From assembly GCA_030264375.1 (NCBI GenBank), contig JASCQW010000119.1, positions 47,793,418-47,857,417 on the forward strand: a stretch of DNA of 64,000 nt, in the 5' to 3' direction. Shown one piece after another: positions 1-64,000 of this stretch. Origin of the DNA: Carcharhinus longimanus. Taxonomy: Eukaryota. The position numbers were made by a program, and so were the translations under genes. Under the pieces are notes generated by a model. It saw only the letters and a list, made by a program, of their open reading frames with translations. It had not been told where the DNA came from and made no database searches. Positions within the stretch are counted from its first letter, which is position 1. Each line of letters begins with the position of its first letter.

Positions 1-151
1 CACTTTAGGAACTTGCAAGCGGTTATTGGATAGGCATATGGAGCACACCAGAATGATGGGAAGTGGGATAGCTTGATCTTGGGTTCGGGCATAGCTTGGC
101 ACAACATCGAGGGCCGAAGGGCTTATCCTGTGCTGTACTGTTCTATGTTCT
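1..151 (+). mobile_element. CR1-like LINE 3' end with short (TTCTA)-type tail
   Basis: ggcacaacatcgagggccgaagggc...tgtgctgtactgttctatgttcta resembles fish/shark CR1 3' termini; recognised by eye. Confidence 0.65.
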
Positions 152-159
152 AACTGCTC

Positions 160-1875
160 TATTTTTAAAAATGAAACAAACTATTTCCTGCCTGCAAGCT
201 TAGCTCCTCCCATTAAGCACATGACTTTGTCCCTGTCAATCAGCCTTATCAAAACTACTCTGAAATCCATGATATCACCCCTCAGCGTTCTCTGTTTGAA
301 GGAAAACAACCCCAACCTCGTCAATCTCTTCTCACAGCTTCAGTTCTCTTACCCTGGCAGTATTCTAGTTTTATCTTCTCTGCTGTCTTTCCAGAATAAT
401 TGCATCCTTCATATAATGTGGTGATCAGAACTGCATGCAACTCTCCAGTTGTGCCTGCAACAGTATCTTATACAGTTCCACCATTACATCCCTACTTCTG
501 TATTCTGTACTTTGCGAATGAAGGAGAGTATTCCATATGCCACCTTTACAATGTTATCTACCTGTACTGCTACCTGTCAGAATCTGCACACTTGCACACC
601 AACATCTTCCACTTCATCTACCCTCTGAACATATTCCCTTGTATTGTTTGACCTCCCTAAGTGCATTACCTCACACTTATCACAGCTGAACTTCATCTGC
701 CACTTTCCTGCCCACTCCATCAACACATCTACATCATTTTGGAGCTTAGAGCTATCCTCTACACTATCCACTACACAGCCAATTTTTGTCATCTGTAAAT
801 TTCCCAATCATGCCCCCCACATTCAAGTCCAAATCACTGATATATAAAACAAACAGCAGGGATTCCAACACTGAGCCCTGCGGAACACCACTTGAAGCAA
901 CTTTTGATAAGTAAAGGCAGCCGTCGACCATTGCCGTTTGTTTCCTATTACTAAGTCATTTTGGATCCAACTTGCCTTATTATCCTGCATCCTATCGGCT
1001 TTTACTTTTTTGACGTGTCTGCCACATGAGACTTTGTCAAATGCTTTACTAAAATCCATGAAGACAAATAATCATTATACTGTCTTCCTCAATCCTTCTT
1101 GTCACTGCCTCAGAGTTCAATTAAATTTGTACGGCACGACCTTCCCTTAAAACTATGCTGACTATCCCTGACTCGTCCTTGCCATTGTAAGTGACTGTTC
1201 ATCTGATCTCTTTAGATTCTAACAATTTGCCCACTACTGATGTAAGATTAACCAGTCTATAATTATTTGGCATTTTTGTCATACTCTTCTTAAATAATGG
1301 AACCACATTTGCATTCCTCCAGGCCTATAGCACCTTCCCTATGAGCATTATTTTCCAATCTTCACTAGACACAGCATCTGCTATTTCCTCCCTGAACTCC
1401 TTCAACATCCTAGGGGAACAATTCCATCTGGTCCTGGCAACTTATCTGCTTCTAAGTATTCCAACTCCTCCATTTCACACTGCTCCTCTTGGATTGCAAT
1501 GTCTGCATTATCCCTTTACTTAGTGAATACAGAGACTAAAGTAATCATTTAAGCATCTTCCCATATCCTCTGCATCTTCACACAATTTCCCTTCATCTCT
1601 GATAGCCCCACTTTTTCCTCAACTATCCTTTTGCTCTTTATCCACTGGTAAAACATCTTTGGGTTTTCTTTAATCTTGCCTACCAGTATTTTTTCATGTC
1701 CTCTCTTTGATTTCCTTATTTCTTTTTTCACTTGATTCTCATCTCTTCTCAAGTTAGTCCTGTCATCCCCAGAACAAGTCTGGTGAATCTTCGTTGCACT
1801 CCTGTAAAGCAATAACATCCACTTGGAGGTAAGGGGACCAAATCTGCACGCACTACGATATGGATGTCTCATAGA
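160..1875 (-). mobile_element. Degenerate CR1-type LINE ORF2 (reverse transcriptase region)
   Basis: Minus-strand ORF fragments carry RT motifs: DFSKAFDKV (823-1059), TKIG..LQNDVDVLMEWAGKWQMKFSCDKCEVMHLGRSN (577-807), KKEIRKSKRGHEKILVGKIKENPKMFY (1549-1872). Broken by frameshifts and stops. Confidence 0.85.
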
Positions 1876-2129
1876 AGTGTTGTATGTTCTTTGACATCTG
1901 CTAGTTTATTCTCAAACTAACCCTTCTTGTTGTTCTTTCTAATTTCAGTTCTGCCCTGTACTTTTTGTACACAGCTTAGTTCTCTGCAATATGATAAACA
2001 TCAGGTTCCTGAGCTTGTTTTGCGTAACATTTTTAGTCTTTATCTTTCGTCAGCCAGGGAGTTCAAGCTGTGCACAATGCAAAGGGATATGCACATGAAC
2101 CCTAGTTCCTCCGCCCTTCCACACTCTTC

Positions 2130-3710
2130 AGATAGTGCTATTAAGCTTATTTTGCCTCACCCTGTTCCTTCTGCCAAAGTGCAGTAAAGTCTACCTACCC
2201 TCATCTGCCCATTGTACGTGAGTATCCTATGTGCTGTTTGAGTTGATTGGTATCATTTTGCTGCCACTCCATGATTTGCAGTGTAGACGCAGTTTGAAAT
2301 TTGACTCTGAATTCCACTTCATCCAAGTAATTTAGATACAACAAAAAAGCTATGGTACTCACTCTGACCCATGCGAACATCAGTGTCTACCATTCTCCAG
2401 CCTGAAAAGCAATCATTTACTGTGGCTTCCTGTCTTCTGTCCATAAGCCAAATATTTATTGAAGTTGACACTAGCCATGCTGTTTCATGAGCTTCAGATT
2501 TGTTTGCCAGCCTTTTAATGCGGTACTTCGTCAAAATCTTTCTTAAAATCCATACAGATAACATCCATCACATTCCCATCATCAACCTTCTCTGTTGCTT
2601 CATCAAAAAATCAATTAGATTAGTCAAGCAAGGTCTGCCTTTTACAAATCCTTTTGACTTTCTGTTAACTCGAATCACCTAGTTTCTAAAACCTTATCCA
2701 TCACTGATCTTAAACTGATCAGCCTGTAATTACTGGTATGTCCTTGCACGTTTTCTTGAGTGTCACTTTTGCCTCATTTCACTCTTCTGGCACCTCCCCC
2801 ATATTTCAAAAAATTTGTAAAATCATGGTAAGCCTTTCCACTCCCCATTCCCCACTCCCGTGAACAACTTGAATGCAAACCATCCAGGCTGATCTATTTA
2901 TCCACTCAAAGCATAACCAGCCTTTCTAATATTTTGCATCTATCAATTTTCATCATCCAATCCATTTATCTATAACATCACGATTTATCAACAGCTGTTC
3001 CTCTATAAACACTGATTAAAATACTCACTCGAATCTTGGCATGCACCTTGACCTCCCCTTCCTTTCCCTCCTGTTACATTATGTATCTGGCTTGTGCTTG
3101 AAGAATGTCTTCCTTTATAGATCATTGTTATTTTACAGTTTTTCCTGTAAGTCTCCGTTTGTATTTTACCATGGTTCGGTCCCCCCCTCATCCCACCAAA
3201 ATTAACCCTCTTCCAATTTAGTCATTTTCCTTTCAACTTTTCCTTGCTTTTCATTACTAGTTTTAAATGTAATGATCACTGTCCCCCACAGACACTTGTC
3301 CCATCTCATTTCCCAGCACCAGATCCAGCAATATACTTCAGTTAGACTAAGAACAAACTGATTTAAGGAACTTCTGTTGAACACATTTCAGAAATTCCTC
3401 CCTTTTCCTTTTTGTTATCCCTTGCTAAGGTCTACCTTTATGGTCTTACACTAGAGAATTTTCACAGGAAGTATACAACGAGGTGTGGTCAATCCCAATC
3501 CATGTTTTGGATAATTCTTCCAGATTTCAAATCCCCTGATTTCACCACTCTATTTTTATACATCCATGATTTCCCTGCTGCTTTGTTTCTCCATCTCTTA
3601 CTACTTCGAGGCTTAGAGAATACTGCCAGTAGTGTGACCATACTTTTCTCTTGCTTCTCAATTCCAATCAAATGGATTCTGTCCTTGCTTCTTAAGGATA
3701 TCCTCTTTGA
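2130..3710 (-). mobile_element. Second, older degenerate CR1-type LINE ORF2 fragment (endonuclease to RT)
   Basis: Minus-strand fragments WLMDRRQEATVNDCFSGWRMV (2319-2564) and GDLKSGRIIQNMDWD (3489-3671) resemble CR1 RT and APE regions; many disablements. Confidence 0.65.
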
Positions 3711-3714
3711 ACTA

Positions 3715-5039
3715 TGTTTTTGAGAATTGGCACTTATTTTGTTCCTAACTATTCTGCTGCGACTGACTAGTATAAGCCCTCACTTAAAGTTGTAGTTACA
3801 TTTCTTGACTGTGCAACTTTAAGCACAACAACTGTAAGCAATCTGATTTTCCCACTCAATTCAATGTAAAAGCTATAGTTAAGAGTTTTCTCTTTAGGGA
3901 AAACAATTATACACTCTTCCAATCCTATTGGGGAGCGCTAACATTTAAAGAAATCTGGACTACCAGTTAATTGACAGAATTATGCCACAACATTTCACTT
4001 TTTTAGACACAAACTTTATTACATATTTAAGAGAAATTAAACTAAGTACTATTATAAGACTTATGCTATAAATGCAGATCGACTTAAATCCCTACCCCCA
4101 CCCTATTGCCAAGAGCTCCCTCATGTTACAAAGTCTTGAAGGTTCATTCACTTGCCCTGGAGCCAAGCCAAAGGTAAGCCACAGCCCTCTGGAATTTGCT
4201 TAATTCTCCTTAGTATTCCAGCTATTCTCCCAAGTACCAATTACACGGGGATCATTCTATGAGCTTTTGGCTCAAAAATCCTTCAGTTTCCTTTGAAGAC
4301 CTCATGACTTGGACCCTTCGACTCCTTATCCTGGTTTTGGATATCCATTGACTGTTTTTGTTTCTCTGAGTCTGTTCCCACATTTTCTGTATAACTCTTT
4401 AACTCAACTGTTTTAGCTGATTTCTTTCTGCCACAAGGCTTTGTGAGAACCACTGTACGTTCTTCAACTAGTTGCAAACTATAACAAATCTTCCCACTGC
4501 TTTTTCTGTGAAACCTCAACTGAGCTCTCTGCTTCCGTCAACGAACACAGACAACCTGAACGCAAGAACCTGTCACCCCATTATTGCATCTCCATGGCTC
4601 TTCGATGCTCTCAAACAAAAATGTAAATGAATCATCATCTGCGCTGCTCTGATTCTGTAACCCCTATGAGTAATATATATATTGCTAATAGTGTTTTACA
4701 ACCCACTGTCAGAATTGCTGGATCTGTTAAAGAACTTTCTTGATTGCCTTTTCCGTAGAAGACCACCCATTGNNNNNNNNNNNNNNNNNNNNNNNNNNNN
4801 NNNNNNNNNNNNNNNNNNNNNNNNNNNNNNNNNNNNNNNNNNNNNNNNNNNNNNNNNNNNNNNNNNNNNNNNTATTGCTTTTGCACCTCAATCCATGACT
4901 GTGTAAGATCAACATCGGTTAACTTTTAACATTCCAAGCTTGTTTGAATTGCATATGCTTAGCAGTTTCTCAATCAGGTTCCCCAGTTATCTACAATTAA
5001 TACTTTTAAATTCCTAACTAAAGTTTATATTCCAGAACA
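3715..5039 (-). mobile_element. Possible solo LTR-like element (contains an N gap)
   Basis: Bounded by TGTT...AACA, with a minus-strand AATAAA (tttatt at ~4015) and no coding potential. No clear TSD, so this is tentative. Confidence 0.3.
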
Positions 5040-5271
5040 CATGAATCATGGACTAGATATTCACAATAATTAAGTTGAAATACTTTGCTAACTTCCTGTA
5101 TCTGTACATGAAGTAACGTTCAAAACAAAATAAATTAGATTAAAGAGAAATGCTGACTCTTTCTACTTATCCTCCTGTTTGCTGCTGCTTCTACTCTTCG
5201 ACCATTGCTGTGACCACCAATCCTGCTCACTGACCCTCTGGCTCCACCACACGCCTTGCTACCCCGACCCG

Positions 5272-5309
<38 letters not shown>

Positions 5310-5317
5310 CTCCCTCC
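5272..5317. repeat. Poly(C) homopolymer (~35 nt) followed by (CCCT)n
   Basis: Seen directly; the length may be unreliable in the assembly. Confidence 0.9.
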
Positions 5318-5801
5318 CTGAATCTTAGCTGTTGGTGAGGCAGGCCTCATTAACTGACATTCAAGTGGGATGACGTAAAACATTGAACCACTTATAACAG
5401 GGACTTACTGTATTATCAAACACACTCACTCCTTATACATCTAATTCTTTTCTATTTCTACATGCTGATGTCCACCACTCACCAATTTAGATAAAATTTT
5501 AAGAGCTTACTGATTTGACGCAGTGCTGCAGCCTGATAGGGGATTGATGCATCAATCCATGGAACGGAAGTAGGTTGCATAGTTTGCTTTATTTTAATTC
5601 TAAGGCACTTGGAGCTGCATATCAGATTGGTGGATGTCTGAAACTGATCATCAGTCCATTTTGTCCAGGAAAACTGCCTGCTGCGGGTTGGTGTCATGAA
5701 AGGAAATGGGTTCAAATCAAATTTTGTCAGGAGCTAAACTTTAAAAATCTCACAGCCAGTTTGTGTCTTAGTAAGATTTTTTGCCTTACCGATTATAATG
5801 A

Positions 5802-6032
<231 letters not shown>

Positions 6033-6526
6033 TAATACGCTTTTATTTAAAGGCAAATTGCGATGAGTGGAAAGACAAAAGCAGATAAATTAGAAATGTT
6101 TGACTCTTCCTCATTCTGGATGATAGCTAATTTGGAGACATCTTTAGTGCCTCTAACCAGTGTATTGATTCTGACTCGCTTGCTGCTGCTCATGGTGTAA
6201 CCTTTAATTTTATTTTGTGTGTGGGATGGAGAAACAGAATTGATGTTTCAGGTCAAAGGCTTTCATCAAATGATTGACCTGAAAACTATCTTTTTTCCCT
6301 TGACAGCACCTGTTTGGCTGATGGAAACATTTTCAGCATTTTTGGTTTTTTGTGGATTTTTTGCTCTTTTTAAAATGTTTTATCTGCAAGAACCAACATT
6401 TGTGAGCCCAAACAGATTTACTCACGCTGAGCTTATTTATTAATGTTTTTTAATGGAAATTAGCTTAGGAGTACATTAGCTTTGACTGGTGTACAAAATA
6501 CTGCTAATTCTATAACATTTTCTCTA

Positions 6527-6880
6527 CGTTGGTCGCCGCACTTGCGCAAGGATATCTTGGCCTTGGAGGGAGTGCAGAGGAGGTTCACTAGGCTGATATT
6601 GGAGATGAGGGGGTTGGACTATGAAGAGAGGCTGAATAGACTGGGTCTGTACTCGTTGGAGTTTAGAAGGATGAGGNNNNNNNNNNNNNNNNNNNNNNNN
6701 NNNNNNNNNNNNNNNNNNNNNNNNNNNNNNNNNNNNNNNNNNNNNNNNNNNNNNNNNNNNNNNNNNNNNNNNNNNNATCTACTTCAGATCAGCCATGATC
6801 TTATTGAATGGCGGGGCAGGCTCGAAGGGCTAGATGGCCTACTCCTGCTCCTACTAATGTCCTTATGTTCTTACGTTCTG
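6527..6880 (+). mobile_element. Young CR1 LINE 3' fragment (central N gap)
   Basis: WSPHLRKDILALEGVQRRFTRLI..GLDYEERLNRLGLYSLEFRRMR (RT C-terminus), then 3' UTR cagatcagccatgatcttattgaatggcggggcaggctcgaagggc and an (ttatgttc)-type tail. Confidence 0.9.
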
Positions 6881-7574
6881 ATGATTTTTGAGGTTAGATG
6901 TTTAAAATACACGATTTTGACGCTTAATTTCAGCACTCCTCGAATACCTTAATGTCAAAAGGTTCAGAACAACAATAGCCATGTATCCCACCACTTACTG
7001 AGATTTGATTGGGATGTTAGTATTTCGCCACAAGTGTTTAAGACTTACTGTTGTTCTGGATGTCCTTTTTAACTGTATTGCTAAATCTGACCCAGTTGAT
7101 TGAAATAACTCTTTTTTTTTTCTAATCTGAAACATCTGAGCAATGCTGTAACACTATTTTGAAAACGCTGTGTTTGCAAAATTACTTGCAAATCTCGTAG
7201 ATTATACTTGCTGCAATATTATGGCATGTGATGAGCTGTTGAATATATTGATTAGAATGTACACATGGCATCTATTTACATGTTCTATTTTCATAATTCC
7301 CTAATGGGTACCATTTCACCCCACAAACTGTCCTTGAGACATTGAGAAGTGGAAGGCATTTTGGTTTGTTTTGCTTTTCATTGATCACAAAGACTCAGTA
7401 CAAGTTAAACCTATAGAATATATGTTCAAACAGTTCTATCTTGTGGTTCAGTACACAAAGTACACAATGGCTGGGAATAAAAATCTCTCCCAATGTTGAT
7501 CGAGTGGAAAAGAGGAAACTTGCAGGGAAGAAATCTAACACATTTGTTGGTATTTGATTGACACTGTATTTATT

Positions 7575-7860
7575 TTTATTTATTAGTGTCACAAGTAGGC
7601 TTGTATTAATATTGCAATGAAATTACTGTGAAAATGCCCTAGTCAACGCACTCCGCCTGTTCGGGTACACTGACGGAGAATTTAGCATGTCCAAGGTACC
7701 TAACCAACACGTCTTTCGGACTGTGGGAGGAAACTGGAGGAAACCCATGCAGACATAGAGAGAATATGCAGACTCTGCACGGTGGTCCAAGCCAGGAATT
7801 GAACTCTGATCCCTGGTGCTGTGAAGCAGCAGTGCTAACCACTGTGCCACCGTGCTACCG
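7575..7860 (-). mobile_element. tRNA-derived SINE (HE1/V-SINE-like shark family)
   Basis: Minus strand reads gcacggtggcacagtggttagcactgctgcttcacagcaccaggga..gagttcaattcc (Pol III A and B boxes), with a V-domain-like core. Related copies occur elsewhere in the window. Confidence 0.85.
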
Positions 7861-8253
7861 TTGCCACAGACCCACATAAGTACTTTAATTAGCAACTGGT
7901 GATGAGAGAACCTGGTTACATAACTCTGAATTTGAGGTGCTGTTGTTTAGCAAGCTCCTATGTGCAAGTACTTCCACTGCATGAAGGCTTATGTCCACCA
8001 TGTAGTGAATGTGGAAACTCTGAAACCTGTGATGGTGTTCTTGGAAGTTAGAGCAGGACATTTAGCCCCTCAGAGCTGCTCAGCCATTGAATTATACCAT
8101 GGCTAATCTATTTCTTAACTCTATTCATCCACTGTAGCTCCATATTCCTTATGTTCTTGCAAGCAAAATTGATTTCCAATTTAAAATTAATTGAGGTAGC
8201 ATCTATATCTTTTTGTGGGAATGAGATCCATGCTTCTGCCACATTTTGAAGTT

Positions 8254-8545
8254 GAGTTGAGGGGGTTGAATTATGAAGAGAGGCTGAATAGACTGGGCTT
8301 GTACTCGTTGGAGTTTAGAAGGATGANNNNNNNNNNNNNNNNNNNNNNNNNNNNNNNNNNNNNNNNNNNNNNNNNNNNNNNNNNNNNNNNNNNNNNNNNN
8401 NNNNNNNNNNNNNNNNNNNNNNNNNNAAGCGGGAAAGTGGAACTGAGCCACTTCAGATCAGCCATGATCTTATTGAATGGCAGGGCAGGCTCGAGGGGCT
8501 AGACGGACTACTCCTGCTCCTATTTCTTATGTTCTTATGTTCTTA
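8254..8545 (+). mobile_element. Young CR1 LINE 3' fragment, same family as 6527-6880
   Basis: GLNYEERLNRLGLYSLEFRRM, near-identical 3' UTR and (ttatgttc)n tail; inserted into an older minus-strand LINE remnant (~8050-9290). Confidence 0.88.
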
Positions 8546-9294
8546 AGTATTTCCTAACTTCTCTCCTGAATGGTTTGGCTTTGCTGTTTGTTCCTTTGTC
8601 CTTGCTTCCCCATTCAGCCGAAAAAGATTATCTTCATCTACCCTATCAATATTTTCACTTTCTTTCCATATCTGAACCTCAATCAAATCCTCTTTTGACC
8701 TCCCAAGTGCTAGAAATACCACCTGAATTTATGGTTCTGGTGAAAGATCATTAACTTGAAGTGGTAACTGTTTCTCTCTCCAGAAATGCTATGAATAGTT
8801 ATAGTATTTACTGTCTTATTCTCAATTTATATAACATTTTCTCATGATCTAACCCTTGAAACTGCGATAACATTCCGGTAAACGTATGCTGCAGTCCTTC
8901 CAAGGCCCATATGTCCTGTGTCATGTTCTGTGCCCAGAACTGTACAGAGTATGCCGGCTGTGATCTAACCAGGGCTTAGTGCAACTTCAGCAAAACTTTC
9001 TCCCCTTTTATATTCTAGCCCTCCATTTACAAAGGATGGTGTTTTACCATTTATGAGCTACCCTTTTCTATCCTCCTTGGGTTTGTAGTGTATGACCTCA
9101 CATTTGAATCTCTTGAAATCAGTTTGTTAAAATTTTGCCCAGTTAATCTATATGTCTTTGCAATGTCAGGCTTCCATCTAATTGTGCTAACAGCAAATTT
9201 AGCTATGAGTTTCTAGCCCAGCATCCAAATTGTTAGTAATACCATGCATGGTTGGGACTCTTGATACTGACCCTTACAGGATACCATGAGTCAC

Positions 9295-9602
9295 TATAAA
9301 TCTCGTTCAGCCCTACAACCCTCTGGGATACCTGTGCTCATCCAAATTCTTGAGCATCCCTGATTTTAATGGATCCACCATTGATGGCCGTGCTATCAGC
9401 TGCCTAGCTCAAGACTCTGGAATTAACTCCCCTCTGCCTCTCCAGCTCTTCACTCCCTCGAAACCTATTTCTTTGAGCATGCTTTGGAATGCTGCCCAAT
9501 ATGGCACTGTGGTTTGGTGCCCAGTTTTGCTTTCCTACACTCCTGTGAAGTGCCTTAGGATGTTTTATCGTATTAAAGGTGCAATCTAAATACAAGTTGT
9601 TC
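9295..9602 (+). mobile_element. L2-like LINE 3' end
   Basis: Ends ctcctgtgaagtgccttaggatgttttatcgtattaaaggtgcaatctaaatacaagttgt, similar to the tails at ~38600 and ~48805. Confidence 0.6.
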
Positions 9603-9774
9603 TTGTACTTATTTGGAGGCTATATATTCAGTACTCACTGTCTTTCATTACTGAGCAGGAGAATGAAACAATCGTATTTTGATCAAATGTATATCCATTC
9701 GAATAATCAGGACAGTGCAGTCAAAATATTGTTATTCTGTTTATCATACCTTCTTGAGGAGCACCTAATATATT

Positions 9775-10170
9775 AATGAGTTAAGAGTTATGTGGAAATA
9801 TTGACATACTAAGCCTGAATCCTTTGGCATTTAGAAGAGTGAGGTGATTTTATTGAAACATATAAGATCCTTAGCAGACTTGACAAAGTGGATGATGAAA
9901 GGTTGTTTCTTTTGTGGGAGAGACGAGAATTTGAAGATTCGCTTTAAGGTGTGTCTCATTTAAGATTGAGACAAGGTGAAATATTTTGAGTATCCATGAC
10001 CTCAGCAAGCAGTGGAGGCTGAGCCATTGAACTTCTTAAGACACAGCAAGAGACATTCTTAACTCCTAAGGGGGTCACAAATTATCAGGGGTAAACAGAC
10101 TTGTGGAGTTGAAGTCATAATCAGATTAGCCATACTATTGAATGGTGGAGCAGGCCCTTTAATTTGTATG
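9775..10170 (+). mobile_element. Old CR1 LINE 3' fragment
   Basis: Degenerate match to the CR1 3' region (tttagaagagtgaggtgattttattgaaacatataagatcc...cagattagccatactattgaatggtggagcagg). Confidence 0.6.
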
Positions 10171-13100
10171 TTGGTATTTGTTGCATGTCCAGTGAGGAAT
10201 TTAACTGCATTTATTTGTTGTTTAATAACAAACGGGAGAGGTGTGAGGTCTTTCTGTGGCCAAGATGGCTGTACTACACCTGTTTGATATTGGAAGTTTG
10301 AAACTATGTTAACACTCTGCAGACTGATTTCTGACCATTCTGTGTGGATTTGATTCTTTGAAATATGTGTTCGTGTTTTTCTGTATGGCAGCCAGAAGGG
10401 GTTGAATATGGAAGTATGGGACCAAATATAAAATTGTTATGCTTGCTTCTAGAACAGTTACACAGGAATTTTACCACTTTTATGTAGCACATGAGCCATG
10501 TTTTTGCCAGATTTGTTACGAATGTGAAAGATCAGGCTGTTGATCTTTGCTACTGGGACAAGTTTTACTTGTACTTGTTGCATGCTGCCAGAGATCTACT
10601 CATTGGGAAGTGCCTCAATATATAAAAAGCTGTTTCTGATTGGGTAGCTCTCCATGTAGAGGTCAGGTTGAAAATGTGACTAGTCTTTGTTCATTCTGAC
10701 TTTGTTATATGTTGGTATACCAGATAAAGTTAACTAGCTTGCTAGCTGGTGGATCCTGTACAGATCAGTGCATTGCAAGGTGTTTTCTTTCTTCAGAAAA
10801 AATAATTTGTGTTCAAGTAAAATAAGAAATCTGCTGCTCAATTGGGCAAGAATAGAGAAATACCACGAGCTGGATAGTTCTTTGAAAGCTTGGTACAGGC
10901 AGGAATGATTGAATAGCCTGCTATGTGCTCTAATTCAACGAAGGTGTAAGCTTCATAGTCCATTTGTGTTTAATGAGATTGAACAGAAGAATTCCGCTTG
11001 TGCGTAGATGTAACCAAATAAAAGGTAACATGCCAGATAGTTTAAACCTGCTTAGTTTGTATAACCTATCCCAATTTTAATGTGTTTTGGAGGCATATTC
11101 TGAGTTTGAAAAGCCATTGCATTCAAGTTTAATAATTTTGCTTTGATATTTCAGTTTAATTTTGAGAATCATGAAAATGCAAGTGCTGCAGGGCTAATGC
11201 AAAAGTGGTGTTCTGATGAGATCTTCAGTTTCTTTTAGTGAATGGTAGACAGATGGTGTCAAGTGGGAACATGTTATAAAAGATGTGAGCTGTTTCAGAT
11301 GTGGACTGCTCAGCATTCTTCAGAAACCTTAATCTATGTTAATGTTATATGTGAGTCTTTTAGCTGGCTGCCTAATATTTTCTCAATTGTGATTTTTTTT
11401 TTCGTAGGATTCTCATTTTTGCTTCTGAAAAGTTCTGTTTTATAATCTGCTTTTTGTGGTTTTGGTATTGAGCACAATAAAAATTTAATCCAGTTCAGCT
11501 GTACCTCTTGATGTCCCTAGGAGTGGAAAAGCCAGATTCCTGCCTTTGATATTTCTCAGCAGATGAATTGCCAATCTTAGTTGTGCCATGTGAGGTTGGA
11601 TTTCTCTATAGGGGGAAAAGAAAGGAAGTAACATTAGAGGAAGTCACTATGGATTGCTTTGTGTATGTCTTTAGGAGTTGGCTGGAACTGCTTAGGAATA
11701 GGTTTGGAAACAAGTTACATGCTCTTTGCCAGAGAATTAATGAATACTTTGAGCACATTAAGAAGAGGGGAGGGAGATCTGATAGCAAGAAGCAGAATAA
11801 GAATTTTTTATGTTCAGCTATGTTACATTGGTCACATTATGTAATTACAAAGTCAACCATTGCACTTGATTTTAAAATGAAGAACTTAAGCGTACATATG
11901 GGGATGTTTTGTTTTCATCTTGTATGCACAAGACACTGCTGACAATTAATTGAATGCAGCAGGAGTAAACTTGACACTCGTACTTTATGTTGGGTGAGCA
12001 TATTCAAAGTTTTTAAAGTCCTGAACTTGAACAAGAATCCCTTAATAGAATTTGTGAAAATTTAATTGGGTAATATTCAATGTAAATTAATTTGAGCAAT
12101 GCACGATTCCAATGTCAATTTTTGTCTCAAATGGTGGGTGATGGCTAGTTCTATCTATGAATCGGAATAACATGGTTGGTGAATGAAGTGGTGTATGATA
12201 CGCAGACCAGTGGGTGGCACTGTGATCTGTGGCAAAACCTAAGTTTAGAATTCATGAGATGTATTAATTGTGAAATCTGAAGTGAAAGAGGTTTTTATTC
12301 CCCTCCTCCATAAGGGGTTTCTGTTCTGCTAGTTACTTGAATAAATATTCTCCCTTTTCTTGGAGACCAATTATTTACTTTCACATTTTCTAGATCCTTT
12401 GGCACCGTACAGTACTCGTTGAAGTGCTTTCTAAATCTACACCATTGTGTGTTAACAATACTAGGATATTCCTCATAATGAAAGCCCAGTTATTCCTCAT
12501 GAATGCCCAGTCATTTGTTTAAATTTGTAAGAATGACACACAGACATAGGGAGATGTAGCTAAGCTGCAGCCTTCAAATGACGAAAAAAAATCTGCCAAT
12601 GGAAAGGAGTGGGCAATTGTGAGAAGCCCTGCACACTACCCAGTTTACTTGAACAGATGTTTACACTGTGTGTCACAGATGCTTTAGTAGAAGACTTAAC
12701 TATTTACTTACCTGGTCAGATTGGCACGTGTTGAACGGTAACGTAACTATAGATTAATTTTAATTACCCATATTTTCACCACTGTTTATTTCTCTTGTGA
12801 TCAAGCTTAGCTGCGGGCTCCACAATGGATAGTAGATTTGTGAGCTTATTTCTACATTTTTTTTTGAGCTCCGTCCTCTGTACTTTAAAGAAATCTATTC
12901 ACGTAAGGTGCTGATTTGTACATGTAAAGTGCTCTGCTTCTCTCACACCACTACCCCCAAGTTCAAAATGCTTTCACAACTGATCTGTTCATACTTGACG
13001 CCCATGTGCGTACACTTTGGAGGGTAGATGGATATTAATTACAAGTAAGAACCCCAGCTCTTCAAAACTGCTAAGGAGAAACTAACACCCATCACCAGCC

Positions 13101-13647
13101 TTGCTAAGTTCAGGTAGTTTACACCAACAGGACTTAAACCTGGAACCTTGTTGATTTTTATTTAAGCTTAACTAATCACTGATTAAATTTTCTAAATTTT
13201 ATTAACCAGCAGTGTTGGAAGGTTCCATGCATACTTGTTCATGAACTTTTGGGGAAGAAGCTGAAAGTTGTGGTTTGAAAATTCAAAGCTACATCTAAAT
13301 TTTATGCACCATTTCTATGGAAAGGGAGGAAGAAATTTTCTTGCACCAACAAACATGCATTTATTCAAGTTTGTTATGGTTGACCAAAAGCTTGGACTGA
13401 TTTTGATGGCTTTCAATTGATTGTGACTGTTTCAATCTTTAATGCACATGTATCACTGTTAAAGAAATTTGCAATATCCATCTTTTATGTGCGGCTGTTA
13501 GCTAGTAATAAATATACAACCAGAGTGAGCTGCCTTTTTGTCGATTTTGAAAGCTTGTATTTCAGTGTGAGATTTTAAGTACCTGGAAGAAGTACCCCAG
13601 TTTTTGCACTATATTTTAATGGAATTTGTTTCCTTTTACCCTTCTAG

Positions 13648-13744
13648 GTTGGTACTGATGGTATAATGCGTCTCAGCAGTTCAGCCCTAAATAATGAGTT
13701 CTTCACCTCTGCTGCTCAGGGGTGGAAGGAGCGATTAGCAGAAG
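13648..13744 (+). CDS. ASXL1: ASXL1 coding exon (DEUBAD, NEF motif)
   Basis: Polypyrimidine tract, then tag|GTT GGT ACT...GCA GAA G|gtaaaa; 97 nt. Encodes [32 protein letters not shown](G); phases fit the flanking exons. Confidence 0.96.
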
Positions 13745-15377
13745 GTAAAAGCTGCACCTTGATTGTTTAGCAGACTCCATAACCTCATTTTAAAGTTTTG
13801 TCAATCTTTTAAACCGGGTTAATAATGCCTCATGATTCAGCCTCATGCTTGTTGCCCAAATGCAAGTTTTATTGCTCTAGACACCAGTAGTATAATAATT
13901 ACAGTTACACAATAGGTTCATACAACCTGGTTTCCCACAGACCCAAGATGATCAAACTTGGCCTTCGCAGATGTTGTTCCTCCAGCCAACCTGAGTTCTG
14001 ACCTTAAAAAGCTGTTCTCTGATGTATTATATACCCTTTCTTTGGAATGCATAACATGATAAATAGTATATTGAAGCAAGCTCCTTTTCATCCAACCTCC
14101 TAACATAAGGAGTAGACAATCTCATAGTTAAGTGGTACTGCTTGGGTGCTCCCACTGTTCTGGCCAATATCCAATACTGCAGGATGTAACCAACACGTCT
14201 GCCATATTATTCTGCCTAGTAGCCATATTCTCACACATTCAAATTCTGACAGTCACATTGAGATGTGGTTGACTACACGACTCTGGGCAAATTTTGTCAA
14301 AGGTGGAACTTTGTTTTAGCTGCTCTTCCAGAAGATCAAGTTGTTGAGTTGACACTGGTAGTATGACGTGCTGAATGCTCTACATATATGTGCTGTAAGT
14401 TTGATAAATCTTTGAAGACAAAGAAATGGCTTTTTTTCATTTTTGCCTGTTTTATCCTAATTTCCTTCCTTTTAGCAACATTGGATTAATTCAGTTTCTC
14501 AAAATCTCTGTCCAACAGAGTGGAAGAATACTCTCTGAAATAATAAGTGTTCTGCCCCTCAATTCCAAATGATAACAGTATTTTCCTTTTCAAAATGTGA
14601 ACCATATATTCCTGTCAGTTGCAGCACAGATTCATTCACTTCGTTACTTCCATGTGCATGCCAGATCGCGTTTCTTACATCTTTTGCTGTCATGTAAGCA
14701 TCTGCGATTGTATTGCTCATGTTCTTGGCCTTCAATTATGTTGTCTTTCATAGCTGTTCATGTCACAAATGTTGAACACATTTGAAATTGGCAGGAGGAA
14801 GAGGTAATGTAAGAGACCAGGAATTACCGTGCTATCTCATTTACAAGACGTGCACTCAAATTGAGATTTTGACCATGAGTGACTGAATAAATTATCTAAA
14901 TGTTTATAATTTTATAATCTCTTTATTGTTGGTAAGTATTATTGACAGCATTTGGCAAAACCTGAAGTATGTTAGTATTTTATTAGACCTGCCGAAGTAT
15001 TATCCAGACCCAAAATGTTGGCTGTATTCTTTCTCTGCAGATGCTGTCAGACCTGCTGAGATTTTCCAGCATTTTCTGTTTTTGTTTTTGTCATTTTTGC
15101 AAGCTATTTTCTGAAACAACTTTTTACAACATGGCCACTTTTAATAAGTCCAGAACTGAACTTCAGACTATAGGCAGGATTGAACTTTTACATTTTTGCT
15201 CACTGACGTTTCCAAGTGGAATGCACAGACAATTTCAGTTAAAATCTCGCTCATGTCTCTTGTCTAAATATGGGCCAGCATTCATTTCAGAGGCATTATG
15301 CAGGGATGNNNNNNNNNNNNNNNNNNNNNNNNNNNNNNNNNNNNNNNNNNNNNNNNNNNNNNNNNNNNNTTTTTTTC

Positions 15378-15435
15378 CTCTCTCTCCCTCTCTCTCTCCC
15401 TCTCTCTCTCCCTCTCTCTCTCCCTCTCTCTCTCT
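15378..15435. repeat. (CT)n microsatellite with 12-nt periodicity (CCCTCTCTCTCT)
   Basis: Seen directly, adjacent to an N gap. Confidence 0.9.
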
Positions 15436-15619
15436 GTAACCCCCGCCTGCCTGCCCAAACCATTATCTAACAATAACAGATGCAAATATATGGCTTATAG
15501 TTAGGTTTTCCATAAGCGTCCATCGATAGTTTTTTTTGCCCAGCTACAACTTCTGTCTTAGATGTGAAATGTTTTGCATTTGATTTATTTAATGTCTGTG
15601 TGCCTTTAACGTTATGTAG

Positions 15620-15725
15620 GTGAATTCACACCTGAAATGCAACTTCGCCTACGTCAAGAAATGGAGAAAGAAAAGAAAGTAGAGCTGTGGAAAGAGAATT
15701 TTTTTGAAGATTATTATGGGCAGAA
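15620..15725 (+). CDS. ASXL1: ASXL1 coding exon (end of DEUBAD)
   Basis: tag|GT GAA TTC...GGG CAG AA|gtaagc; 106 nt. Encodes [34 protein letters not shown](K). Confidence 0.96.
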
Positions 15726-15879
15726 GTAAGCAACTTTCTGATTAAACATATCTAGTTAGTTTGCTGAGGTACATGAAGAGGAAAAATTAAGTTCCTGAAA
15801 TCCATTTACTAACAATCAATTTTAGAAATTGATAGTTCTATCCCATGCACAGCAAAAAGAAAGGACCCTTGCAATGTCT

Positions 15880-16170
15880 AAAATGCCAATTTGTGACCTT
15901 AAAATGAGGCTACGTTTCCCCCTCAGATGAACATAAAAGATCCTGTGACACTTTGTAGCAATGAGCAGGTGAGTTCTCGCGGTATCCTGGCCAAAATGTA
16001 TCCCTCATGCCTTATCGCTACTGATGATTAGGTCAGTATCTCATTGAAGTTTGTGCTTTCTGTGCATTGATTGCTGGGTTGTGACAACACTTCAAAGGTA
16101 TTTCATTTCCTGTAAGATGCTTGGCATCCTGAGATTGTGAAAGGCTTTATATCAATGCAAGCTCTTCTTG
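15880..16170 (+). mobile_element. Degenerate Deu-domain-like SINE fragment with L2-like tail
   Basis: taaaagatcctgtgacact..gagcaggtgagttctc..tcctggccaaaatgtatccctca resembles the DeuSINE core; recognised by eye. Confidence 0.45.
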
Positions 16171-16400
16171 AAGCTCACATGGTTGTTCTTCTGCTTGGCT
16201 TTGTATTTTGGTTGAGTTCACATCAAACACCCTCCACAGAGGAAAATTAATTAAGTGGTAATCAAAAAGGAGTATAACTAGAGCATTAGCAATTCTTCAC
16301 TATTTTGGTTACTGTTGGAGAAAACCTAGAATTAAGTTCTACGCCTAGTGATTCTCTGGTGCCATCTTTTCACCCCATATACATCAAGATACTTTGCAGT

Positions 16401-16770
16401 GAGATGGTGCCGTAGTGGTAATGTTACTTGACTAGTAATCCAGAAACCCAGATTAATGCTTGGGGAACGTAGGTTCAGATTCCATCATAGCAGCTGTCAA
16501 TTAACGAAAGCTGGAATTGAAAGCTCGTCTCAGTAATGACAAATGTCTTAAAAATGACCTATCTGATTCATTAAGGCCTTTGAGGGAAGAAAATCTGCTG
16601 TCCTCACCTGGTCTGACCTACATGTGACTCCAGATCCACAGCAATGTGGTTGATTGTCAACTGCCTTCCAAAATGGCACAGCAGACCACTCAGTTCAAAG
16701 ATGATTTGGATAGCCAACAACTGCAGGTCTTGCCCAGGGCGCCTAAATTCCATCAAAGAATGAAATAAAC
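16401..16770 (+). mobile_element. tRNA-derived SINE (second family)
   Basis: ggtgccgtagtggtaatg (A box)...ggttcagattcc (B box); body similar to the copy at 29261-29650. Confidence 0.75.
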
Positions 16771-19054
16771 TTGCAACTATATTGAAAACCATTCTGTTTC
16801 ATTGTAAATGAGCATGTTTTAATTTTGTTACATTTAGCCCTCAACCAACCAATAGATTTTGTTTCTAGTTGCCTAAGAGTATGTTTCTCTCAAATGCTCT
16901 GAAATGAGGGTGAAGTTTAGAATACTGTTCAAAAAACTTGATCATCTAAATATCTATTGATATTCAAGATAAATATTTTTGTACCTATATAATGTCTATA
17001 CAGGAAGTTTGTGATTTTAAACATGAAATGATAGGCAAGGATTGTCCATATAAAGTACGAACCTTGTACCTAAACTTTCTGGATGTCTGATCCTGATGGC
17101 TGTAGACATATAGCCACCACTTAATGTTGGCCACAACTTCTTGAGCTTATCAAGGAGCCAATTTTAAAGATGATGGGAGCATTTTCCGATGAAGTTCTTC
17201 TAAGCGTCCTGAAGTTTATTTGCTTATTTGACAAATTTGTTTGCATATTTCCTTCAACTTGTTTGTATCACTCTTNNNNNNTGCCTTGGAATATTTTACA
17301 AGCCCTTGAAGATACTGTATAAACGCACGATTTTGTTGCAATATCAGCTCCTGTGAATGCAACCTGCGATTTGTTGACATTTTAAAGCTCCAATGTTTTC
17401 TTGGGTCTGAAAATGCTAACAAAAGTATTTTATTACTTGTGGGTACTTGCAGCGTTTAATCAGTATTCCCACAAATTATCCAAAACATTATTTTTTAAAC
17501 AGCTACATAAATCGTAAGATGACAACTGCTTAACAGGACTTAACAGAGCAGCTGCCATTGAACAATCTATAGTCCATTATTGAGACATTATTGCTTAGAT
17601 CTATCTATCTATTAAGAACGATGAACACAACTTGACCTTCCCTTGATTTCAGGTATGCCAGTCATCCCACCTCTCTGTGAATTAATGTTGCGGCTGAATT
17701 ATAGATGGTATGTAGAGTGACAACCCAGGAAGAAAGGTAGATTATCCCTCCTAGAAGTGACTAGCCATTTACTTGAAAAAAATGATCTTCCAAGTGGCAT
17801 AATTCTAGTGTCACATTCTGATTTGTAATGTTTTCTTCAGTACCTTCATAGATATTTCTGTAATATTATCTTTCGTGTGATGAGGATTTCATAGAATCTA
17901 ACTAATCACTTAATTGGGCACAATTGGGTGCTGTTGCATTAGCTGCACTCCCAGAATGGAATCTCACTTTGAAGTTTAGTGTGTCAAATTTTGCTATGGT
18001 TTGCTGTGCAAAATAGATTCATATTAAGGATCATTGTATATTATTTGGCTAAGTTGTGAAAAATTACTTGTTTTACGTATTTCATGTGTCAATTTTGCAC
18101 AGCAAATTTACCAATTTCTACACATAATCTTCCATCTTGTCAAGCAAGGTTTCCTGTGAACCATTCTTCATTGTTCTTTAAACATCAATTATGAGTGAGT
18201 TTTATCTCACTTTCAACCTTGGTACTTTTTCAGCACGAAGTATTTCAGTTCCCTTCAATTTGTAAGTTGTGATATCCTAACCCCTGATTCAAATTCCCTT
18301 TTATATTGTGACAGTAGCTTTGCAAAATTTGTAACATGTTCCAAACCGACATTTGTTTCTTGCCCCGAATGTGTGTTGTATTTCACACAAATCTATCTAA
18401 CAAAACAAGTTCACTCACCTAGGAAGGGATGCCAGGGATGTGAGTACATAAAACCATTTCACTCCATATTCAGCATGGTGGTTGGTATCTGTGGGTGGCT
18501 CTGGCTTTTGTTATGTTTGTCCTACGCAATCCAGAGTCAGAACAGTTACTAGTCATCCCAATTATGAATTAAGCCTATTTTAATGCAGCCTCACATTACT
18601 TAAGTAAATTTAGTACTAAACCCATGGTATAATCTTCTGCCAGTAATATAAGTATTTCTGCAAAGACAATTTGTGCATTAAAAGTGCATTGTCTACCCAT
18701 TTTGCTCAATGGTGAACTGCATTCTTCTTCGAAAGCCTATTGATTTGAAATTTGTTTCTTTCTAATTTTCAGTGCAGTCATGCCTTTCAAATATGGATTA
18801 AAATGATTTTTGTTAAAATGTCTTTTTCTATTGGATCTTTGCCACATGTCTCAGGATATTTGCTAACACATTGGCTTAAACTGCAGAAATTCTTTCTTCA
18901 GGATAGTGATTGCAGATGGAATTCAATCAGATTAGTAGAATCCAACCTCAACATAAAATCTAAATAAGGAAAACTGAACTTTTAGCACTGTAAGAAATTG
19001 CTTTCCAATGCAATCCAATATATCTGAATACCTTTGTTTTGGTTATGTTGACAG

Positions 19055-19805
19055 ACTGGGCTTGTCAAAAGAAGAATCAGAACATCAGACATCCGTACAA
19101 GTGGAAATAGAAAATGAAGCCAGTTCACCTGTATTAGCAGGGCCATCCAAACAGCAAAGTCCGGTTAAAAAGCAGGATGAAAGAGTAAGGAAATGTACTA
19201 GAAGTTCAAAGGTGGACCTCAAATGCAGAGTGAAGCGGAGTCTTATTAAAGAAACACAGATTGAACTTCCTGAACCAAGTGAAAAAACAGTTTCATGTAC
19301 AGTCTCTTCTCAAGATACGAGGAGCCAGAAACAGCAAAGTCATGAAGCCAAGGTGTTTCATGCTGTTAGCTGTGCAGATGAAGATCAGCTGAGTTTAATT
19401 AAAAATGAAGCTAGACCTGGACAGCTAGAAGAAATTCTTCCAAATAAATCTGCCTTAAACTCCAAACCTATACTGCTTGCAGAAAGACCAGTTGGTGTAC
19501 AATCTCAAGAACATATCACATCTGATGGACGTTTAGAATTGACTGATGTGCAACCTGCTGGAATTTCTAAGGATCAGATCACCTGTTTAACTCTAAGGAG
19601 CGCTGCTTTGAAAAGTGAGTTGGAGCACAATTCTGGAGAGTCCAAAGACCAAAAGAGAAAGTCCTCTGAACATAGCGCCTCCACCTCTGGCCCTGAGAAG
19701 AAGCCACGTCTTGATGATCATCAGTCCTTTCGGACCGCAATTGATAGCTTTCGGACAGAAAAAGAACATCCTACAAAAGAAGAGCCAAAGGTGCCACCTA
19801 TTAGG
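19055..19805 (+). CDS. ASXL1: ASXL1 penultimate coding exon (basic NLS-like motifs, frameshift site, start of ASXM1)
   Basis: cag|A CTG GGC TTG TCA AAA GAA GAA...CCT ATT AGG|gtatgt; 751 nt. Encodes LGLSKEES...KDQKRKS...[14 protein letters not shown]...[10 protein letters not shown], as in ASXL1. Confidence 0.95.
19725..19733 (+). other. ASXL1: Candidate +1 programmed ribosomal frameshift site UCC_UUU_CGG
   Basis: In-frame TCC TTT CGG (S-F-R) at the position of the conserved ASXL1 UCC_UUU_CGU site; the +1 frame is open downstream across the splice junction. Confidence 0.75.
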
Positions 19806-22800
19806 GTATGTGTGTTTTTAAAAACGTTGAATCATTACTTGCAAAAATCATTTTAGTTTCAATTTTACTTTTCTTAGATGAGATGCAAAGTAATTTGGGA
19901 CAGTTACAGCGTTGCTTTGTTTTTCTGGAGTTAAAGTTTAGTCAAGGAAATGCGGTGGTCCATTCACGCCAAACCTGGCTTGAGAAAAATATTTTCCCCA
20001 CTTTCTACTTCTTGCCAAATAAAAGCTCAATTCCACCTTGCTATAGAAAGCTGAGGGGACTATGAGGTGAAATCAAAAAGGAAATTGAGAAAGCAGAGAA
20101 AGGACATGAAAAGAATATTGGCAAGCAAAATCAAGGTGAACTCAGAAATGTTTCCTCAATACTTTGAGTAAGAAGCTAAGGAAAGATTACAGCCCATAAA
20201 AGACCAGAAAGGTAATAATGTGGAGGCAGAAGATATTGGTGTTAAATAGCAGGACAGGTCAAATCTGTGGTTAAAATATATGAAATCCTTTGATTTATTA
20301 GCCAAATGAATGAATAAAAAAAGCAGGGAGGTTATGCTGGAGCTGTAAAAGATTTGTCAGGGCACAACATGAGTACTCCATGTGCAGTAACAATATAATT
20401 TCACTAGAGGATTTGAGGATGTTGCCAGAACTGGAAAATTGCAGCTTTTAAGGAAAGTTTGGACAGGCTGGACTGTTTTGCTTAGAATGGAGAAGGCTGA
20501 GGGGAGATCTAATTGAGATGCTCAAAACTGTGAGGAACTTAGATACTGTGAACGGGTCTCCATTCCGTCAGACTAGGGGGCATATATTTGAAGTGATTGG
20601 TACATGGATTAAAGTGGCCATGAGGCTTTTGTTGTAGCCAGAAGGTGGTAAGGGTCTGAAACTCATTGCCTGAAAGGGTGGTAGAGACAGAAAACCACTT
20701 TGAATTTAAAAGGTGTCTGGATTTGCACCTGAAGGACCATAACCTGTAGGATTACAGATCAAAATCTGGAAAGTGGGAGGAGGCTGGTTGGCACAAGCAC
20801 GATGAGCCAGGTGGCCTCTTTCTGTGCCAAAAAATTCCTATGGCAGCTTTCATTTTAAAACAGACAATTCTCTTAAGTTGAAAGGTTTCTTCTTTGCAAT
20901 ACTGCTTGATCCAGACCCCATACAGGAACTGTAAATGGAAAAGATGCATTATATAAAAAAAAAATCTGGTTCTGTTGCCTAAAATAAATTTTTGTCTTGA
21001 ATTATTGTTGGATTTGTGCCCGTTGATTGGATATTGGCGGTCATTGGCTCTGTAGGTTGACAAATGTGCATTTATAAGGTATGTAGTTGATCATGTACAT
21101 GCCATAGCGTACATGAGTTAAATCTCATGGAAGTGTTTTCTGATTTTTCTTTTGATGGAAGTAATCCAATGTCCCTCCCCAGCCAACCCACCAGCTACCA
21201 AGAAGCCAGGACAGCATGAACCAACTGGCTCCATGTCACACCGGAGCAGTAAAAGTGCTGTGGGGCTCATTAATGAGGGCCGAGTGGGACTTGATATCTT
21301 GCCCCCTAGAGCTGTCAGCCTATCCACTTAGCTGGCAGCTTCAAGGAGACTGGGATTGTCAGTTAGAAGTGGAGCCCAAGGCCTAGGATCCATGTAACAA
21401 GCAATTTCAGGTTCTTGGCCCAGAGGACTACAGGAATTTGGGTGGGAGGGTAGTTTGATTTTTATTTATTGTTGTCACGTGTATTGGTGTACATGAAAAG
21501 TATTGCTTCTTGGGTGATATACAGATGAAACGTAATGTTCATGGATTACATAGGGCAGAGGGAAAGGAGAGGTATGTCTGAAGTGCGTGGGCGTCCTTGA
21601 TTATGCTGGCTGCTTTTGCAAGGCAGTGGAAAGTGTAGACTGAATCAATGAAGGAGGAGGAGGAGGTTAAGTGAGGGAGTGGATAGGAAGGTAGGTATTC
21701 AGTCTTGAGATTTTGGGGGGTGGAGGGGTCGCCCTATGATTGAAGAGCAAACATCTTCCCTTGACTATTTCAGTTTAAAAAAACAGACTTCCAGCACGCA
21801 CCCTTCCGTCCACAAATTTATGGTGTGGGCACTGAATTATCAGGGTCATTTAGCTTGATAACGAGCTGAATTGACCCATAATATGATAGTGGGCTGCCAA
21901 TTTCAGCATCCGCCTGCCCTCTGAATTGTAAGGTTGAGATTGGGTGTGTGCAGCACCCACCCACATCATGGAATCTTTTAGGTCTACTTGAATATCAAAA
22001 ATAACTGTTCAACATTGCTTGAAAAGAAAGCACTATGCTAGATCAGCCCAGAAGGTGTACTGAAGTCCACAATGGGACTTGAACCCATAACACCTGATTC
22101 AGACACAGGTACTCATCTATTTCCCCATTGTGGGAAACATGCTAGCTTGGGGTTGGTCAAATTCAGCCCTTTATGTCGGGGGGTTCCCCGAAATTATTAA
22201 TGCCCTCCTGGGGTCTTATCCCAAATCCTGTCAGCAATCCAATGGAAAACATTACTGGCATTCGTGGATACCAATGAAAATATTTCCTACAATAGAACTA
22301 ACATATTGGTAAGTTTGCTCATATTGAACATTACTGAACTCTTGAGATCTTGTGCTGAAAGTGCTTGGTTCCAGGCAAATTGCTGATTCCAGGTTGAAAA
22401 CCCATTTTTGCAAGGAAAGATATTTTGATAATTAATTTTTAATAATTACACAGGGTTTTATGAGGAATATATTCTGCTTCGTAAATTGAAGATCTTAAAA
22501 TTTACATGTCTTCTCTGAGACTATTACAGCAGCTTTGCTCAATTGATGCATACCTGTGTCTGAATCAGGTGTTATGGATTCAAGTCCCATTGTGGACTTC
22601 AGTCCACCTTCTGGGCTGATCTAGCATAGTGCTTTCTTTTCAAGCAATGTTGAACAGTTATTTTTGACATTCAAGTAGACCTAAAAGATTCCACGATGTT
22701 GCAGAAAGTTTTCTCATGGTGTCTTGACCAACATTTCTTCCTCATCATATGGTATCTTTTAAAAAGAAATGAAATTTTGGATTGAAATTCTTGTTTTCCA

Positions 22801-23754
22801 ACATGATGACTTAATTGGAGTTTCATGTTGTGCTTTGGAAATCCAAAGGATGTGATGAGATACTGTGTAAGCACACCACTCGCCTCAGCTCTTTTTTGCA
22901 GGAACCAGAATGTACTGTTGATTTATTTATTTAGAACAAGAAGCTTTCCTTTTTATTCCTGATTTTTCTATGAATGTACATTCAATTGGTAAACCATAAC
23001 AGCATGGTGCGAATAGATGAGGGAAAAGTATGGAATATTTCAGGTTTGGTGATAAAATATATTTTGTTTGCATGTTAATGACTTCCTGTTTTGAAAGTCA
23101 GACACTGATAACCTGCCTTTTCTCTTTACAGATTGAACAATGTGTTCTGTAGTCTTGGTCCTTTCTGTTTTTGTTTCAGATTTAAATGTGTAATTTTCCC
23201 TTTTGTTTCATCAGATTAGTGTTTTGAAATTAATAGCAATTGTAGAAGGATCTATGTCTCTACCAAAATGTTGCGCAGGGTATAACTAGTTGCTTTCTTT
23301 GTGTAGAACCAGTTTTGCAAAAGCATTCTAAATAAATTTGCATTATTTTGCTTCCAGATTCAACTCTCAAGAATCAAACCTCCTTGGGCTGTCAAAGGGC
23401 AGCCAACCTACCAGATATGCCCCAGGATCGTCACTACAGTTGGGACAGTCAGTCGAGAAAGGACAGGTGCCAGAACACTTGCAGATATCAAAGCCCGTGC
23501 TCAGCAAGCCAGGGCACAAAGGGAGGCTGCAGCAGCTGCAGCTGCCAATGTTACAGTGGAAGGAGGGGGAAGGGGTAGTAGTGGTAGTGGACCACGGGGC
23601 ACTGATTCCCCCGGACCAGCCGACGGAAAAACAAAAGTTGTTGAACAAACTACAGCAAAACATCAGTATAGAGCACAGCTATTCCAAACCTGCGCAACAG
23701 ATGAACCAGAAAAACCCAGCGATGGAGAGATTAGTGTTAAGCAAGGTGTTATAA
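19732..23754 (+). CDS. ASXL1: ASXL1-TF overlapping +1-frame ORF (spliced 19732-19805 + 23358-23754; 156 codons plus TAA) with EHSY HCF-1-binding motif
   Basis: No stops in the +1 frame: [25 protein letters not shown]|[25 protein letters not shown]...[43 protein letters not shown] is GAG CAC AGC TAT at 23671-23682. Confidence 0.75.
20030..20845 (+). mobile_element. Degenerate CR1 LINE pieces in the last ASXL1 intron
   Basis: aaaaggaaattgagaaagcagagaaaggacatgaaaagaatattggcaagcaaaatcaagg and aggctgaggggagatctaattgag are CR1 ORF2-like. Confidence 0.65.
21963..22699. repeat. Long inverted repeat: 149-nt arms (21963-22111 and 22551-22699), 439-nt spacer
   Basis: The arms are reverse complements with 4 mismatches by manual comparison. 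Confidence 0.93.
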
Positions 23755-26684
23755 TCGAAGAATGTGTAGAAAGCAATCTAATTGACACAACACAAAATAA
23801 ATTGATGACAGCAGATGACATCCAGCAAACTGAATTGGGTGGTGATGCCAGTTATACTGTAATTAGCAGTAAATCACCAGAGTTGGTGCTGGATGTGCAA
23901 GAATCCAACCAAGTTACTGTTTCCCAACTTAGTGACATCGTGGTTTCTGATGGGCAGACTGACAGTGATGAAACTATTTTTCAGGATGATGCAGTCCCTG
24001 AAACACTGGAATTGCCAGCAGACAATGATGATATCTGTACAGAATCTAGCAAAAATCTTAAATGTGAAACTGTGATCCTTTCACTTTCTGAGACTGACCA
24101 TCCTGTGAATTCACCCTGTGATCAAACTCAGACGCCTAGTCCACAAGATAAAACAGCTTGCAATGAGGAACCTCTTCAAAACTATTGTTTTGCTGGAACC
24201 GTCATTGCAGAAACAAAGAATACTGTAGTTTTCAACACTACGGATGTCCATGTTGTGGGGGTGAAAAATGCAGCATCTGATTCATTACCAAGTAATGACA
24301 TTGAAACTAAAGCAAGCACTACAGATGTTTTGTCAACCCAGCTATCAATTGAATTTCCAGAAATTGACCCATGTGAGCAAGAGGTAAATCGATGCACCAT
24401 TAAGGAAATCGGATCTCCGTTTATCCATCAAGTCACTTGCTCTCTAACTTTGCCGTCACGTGAAGAAAAGGAGAGTGATTGTGTTGAAGTAAAAGTAAAT
24501 AATAAGCTAGACACTAGCATATTGCCGGATATGTCACATGAGCCACATGTTGCAGAGAAACAACTGACATCTGTAATAGTATCAACATGTTCCAATAAAG
24601 ATCCCAGCTATTCATTAGCACAAAAAGTTTCTCTGGAGTCTGGGAGACTTGAAAAGGAGCATGACTGTTCTGCTTCTGTTGATGCAGAAGAATGTGTGAA
24701 AGAACATCTTAACAAACCAGAGCAGGCAGCGGCAGATGGTGGACGCCAGTCGACAGAATCTGATGTTGCAGTATTAGAGGATGCCTTTGACCAGCTAACC
24801 AGCAAAGGGAAACAAAACTGTGGAAGTGACATGAACAAGAATGGATTGTATTGTAACGTTGAAATAAGTAGCCAGCTGTCCAATGAAAGTTGTATACGAC
24901 CCACAAATGAAAGAATATTTAAAGATGACAGAGCCCCTGTTTGTTCTAAAAGTGGTGTAATTGTGGAAATTCCTGATGCCTGCAAAGGGACTGATAATGG
25001 TGATCCACACAAACAGTTACAGTTGCCGGAGGAGAATCAGCTGCAAAAAGATGAAAGACCAAATGAGTGTCAGAACGACAAGCCTGAAACTTTGTATAAT
25101 TTAAATCAGACTGACTCTTCACTACGGCCAAGTGTTGAGGAGCCGAAAAGGATTGGTAATTTTAATAGACCACTGTCATCGGTTGAAGTCAACAACCCCT
25201 TGGTCTCACAATTACTACAGGGCAGCCTTCCTTTAGAGAAGGTTTTGCCGCAGTCTCATTCTGGTACAAAATTGGAAATAACCAAGTTGCTTGTTCCACC
25301 TCCAATTCCTTCCGAGAGCCCGCAAACTAAGCAGGAAAGAAATTTCAGTCAGTCGACTATTGATCATGTTGCACAAACAACGGATCTCAAAATTATAATC
25401 AGTGGTGTACACAGTGGAATCAAGTTAGCCGATTACCATTTGCATAAAATATTGTCAGGAGATTTCAGAGATCTGTCTCAAAAGCGTCTGGAGCAGATGA
25501 AATCAACTGTATTGCAATCCAGTAAGCATTATGTGCAATCACAGATGGTCTTGGACAGAGATTGTAAAAGTCTAGGGGAAGATTCAGTATTACAAGAGCA
25601 GCTAAATAGAATGCCAATTCTTTCTAGGCCTGTTGAAGAGTCTGGGACAGCAACACACAAAATAACACCAGCTGCTTGCAGTTTTGAAGATGGTAGCAAA
25701 GAACTAATGAATGTTTCCTCTGGAAACACACAGAATCCCAATTTGAAAAATCCTGTAATGAGAAGCATGCCTGAAACGTTAAAGCAAATTAGTAGCTCTA
25801 CTGTGTCTGGCTATTACATTCCGAACACACCAACCTTTTGTAAAAATCTGGAAACTCAGAACACTATATTTGGTTCAGTAATAGCGAAGGCTTGCAGTGG
25901 GATGCCAGTGAGGCAAAAGGTTAGCCATGGTTATTTGCATAACACTGTAGTTGTGCAAAATGATGGAAGCTGTAGAGCAACAGAAGTAATTAAGATTCAG
26001 TCAAAGGGTTCTGTTATTGAGCATGTGCCAGCCATTTCTCAGACTTCTCCAGAGAGGAATTTAATTGGAATGGAGGGTATGCCAAATGTAAGAAGGGATT
26101 GGCTTCCTAAACTGCATGAAAGCTTTAAAGTCATCAAAACTGAAAATATCCCTGCATGTCGGGGAAATAACCAAAATCAAGACATTATTGGTATAAATGA
26201 TGGTGCATACATTCCATTTGATTCCAAAGACAAATTATATGTTGGACCAATTAAGATGGACTGCAATATTGGAAAGGTTATGAAAGAGACTGGTCTACAA
26301 TTTCAGCATTCTTCGGAACATTCTCTCATCAATTCCCAGCTCAGTATTCAGCAGCAGTTATATGGCAAACTTCCTAAACTTTCCTTCAGTACTACAGGAT
26401 TCAGTCATATCACTAACACATCAGTTTCCGAACTCTCTATGGGTAGCTTTCCAGCATCTCTTGCTGGAAGTGTGATGTCACTGAGTCAGAAGGCAAACTT
26501 TGGGAATCATAATTCTGCAGTTCCTGCTCAGACATTTGCTGAAAGCAGTGGTGTCAATGAAATGACTTTTAAATGTTCTTGCAGATTAAAGGCCATGATC
26601 ATGTGCAAAGGATGTGGAGCATTTTGCCATGATGATTGTATAGGCCCATCTAAACTTTGTGTATCATGTCTTGTGGTGAGATAG
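23358..26684 (+). CDS. ASXL1: ASXL1 terminal coding exon (ASXM1, long disordered region, ASXM2/NR-box-like LVSQLL, C-terminal PHD finger)
   Basis: ccag|ATT CAA CTC encodes [49 protein letters not shown]; [25 protein letters not shown] (~25176-25250); [36 protein letters not shown], then TAG TAA. Confidence 0.96.
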
Positions 26685-27735
26685 TAAAGAACTGTTGTGA
26701 AGAAATGACTAATCTGGACCACTATTAGGTGGATTATTATAAGCATGGTGAAAGTGCAACATATATGTATCAAAAATGTGTATCATTGTGTATAATTTTG
26801 CCTTTTTTAGTCCAGTCTGGCCACTGTACATAAATGGAAGGGCAGATAAACTGCATGCAAAACCATTAAGAAGTGTATGTTCGCAGTTCATAATGAACCA
26901 TTATAGGACTGCAAATCATGAGGGACCTATCTATCTGTTGAAAATGCTTTTTCATTTTTTGCTGATGTTAATGTCTTTTCTTACCACAAATGTGTAAAGA
27001 TGAAGTTGTTGACTCCACAATAATGCTCTATGCACTGATTTAGTTTGTAAAACCTAAAGAAACATGTTAATACTGTAAAACTGACCACATGATTAAGCAT
27101 GTTGAGTTTTTGCTCTGTTCATACTAAGCAGTGTTTATTTTTTTGCAATGTTAAAATGCTTATAGTCTCCTACCTTAGTCTGCTTTGCATGTTAGCGATG
27201 TGGCTCTTCGAAAGATTGAAATGGAGAGTACAGTATTTGGTGCTTCCAATGCATTACTGACACAGTATCTTTACATTTTGTTTTGCTTGCTTCCCCAGTA
27301 TTTGAAAGTTATAGAATACAACCTATGAACAGTGTTAGCAATGATGCAAGCTTATTAGGTGGCCTTAAAAGAAATGGTTTGTTTTTGTTCCATCTATAAT
27401 TGTGAAGAGCAATGGGGCAGAAAGTCTTTTACTTCATTGTTTGACCTGAGTCTCATTCCCTGTTTACCAAAGACATTCTGCAAATATAAATTTATTTAGA
27501 AGTGGCTTTACAAACTCATTCTCAGGGTACATTTAATCTCCAGCCATCAAGTCTTTCTCCTTTCTATTTGTCTATTTTAATGCAGTTGTGTTGACTGAGT
27601 ATATGCTTGGGATTTTATTGGTCTTTGATGCGTGGGTGACTTCTGTCTGTATTATGCTGTATTTTTATTTACACCTTTACACGGTATTGAGAAGTTGTGT
27701 AGTAAATTGAATAAAATACATTAATTATATGTGAT
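26685..27735 (+). other. ASXL1: ASXL1 3' UTR (to the proximal candidate poly(A) site; may extend further)
   Basis: U-rich sequence with no recognisable repeats after the stop. AATAAA at 27710-27715, another at 28449-28454. Pumilio-type TGTACATA at 26825-26832. Confidence 0.55.
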
Positions 27736-29260
27736 GCAGTACTTTGTTCATATAAATTTGCTAAGCTCTTTGATTCTTTCAATCTGCAAATTTTATCCAT
27801 TTTGAAATATTAAAACATTTTATTTTTACGTTAATGATGGGTCATGGCTTCTGATCTCTGCTAACGTGATTAAGAGCGCTGTTGTATTTCACTGTTGGAC
27901 TGCACTTTCTTTTGGTTAAATATTGGAATGTTTAAAAAGGTAAACTTACTTTGATTTAAATTGTGCCACCTTTAGTTAGTCTCTGAAGAACAGCTCTTTT
28001 CCCCCCTAATTGGCACATCTGTTAGTTGAATTGCACTAACAGAATGATGTTATCACTCACATTAAAGCAGAACTGATGCATTGCAGAGCATTGTCACTCT
28101 GCTTAAGTACTGAAAAAACAGTAAGGAGACAGGTAACTTTGAATATTATGTAAAATTTAGGAAAATGGAAACCAAACATTAAAAAAAGGGAAAATTGTGC
28201 TAAATGATTGCCTGATCTCTGAAATAGTATTGACAATCATCTAATCCCTTTGTGTGAATACCATCATATGTCAAGGACACGGAGTTAAAGACATCTGTTA
28301 CTGGGAAAAGTACTCTGCCCAAAAAAAAACTTCAATTTAGAATTGAAAATGTATAAATTAATTGTAAGGAAATTAGTTTTGAATCAAGGTAATTTTGGAT
28401 TCCAATTGATTTTCATAATGGGTGATTATTTAGATTACTGTCTTTTGGAATAAATCATTATCTGTTGTATATTTGCTTTGAAAAGAAACTTTTTTGTCTG
28501 TCTTTTATGATAAAAGTTCCTTGGCCTCACTGGCTTCACACACTGAGATTTTGGTATTAATTGCTTTTTTTTTTGTGCAAACCTAGAGTACATGGCATGA
28601 AGCATTTGAAATGTTTGGATTTCCCATTTCCATCGGATCTTACCTGGAAGTTTTCAAGGTTATGGAGTGATGCTTATTCATCTGTCTTTTTGGTTTATTT
28701 TTTGGTTTATTTTTTATTCTGGGTGACAACAATATCATGTTCTCAAAGCGATGAAAATGGTTTTGATTTTACTTTCAATAACTAAACTCTGTTTTCTTCT
28801 TATCCTGTGTATATGCTATGCCTTTTGTGCCACTGAGGAGCAATTTATAATTTTATAAATTGTTAATTTTATAATGTCTCTAATTTTAAATAATTGCATG
28901 GTGTAAATCTAAGACTTGATGTAAATACCACCATGATTTTGACTTAACCTGATCTCTGTGATCTCCCCTAGTGCTGTGAAGTACTTCATTCTATGCATTT
29001 ATTTTCACCATTCATACTTAAACCATGAGCTTTCTATTCTATCGAGTGCCTGCTTTCTACATGACTATCCTTCTTCCAACTTTAAAAGATGCCTTAAAAC
29101 TTATCTATTTGTCATTGGTTAAACACTCCATACTTGTTGTTGCTGAGCATCTGTTTTTCCTATGTGAATTGGAAAAACAAATACTTGCATAGCCCATAGT
29201 GTATGTAAATTGTTTCTTCAAATTCATATTTGATTTAAATTTAGAAGGTAACTTAGACAA

Positions 29261-29650
29261 TGGGGAAGCAGTGGCCTAGTGGTATTGTCATTCGACTATT
29301 AATCCAGAAAACTCAGCTAATGTTCTGGGGGCCTGGGTTCGAATCCCATCATGGCAAATAGTGGAATTTGAATTCAGTAAAATAATATCTGGAATTAAGA
29401 ATCTACTGATGACCATGAAACTGTTGTCGATTGTTGGAAAAACCCATCTGGTTCACTAGTGTCCTTTAGGGAAGGAAATCTGCCATCCTTACCCAGTCTG
29501 GCCTACATGTGACTTCAGAGCCACAGCAATGTGGTTGACTCTTTAATGCCCTCTGAAATGGCCTCGCAAACCACTCAGTTCAAGGGCAACTAGGGATGGG
29601 CAACAAATGCTGACCCTGCCAGCGACACCCAAATTCATGAATGAAGGAAA
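29261..29650 (+). mobile_element. tRNA-derived SINE (second family), relatively intact
   Basis: gcagtggcctagtggtattgtca (A box)...gggttcgaatccc (B box)...(atga)n-like tail. Confidence 0.8.
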
Positions 29651-30169
29651 AGAATTCCTGTGGAATGTTGCCCCACAACAGGCTGGATTGGAGAAGAGGA
29701 GATAAGCTTGTCCGTGTCGATGCTTTAGGCAAAGTGTTGGACGTTATTTCATCATTCACAAAAATTCAATAAACACAAAAGAATTGAATGATTGTTGACC
29801 CAGTTACAGAGTCACTGGACCCAGTTATTCCCTTGACTTGCTGCTGGTAATGTGGATGTTTTGATTAGTGTCAACATTTCTCATCCATTCTGAACTGCAC
29901 TTGAAAGCAAATCACATTGCTAAGGGTCACATCGGCCAAGCCAGTTAAGGATGACAGATTTCTTTTGGAAATTAGTGAACCGCATGGATATTTATGGAAA
30001 TCAGTCATAGTTTCATAACTATCATTGAGTCTCCCATACAACTCCAGATTTTAAAAAAAAATTGAATTTAAATTCCACCAGTTGCCATAGTGGGATTGGA
30101 ACCCATGTCCCAAGAGCTTTAACCTTGGCCTTGAGATGGCTAGCCCAGTGACATTACCATAATGCTACC

Positions 30170-30530
30170 ATCTCTCTACCCTAAAATCTCTCTCCCTCCA
30201 TCCCCACCACACTCTCATACCCTCCCCTGTTTCCTCACCCACACTCACTCCTTCCTTCCCCATCATATCTCACACTCTCTCCTGCTCCCTAACCCACACT
30301 CACTCCCTCCATCTCAGCCACACTCTCCCCTGCTCCCTCACCCACACTTTACCCCGTCCATCTCAGCCACACTCTCACACTCCCTGGCTCACCCTCCCTT
30401 GCTCCATCACCAACACTTGCTGGCTCCATCCCCCAGGTGCTCTCCCTCCATTCCATACTACCACTCATTTCCTCCATCAGTGTCACACACGCTACCACCT
30501 CCAGTTCACTTGCACTCCCTCTTTGCCCCT
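30170..30530. repeat. Pyrimidine-rich (C/T/A) low-complexity tract
   Basis: Degenerate cacactctccctcc-type units; accounts for the spurious P/H/S-rich ORF 30162-30545. Confidence 0.8.
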
Positions 30531-30929
30531 ACACAGGTTAGATAAAGTTCTCTCTACATTTGCCTCCTGACGGATGTCCCTGGAAGATACAGTAAGGTAG
30601 AAAATAAAGCTCCATCTGTGCCACCCAAACTGATGATTACCAAATTGATGGTACAACATAGAGGAGGCCATTCTGCCCATTGGATATGTGGCAGCCATTT
30701 CAAAGAACAATCTAGTTAGTCCCATGACAATTAGTTTCTCCACGTCCCTTTAATTTTTTATTCTCTTTCAAGTATTATTGAATCCCCCTTACGGAGGCTA
30801 CGATTAAATTTATAAATACACCATCCTATAGGACAGTGTCTACTTGGGAATTGTGAGCTTTAAATTTTAAGAATAGATTTTCATTGGTTAAAAACCAATT
30901 TAAATCCCCATCAAATATTCTCGGGGAAG

Positions 30930-31279
30930 AGTGAGGCGTTAGAGGTTTTTAATATTATGAAAGGGTCTGATAGGCTAGATGTAGAAAATATATTACCTTG
31001 TATATATTACAAGTCATGTTGCAGCTTTATACAACCTTAGTTAGGCCGCACTTGGAATATAGCGTTCAATTCTAGTTCACTGACTACCAGAAAGATGTGG
31101 AGGCTTTGGAGAGGGTTACAGAAAAGATTTACCAGGATGTTGCCTGGGATGGAGGGCATTAGCTATGAGGAGAGGTTGCAGAAACTTGGTTTGTTCTCAC
31201 TGGAATAAAGGAGGTGGAGGGCCTATCTGATAGAATCTACAAGATTATGAGGGGCACGGACAGAGTGGATAATCAGAAG
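30930..31279 (+). mobile_element. CR1 LINE RT C-terminal fragment
   Basis: ttagttaggccgcacttggaatatagcgttcaattc (LVRPHLEYSVQF) and attagctatgaggagaggttg (ISYEERL); ends at an N gap. Confidence 0.85.
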
Positions 31280-32299
31280 NNNNNNNNNNNNNNNNNNNNN
31301 NNNNNNNNNNNNNNNNNNNNNNNNNNNNNNNNNNNNNNNNNNNNNNNNNNNNNNNNNNNNNNNNNNNNNNNNNNNNNNNAGCCAACCAGCAACACCCATG
31401 TCCCACAAATGACTGTAAACAAGGTTAATTAAAGGTTAAAAGGCTTATTTTAAATGTTTCTGTTCTTTATTTGTTCATAACATGTCACTTTTTATCCTAA
31501 TCCATACCCATTAATCATTCTGAAATATGGGGAATCCAGCTCTTGGGTCTGCTTCTGCAGTTGCTTTGACATCGAGAATGTTCGTTAAAAGAAGTCCGAT
31601 CAACGTGCAACTAATGTTCAATTCTGGGTCGTTCAGCACAGACATGACTGGAGTAAACATTTTAAAACTGCTAATCCCACAAACCTATTGAATCTGTTGA
31701 GCCAATGCTAAAATTACATTTGCTTTTACTATTATTGGTCTGAGGATATTAATTAGTTGGTGTTGAATGGCAGTTCTGGAAATATAGGTAAAAGTACTTG
31801 GGGACCCTGGCCATATTTAAGGGAGCTCTAATGAGCTAGGTTAACATCTGACGATCTGTCTTTTCAGTCATACCTAATTATCACTAGCAAACAGATGGTG
31901 GCTGATTTTCTAATTCGGTCAGATCTGGAACAAGTGTTCCTAATGACAGGCCTGTGAAAATCTTGCAGAGATGCTTTTACTGCTGTTTGTGTGGGTGTTT
32001 TTTTTTCAGAAAAAGCATAGCTGTATGCTTTTCACAGCCTGAGACTTTGTGTATTCTGAGAGAAGGACATTTTCTCTGGTTCCTCCCAAGCAGAGTTGTC
32101 CAATGTATTTGTCAGGGACCACAATTTTAATTCCTTCCATTTGATTAAACAATTAGTATAGATTCCCTTGGGCATGTGATCTCAATACTCATAGGCACGC
32201 AATGTGTTTGTGTCTTTCCATTTTATTGTGTTGGTAAAATGGCAAGACAAAGCAGAATGTTTTGATGAAATACTTTAATTAAATAATGAATAAATGTAA

Positions 32300-32622
32300 A
32301 AAAGTTGTTATAGTCGCAGATGTTCTTCCCTTTGAGGTGTGAGAGCTGACTGCTGGTGTTTTAACCTGAGGATCACCTCTCCTCAGGCAAGGGACAAGGT
32401 TGAGGTGGCAGGGCCTTCATGAATAACCTCAGCCAGTACAGGAATTGAACCCANNNNNNNNNNNNNNNNNNNNNNNNNNNNNNNNNNNNNNNNNNNNNNN
32501 NNNNNNNNNNNNNNNNNNNNNNNNNNNNNNNNNNNNNNNNNNNNNNNNNNNNNAACCCACGCTGTTGGCATTGCTTGGCATCACTAACCAGCTTTCCAAC
32601 CAATTGAGCTAAACTGACCCCC
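32300..32622 (-). mobile_element. tRNA-derived SINE interrupted by an N gap
   Basis: Minus strand starts ggggtcagtttagctcaattggttgg (A box); the B box gggttcaattcc is split by the gap. Confidence 0.7.
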
Positions 32623-33759
32623 ATGGATAATGAATACTTGAATCATGAATAGATGTTTAAAGAACTATGCACACAAGTCATTAACACATCTTGTACCACT
32701 ATTTAAAATGTTCTAGAAACATAGGAGCAGTAGGAGGACATTCAGCCCATTGAGCATGCTCTTCAATTGGATCATAGCTGATTATCTGCCTCAATGCCAT
32801 TTTCCTTATACTATCCTCGTAACCTTTGATGTCTTGAGTATCTGTAAACCCCTTAACCTCTGTCTTTATCATAATCACATGTGTGCATAGATTATTGAAG
32901 GTGATAGGGCAGGTGGAGAGAGCAGTTAAAGCATATAGTGTTCTGGGATATAGAGTACAAAGCAAGGACATTATGTTGCATTATTTAGGCCTGACACTAG
33001 TTAGGCCTCAGCTGGAATATCAAAATTGTTTCAGGGCGTCTCCAATTTTGCAAGATAATCACCAATGCATCTACTGCCTATGCAGCCACTTCTTTCAACA
33101 CTCTGGGATGTAGATCAAATAGCTTTCAATTCCAGTTCCTCCTCCTCCTCCCCCTTCTGCTTGTGTCTCAAACTATAAGGATTATCTCTTTTTTTAAAAC
33201 AATTTTCTAATATTGCTGTTACGCAGCCATCAACTTGTGGTTTTCCTGTGATGACATATTTTTTCAAAAACAGCTCCTGAAGGCTTTAAATTTTAGCTGC
33301 TCCCAAGGAAGTCTGCGTTCCTCTCCACTCCCTGAAGGCAAGGGAAATTAGGATCCCAAGTCTTGCCTTCTATTTATCCACTCCTGAGTTAGCTGTTTTC
33401 TCCTTCAGGGTTCCTCTCCATTCCCTGAAGGAAGCAGTCTTGTTCCAAAAGTAGTTCCATGATTTTGAACCAAAAATTGTTAAGGATCAGCAATTAGATT
33501 TCTAAGTCTAAATAGTGGGTGACTTAAAAAGGCTTGGAAGTGGTGGTGTTCCACGCACCTGCTATTTTTGTCTTTTTAGATGGTAGCGGTCACAGATTTG
33601 GAGGAAACTCAAAGGAGCTTTGGCTAGTTGCTGCAATGCATTTTGTCGATGATGCACATCGTTGCCCCTGTGCATTGGTGGAAGGAGTAAACGTTTAAGG
33701 TGGTGGATGAGGTATTGATCAAATGGGCTGTTCTATCCTGAATGGTGTACAGCTTCTGT

Positions 33760-34070
33760 CATAGAATAGAATCCCTACAGTACAGAAGAAGGCCTTTTGG
33801 CCCATTTAGTCTTTGCCGACCAGAATCCCACATAGACCCTAATCCTGTAACCCCACACAATTACCCTGCTAATCTCCCTGACACTAAGGGTTAATTTAGC
33901 ATGGCCAATCAACCTAACCTAATATTGGACTGTGGGAGGAAACTGGAGCATCTAGGGGAAACCCGTGCAGCCACAGAGAATGTGCAAACTCCACGCAGAC
34001 GGTGACCCAACGCTGGAAATTGAACCTGGGTCCCTGGCGCTGTTCAGCAGTACTAATCACTGTGCCGCCC
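33760..34070 (-). mobile_element. HE1/V-SINE-like SINE inserted in an older LINE fragment (~33520-34480)
   Basis: Same head and core as the copy at 7575-7860, with a (TTCTA)n-type tail. Confidence 0.8.
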
Positions 34071-37000
34071 TAGTGTTGCTGGAGCTGCACTCATCCAGGG
34101 AAGTGCCTGGTTTGTGCCTTGTAGATGATGGCGGGGGTCAGGAGGTAACCTATTTACCACAGAATTCCCAGCTTCTGACCTGCTGTTAAGCCACAGTACT
34201 TGTATAGTTGGTCCAGTCAAGCTTCTCACCAATGGTAATCCCTGAGTGGTTGAAGGTGGATTTTTTTGATCATGTTTGTTCCGATGCCAGGAGACTTAAT
34301 AGGCTCCAGAGTCAGTGCTGAGGACACCCAGGGCCATTGATCCCTGGTTACTCCACTGAGCTGCCACTCTGGTGATGCTGATGGGGGAGATTCGGCGTGG
34401 ACTTGGGCAGTTGCTTGACTAACTTCTGAGACAAGTTTCCAAATTTTGAGGCAAGTTGCCAGATGTCAATGAGTGATGACATCATTGCCTAAAGCCTAGG
34501 TAAATGAATGGTGGCCTGTTGAGCTGGTGGCACTTTGACTTTCCATATGTTTTGCTTCACATCGACCAGGCCGAGTAAGGAAAGCACATATTATTCAGTC
34601 TCGTGAACCAAGTTGGGTTCTCGATATTCCAATGGTTTGGTCAGTAGTACTGCGACCAGTTTTTTTCCTCGAATTTCTTCAATCAATTGAATTTGAATTC
34701 TCCCAGCTTTTGTGGGATTTTAACTTGTGTTTCCAGACCTTTGGGTGAGTAGTCCCGTAACAGAACCACTCTGCTATCCTTATACCAAATTACATTTTTT
34801 GCATTATTGTTCATTTATTCCCCTCTCACACAAAAATCTACAGGTCTTCTTCAAACTGGAAATTGAGAAAGAGGTGCAGGGACACAAATGGAAACCTTTG
34901 CATCCAGCTCAGTAAAAGAAAATGCAAGCAGCGTAACAGATGAAACAATGTTCTTGGTACCGTTTCGCAAATCATGTTATGATGGTTTAGAAAATAAACA
35001 CTTAGAAATTTTGCTGTATTTAGTCTCAACTGATCCAATTGATTATAGTGTAAAATGTGTGTATAATCCTATGGTCTTTACTGAATTGGTTGAATATGAG
35101 CACCTCCCAATGATTGGGTAACAAACAAGCCTTTGGAACAGCACTCCTGCTCCTTCCACCAACCTTGGAGACCATTGTTTACAAAGACACTAATGTTTAC
35201 AAAGACACTAAAGTTTAAAACTATGCAAGGATTAATAGCACTAAATGCTAAATGATTATTTAGCAACTCAGAATTGTATCATTCTGAAACTGTAGCAAGT
35301 TAAATTCACAAATTTTGTTCATAAAACTCCATTTTATGCATTTTGTTTCTCTCACTGCACAAGTCCCAATTAGTAGTGCAGTTTTCTTCTGCTGAACTGT
35401 AACCAAGTTTGCGCACAATTTTCTCAAGTTGAACTTTATAGCAAAGTTCAAGTTATTTCACATTAATTTAGTCAAAACCTGACAGCTCAGCTGCAAAAAT
35501 CTGTAGCCACCATTATTTATTCAAGAAATACTTGAATGATTCTCTGAGGTTGAAAGGTGCCTGCTGTTCATACTGCTTATTTTTCCATGCAGGAAACAGA
35601 AGGAGACCAATGTTTGAAACTGCAAAGGTCACATCACTACCCTTTAGGATTGAACTTCACTGTTTTCCTTGTGGCAAGTCAGATGTGTAACACTGGTTTG
35701 TATTAAGAGCATGTCATTATGGGAATACATTAATGCTGCACACTTACTACCTGAATGTCACCTATTCCAAAAGATGACTCTGGATCAGCATTTACATGGT
35801 GCTGAACAATATTGTCATTGAATAACACTTGATGCTTATATTGAAGGAAGAAGTATAGCACAAAACAAAGCTGGTCTAGGACTCCCTGGCGCACTTTATC
35901 ATTGAGCCAGTGAAAGGCTAATCCTTTGAAGGACAAATTGGCTTGGTTCTAATTACTTTGTGGTTCAGAACTCGGATGAGCATACGTACTTAAATTGTAT
36001 GAATCAGCAAAGAATAGAACATAGAACATTACAGCGCAGAACAGGCCTTTCGGCCCACGATGTTGCGCCGACCAGTTACAAAAACAATGANNNNNNNNNN
36101 NNNNNNNNNNNNNNNNNNNNNNNNNNNNNNNNNNNNNNNNNNNNNNNNNNNNNNNNNNNNNNNNNNNNNNNNNNNNNNNNNNNNNNNNNNTCTTCTCATG
36201 TCCTCTTTTAGCCCTTCTTAACTCACTTTTTAACTCCCTCCTAGCCAATCTAAAGCTTTCTAGTGCACTACCTGAATGGATATCTTGTGCAATCCATTTT
36301 GCCATTGATCGAGCTCTGGCTGGGAATTACTCATGCAGCCCTTCATGTGGATGGATAGACATGTAATTGCTATCATATATTCTACAACATTGTACCAGTA
36401 GAATTGACTTAACTTTTTATCATGTGATGCATTCCTAATCTTAGACACGCCTCTTGGAAAGCTGTCATCATGCAGAAATACTAAAATTGGATAGAAAACA
36501 AGTACACTAAGTTAACTGTTCGCTGGAACTCAAGTGGTTGATTGTCAGCCTAAATGTTATTTTCAATGTGTCACCCACCTGCAATTGTCCTTGAAACTGG
36601 TATATACCATTAGGTTTCTTCCAAAAATGAGAAGTTAAGTTCCAAAAATTCTATCCATGATTGAATGTGAAACAACGTACTATGATACTGGTGGAGAATG
36701 TCAACTTTAACCCTTTAGTTGCTGTAATCAGTACATTAAATGGAAAAATTGAAGTGAAATTATAATTGAACATGTTTTTTTTGCATAGATGTGACGCGTG
36801 GAGTGCGTGTATATTTCATATATACAATTCAACATGTGGGAGTTTAGGATAATTTGTAGGCTTAAGTGAAGTTAGGTTAAAGGATAACTCATTTGATTAT
36901 GATGTACATATAATTCAGCTCTTTTATTTTAAAGTCAGACATTCTGTCAGTTTTAAATAGTGCTTGGATTTTACATCGTTGTTAAATAACAAAACTTATG

Positions 37001-37415
37001 GGCAGCAGTTAGAATAGATGATGTGCCTGCAGTACTGGTCAAAGTCAAGAGAAATTGACATTGCAGTGCCACCTCTTGCACGACTGATTGTAAGTTTACA
37101 TGAATAGTTCCCAAGTAGTCTAGGATGAGAAAAGGTGTTTGTGGACATGCAAATATACCTAGATACCCTATTTATGCCTATATTACATATCATTTACTAA
37201 ATCCAGAAATTCACATGGTTAATGGTTGGAGACACTGAAATCCAATCTCAAAACACATGGGAGCTACTCCTGAGTTTTTAATAATTTCCTCCTAAACAAA
37301 ATCCTGCAGTGAAGTACTTGTTGAAATCAAAGTTTATTTTTACTTTTGAAAAATTCAGTCTTGTTATCAGTACCTAGTCTACAGAAAGCCTCCATTACTG
37401 AGAATGCTTATTAAC

Positions 37416-37757
37416 AAAAAAGTTAATCAAGATAATCAGCATATTATGCAAATTTATAACATTTAAGACCATCAACTTTCCTGCATTGTTTTTTTTCCCT
37501 CGTTTAATATTTGGTTATGCTGCAGTATGCGCTTGGCTTCTAAAATGGAGGAGGTTTGGCTCAACTTCTGCTAAGGATATGACGTGTTATTTTGAGATTC
37601 ATGGCGGATAAGGGGGGGAGAATGTAACTTACTGAAGCGACTGGCAACATGCAGCATGTGAAAAATGTCTGTTCTCTGGGTCTGGTGAAAAATAATTGGA
37701 TCCTAAATGTTATTATCAATTTGCATAATATGCTGATTATCTTGATTACTTTTTTTT
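37416..37757. repeat. Inverted repeat, ~50-nt arms with a perfect 31-bp core
   Basis: taatcaagataatcagcatattatgcaaatt (37424-37454) is the exact reverse complement of 37718-37748. Confidence 0.9.
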
Positions 37758-37959
37758 AGCATCCATCCTCATTACACTTCACCATGATGAAACCATTCCT
37801 CCTTCACTGCTCATTAATTAAGCCTCCATTAATTTGGTTTATAATTGTTCTTTTTTATAATGGTATGTACCGTGCTATTTATTTTGCTTGTTTGTTTAAT
37901 CTTCCGGTTCCAATCTTTAGATACTATATGGTTAAATAGTAATTATTTATTTGATAATT

Positions 37960-38602
37960 GAAAGTTCTACGCTCCATCAAAAGATTGCCCACATTTATAA
38001 CATCACCCACTCTGCCCTGCCTCCACCCATCTGCTGTGGAAAACCTCATTCATTCACAGCTAGACTTGACTATTCTAATCTCATCAGCCCTCAACCGTGG
38101 ATAATCTCAAGTCCTTCACCAAAATAAATTATTTTCATAGTCGAACCTGTACTGGGTCCTATTCACCATCAAAGTCTTGTTCACTGACCTTACGATGGCA
38201 CCTGCCTCCCAAACATCTCCCAAGTTAAAATTCATTCATGTTTAAATCCCTCGAGCCTTGAATGTTGCTCTTTTTCACTTCCTTCAAACACATGCCTTTG
38301 AAGGACTTAGTAGCCTTCTGATTCTGGTCTTTCATACATTCCCAATTATAGTTCCACCATCGTTAGTGGCTGTGCCTTTGGTTGCCTAGGCCCTAAGCTC
38401 AAATTCCCTCCCAACACTTCTCCATTTCTTTACCATGCTTTCCTCATTTACAAGACTACTTAAAACCCACCTTTTTGACCAAGCTTTTGATCATCTGCCC
38501 TGATATCTGTGTGGTTCATGGTTATATTTTGTTTTATAATGCCACTAGGAAGTGCTTTGGGATATAAAATGTTAAAGGCACTATATAAATACAAGTTGTT
38601 GT
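37960..38602 (+). mobile_element. L2-like LINE 3' fragment
   Basis: agacttgactattctaat (RLDYSN-like); tail ttaaaggcactatataaatacaagttgttgt. Confidence 0.7.
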
Positions 38603-38739
38603 ATTTAGGACTAATTTGGGCTGTATGAATTTATTTGTATTGGTTGCCTTTTTCTTGTTTCTGGAGTCGCATTATAAAAATCCACCATTACCAAATCCTC
38701 AGCCACTCAATTTCCTCAATGACTTATTCCCCAAACCTA

Positions 38740-40283
38740 GCATTAGAGACCAGATCAAAAACTCCCAAGGTATATTATAAAGTTAACCTTGACTCCAACT
38801 GTTTTTAAATTTTGGTATCAGTGTGAGCATGAAGCAATCGTTCCAGATTCTAGTGAACTGCTAGGGAGCTTATATTAAAACAAACTTCATTTAACAACAC
38901 AGTTAAAATATAACTTTTACCAGCACTTAAACATGGCAGGGTATAATCATAAAAGTTAACTTTCTTTATTGCTCCAATCAAAAATCCCTCTTCAGAATCA
39001 GCACAAAAATGTAGCTGGATGCTAGATTTCTAGACTTTTAACCCTCTGGAGAGATACAGACGCCTGTTCCTGACTCCCAAACAGCAGCCTCCAGAGAAAG
39101 ATCTTTCTCCAAACAACAGAACATCAGAGAGACTTCTATCCTGGTAGGTTCCAGTCTCCAAATCCAGAGAAACAGAGCTGCTTCTCTTTAACAATTCCAA
39201 GCATGGCCTGTCCTTGTTTCTCTTGATGTTAATGTATCTTTAAGAGAGTTTTGTTTAAAAACTTGATTTCTGCAGCTCACAGCTTCAGTGATGTCATTGT
39301 TGCTGGCTTGACTGGAACTTTCCTTTTATTACTGTTTAAATTGGGTTGTTTGTGTGTACTCTGGGATTAGTTTTACAATCCTGCATTTTAGGAGAAAAAG
39401 TAATGTGTTTTTGAACAGATTTTTTTTCCATTTTCAGTTTGGAGCTGCAGGTTTGCATCTTAGTTTTAGAAGGGACAATAAGCTAAAAAGGAGTGTTCTC
39501 CCTCCCTGTTGTCTTGGAAATTCTGTTGGTTAGTTGAAAACAAAATCTTGTGTTTTCCTGAAGGGTGAAAATCTGTTGTGGTTGGGAACTGGGTCAGAGT
39601 CTCTCTGGTTTTGGGAAGCTACTTTGTCTTCAAACTGGAGCAAATTCAGAGAACTGTAGACTTCAAAAGATTAAATTTCCATTATCACTTGAGCAATAGA
39701 CTTTGCTGTATTGAACCTTTGTCTATAGCAAGGGCTTTGGTTTGATTGTTATACATTTGTTAAGGGTTGTACATTATAGTGGTGGTTTTGTTTCTTGTTT
39801 GTAATTGATAGAAGTTCTTCCTAATTTTCTTACTATACTTGTTGACTATGTTCGTAAATGAACTTTGATAAAAGCTCCCTAGTGTGTCATTTGAGTTGTA
39901 TCTGAAGTGAAGTCTACACATCTATCCTAGGCAAATTCAAGATGCAAAACTTATGATCCAGGTGGGCTCTGTAAAACACTGGAGTTTCTGACCTGAACCA
40001 TAACAATCTATAAGCCTAGTCCCACCCAATCGCATGATTTTTCTTATCTATCAACCTAATCAAGTCCCACTCTGAAAAACACCAGGGGAAAACACTAAAG
40101 TAACAACAGTGTTAGCCCAGATTAAAACAAACATTCCAGCAATTTGGATCAATTATGTTTCTGCAGAATCAACATAGGCTGTTGGTTATGGACAAAGCAG
40201 CACCAGTAAATAGAACTGACTCCTTTAAAAAAACCGGCACAAGAAACATGGCATGAATACATTTCTTAAAAGTATAATCTCAC
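38740..40283. mobile_element. Nested LTR-like elements: a + strand solo LTR (~39210-40005) inside a related - strand solo LTR
   Basis: The reverse complement of outer 38856-38894 (taaatgaagtttgttttaatataagctccctag) matches inner ~39855-39882 (taaatgaactttgataaaagctccctag). The inner copy ends ...ccataaca. No TSD found. Confidence 0.5.
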
Positions 40284-42242
40284 TGCTGGTAACAAGCAAA
40301 AGGCATTACTCTAATCAGTACTCAATTCAATACATAAACTGTATTGTAACCTGTAATAAAGACTTTAAAATGTTGTTTAGTAATTTTCTAAAGGAATCCC
40401 ATTGAGTGATGTTTCCAATGCCGCTGGATTGCGTGATTTGCTATTCCCATTGTAGGGAGGTTGTTTTAAAATGTAAGAACATAAGAATTCTGAACAAGAG
40501 TGGACTATCTATCTCAGCCTGCTGCACCATGCATTAAAATGATGATTAATTTGATTGTGGCTTTAACTACCCATTCCTGTCCATCTGCCTGGGTTTCTTC
40601 TGGGTGCTCTGGTTTCATCCCACAGTCCAAAGATGTGCAGATTAGGTGGATTGGCTATGCTAAATTGTCTCTTAGTGCCCCAGGATGCGTGGATTAAGTG
40701 GAATAGTGGGGTACATACGTGGGTTTATGGGGATAGAGCTTGGGTGTAGGGTGCTCTGTCATTGATGAAGAATGGATGGACCAAATGGCCACCTTCTGCA
40801 CTGCAGGATTTCTATGTTCTTCCATAAGCTTTGACTCCCTTGTAGACCAGCAATATGTCTAATTCAATCTTGAATATATTTAATGACACAGCCTCCACTG
40901 CTTTCTGGGAATGAGAATTCCAAAATCTGACTAGTTTTTGAGGGGACAAATTCCTCCTCACCTCCATCTTAAATGGGAAACTNNNNNNNNNNNNNNNNNN
41001 NNNNNNNNNNNNNNNNNNNNNNNNNNNNNNNNNNNNNNNNNNNNNNNNNNNNNNNNNNNNNNNNNNNNNNNNNNNNNNNNNNGAATTAAGGGTTATGGGG
41101 AGAAAGTGGGAAAGTGGAACTGATCCACTTCAGATCAGCCATGATCTTGTTGAATGGCGAGGCAGGCTCGAAGGGCTAGATGGCCTACTCCTGCTCCTAT
41201 TTCTTATGTTAAGAAATATAAAAGTACTACTTGCTTTAGATTTGGTTATAATTCCAATTAGATGTGCATTTGATCAGATGAACATTTAAAATGTCATAGA
41301 ATACAAGGATATGGAACAAGTGCCAGAAAATGGAATTAGAATAGATAGGTGCTTGATGGCCAGGGTAGATACAGTGAGCCAAAACTCTATACGACTCTTT
41401 AAGGTCAAAAACTGGGAGATATCTACTGCAGTACCTAGATCATGGCAAAAAACTGGAATGTATCTAACTTTGGCTTTTGACCCAAATATCACTAATTTGA
41501 TCTGCAAAAGCAAGCTGTCTAACTTTTACATTTGAGTGCACCAAGAGATTGAACAAATGTACACGTTAGCTGGTAAGTAACATTGCTTCAAAAAGGTTTT
41601 CTGATGTATGTCCATCCTGATATTGACCATTCTAATGGCAAGGAAAACTCTTAACTGCTGTTGGCTTTCCAGGTATGAGAGAGGCAAACAGTAACCTATT
41701 ATAAAGCCTTTGTGCTTTTGAACTTAACTTTGATACATATTATAGAGTCATAGTCATACAGTATGGAAGAGGCCCTTCAATCCATTGACTCTACACCGAT
41801 AAAACTACACTAAATCTACAGTAATCCCACTTTCCAATACCTGGCCCATAGTCTTGAATGTTATTTTTTAAAGGCGGTGAGATTTCCCATCTCTACTATC
41901 CTTGCAAGCAGTGCATTCCAATCTCCCACTAACCTTTGGGTGAAGTATGTTTCCTCAAAACGCCTCTAAACCTCCTGTTCTCACCTTAAAATTAAATCCT
42001 CTCGTTACTAACCCTTCAACTATGTGGAACAGAGGTTTCCTTTCCATCCTGTCCATAGTTGTGCAAATCTATTTTCTACTTTTCTTTCTCACAACTCTCA
42101 TAAGAGTTAAGAGAGGATTGGTGTTTATGAAGTGACTATACTTAATGACTAGAGGAATTGTTACCTCTCCTCTTTCCAATAGTATTTTCATACTGTAATG
42201 TACTTTGCACTGACTTCAAGTTCATTTTGCTGTTAAGAGTAC

Positions 42243-42567
42243 ATAGAATAGAATAGCATCCCTATAATACAGAAGGAGGCTATTCGGTCCATCAAGTCTG
42301 CACCGACCACTAACCCAACCAGACCTTATTCCCATAACCGCACATACTTACCCTGCTAGTCCCCCTGACATTAAAGGGCAATTAGGCTAATCCATCTAAC
42401 TTGCACATGTTTGGACTGTGGAAAGAAACCAGAGCACTCGGAGGAAACCCATGCAGACATGGGGAGAGTGTGCAAACTCCACACAGACAGTGATCCGAGG
42501 TCGGAATTGAACGCAGGTCTCTGGCGCTGTGAGGCAGCAGTGCTAACCACTATGCCACCGTGCTGCC
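42243..42567 (-). mobile_element. HE1/V-SINE-like SINE, near full length
   Basis: Minus strand reads gggcagcacggtggcatagtggttagcactgctgcctcacagcgccagagacctgcgttcaattccg, then V-like core and (TTCTA)n tail. Confidence 0.85.
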
Positions 42568-43494
42568 CAAAACATATATTTTGGAATATCATCTTAAATG
42601 TATAGTTAACTTCAATTTCAATGATGCATATCAATTTACAGTGCTATTAATACCTTTATTTTATATACTGATTAGATCTTTCATAGAATAATAAAAACAC
42701 AGACCTGTTACAGCAGACAAGAAACTAGAAGCCAACGAAAGAGCAATTGGGTATGCAGAGATCTGTCTGAAAAAAACATAAAATAATTCTTTTAATTACA
42801 TGAACCCAGCATTTTAATTTTTTTACAAAGGAAGTGAAGTAGGGAAAGGGTTAATGGATTTTGTACCTAGAATATTTCACAAACATAACCCTTTATCATA
42901 ACTGATCTTCTCAAGCTTATACTGCTCATGGCATTAATATAAGTTATTTGTTCATGTCTTACATGCTTTAACTTTCATTTTTATAATGACAGATAGTTTA
43001 ATGTGGCTGTTTTATTTTGTAGACTCTACAATTCTTTCCTATTTGTGTTAGTTGGACATCATTACACAGATGGTAGTTTACAATACTGACTTTTAACAGC
43101 TGCTGATGGCAGATCGCAATACTGGCTTTTAACAGGAAGAGTCCTGCTGGGACAGCCGTGATCGCACAAATAACTTCAAAGACAGGGATGCCGGTACTGC
43201 TGCAGAGGGGTTTTGAATCATGACCGGATTAAGCCGGTGCAGCTGCTAGCTGGACAGTAAATTGTGATTAAATCTGGGGCTGAATCTTGGCTGACCAAGG
43301 AAGGAAGACCTGAAGGTCTGGCAAGAATTGGAACTTTGAATCATGATTGACACTAAGACTCATGATGTATAAATGCCCACTTGTGTTTGTGTTCTATGAG
43401 AAGTTTGATAGTCCCTGCTTCTCCCAAAGCTCTTGAATGAACACCAGAGCTTTGAAATAAAAACCACTGTATTTTGACTCATTAACAGTCTGAG

Positions 43495-45300
43495 GTATTA
43501 TTTTACCTACAACACTACCTAACTTTGTATCGTCAGTGAATCTGGCTACGATGCACTTGGTCCCTTCATCCAAGTTATTAATAAACGGCACCCCACTGGT
43601 AATAGTTTGCCAAATTGGAAATGTCCCATTTATTCCAACTTTGTTTCCTGTTAGTTAACTAATCTTCTAGCCGTGCTAACATAGCACCGCCATGAGCTGC
43701 TGTGTTGTGTGGTCTTTTTATGTGGCACTAAATTGAATGTCTTTGGAAATCCAAATGCACTACATCTATTGGTTCCCCTCTAATAAATTTGTCAAACATT
43801 ATTTACCTTTCATAAAACCATGTTGACTCTGCTTTATTGTGTTATGGATTTTCAAAATTCTCTGCTGTTATAATAGATTCAAGTATTTTCCCAATGTCAG
43901 ATCTTATGCTGACTGGACTACCATATTCTGCTTTTTTTTTGTTGTTTCCTTCCTTTCTCGAATAGAGGTATTAGATTTGCAGTTTTCCAATTGACTGGGA
44001 TCTTACCAGAATTTAGAAAGTTACAGCCAATGTGTCCATTATTTTTGCAGTCACTTAGTTAAGTCACTAGATGCAAATCATCAGATCCAAGGAATTTTTC
44101 AGCAGTTAGTCCCATTCATTCTCCTTGTATTTTCTGTCTAGTGATTATTATAAGTTCTTCCCTCTTTGCCTCTTGATTCACCACTATTGGAGTGTTTTTG
44201 TCTTTTGTGAAGTGAAATGCAAAATATTTGTTCAAAGCCTCTGCTATTTTCTTGTTTCCCCGTTATTAATACTTCAGTCTCGTTCACCAAGGGACCAATT
44301 ACTTTAGCTACGCTGTACCTTTTTATATATTTGTAGAAATGCTAGTTTACTCTGATTCTAATTTTTTTCTTTAGTCATCCTTTTGGGAAGCTGTTAGAAA
44401 TCAACCTTCTCACTTGCCAATGATGATTGCAGAATTGAACAGTTTTTCTTTCCATTTGATACCTTCTTCAACATTAGCCATGAATGATGCATCCTTCCCA
44501 GACTTTTTCAATGGAATATATCTTTTGAAAATTTTGAAACGCCTCCTTTAAATGTGTGCCATTGCTCGACCTGCTTACCCCGCAATCTACTTTCCCAGTG
44601 CACTTCAGTCAGTTTTGTTTTCAACCTTTTTTAATTACCTTTTATTTAAATTTAAGATGTTACTATGAGACTCAAGTTACTCACCCCTGAACTGAATATG
44701 AAATTTTACCATGTTTTGACCACTCCTGATGGGAGGATCCTTTTCTTTATAAAATTATTAATTATATCCCATTGTGTATTACCAGGTATAAGATATGTTC
44801 CCTGGATGGTTCCAGAATGTACTGTTCTGAGAATTTGTCCCTTTGACCTCATCCTCCAAACTATTTTTGCTAATTTGACCTGTCCAATTTCTATGAAAAT
44901 AAAACTGTTCATGTTTTTCACAGTTCCTTCCTGACTATATTCATCCTACAGTGTAGCTACTGTTTGACAGTGGGGTGTGGGGAGAGCTGTAAATGACTTA
45001 ATTCAGTGGCTCCTTTCCTGTGTTATTTCTCATCTCCACACAAACTGATTCTGCATTTTGAACATTTCAGTGAAAATCATTTCTCATCCTTTCATTTCAG
45101 TTCCTAGTCTTGGTCACCTGCAACCGTGTCACATCATGCCCATTTATTTCAATTTGTGTTATCTATTTGTGTATCTTGTTACAAATGCTGCAGGTAATCA
45201 GAGCCTTTAATTTTTGTTGTCTTAATAATTTTCCTTACTATGATTTGATTTGCTGATGCAAGTTCTTTCTCTTCATGTCACACTTTAGGTATTATTACCC
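43495..45300 (-). mobile_element. Old degenerate CR1 LINE ORF2
   Basis: FINNLDEGTKCIVARFTDDTKLG (43394-43591) is the CR1 RT FADD region; further decayed ORF2 lies upstream on the minus strand. Confidence 0.7.
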
Positions 45301-46666
45301 ATATCACTATATTATTACCCATATCAAGCCTTGTTCTTTCTCATTAACTTTCCAAACCTCCTCTCATCTGATTGCTCCCGGCACCAAAACTGTCTCTACA
45401 GCCCTAGTTTTATGATTTGCCTAGATCCCAATGCAGATCTTGAGGTGAAGAAAGACTCTTTGATTCAGTGAAGCTTGTCTCTCTCGAGCATTAATTGTCC
45501 ATTCCCTACCCCTAGCAGACCTTGGTTTAATATTATCATATACAGCAATTTTAAACCAAGGACTGCTGCCTCAGTAAGATTCTACTCCAGTTCTGTTTTA
45601 AAGCTGTGTTGTAAGTGCATGAAGCTGTTACTGTACACTATCCTGAGAGACAGTATTAATGGCTAGATCACTACTTGGGCAGACACAGCTTGAGACACTC
45701 AGACTTGATTTTCTGCCATGACATCAATTTTGAGTTCCATTGAGTGTGTCTCTGGATGAGCATGCCCTGCTCTGACTAGACTAGTTAGGAATGACTATCA
45801 TAGAAACCACTTTCAGTGACCTATCCATCCTGGGACTAAATATTTCCCTTCCGGCAATAGGCACAAGGATTTCAGTCACTCCAGTCCAATAAGCAAATAC
45901 ATTTTAGTAACTCCCCTGACTTCCAATAACCATAAGAACTTGTATTACTACTACAAAACAAAGACTTCTTGGCAATGATCACACTGCGTTGAGCCACCAA
46001 AAATATAAATAGCAACTCGCAATAATATAGTTCTCCTTATTTGCAGACTGATGTGTGTTTCATATTTCCACTTTGTAGCTCTGCAGCAGCTAGTAGTGAA
46101 AATAATTAGGCCAATTGATATGCCAAAGGGGTGAACTCTGAGCCAAACTGTCTTGTCTTATGTTGGGTTTTGTAATAATACCGTGAACAGGGTATTGAGA
46201 AATGGAAGGAAAAGTGGAGGGACTAGATTAGGGAACTTTAAAGTTTTGGGAATAATTTTGTCAATGACCAGGAGATGCCAAGACAGAACTGGGCAAAGGA
46301 TTCTTAATGAAATTGACAGAAGCTGAATGGCTAGTTTACATGAAACAGTGTGTGTTTGTGTGTGCACAGGATATAAGGCAGGAACAAATCTCAAATTTGG
46401 AGAAAGGCCATGGAAGCTCTTGCAAACCAGGATAAGAATTTTGATATCAATTAACTAGAGCACAAGAAACCTGAAGAGCACAAGTGATTGGGCGTGTAGG
46501 ATTTGGATTAAATGCAACATGAGTTAGTGTTTTAAATGAGTAAATTTTGTTTGCAGCTTTGAAAAAGCTGCTCTCGACAACACTCCAAAGCATCTAGAAT
46601 GACTGTGCAAATTAATTAAAACATCCTTGATGTACGTACGTATAATGCCACCATGACGTGGTAAAA

Positions 46667-46937
46667 GGGCGGTAAGGTGGCACAAGGATTAGCACTGTTG
46701 CCTCACAACAGCAGGGAACTGGGTTCAATTCCCGGCTTGGGTCACTCTATGTGGATTCTGCATCTTCTGTGTCTGCGTAGGTTTCCTCCCACAGTCCAAA
46801 GATGTGCAGGTGGGTTGGCCATGCTAAATTCTCCCTCATTGCACCCAAACAGGCACTGGAGTGTGGAGACTGGGGGATTGTTGCAGTAACTTCATTGCAG
46901 TGTTGATGTCAGCCCACTCGTGACAATAAATAAACTT
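46667..46937 (+). mobile_element. HE1/V-SINE-like SINE
   Basis: ggtggcacaaggattagcactgttgcctcacaacagcagggaactgggttcaattcccggc...gtgacaataaataaacttt. Confidence 0.8.
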
Positions 46938-47769
46938 TATTATCTGGTACCATGCATAGGACGTGTGACAGAATTTATATCTTTGTATAAAAAAACTTTT
47001 CACAAAATATTCCCACTTCTGTATTGCAAATGTGAAGGAAGGCAAAGAGCCATGATGTTAAACCACCCCATAGGTTAATGTAATTCATTGCACATGAGGT
47101 GCTGTTGTATCATTTTAGTCTTTTCCATTTCCTCATGGGAACTGTTGTTGTTAGTGCACCTTCACATCCATACTGTTTTTTACACTTTGGTAGAAATGGT
47201 GGAATGATTTCCAAGCTGATTATCAGCCCTCTGCAACAGATTGAATGCACTTACAATGGCCTTGGCATTGGGATTTGAACCAGGAGCTTCTGGTCTGTTG
47301 GTTGGGGTGCTCCTACTGTGCCATGAGGCTGTCACAGTGGGAATTGACACAATTAGACTTTATTGAAAACAGAAGTTGAAGATCAGTTCTGAAAATAGCT
47401 AACCTTTGCCTGTCTTGAGATGCACATCAGAAACAAACTAATTTTAAATTGATTTGACCTATCAACAAAAGGAATTCATTCATTTGTGGCCAAGGGTACT
47501 AAGCAGCCCATTACACCAAACCTGCATAAAATTCCTGATAGACTGGTGGTGCTTGTGGTTAGAAAATTGACCGTTAAAGCTTTGTTCTTTACCAGAGCAA
47601 AATTTGGAACATGTAATTCAAGTAGCGTTTTCTCACCAAATAAACATTTTTTTTGATGTACCTGTATTAAGATTAAAATGGCAAACTGTTGAGATGAGTG
47701 TGTCTTTGGCCAAGTAAATGAATGAGTGGGGAAGGGAGAAAACCATCCCTTTGCAAATACTGTAATTCT

Positions 47770-48808
47770 CCTTTTCCACTTAACTGCAGACTTTGATGTG
47801 ATTGACCATTTCACTATTCTTCAACATTGCTCCACTGGCCAGCAGATTCTGTCCTGCCTTACCAAAAGAATGGCCTGTAATGTCGTTTGCCCATTATCGC
47901 TCAAGTTCCCCGAGGATCTGCGAATGACAATTTCTTGTTTATCATTTGCATACTATCCTTCATCACGATAATCTACAAACTTATTGGATTCCACATGCAC
48001 ATAGTAGACATGCAGCTTTAACTCACCACCATTATTCACCTCTTCTGATTTCTTACAATGTTTGCCTGACATTTAGTATTGGATGAGTAGAAATTTCCTC
48101 TAATTAAACATTGGGAAGCTAAAGCCACTGTGTCCTGTCTAAACTTCAATCTCCCGCCACTGACTCCACTCATCTATTTGGCCTTGTCTAAGAGAGAATC
48201 ACACCATCACCATTACTGCCTCATTCCATCTTTGTAACATTGCCTGACTTTGCTGCTAAAGGCCATCATTGATGCTCTTGTTACAATAAGACTCAATTAT
48301 TCCAATGCTCTTTTGGTCAGAAGTCCACCTACTACTATCTGTAAGCTTCTGTTCATCCAAACATTTGCAGCCCATACCTTAAATTAATTTACTTGTCACC
48401 CGTGTGTTTGCTGACCCACATTAACTCCCCAGTCTAGCAAGGCCTTGAATTAAAAATTCTCAACCCTGTGTTCAAATCCTTCCCTTTGACCCTTTCTACC
48501 TTTGTTAGCTCCTATAGTCTCCTGAAATCTGTGCAGTTTTCTAATTATGACTTGTTGCGTATCTCTAATTTCCATTGCCCCAATGTTGGTAGATATACAT
48601 TCAGCTACCTTGGCTTTAAGCTTTAGAATCCCCTGTCTAAATCTCTCCATTTCTTTCAATCTTGTAAAAAAGCCCCTTAAAATGTACGTTTGACAAAGTT
48701 TTAGATCATCTGTCTTGATACGTGTTCAATTTATTTTCTCATAATGCTCTTGTAAAGTGCCTTGAGATATTTTATCATAAAGATTCTATATAAATTTGAG
48801 TTGTTGTA
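47770..48808 (+). mobile_element. Old L2-like LINE fragment
   Basis: cttaactgcagactttgatgtgattgaccat (LSAAFDTVDH-like), agactcaattattccaatgctctt, and an L2-type tail. Confidence 0.6.
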
Positions 48809-50219
48809 ATATATTATCAGCGCACACACTTCTTCTCCTTAGTTTTTACTTATTGGGAAATACACCAAGATTTTGCTGCCAATGTCCATAATTGTTAGCG
48901 TGGAATTTGCCACACGTTTTCTTCCTCTAAAAATAGCTTTTCAGGCTAAAAGCAATCTGACAAGTGATGCACAAGACACGGAAATCCTGTCTGTAAACAT
49001 AATTTCACACCGTATCTGCTGCAATTTGATTTTCCACTTATTTTCACCTTTGGAAATTCTGAACTACTGGAAAAATCCCAAGTGCATTTAAGACATCTTG
49101 TGATACTGAACTGAAAAGTATTGTGTGGAAACAAAATTCACAGAGAGAATGTCATCATCAGTACAATAACCTTGAAAATGACAGCAATTACCCTAGATTA
49201 TGTGGTAGTTGGATACATAACTGCATAAACTTGCTAGTATGATTTTTGTTATGCATCCTCTTCCCACTAAGGCAGAGTGGACCCTTCAGCATTTGACGGG
49301 ATGATAACTTGCGGCATATGTTGGGTGCACACAGCGGATCAGACATTGCTGAAAATACGACAGTTGAATGTGATGTTGTTAGTAATGTGCAAATCAGCCA
49401 GCAACGTGTAGTGACGAGGAAGAGATACCTGTGAATTGCAAAATTGGCTGCATGAGAAAGTATCTCATGCTTGACAGCCCCAATGATTTTCAAGAAATTG
49501 TTAGAATCGCCCATTAAAATTGCTCCAAAAAGCCAAGTCTAGTGCATGTGCCCCTTTAACAACATGGTAATTGCAATTGATCCCTCTTGATCAGAAAGTG
49601 AACAATTGAAAGTGTGGAATCTCGTTCCTTCAGATTGGGATTTGTCTTAAACTTTAAAATGTCAAGTTTAAATTTTCTTTTTTGTTTTCCTTTCTCTCTT
49701 CTTCACTTCACCTCTTTTTGTATCTGATTTGACATTGCCTTTACATACTCTAATTCCCTCTGTTTTATTTCACAATCCTTGAATCTTGGTTGAGATAGTA
49801 TTTTTCCTTCACTCAGCAAGGTCCCAAATGCTATCTTGCCCTGCATGTGCTGTAATTCGCTCTCTCTTCCAGCAAGTTTTCAGGTGAAAAATTGTAAAAC
49901 CTGAATGTGCATAAGTAAGACTAATCAGCAGAACTTTTAAAGCTCCATCATGAGATGTGAGTGTCAGTGCCAAGGCCAGGCACAAAGTTGCCATCGAAGC
50001 TGAAGAACAGGCTATTGATACCTGCTGTAGGTGATGGGTTGAGTACAACATGGAGATGCCTTGTTCAGCCTGAGATAATAGTTGAAAGGAGCTTTGAATC
50101 TGTGACAAGGGTCAGAATTTTGAGATAGTTTCTGTATGTGGTGACTTCAGTCTTTCTGATGCTTGACTGGAGCATGTTGAGGCCCATTTGTGGGCATCAA
50201 TTTGAAATTTTTTCTGTTT

Positions 50220-50477
50220 AAAGTTTATTTGTTGGTGTCACAAGTAGGCTTACATTAACACTACAATGAAGTTACTGTGAAAATCCCCCAGTCACCACAT
50301 TCTGGTGCTGGTTCGGGCACACTGAGGGAGAATTAAGCATAGCCAATGCACCTAACCAGTACAGCTGTTTGATTATGGGAGGAAACCAAAGCACCCGGAA
50401 GAAACCCATGTGTGGATTTTGCAAAGACAGTGACCCGAGGCCGGAAATTGAACCTAGATCCCTGGTGCTGTGAGGCA
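50220..50477 (-). mobile_element. HE1/V-SINE-like SINE
   Basis: Homologous to the copy at 7575-7860. Confidence 0.8.
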
Positions 50478-50939
50478 TTGTCATTCATTTGCCATCTCAG
50501 AGACAATATTAATGCTCTACACCACATTTTTTAGCCCCATCCTTTGTAATGTGTTAATGCAGTCCCATGCTTCATCTATCATTTTTGTTTTAAACATACA
50601 TATTAACATGTGTGTTGTCCATGAGAACACATCCTGCAGGAGAGCAGAAGCACCTCCTAATTGTTTAAGTAGAAGAGATGCTGTGCTACCAGTGAGTTTT
50701 CCAGAGCAAGCGGTAGGAATCAGTTTGAAAGAAACCCAAATGAGTGGAGGGATTAATCAACTTTGACCTGAAATGATAAGTTTCCAACATCCAGCATTGT
50801 GAGATTTCGTTACAGATTACAATTTATAAATTCGCAATAAGAGAAGCATCCCATTTCTCAGCTACAAGTGTTCACATTAGTGAACACTAGACTCAGTACC
50901 ATAATAATAAAGAATATTGGCATCAAAATGTCCTGTCTG

Positions 50940-53900
50940 ATACACCGCATATTGGTTTTATTAGTACTCCATCTCATATATGTATATAGTTCAAAGAATA
51001 TTCCATAGAGTATAATGAAACCAATGCATTTTGCTAGTTTGACACCATACTGACAGCTCCAGCAAGATCATTGGTTCACAATTAAAGTGATATGTAAGTA
51101 GAACTGCCCATGCTATTCATTTAGCAAACAAAAAATACAAAGAACTCAGTTGCTTTACATATATCGACACAAAGAATCAAAATATTAGCCACATGTATTG
51201 GAAAACATATTCACTGTGTATATGCAATAAATATTAAAAGAATTTGGGTTATTTTGTTTTTTTTTCTCTACAGCATTAATACAGGGTATTGGAGAACACA
51301 AGAAAATCGCAAAATCTGTACATGTAAACAGCCACACTTTCACTGAGTCAAAAATCAGAAGGAAATACAAAGTTCACATTGGTATTAGGTACAAACAGTT
51401 AAGGAACCGGATTCTCCTCTTCCCAGTCAAAATAAATTGAAAGCACCGCTATTTTGTTGTTTGTGAACAACGTCCAGTTAATTTGCTGATGGCAATCATA
51501 CAATAATTAAATTCTAGCCAATTAATGGTTAATAACCCTTGGAATCCTACAGGAAATTATTTCTGCAGCAGGACAGCTAGCATTATTCAGTGCCTCTGGA
51601 ATGGTTTCCATTCAGAAAATATTTCCCGTGTGGTCAACATTTTCTGCATAAGGGTGCAATAGTTCAGTAGATCAACAAGGTAAACAGCCTAACAACAAGA
51701 ATTTATTTAAAAAAAAGCACTCAAAGGGTTAAGATCTTTGAATGATGACTGTATAATTACACACAGTCCTCAGAACTACTCATTATCATTGTGCAACAAC
51801 ATTTCAGTGACTTTAAGTTATGGCTGAAAAATACTTAGTGGTCCCCCAGTTTTACTCAATAGCTGCACTTAAGAAAAGTAAATCACAGCATCAAAGGGGG
51901 CTAAGATTGTCTTTTGCCTATTTTTTTTCTGGAACTGCTAAGGACAACAACTCACAGAACAAAATTTAGCGACATCCTGTACAGAAAAATATACCCGCAC
52001 CCCTCCCACCCCGCCACCCCCACTACAAAGAAAAGTAACTTCGTGTCATATACAAATCACTCACATGGACAATTAGCATAAAACAGAGGACAGAGAACTG
52101 ATACCTGCTCTTTGCCCTGAAAGAGGTCCCGAAAGTATATGAATGAGGTTATATTAAGCTTCCATTGCCTTTCAACATAGTATCACAGTGGTGGAAATGA
52201 CCACTGGTTCAAAATCCATTTGTGCCATTGGTCTGTACAATTGAGCTTTATGAGGATAGTAGCATTTTCAGTATGGATGAAGGAGTGCTTATTTTAATAA
52301 AGATTTATGAATTTAATAATGTTAAAACAAACTTGAAAATCTATCTGAAAAATGAGTTAAATAGTCCAACAGATTATATAGTTGCGCAGAAATTTTGACT
52401 GAACACATAAACATGGCATTGTGATAGGAACAGTAGGCCATTCAATCCCTTGAGCCTGTTCCTCCATTCAATGAGATCATTGCTAATGTGCCCTAGCTTG
52501 CCTTTTCAACCAGCTTAATGCCTTTAGCTAGAAAAATGTCCATCGGTTTCAGATTCAAAATTATTAACTAAGCTGGCATCCTCTGCTTTTCGTGAGTGAG
52601 TTCCACACTTATCCACACCATATTTTGTGTGAAGAAATGTTAGCTCCTAAATAGCCTGGCTCTGATTTTAAGGCCACGTACCATGTTTGAGACTTCTCCA
52701 CCAGAGGAAATGTTTCTCTGTCTACCTTATGAATTACTTCCAAAATCCTAAAGGCTTTAATCAAGTTACTCAACCTTATCAATTCCAGCAAAAACAAACC
52801 TAATACATGTTTGTATAATTCTCATAATTTAACCTCTGCAGCTCTTGTACTATTCTTCCCTCTTCTATATATCCTTTCAATGGTGTGGTGCCTAGAACTG
52901 TGCACAGTATTTCAGATGCTGTATAACCAAGGTTGTATAGATGTAGAAAAACTTCCTCATTATACTCTGGCCCTCTGGATATAGAGGATAACATTACATT
53001 AGCCTCTTTTTTTTGCACCCGACTACTCAACTTTAGTGACCCATAAGCATGAGCTCTTTGAACCTCCACTGTTCCTAACTTTTCTTAAGATGTTAAATGT
53101 TATTTGGATTGGTCTTTTTGATCCAAAATGGATGATGATCTGGGTGAAGAATGTTTCTGTCTAAGGTTCATGCTTATTTACTATCTAGGTAATATTGCTG
53201 AATTGTTTTGGTCTTAATTCACAAGATTTGGATGGTTGGAGCTCAGAAAAGAGATGTGTAATATTACAATATCCGAGTAATGGTGTTAATATCAAAAATC
53301 TAGTGTGTATTACTTATCGGTGATTTGGTCACTTATTTCCTGAATAAGTTTGTTTTTGAGTGAATAAACATAAAATGCATACTAATTTTGAAACGTTAAA
53401 AGGTTTCTTCTGTACAATAAAATTCGTTATTGAGGTTTGTTCAATGGGAAATACCCATTCTTAAAGGCAGCACTGCAAGCTTTCAATGCCCTCTTTAATC
53501 AAGTTGTAGCTAAATTCCAATGTGTAGTTTATTCACACTCTCCTGATGTGCTCGAAGGAGTGACATGAATGAACTTGTCAATAGGTGGGGAAGAGTGAAC
53601 AGGCAATATCTCAAACTAATTTTTTTATGGATCAGTCATTGCATGATATTAGTTCTAGTTTGAAGTAATGTAGATCTTTGTGTGATTTGACTTTTACACT
53701 ACAGCTGATGCTTGGCATGTATTTAACATAATAATGAAAGGAAAACTGAGGTAGAGGTATCTCATAGTCTTTTTCTAGGAGTGGTTAAAGGTTAGTAACC
53801 AGCACATTTAGTCATATCTGGGTAACAGCAGGCTAAAGCAATCTTTTGACAAAGTGCAATTGACATTTGCTCCAAAGGCAGGATAAATTTTATGTGCAGG

Positions 53901-56289
53901 CAGCAATCTAGGGCACATCTATTAGGTATGGTTTAAAGTTGCAGGAATGTGACCCTTTCTAAAAATGTATCCTTTACTGGATACTCAGAGCAAAATTGTG
54001 GATTTTCCACAGTAAGTAGGTGACAATAGAATTCTTTGGAAAGCAAACAATATATTTGTGTATGTGACATTTGGATGCAGATGTATCACTTTCACATCTT
54101 GCTGGGCTGCATCTTGTCTGGATGGCCCTATTCTCTTCTGTAAAAAGTTAGCATGAGTAAAATACTTTTTCTCAGGTAGATATTTCTACAAAGTTAATAT
54201 GTTCACCCATGAATGTAGAGAACAAATCTCTGGTAATTCATTCGGTTAATGCCTTCCTGGAGTCATCTTATCCAAATATTTTATACAGCTTGATGCAGGT
54301 GGAGAAAGTATTTTATCTTTTGAGAACTAAGTTTAATTTTAAACTTTTCAAACACAGTACTTGCTTCTAACAATATAAAGATCTACAATAATTATTTTAA
54401 GTTGCTAATGGTAACTATTACAAAGCAGAATTAGAGAAAAGTATAAAATAAGAAACCATTTCCTGTTTCACAGTATTTATTTTTTAAAAAAATAGTAAAA
54501 AATTGACGTTGGTATAAATTGCTACCTGAGTTCTGAAAGTTTTCATGATGCACNNNNNNNNNNNNNNNNNNNNNNNNNNNNNNNNNNNNNNNNNNNNNNN
54601 NNNNNNNNNNNNNNNNNNNNNNNNNNNNNNNNNNNNNNNNNNNNNNNNNNNNNNNNNNNNNNNNNNNNNNNNNNNNNNNNNNNNNNNNNNNNNNNNNNNN
54701 NNNNNNNNNNNNNNNNCTAAGGCTGCATTTATGTTGTCAGTTATAGCCAGGCAATACCCCATTTACAGTGACTTGCTGAAACTTTTTTCTCTCACACAGG
54801 AGGGAGCCCTATGAACACGTACCTACAACTGTGCACAGAATGCCTCTCTCCGCAGTTAAATTTAAATGTTCGAGAAACAGTATTAGCATTTATACAGTAT
54901 GATTACTTGAAAGGTGTCCAATAAGTACAAGGCATGCAAAGGTGCTTAATACTTTTGTTACTGATTGGATTTTGACTCTCATCTCAAACAGGTAGAGTGG
55001 GATTATCTCTCCAAGCTGGTCACACTCTGGTTCTCTTCAGAGTCAAGCTGGATCCTGACTCTACATTTAAACTACAACTGCTAATTATATTAAATATACT
55101 AATAGTTATGACAAAAATGGAATTTTTAGGCTTATGGAATGTTTCTAAGGAATACCTATCCTGCTGATGTTATATAAAATAATAGATATAGGCTACAAAT
55201 TCTACATTTTCTATTGGGCATATTCTGATGTCAGGACATGATTATAATTCTTCAGAGCTTATATGCCCAATATTAATGAACTAGCACCGAGCTGTATTGT
55301 TGTTTACCTGATATGCTAATCCATATGTACAGGCAAGCATAAAATGGGCAGCATATCTTTAAAAATGCACCCTACTAATTATAGTTAAATGTATGCAGAA
55401 TTCCANNNNNNNNNNNNNNNNNNNNNNNNNNNNNNNNNNNNNNNNNNNNNNNNNNNNNNNNNNNNNNNNNNNNNNNNNNNNNNNNNNNNNNNNNNNNNNN
55501 NNNNNTAAATGTATTCAGAATTCCATAACTTTTGGACTTGGATATACACTCATGGTTGCATTTCTTGTTCATAAGTTTCATTCTAGAATCTATCTACCTA
55601 TCCACTTTTGACCCTGCATTGTTGAATACATAATCAGCTTTAATACCATGATATTTTATTGGCTATGGATCCCCAACAATTGCACCCATTAATGTATTTC
55701 AGACTTCACTGCAGATGTTAGTACATCAATGTTTAGATTTCAAAAGGAGCAAAAAAAAATTAGTACTAAAAACTTCTAAATTAATTGAATAATCCATGTA
55801 CGAGTGATGTTACTATCCTCATAATACTTCAAACTGATGACTAGAATGAACACAAAGCAAAGGAGAATGACTCCTCTGCTCTATTGTTCTTCCAGAAGGC
55901 CCAGACTAGGTTATTTCTATTAGCAGCGTTACTGGGTATTGCACCTGGGAATTGAATGCTATGTGGATTTTGTGTGGCAACTGGCCAGGAACTTGCAGCT
56001 GCCCATGAAAGGAGCAAAGTCCTTGCACATGTCAAATCTCTCAGTTTATGCTGCCAACTAAGATAATGAAGATACACTGGTGAATGAGGTCCTTGGGTTG
56101 AAGACATACGCACTCACACGCTCGGTCCTGATGAAGGTCTGAGGTTAAAGGTTGGTGGCATTATCACTTCCATAGCAGCAATGGGTTAATGGCCATCTTG
56201 TAACAAGAGGAATCTCCTCCCAATTTCCAGTTTTGAACTGGGTAACTACAGGACATGGGGTTTTATCATTAGGACTGTGCTGACAAGAG
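50940..56289 (-). other. NOL4L: Probable long NOL4L 3' UTR
   Basis: Follows the TGA. Minus-strand AATAAA candidates at 55655-55660, 54476-54481 and 50957-50962. The block 50960-52300 is U-rich on the - strand and has no recognisable repeats. The endpoint is inferred. Confidence 0.4.
52430..53130 (-). mobile_element. Old CR1 LINE 3' fragment
   Basis: Minus-strand fragments NLIKAFRILEVIHKVDRE and KEANVMLSSISRGPEY are CR1 ORF2 C-terminal-like. Confidence 0.7.
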
Positions 56290-56489
56290 TCAATTTTGTT
56301 GTAAAATGAGGTTTTCCAGTTCATCTGCGGAGCGGAGGAGGAAGGCTGCTGACTCTCTGTAGCCAGCGATGAGCTGCCGAACCGCATTAATTTCTGTTGG
56401 ACTGAGCTGTGCTGCTGGTACACTCCTGTTGTTTGTGTTGGATGAAGTTGAGTTTGAGGCCAGTGCCTTCATGCTAAGATCTGTTGGAC
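56290..56489 (-). CDS. NOL4L: NOL4L (nucleolar protein 4-like) last coding exon
   Basis: ttcatcctttcag|GT CCA ACA GAT CTT AGC ATG encodes (G)[65 protein letters not shown]. This is the NOL4-family C-terminus with a PxDLS CtBP motif. VPxAQ/LIAG and the tail-to-tail position next to ASXL1 favour NOL4L over NOL4. Confidence 0.9.
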
Positions 56490-57731
56490 CTGAAAGGATG
56501 AAGAAATGAACACATTATAAGAATCTAATTTTGCTAGACTTCATCAAATTGGTATAAGTGTCACAGACAACAATGTGCATGAGGGGTATCAACTACGTAG
56601 CCTAGAAACTAAATCTTTAAACAGTTGGTAAGTGGGGAAATAAGGCACTAACATTAGGAATCTATGTTGCAATCTTAATTAACCCTATATTCCTGGCCAT
56701 GTGAACAGACTTCTGTGTGCAAAAAGAGTACAGTGAAGATAATTAATATCAGCATAATTGTCATTTGCCTGGAGAGAAAGAAGTTCCGTATTTATCAACT
56801 TCCATAACATGTGCTTCATGCTCCTTCTATCTGTATAACTCTTGTGAATGAGCTGCTTTTTTGAGTTTCCAAGCAACCTAAACACAGCTGAAAAAGCATT
56901 GCATTCAGCTATTTCCAACCATTTGATTTGGCTGAGTAGCATAAGGAATGAGTTAGCAGAAACTTGAGGTGGTACGAAGGCACATTATTTGTGACCCCAC
57001 GTCTCAGGAGCCCATAGTTTATTGGAGAAACAGTGACCAAATGGTGACATAATAAACACAAAAGGCTTTGAGACGTGAACTATATGCTGAGCATTAATAT
57101 CAGTAGTTGTGAGGATCAGCACAGTCCTCATTTTTTTATGCTTCTAACACATTCCAGGCTGGCACTGGGAACATCTGCAGTGTCAACCTATTTGCTGCTC
57201 ACAGATGCAGTAATACTTTGTCATGAGGCTAATATTTTACCAAGAATTACCATTTAGCAACAGTGAAAGAGTTGCATTGTACAGTGCAACTAATTTCCAT
57301 GAGTCTCTAGGACAGTCAATTGGCTACACTAATTGCATCAGACCCCTCCCCATATTGATATGTCCTACATGAACAGTAAGTGATTCTGGTCTCTCCTATT
57401 CAGCTGATCTGCATCTAGGAGAGTATAGTCATCCAGGTCAATGGCTGGATCTTTGCAGCTCCTTTGATACATTTATTTTGTCCTGATTTTCTCTGCCTTA
57501 TTTCAAATGGGAAATGGCTCCAGAGAGACCCATAATGTCACTACATAATCACTGGAGTGAAGCTGAGTGCTACGACATTGAGGTCCACCAAGGTCACTAA
57601 TAAGCATTATCAAAACAGTACTTCGGATGTCTGGATGAATTAAAGAACAATCTCCTCCTCCCTTCACCATAGTTATTGTCATGTGCTTAACTTTAATCTG
57701 ATGGAGACACAAATTATGGCAATGAAATAAA

Positions 57732-57930
57732 AACAGTAAGAAGTCTCACAACACCAGGTTAAAGTCCAACAGTTTCATTTGGTAGCACAAGCCACTAGTT
57801 TTCAGAGCGNNNNNNNNNNNNNNNNNNNNNNNNNNNNNNNNNTGCTACCAAATAAACCTGTTGGACTTTAACCTGGTGTTGTGAGACTTCTTACTGTGTT
57901 TACCCCAGTCCAACGCCAGTGTCTCCACAT
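57732..57930. mobile_element. Palindromic Penelope-like short element with 11-bp TSD
   Basis: Arms ~57733-57788 and 57843-57897 are near-perfect reverse complements around an N gap; flanked by aatgaaataaa at 57721-57731 and 57931-57941. Confidence 0.7.
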
Positions 57931-59739
57931 AATGAAATAAAGAGGCCGCTTTGTAATCCTATTGCATTCAACAAGACCCTTAGTCTCGGGATTAATACAA
58001 GTTAGTTAGCTGGGTACATGAATTACCTCTTTTTTTTAAAACAACTTCCTGTTTGCAAAACTCCTTCACTGCTGCTATACTTTCCTACAAGAATCAAAAT
58101 CCGTCATTTCAATGCTGCTGTATAATTCCGTGCAATTCCATCCACAAAATAATTTATAAATCAAATAGACGCAAAACTCTCAATTTACATGATTCAATAC
58201 GTTAGTTAGTGCTAACGTTTCCTCTTTGTGCTAGTAAATTGTTTGAGATATGTAACTAACCTGCAATGGGAGCGAAATGCGATAGCCCCTAAAACTGGAA
58301 GTACAATGCAGGAATAACTTTGACATGAATGCAGGCAGCACGTGGACTTTTCCCAGCCTCCTTCTTTACATAACACAGGCTGGATGCCAGAGGTAACTAA
58401 CTGTGCTGTTGATCAGCTGGATGCCTGGGCAGGGGACAATATTGTGAGAAGCTAGCACCACATGCCCTGTTTAAAGTAACTTGTGTTATTTCTTTATTCA
58501 GGGGTGTGTGCTTTGCTGGTTAAGCCAGCATTAATTGCTTTGGATTACCCCTTCTATCACTTTACTGATGGGGCAGAAATTGGTTGGATTGCATTTGTCC
58601 TGCTTTTTGTCTGCAGATCATACTGGGGCAATTTTCCACATTGCTTAGTAGATGCCAGTGTTGTAACTGTACTGAAACAGCATGGCTAGGAGGTCTTGGA
58701 GCACATGTCTTCAGTACTATTGCTGGACTACTGTCAGGCCTTTGCAGTATCCAGTGGCTTCAGCCATTTCCTAGTATCACTGGAAATGAATCAAATTAGC
58801 TAATTACTGGCATCTATGATGTTGGGGACCTCCAGAGGAGGTTGAGATGGATCATCAACTTGGCACTTCTGATTGAAGGTTGTAGCAAATACTTCAGGTT
58901 GAAGGGTGGTCCATCTGGTTTCATTCATTTAATACAACTGAATGGCTTGCTAGGCCATTTCAAGAGGGCACTGCTGTGGGTCAGGAGTCATATATAAGCC
59001 ACTCCAGGTAAGGATGGCAGATTTCCTTCCCTAAAAGGAATTAGTGAACTAGATTGGTTTATACGACAATTAACAATGATTTTATGGTCATTATTAGACT
59101 CCTGATCTGCAGAGTTTCCTGTCTCCCTCCCATCCCAATTGCTACCATGCAGAGTTCCCTCTGGGAATATTTATGTTTAGGTTGTCATAAATATTTAAAT
59201 TGATTTTGCATCCTTTTCTGGGAGCGAGGCCAATTTTGCCAGCAAAACAGAGCTGGGATGATAGAGGAAGACGAGGAACCAGCATATTTCTCATTTTTTG
59301 CCTCTCATCCAATCATTCCACCCACCTCACCTTGCTGAAAGTCAGGCGGGATAAAGTTGTAAGATCGCACCCGTTACCTCTGAGCAGGCTTCATGAAATT
59401 ATAACTTATTTTTCCCTCTGAGCAGCCTCCCTTCACCATTATCCAGGGGACATTGGCAACCGGTTGCTCCATGGATTCCAATGCCTCTTTGGTTTGACTG
59501 CTTGGAACCTGTATGCTGAAACCTGGAAATGCATTATTGTTCCAGACAGCAGATTCATTAAATTGTCCTGAAAACAATCTCCGTCACTTGGGTTTGGAAA
59601 TTTGAAATCTTGTTCCATTATTTAAAAGGATGGGGGGGGGCGGTGTGGGGGGGCGTAGAAATCAGGTCACTACAGACTTGTTAATTGAACATAAATTGTG
59701 GCAGACTTACTGGAATCTACCATCACAGACAGAGGGACA

Positions 59740-60305
59740 CAGGAAATAACTAAATGTATTTGTTCAGGGTGCATCATGTCTCACTGATTTCTTTCAGGTC
59801 ACTAGCATGGTTGGTAAGGATATATCAATGGATCTTGTGTATATGGATTTCCAGTAGATATTTGATAAGGGTCCGCACAAGATTTTTTGAGCAAAAATGA
59901 GTATGCACAGAATTGAATGTAACTTTTTTGGTAAGGGTTGGAAATTGGCTGGAAGGTAGGAGACAGAGTATAGATAGAGGGAACTTCTTTCTGATGTGGA
60001 GCATGTGAGAAACAGCGTTCCTACTGGGCTAATGGCTTTTCATCATTATTATAGATAACTTGGATAAAAGAAAGTTTCATATCCAAGCTTGCACCAAATT
60101 AAGAATGATAATATGTTTGCAGATGGAAACATAAAGTTTAAAAAGGGCAGACATGCCAGGTGAATGATCAAAAATATAGCAACTGGATTTCAGTTTGGAT
60201 AAGTAGAAGGTCATCCACACAAGAAAGATAAATTGGAATGGTCTGATCCTGTTAGTATATTCATTAAAACCTGTTGGGGGTGATCTTATTAAAAAGATTC
60301 TAAGA
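59740..60305 (+). mobile_element. Degenerate CR1 LINE RT fragment
   Basis: gatcttgtgtatatggatttccagtagatatttgataagggtccgcacaa (D-VYMDF--FDKVPH-like) and tttgcagatgga (FAD). Confidence 0.65.
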
Positions 60306-63300
60306 GCTGAATAAGCGTGAAAATGGGAAAGAATTATGTCCATTTTTCGTGCAAGCTCCCAGCCACAAGCTTTTGGCACTTAGGAAAAAGAAATAAGGCA
60401 AAATGCAATTTTCGCCAGTAGGGGGAGTGGATGGAATTTATTGACGATGCAAGGCCTGCTGACTGCTAGGGGGCAATATTAACATGCGCACTGATCTCCC
60501 AGTGCGCTGTGAAAAGAGTACATATTGACCAATTCTTCATCTTCACAAAATTACTTTTGGCTATTTTTATCCTTTTTGGCATTGCACCTATCATCTTCTG
60601 TTATCAGTTGTCCTAAACAGTCAAGCTTATCCACTTGTTCCAGTGTGAAACCATCCAATTCAATCTTCATTCTAGTTTCTTCTAACGTATTCCTTCTAAC
60701 TACCATTGCTTTTGTCTTTTAAGTGTCCATATTCAATCTGTATTTGAAACATCTACATTTCACTTGATGCACAATATTTTGGTGGGGCCTCTTCTGATTC
60801 TGTAAACAGCACTATGCCGTCAGCGTTCTTTCTTCAAGTTTTTACTCCTGGAAATACTCTCCAAGCTTTCTTTAACCGCTCCCCGCCATAACCAACAGAC
60901 CTTTGGTGCCCAACAGTACCTCCTGCAGCTGGCTGACCTGATTCCATGGCACAGTCCCTGAAAAAAGGTCTGATCCCATGGTGAAGTCCCTGGAAGCGGT
61001 TCTGAAGGTTGAATGAGGTTGCTAAGAAAGAACTCTTATCTTCTGGAAGCTGCTTCACAGAAACAACTACATGGATGAAGGTCTACCCACCCAGTGCTGC
61101 ACTTGGTGCACCAGACCACGGAGGCCTTCCTTTCCTCCTCAAATCTCCGTGAAATGCCCAAAATCTTCTTGAGTTAAGTCCCAACCTTTATACATGGTAT
61201 TGGTCTAGAGTTGTTCTAGTGTTTTCCCACTGGCATTGCGGAGAATTGAGCATGGGGTAAGATTCTGATCTGATGTTCATCTGCATCCATTAGTGGGATG
61301 CAAATCATTTTCATACCGGTATCTGGCAGGAATTGCAACCAACCATGGAGGCCAGATTTGGGAGATCCCATTATTATTTCACTGCAACGTGAAATCGATT
61401 TTTGGACTTCCCATTGCCTGCCATTGAACCTGCTGATGGGATTTTGCCCACATTAATTGATTTTTACATACACTGCCTGGACTTCTCCAAATGTACAGTC
61501 TTTTTGGTTGTTTCAAAAGGACATCTACCACCATCAGATCATTTTCTTGACAAAATAGTATCAGACTCCTCTTCCAATTCTCAATCCAAGCATTTTGAAT
61601 GACATGTATTCTGATATTTCTTCAAAAACATTTGCGTTTTAAGTCATCCATTACAATTACCATATCAGTTGATTTGATCATTGTTACTTTAGAATGTCAC
61701 CATAAAATCTCTCTTTCCTGTTTACTCTGATTTTGCGTCACGGCATAAACTTGTGTGACAAGCAGTTCACAAGGCCTTTGATCTTAATCATGATCACTCT
61801 TTCTGAGATTGGCCAGTAGCCTTGAACTGATCTCTTATATCTTTTGTATCTCTCTTGTGAATTTAAGTCAAATTCCTCATAAATGTGTTGGATACTTAGT
61901 TGGGCAAGGGCTTCTCTTTCCCTGTCATTATTTATAGTGGAATTGGCTACAGGGATTTGAACCTCTTCTGTGTCTTCAATTCCCATGCCTAATCCTGTGG
62001 CTCGTACTGTGTGAGGTCCTTGACTCTTCACAAGTGACTGGCCTCATCACATTAGTAAGTATCATGTGTGTGCCCTTGCTGGTCTCTGCCTTTTGAACTA
62101 CTGTTCTACCATCTTGTCGGACTCTTTAGTCTTTGTGCACATTAGAAAGGGTGACATTCCCACCTCACCCCAGTGGAAGCTAATGTGTCCCTCACTTAGT
62201 TTTGCATGACTGTCGAGGTCAAGATTCTGGGGTATGGCCAATGGTGTGCACAACAAGCTACGTGAAGTTATAAGTGAGAATTGGAGATTTGTGGGTTGCA
62301 TTACTCACAATCCTTTTGACATGAATGTGTGATTTGACAGGGAATCAGTAGTGCACTAGCCCTCACAAACATCTCCCATAAACCGACTGCAAGTATTCAA
62401 AGAAAAACAAAATGAATTGTCATATGTAAATTTGTATCAAAGAGATTAATGGAGCATGATTTTCTCTCAGTGCAAATTAAACCAACTGCAAAACTGGTTT
62501 AATTTTAATGCATCATTAGGTTAAAGATGCAATGTTTTAATTTCTAAATTCTTCAGCAAAGCTTAATTCTAGGTAATACTCCCATGTTGCAATGGCAGGA
62601 GAATCAGTTGTTCCCTCTTAAACTGTTGTTAAGTACTCAACTTCATAGCCCAGCCACAATCTGAACAAATGCATTAAAATAAAGGTCGGTGCTATAACAA
62701 GCAGACTGGAATGTGAAGCTGTAACCCCTAAATTGTGAAGGAGTTGGCTGTGCCATTTGTAAATAATTGCGTTGTCCAATGAAAGCTTTCTTGCTGATCA
62801 GTATTTCTAAAAATTTCTAACAAATTTAAACTTAGTAGTTGTGCAAATTTTCTGATAAGATTTATTAGTTTTCACTCAAATATAATTAATAATAGATTGT
62901 ACAAGCTCTTCATCCTATTTCACCTATAGTAATGTGTTTCAAAGTTACTAATTGGAAGTTGCCATAAAAGAGAAATTCTGTTAAGTGGTTAAGCATGGGT
63001 TGCATATTTAGTTTAATTTATTAGTTACCTGTCCAAACTCATTGACCTCAGATTACACTGTAACGTTTCAACTGATTACACATCACCAATGGTAAATTTT
63101 TAGCTGTTTCTAATGAAAACGTGAGGCACAAAAAGCAAATGTTAATTCCATTAGCATCTGATGTGCAGACCCACATGCATGATGCATCTGCTCCTGATAA
63201 TGAATCCACTTGCATTAAAAGAAGTAGGATTAATAGTCACCTGAGTAATGCCACCCTCATCTCTCGCATCATCTAAGGCCTCGCTGAACAGGATTAAGGT

Positions 63301-64000
63301 AGCATAAGAACAGCTAATCCCCGAGATGCACTGCTTTCAAAACCCAAAATGCTATACCCCTCTGACCTCATCTGAAATAATTACATTTAACTGATAGGCA
63401 GGTGATGGTGCAAGAAGCATCTAATCTTATTAGAACTCCAGGAAGTTAATTTTTTTCAGTAGCAGCATATGGGAGAATGAAGGCTGATTCAGACTTTTCT
63501 CCATATTGAGCAATTTCGAATGGTGCAACATGGAGATTTCCATGATCAATGTTACCATGAGTGCACTAAATGGACTCGTATCAAATTTCTCTCCATCATT
63601 TTAACTAGTATTATCCCTTTAGCATAGACCCTGAAAAATAATTTAGTACATGTACATTAAACATCTGCATCATAATACCACTTAATGTAAATCTTTGGTC
63701 TTAAAACATCCTCAAAATTAAATCAACATAATGCCACTTTCCTACCCAAGGCTTGCTGTGAAGAAAATTATACTTAAGTAAATGAAATGACAGGTATACT
63801 GCCAGTGTTGGCTACTAAAGATGCACTTCAGGCAGCAGTCTGAATTAAATTTGCAGTCTGTATTTTCTCAGAAATCTGAAACATTTGATAGATCCATTGC
63901 TTATTTTACAACTTGATTATTTTAGTTTTCCTCTCCATTTTTAGTGTTATTTTTCTTTGTACTATTTTATAGATTACAAAGAAAATTGATCAATTACATA

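Follow-up and report, generated by a model that had tools for sequence, protein, structure and literature searches.

The ASXL1 gene of the shark Carcharhinus longimanus was found to carry two slip-like sites, TCC TTT CGG ACC (19725-19736) and AGC TTT CGG ACA (19746-19757), both of which lie in the ASXL1 zero frame. The original prediction, which described a tandem S-F-R-T repeat with the same UUU and CGG codons, 21 nt apart in one frame, was confirmed in the sequence. CTTTCGGAC was present at 19727 and 19748, and one further copy was located at 7713. On balance, we favour the explanation that site 1 is the ASXL1 shift site and that site 2 is an old UUU_C, which would be kept mainly by coding in two frames and would contribute a minor leak of ribosomes.

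The host gene was identified as ASXL1. The best 15 protein matches all carried this name (88-98% identity); the nearest named proteins were ASXL1 of Mustelus asterias and Scyliorhinus canicula, with 98% identity across the 65 residues scored. Residues 517-573 of human ASXL1 also matched the locus, and the match to one PDB entry reflects sequence identity alone. ASXL2 and ASXL3 were located at separate loci in the same genome. The features of the ASXL1 locus are given below, with positions counted along the window, that is, the whole 64,000-nt stretch of DNA that was analysed.

15619 to 15725 (start approximate), + strand: ASXL1 coding exon preceding the site-bearing exon, located by tblastn, with GT after 15725 and a donor in phase 2.
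19055 to 19805, + strand: penultimate ASXL1 exon, with a length of 751 nt that is not divisible by 3, placed by the acceptor context and by the 19805-to-23358 join in contigs.
19612 to 19805, + strand: open +1 (transframe, TF) frame within the penultimate exon; the last upstream stop is TGA at 19609-19611.
19714 to 19716, + strand: ATG in the +1 frame, slightly 5' of site 1 and deep inside the mRNA, which matters mainly as a reporter artefact.
19725 to 19733, + strand: site 1, UCC_UUU_CGG, zero frame, the predicted ASXL1 +1 shift site (PMC5644247), same as the PLEKHM2 site.
19746 to 19754, + strand: site 2, AGC_UUU_CGG, seven codons 3' of site 1, which also codes for TF residues A-F-G.
23358 to 23754, + strand: the 3' portion of the TF ORF, carried by the last exon in the +1 frame, with TAA 23752-23754 as its stop.
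23671 to 23682, + strand: EHSY in the TF frame, consensus of the HCF-1-binding motif as defined in PMC5644247.
23358 to 26684, + strand: last ASXL1 coding exon, zero frame, 1108 codons, with a PHD-type cysteine motif at its end.

Contig ends from three of the four runs stopped matching at 19805 and went on into the start of the last exon; the runs are presumed to be of RNA origin, and an exon-exon join is what the contigs show. A +1 slip at the UUU_C of either site leads into the same TF frame, as had been claimed, and to a common stop at TAA 23752-23754. The TF comprises 156 codons after the S-F of site 1, with EHSY at 23671. When the protein was held fixed and the codons were redrawn 20,000 times, with an open frame plus [DE]HxY being scored and with a background that included the N gap in ASXL2, the probability of an open +1 frame and motif in ASXL1 was 5e-5. 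The two junction peptides that had been listed, TAIDSFGQK being that of site 2, also were correct.

The ATG at 19714-19716 comes from Asp-Asp codons, and most relatives have Glu-Asp at this position. Independent initiation at this ATG was set aside, since it lies deep in the mRNA and there is no ATG at the same place in human. The assembly contains a run of N at about 15310-15375, in the intron preceding the 15619 exon, and another in the last exon of ASXL2 (L011), 3' of the TF.

Site 1 is an in-frame UCC_UUU_CG[U/G] motif 26 codons 5' of the last exon junction. It agrees in gene, position and UCC_UUU_CG core with the ASXL1-TF +1 frameshift predicted by Dinan, Atkins and Firth in 2017 (PMC5644247); common to both are an EH[N/S]Y near the end of the TF and an ORF within about 125-165 codons, with a TF of 156 codons here and 162 in Callorhinchus milii. 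That paper reports the site in 200 species and names C. milii, with UCC_UUU_CGG, as the sole exception. The CGG codon, which had been put forward as a non-canonical novelty, is therefore a published feature of C. milii ASXL1, and the nonamer equals the validated site of PLEKHM2, for which about 1.1-1.3% frameshift and junction peptides detected by MS are reported (PMC11451614). PLEKHM2 and ASXL1 site 1 have in common the nonamer, the lack of an essential RNA structure and the overlapping ORF that is reached; they differ in that the PLEKHM2 shift is experimentally shown, at a single site with a weak 3' stem-loop effect, whereas the ASXL1 shift is predicted. The same P-site slip of tRNA-Phe on UUU_C with a CGN codon in the A site is described for influenza A PA-X and the plant amalgaviruses (PMC3498833, PMC5052127), the latter using all four CGN codons (PMC5052127), but these sites are viral and are described as single sites.

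Site 2 has its UUU_C re-pairing core at 19749-19752 in the zero frame, and its A-site codon, CGG, belongs to the CGN class. Its E-site codon is AGC, not YCC, which places it outside the strict YCC_UUU_CG motif. At viral UUU_CGN sites the E-site codon modulates the level of slipping, and AGC is reported to be among the codons that lower it; site 2 may act like the YCC_UUU_CG motif at a lower level. The tandem arrangement had been thought undescribed, and no description of paired sites in tandem was found for ASXL genes in the literature searched, the scope of which excluded most subscription journals; Fig. 2a of PMC5644247 may show the second site of C. milii. The available text of that paper mentions neither a second UUU_CGG nor an ASXL2 UUU_C upstream of the -2 site, and the "tandem shift sites" of PMC5009743 are classical -1 sites. 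In summary, the CGG codon is ordinary and known, and site 2 is real, old and undescribed as far as was searched.

Among 3541 background codons from ASXL1, ASXL2 and ASXL3 there was no in-frame UUU_CG and, given Phe-Arg, the probabilities of UUU_CGN and UUU_CGG were 0.21 and 0.031, respectively. The two 21-nt units (19725-19766) shared 14 of 21 bases and formed the sole such block among 236 in the exon; in the last exon none of 1094 blocks matched to this degree. The site pair exceeds chance for a single-coding sequence. The stretch codes in two frames, however, and these codons are fixed by that alone. As the best match in both exons, the pair of 21-nt units is possibly an ancient 21-nt tandem duplication. 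No RNA structure was found 3' of the sites: 19715-19805 folded worse than 188 of 200 shuffles (z = +1.39), in a test confined to this segment, without pseudoknots or the spliced continuation.

S-F-R-T was present at both sites in all 17 cartilaginous-fish protein clusters, which represented 15 species and included sharks, rays and C. milii; the free variation of site 2 that would have spoken against the original prediction was not seen. The bony vertebrates had S-F-R-N at site 1 and Val replacing the second Phe in 74/74 clusters, mostly birds. The first ten residues of the published C. milii TF were identical to those of this shark, and with both the zero-frame and the TF peptide fixed, AGC TTT CGG ACA was the only possibility for site 2 in C. 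milii (deduced codons). Since the deduced codons are the same, site 2 spans the holocephalan-elasmobranch split. This split took place about 400 million years ago. In a comparison made for raised synonymous conservation from site 1 onward, no difference was listed across 19674-19805 in three close relatives, compared with 11 upstream; these relatives are too close to be informative for site 2, with a probability of 0.76 for no change in 9 nt by chance. For 19725-19805 in the most divergent run, P was about 0.09, with 2 further differences in that run that were unlisted.

Several observations bear on coding in both frames. Human ASXL1 has GUU_CAC at the place of site 2, so that UU_C and the TF Phe are kept without a Phe codon in the zero frame. 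Among the ASXL1 rows considered, coelacanth, gar, bowfin and 19 of the 20 tetrapods carry Phe at TF position 7 together with a zero-frame Val, and 20/21 teleosts carry Ser or Cys at this position; the constraint from the TF frame is thus not absolute. The block at the exon end had all eight TF residues the same in C. milii and this shark, the preceding seven matching at one (by eye), and between these two species it was as invariant as site 2 in both frames. Against an account by two-frame coding, the first U of the site 2 UUU is not set by the TF frame, and the second-site Phe was invariant in the cartilaginous-fish proteins of both ASXL1 (17/17) and ASXL2 (14/14). Because bony ASXL1 retains UU_C as GUU_C, conservation cannot tell slip function from two-frame coding. 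In one screen of 132 proteins, 62 lacked the anchor; the single hagfish model that served as cyclostome outgroup (P0208) was without the exon, and the invertebrate Asx proteins gave no alignment over the site region.

A further difference between the two groups was seen at 19686-19694 (TCT GGC CCT), where all 17 cartilaginous-fish clusters have S-G-P and all 74 bony-vertebrate clusters have S-F-P/S/T; several frog-like proteins are without this Phe. The human equivalent in the published sequence is UCC_UUU_CCC, 13 codons 5' of the shift site and within the open TF frame. Human ASXL1 may therefore have an extra UUU_C of its own, 13 codons ahead of the shift site.

The corresponding regions of the other two shark genes were located as follows, with the splice joins being inferred via GT/AG and the named proteins.

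ASXL2 sites and TF: L008:1585-1659 and L005:1495-1985 (G000:C27); nearest proteins 98%.
ASXL3 site and TF: L007:1585-1665 and L004:1501-1865 (G000:C61); nearest proteins 98%.

Shark ASXL2 reads CAG UUA UUU CGG ACC, followed seven codons on by GAC UUU CCC, and these sites have the same offset from the EKxPR anchor as the ASXL1 pair. Its +1 frame was free of stops over 50 codons 5' of the junction and 162 codons 3' of it, with G_GUC_UCU at +15 codons into the last exon and EHNY at +130; the resampling probability of an open frame plus [DE]HxY was 3.5e-4, and that of no stop arising between site 1 and the -2 site was 0.053. For ASXL2-TF a -2 shift on RG_GUC_UCU is predicted in PMC5644247, and the G_GUC_UCU, the TF frame and the EHNY are also present in the shark gene; the shark TF frame, however, is already open 39 codons before the -2 site, at a UUU_CGG homologous to ASXL1 site 1. 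Since the frame is open from this upstream UUU_CGG, +1 entry would be available without the -2 site. In human ASXL2, CCA_UUU_CAG and CCC_UUU_CUC show the same seven-codon spacing, and both lie in the open TF frame, as given in Fig. S4 of PMC5644247. Shark ASXL3 reads CAG UCC UUU CAG ACU exactly 26 codons before the junction, like ASXL1, and has an open +1 frame of 146 codons with EHNY at +101 (resampling probability 6.5e-4). This is at variance with PMC5644247, in the available text of which ASXL3 is described as having neither a conserved TF ORF nor EHxY; the ASXL3 of this shark has both. In each of the three paralogues of this shark there is a homologous candidate UUU_C entry together with an intact TF frame. 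UUU_CGG_ACC and the second UUU_C are common to ASXL1 and ASXL2, so the simplest order is that both are ancestral and that bony ASXL1 switched to CGU_AAC and lost the second Phe, an order opposite to the one that compensation in sharks would require. The site pair thus looks older than the ASXL1 and ASXL2 paralogues, the polarity of the changes being based on the paralogues.

At the protein level, F-R and F-P were present at the two ASXL2 positions in 14/14 cartilaginous-fish proteins. In all 16 named ASXL2 proteins of non-teleost bony vertebrates, one or more Phe stood directly before a residue whose codons can start with C (P, H, Q, R or L); both Phe residues were present in 11, the first only in 3 and the second only in 2 (Erpetoichthys and Anolis), the last group fitting a real use of site 2 and counting against two-frame coding. 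Each of the 27 Phe residues preceded P, H, Q, R or L, compared to a background of 42% (150/357). Among the teleosts, which are reported to have lost the ASXL2 TF ORF (PMC5644247), none of the 11 anchored proteins had the Phe pattern and 7 kept the QVS of the published -2 site, whereas Anolis, Pogona and Varanus kept the Phe pattern without QVS. The intact TF of lizards rests on one sentence in the methods of PMC5644247, and a TF peptide of Anolis ASXL2 was not present in the available part of its supplement. Clupea and Gadus (no anchor) and Stigmatopora (mis-anchored), all without Phe by eye, were dropped from these counts.

The ASXL3 proteins of sharks had [S/P]-F-[Q/R] in 7/7 cases, which fits YCC_UUU_C, and a second Phe in one of the seven (Pristiophorus); Phe at the site 1 position was absent by eye from all 5 batoid and all 24 bony proteins. 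P0117, P0128, P0143 and P0145, which are without the region, were dropped. The R-T-Q-L that underlies EHNY was present in 6/7 sharks and also in 4/5 batoids. It was rejected as an independent sign of EHxY in ASXL3 relatives, since the four batoids keep it without the Phe, and it appears to be partly a zero-frame constraint. The lack of the site 1 Phe in ray and skate ASXL3 (P0114-P0116, P0118 and P0119) predicts a loss of ASXL3-TF in batoids.

These protein patterns would also be expected if a redundant pair of slip sites was kept by selection in the ASXL family, so that one site may go but not both while the TF persists, an explanation that we regard as the main competitor of the favoured one, possible but doubtful. 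The presence of the Phe pattern in each of the 16 non-teleost bony ASXL2 proteins and in none of the anchored teleost ones argues for it, as do the residues after the 27 Phe, all of a kind whose codons can start with C, and the fact that most teleosts keep QVS while lizards without QVS keep the Phe pattern. However, the teleost contrast is one evolutionary event in a poorly alignable region, so that a Fisher P of 8e-8 overstates the case, and the ASXL2 counts are protein-level, with UUU versus UUC and the following C seen in this genome and human. With entry at site 1, the C after the second Phe would follow from TF coding by itself. The A-site codon of the second ASXL2 site is CCN, CUN or CAN, and a stimulation of slipping by these codons was not found in the available literature; moreover, the second F is absent from 74/74 bony ASXL1 and 6/7 shark ASXL3 proteins. 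Compensation, as suggested in the original prediction, would mean that the CGU of cartilaginous fishes decayed to CGG and that site 2 arose or was kept to restore the yield. A CGU to CGG change is reported to halve slipping at an influenza-type site, CGG occurs together with a second S-F-R in cartilaginous fishes and CGU with no second F in bony vertebrates, and the full UUU_CGG at site 2 was seen only in cartilaginous-fish ASXL1. This explanation needs both CGG and site 2 to be new in sharks, but UUU_CGG_ACC and a second UUU_C are shared with shark ASXL2, and CAG_ACU is found in ASXL3; the G and the Thr look ancestral and the bony CGU_AAC derived. The second Phe also occurs throughout cartilaginous-fish ASXL2 and in Pristiophorus ASXL3, and CGG alone is reported to be enough in PLEKHM2 (PMC11451614). 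The contrast is a single one and so gives no statistical support; we consider compensation very improbable.

The TF might instead be reached by alternative splicing, if the penultimate exon is skipped or an acceptor inside it is used on rare occasions, with UUU_C reflecting splicing elements or protein constraints. With a phase 2 intron ahead of it and a length of 751 nt, the penultimate exon can be skipped such that ...YYGQK runs on directly into the last-exon TF frame; judged by eye, the acceptors of ASXL2 and ASXL3 likewise look like phase 2, and skipping could account for the TF in all three last exons. Splicing plus duplication is presented as the most parsimonious explanation in a 2026 preprint (10.64898/2026.05.28.727796), which doubts ASXL-TF on the grounds that two unrelated shift mechanisms in two paralogues are unlikely, and which also reports that PeptideAtlas data support the TF frame of human ASXL1. 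In addition, splicing to a CAG directly 5' of site 1 would lead into the TF frame. Against this, skipping leaves unexplained the exact conservation of UCC_UUU_CG in the 200 species reported in PMC5644247, the identity of the motif with two experimentally shown shift sites and the conservation of the TF frame inside the skipped exon. The contigs show the normal join only, and contigs drop rare forms. The CAG is lost in lungfish ASXL1, two other ASXL1 and four batoid ASXL2 proteins, in which F-R stays, a loss that weakens the internal acceptor in particular. Overall, an origin of the TF by splicing is regarded as unlikely.

The observations cover sequence, frames, splice join, conservation and paralogue homology, from which the occurrence and frequency of slipping and the succession of changes are inferred as follows. 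In the favoured explanation, with site 1 as the shift site, tRNA-Phe on UUU in the P site would slip to pair with UUC while the A-site codon CGG is still to be decoded, in about 1% of ribosomes, a level taken by analogy from the identical, tested PLEKHM2 site. The shifted ribosomes would produce ASXL1-TF, a truncated protein that ends near the HCF-1-type motif. Site 2 would be a second UUU_C inherited from the gene ancestral to ASXL1 and ASXL2, and its codons would be held mainly by both frames, the zero frame calling for a hydrophobic residue there and the TF frame for Phe at its position 7. A smaller additional fraction of ribosomes probably enters the same TF frame at site 2, with a predicted third to half of the site 1 level; the slip is expected to be weaker because the AGC E-site codon is a weaker context. 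Site 2 would thus be an ancestral feature that was retained here and lost from the ASXL1 of bony vertebrates, rather than a remedy for CGG that arose in sharks.

A wider scheme is put forward tentatively. The ancestor of ASXL1, ASXL2 and ASXL3 could have had one +1 module, consisting of two UUU_C seven codons apart and a TF tail with the HCF-1 motif, which sharks would keep in all three genes, including an ASXL3-TF. Bony ASXL1 would have kept only the first site, as CGU, and ASXL2, including that of human, would enter the TF by a +1 slip upstream, which would replace or add to the -2 site; either site would serve, so that sites would disappear from lineages singly, and both would be lost only where the TF was lost.

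Taken alone, site 2 is a small point, since it would add a fraction of a percent of the predicted product. Myeloid cancers and developmental syndromes arise from ASXL truncations (PMC5644247), and the origin of a natural truncated form is therefore of medical interest. Two exact sites in human ASXL2 are named by this analysis, and entry there would give a predicted TF that is 39 codons longer, with different junction peptides; the exon-skipping route is a needed control for any test of slipping into the TF. An unreported ASXL3-TF frame is present in this shark, against its published absence from ASXL3. Finally, the homologous UUU_C ahead of an open TF in three shark paralogues removes the objection that two mechanisms would be required, and hints that all three ASXL genes may once have shared one slip mechanism.
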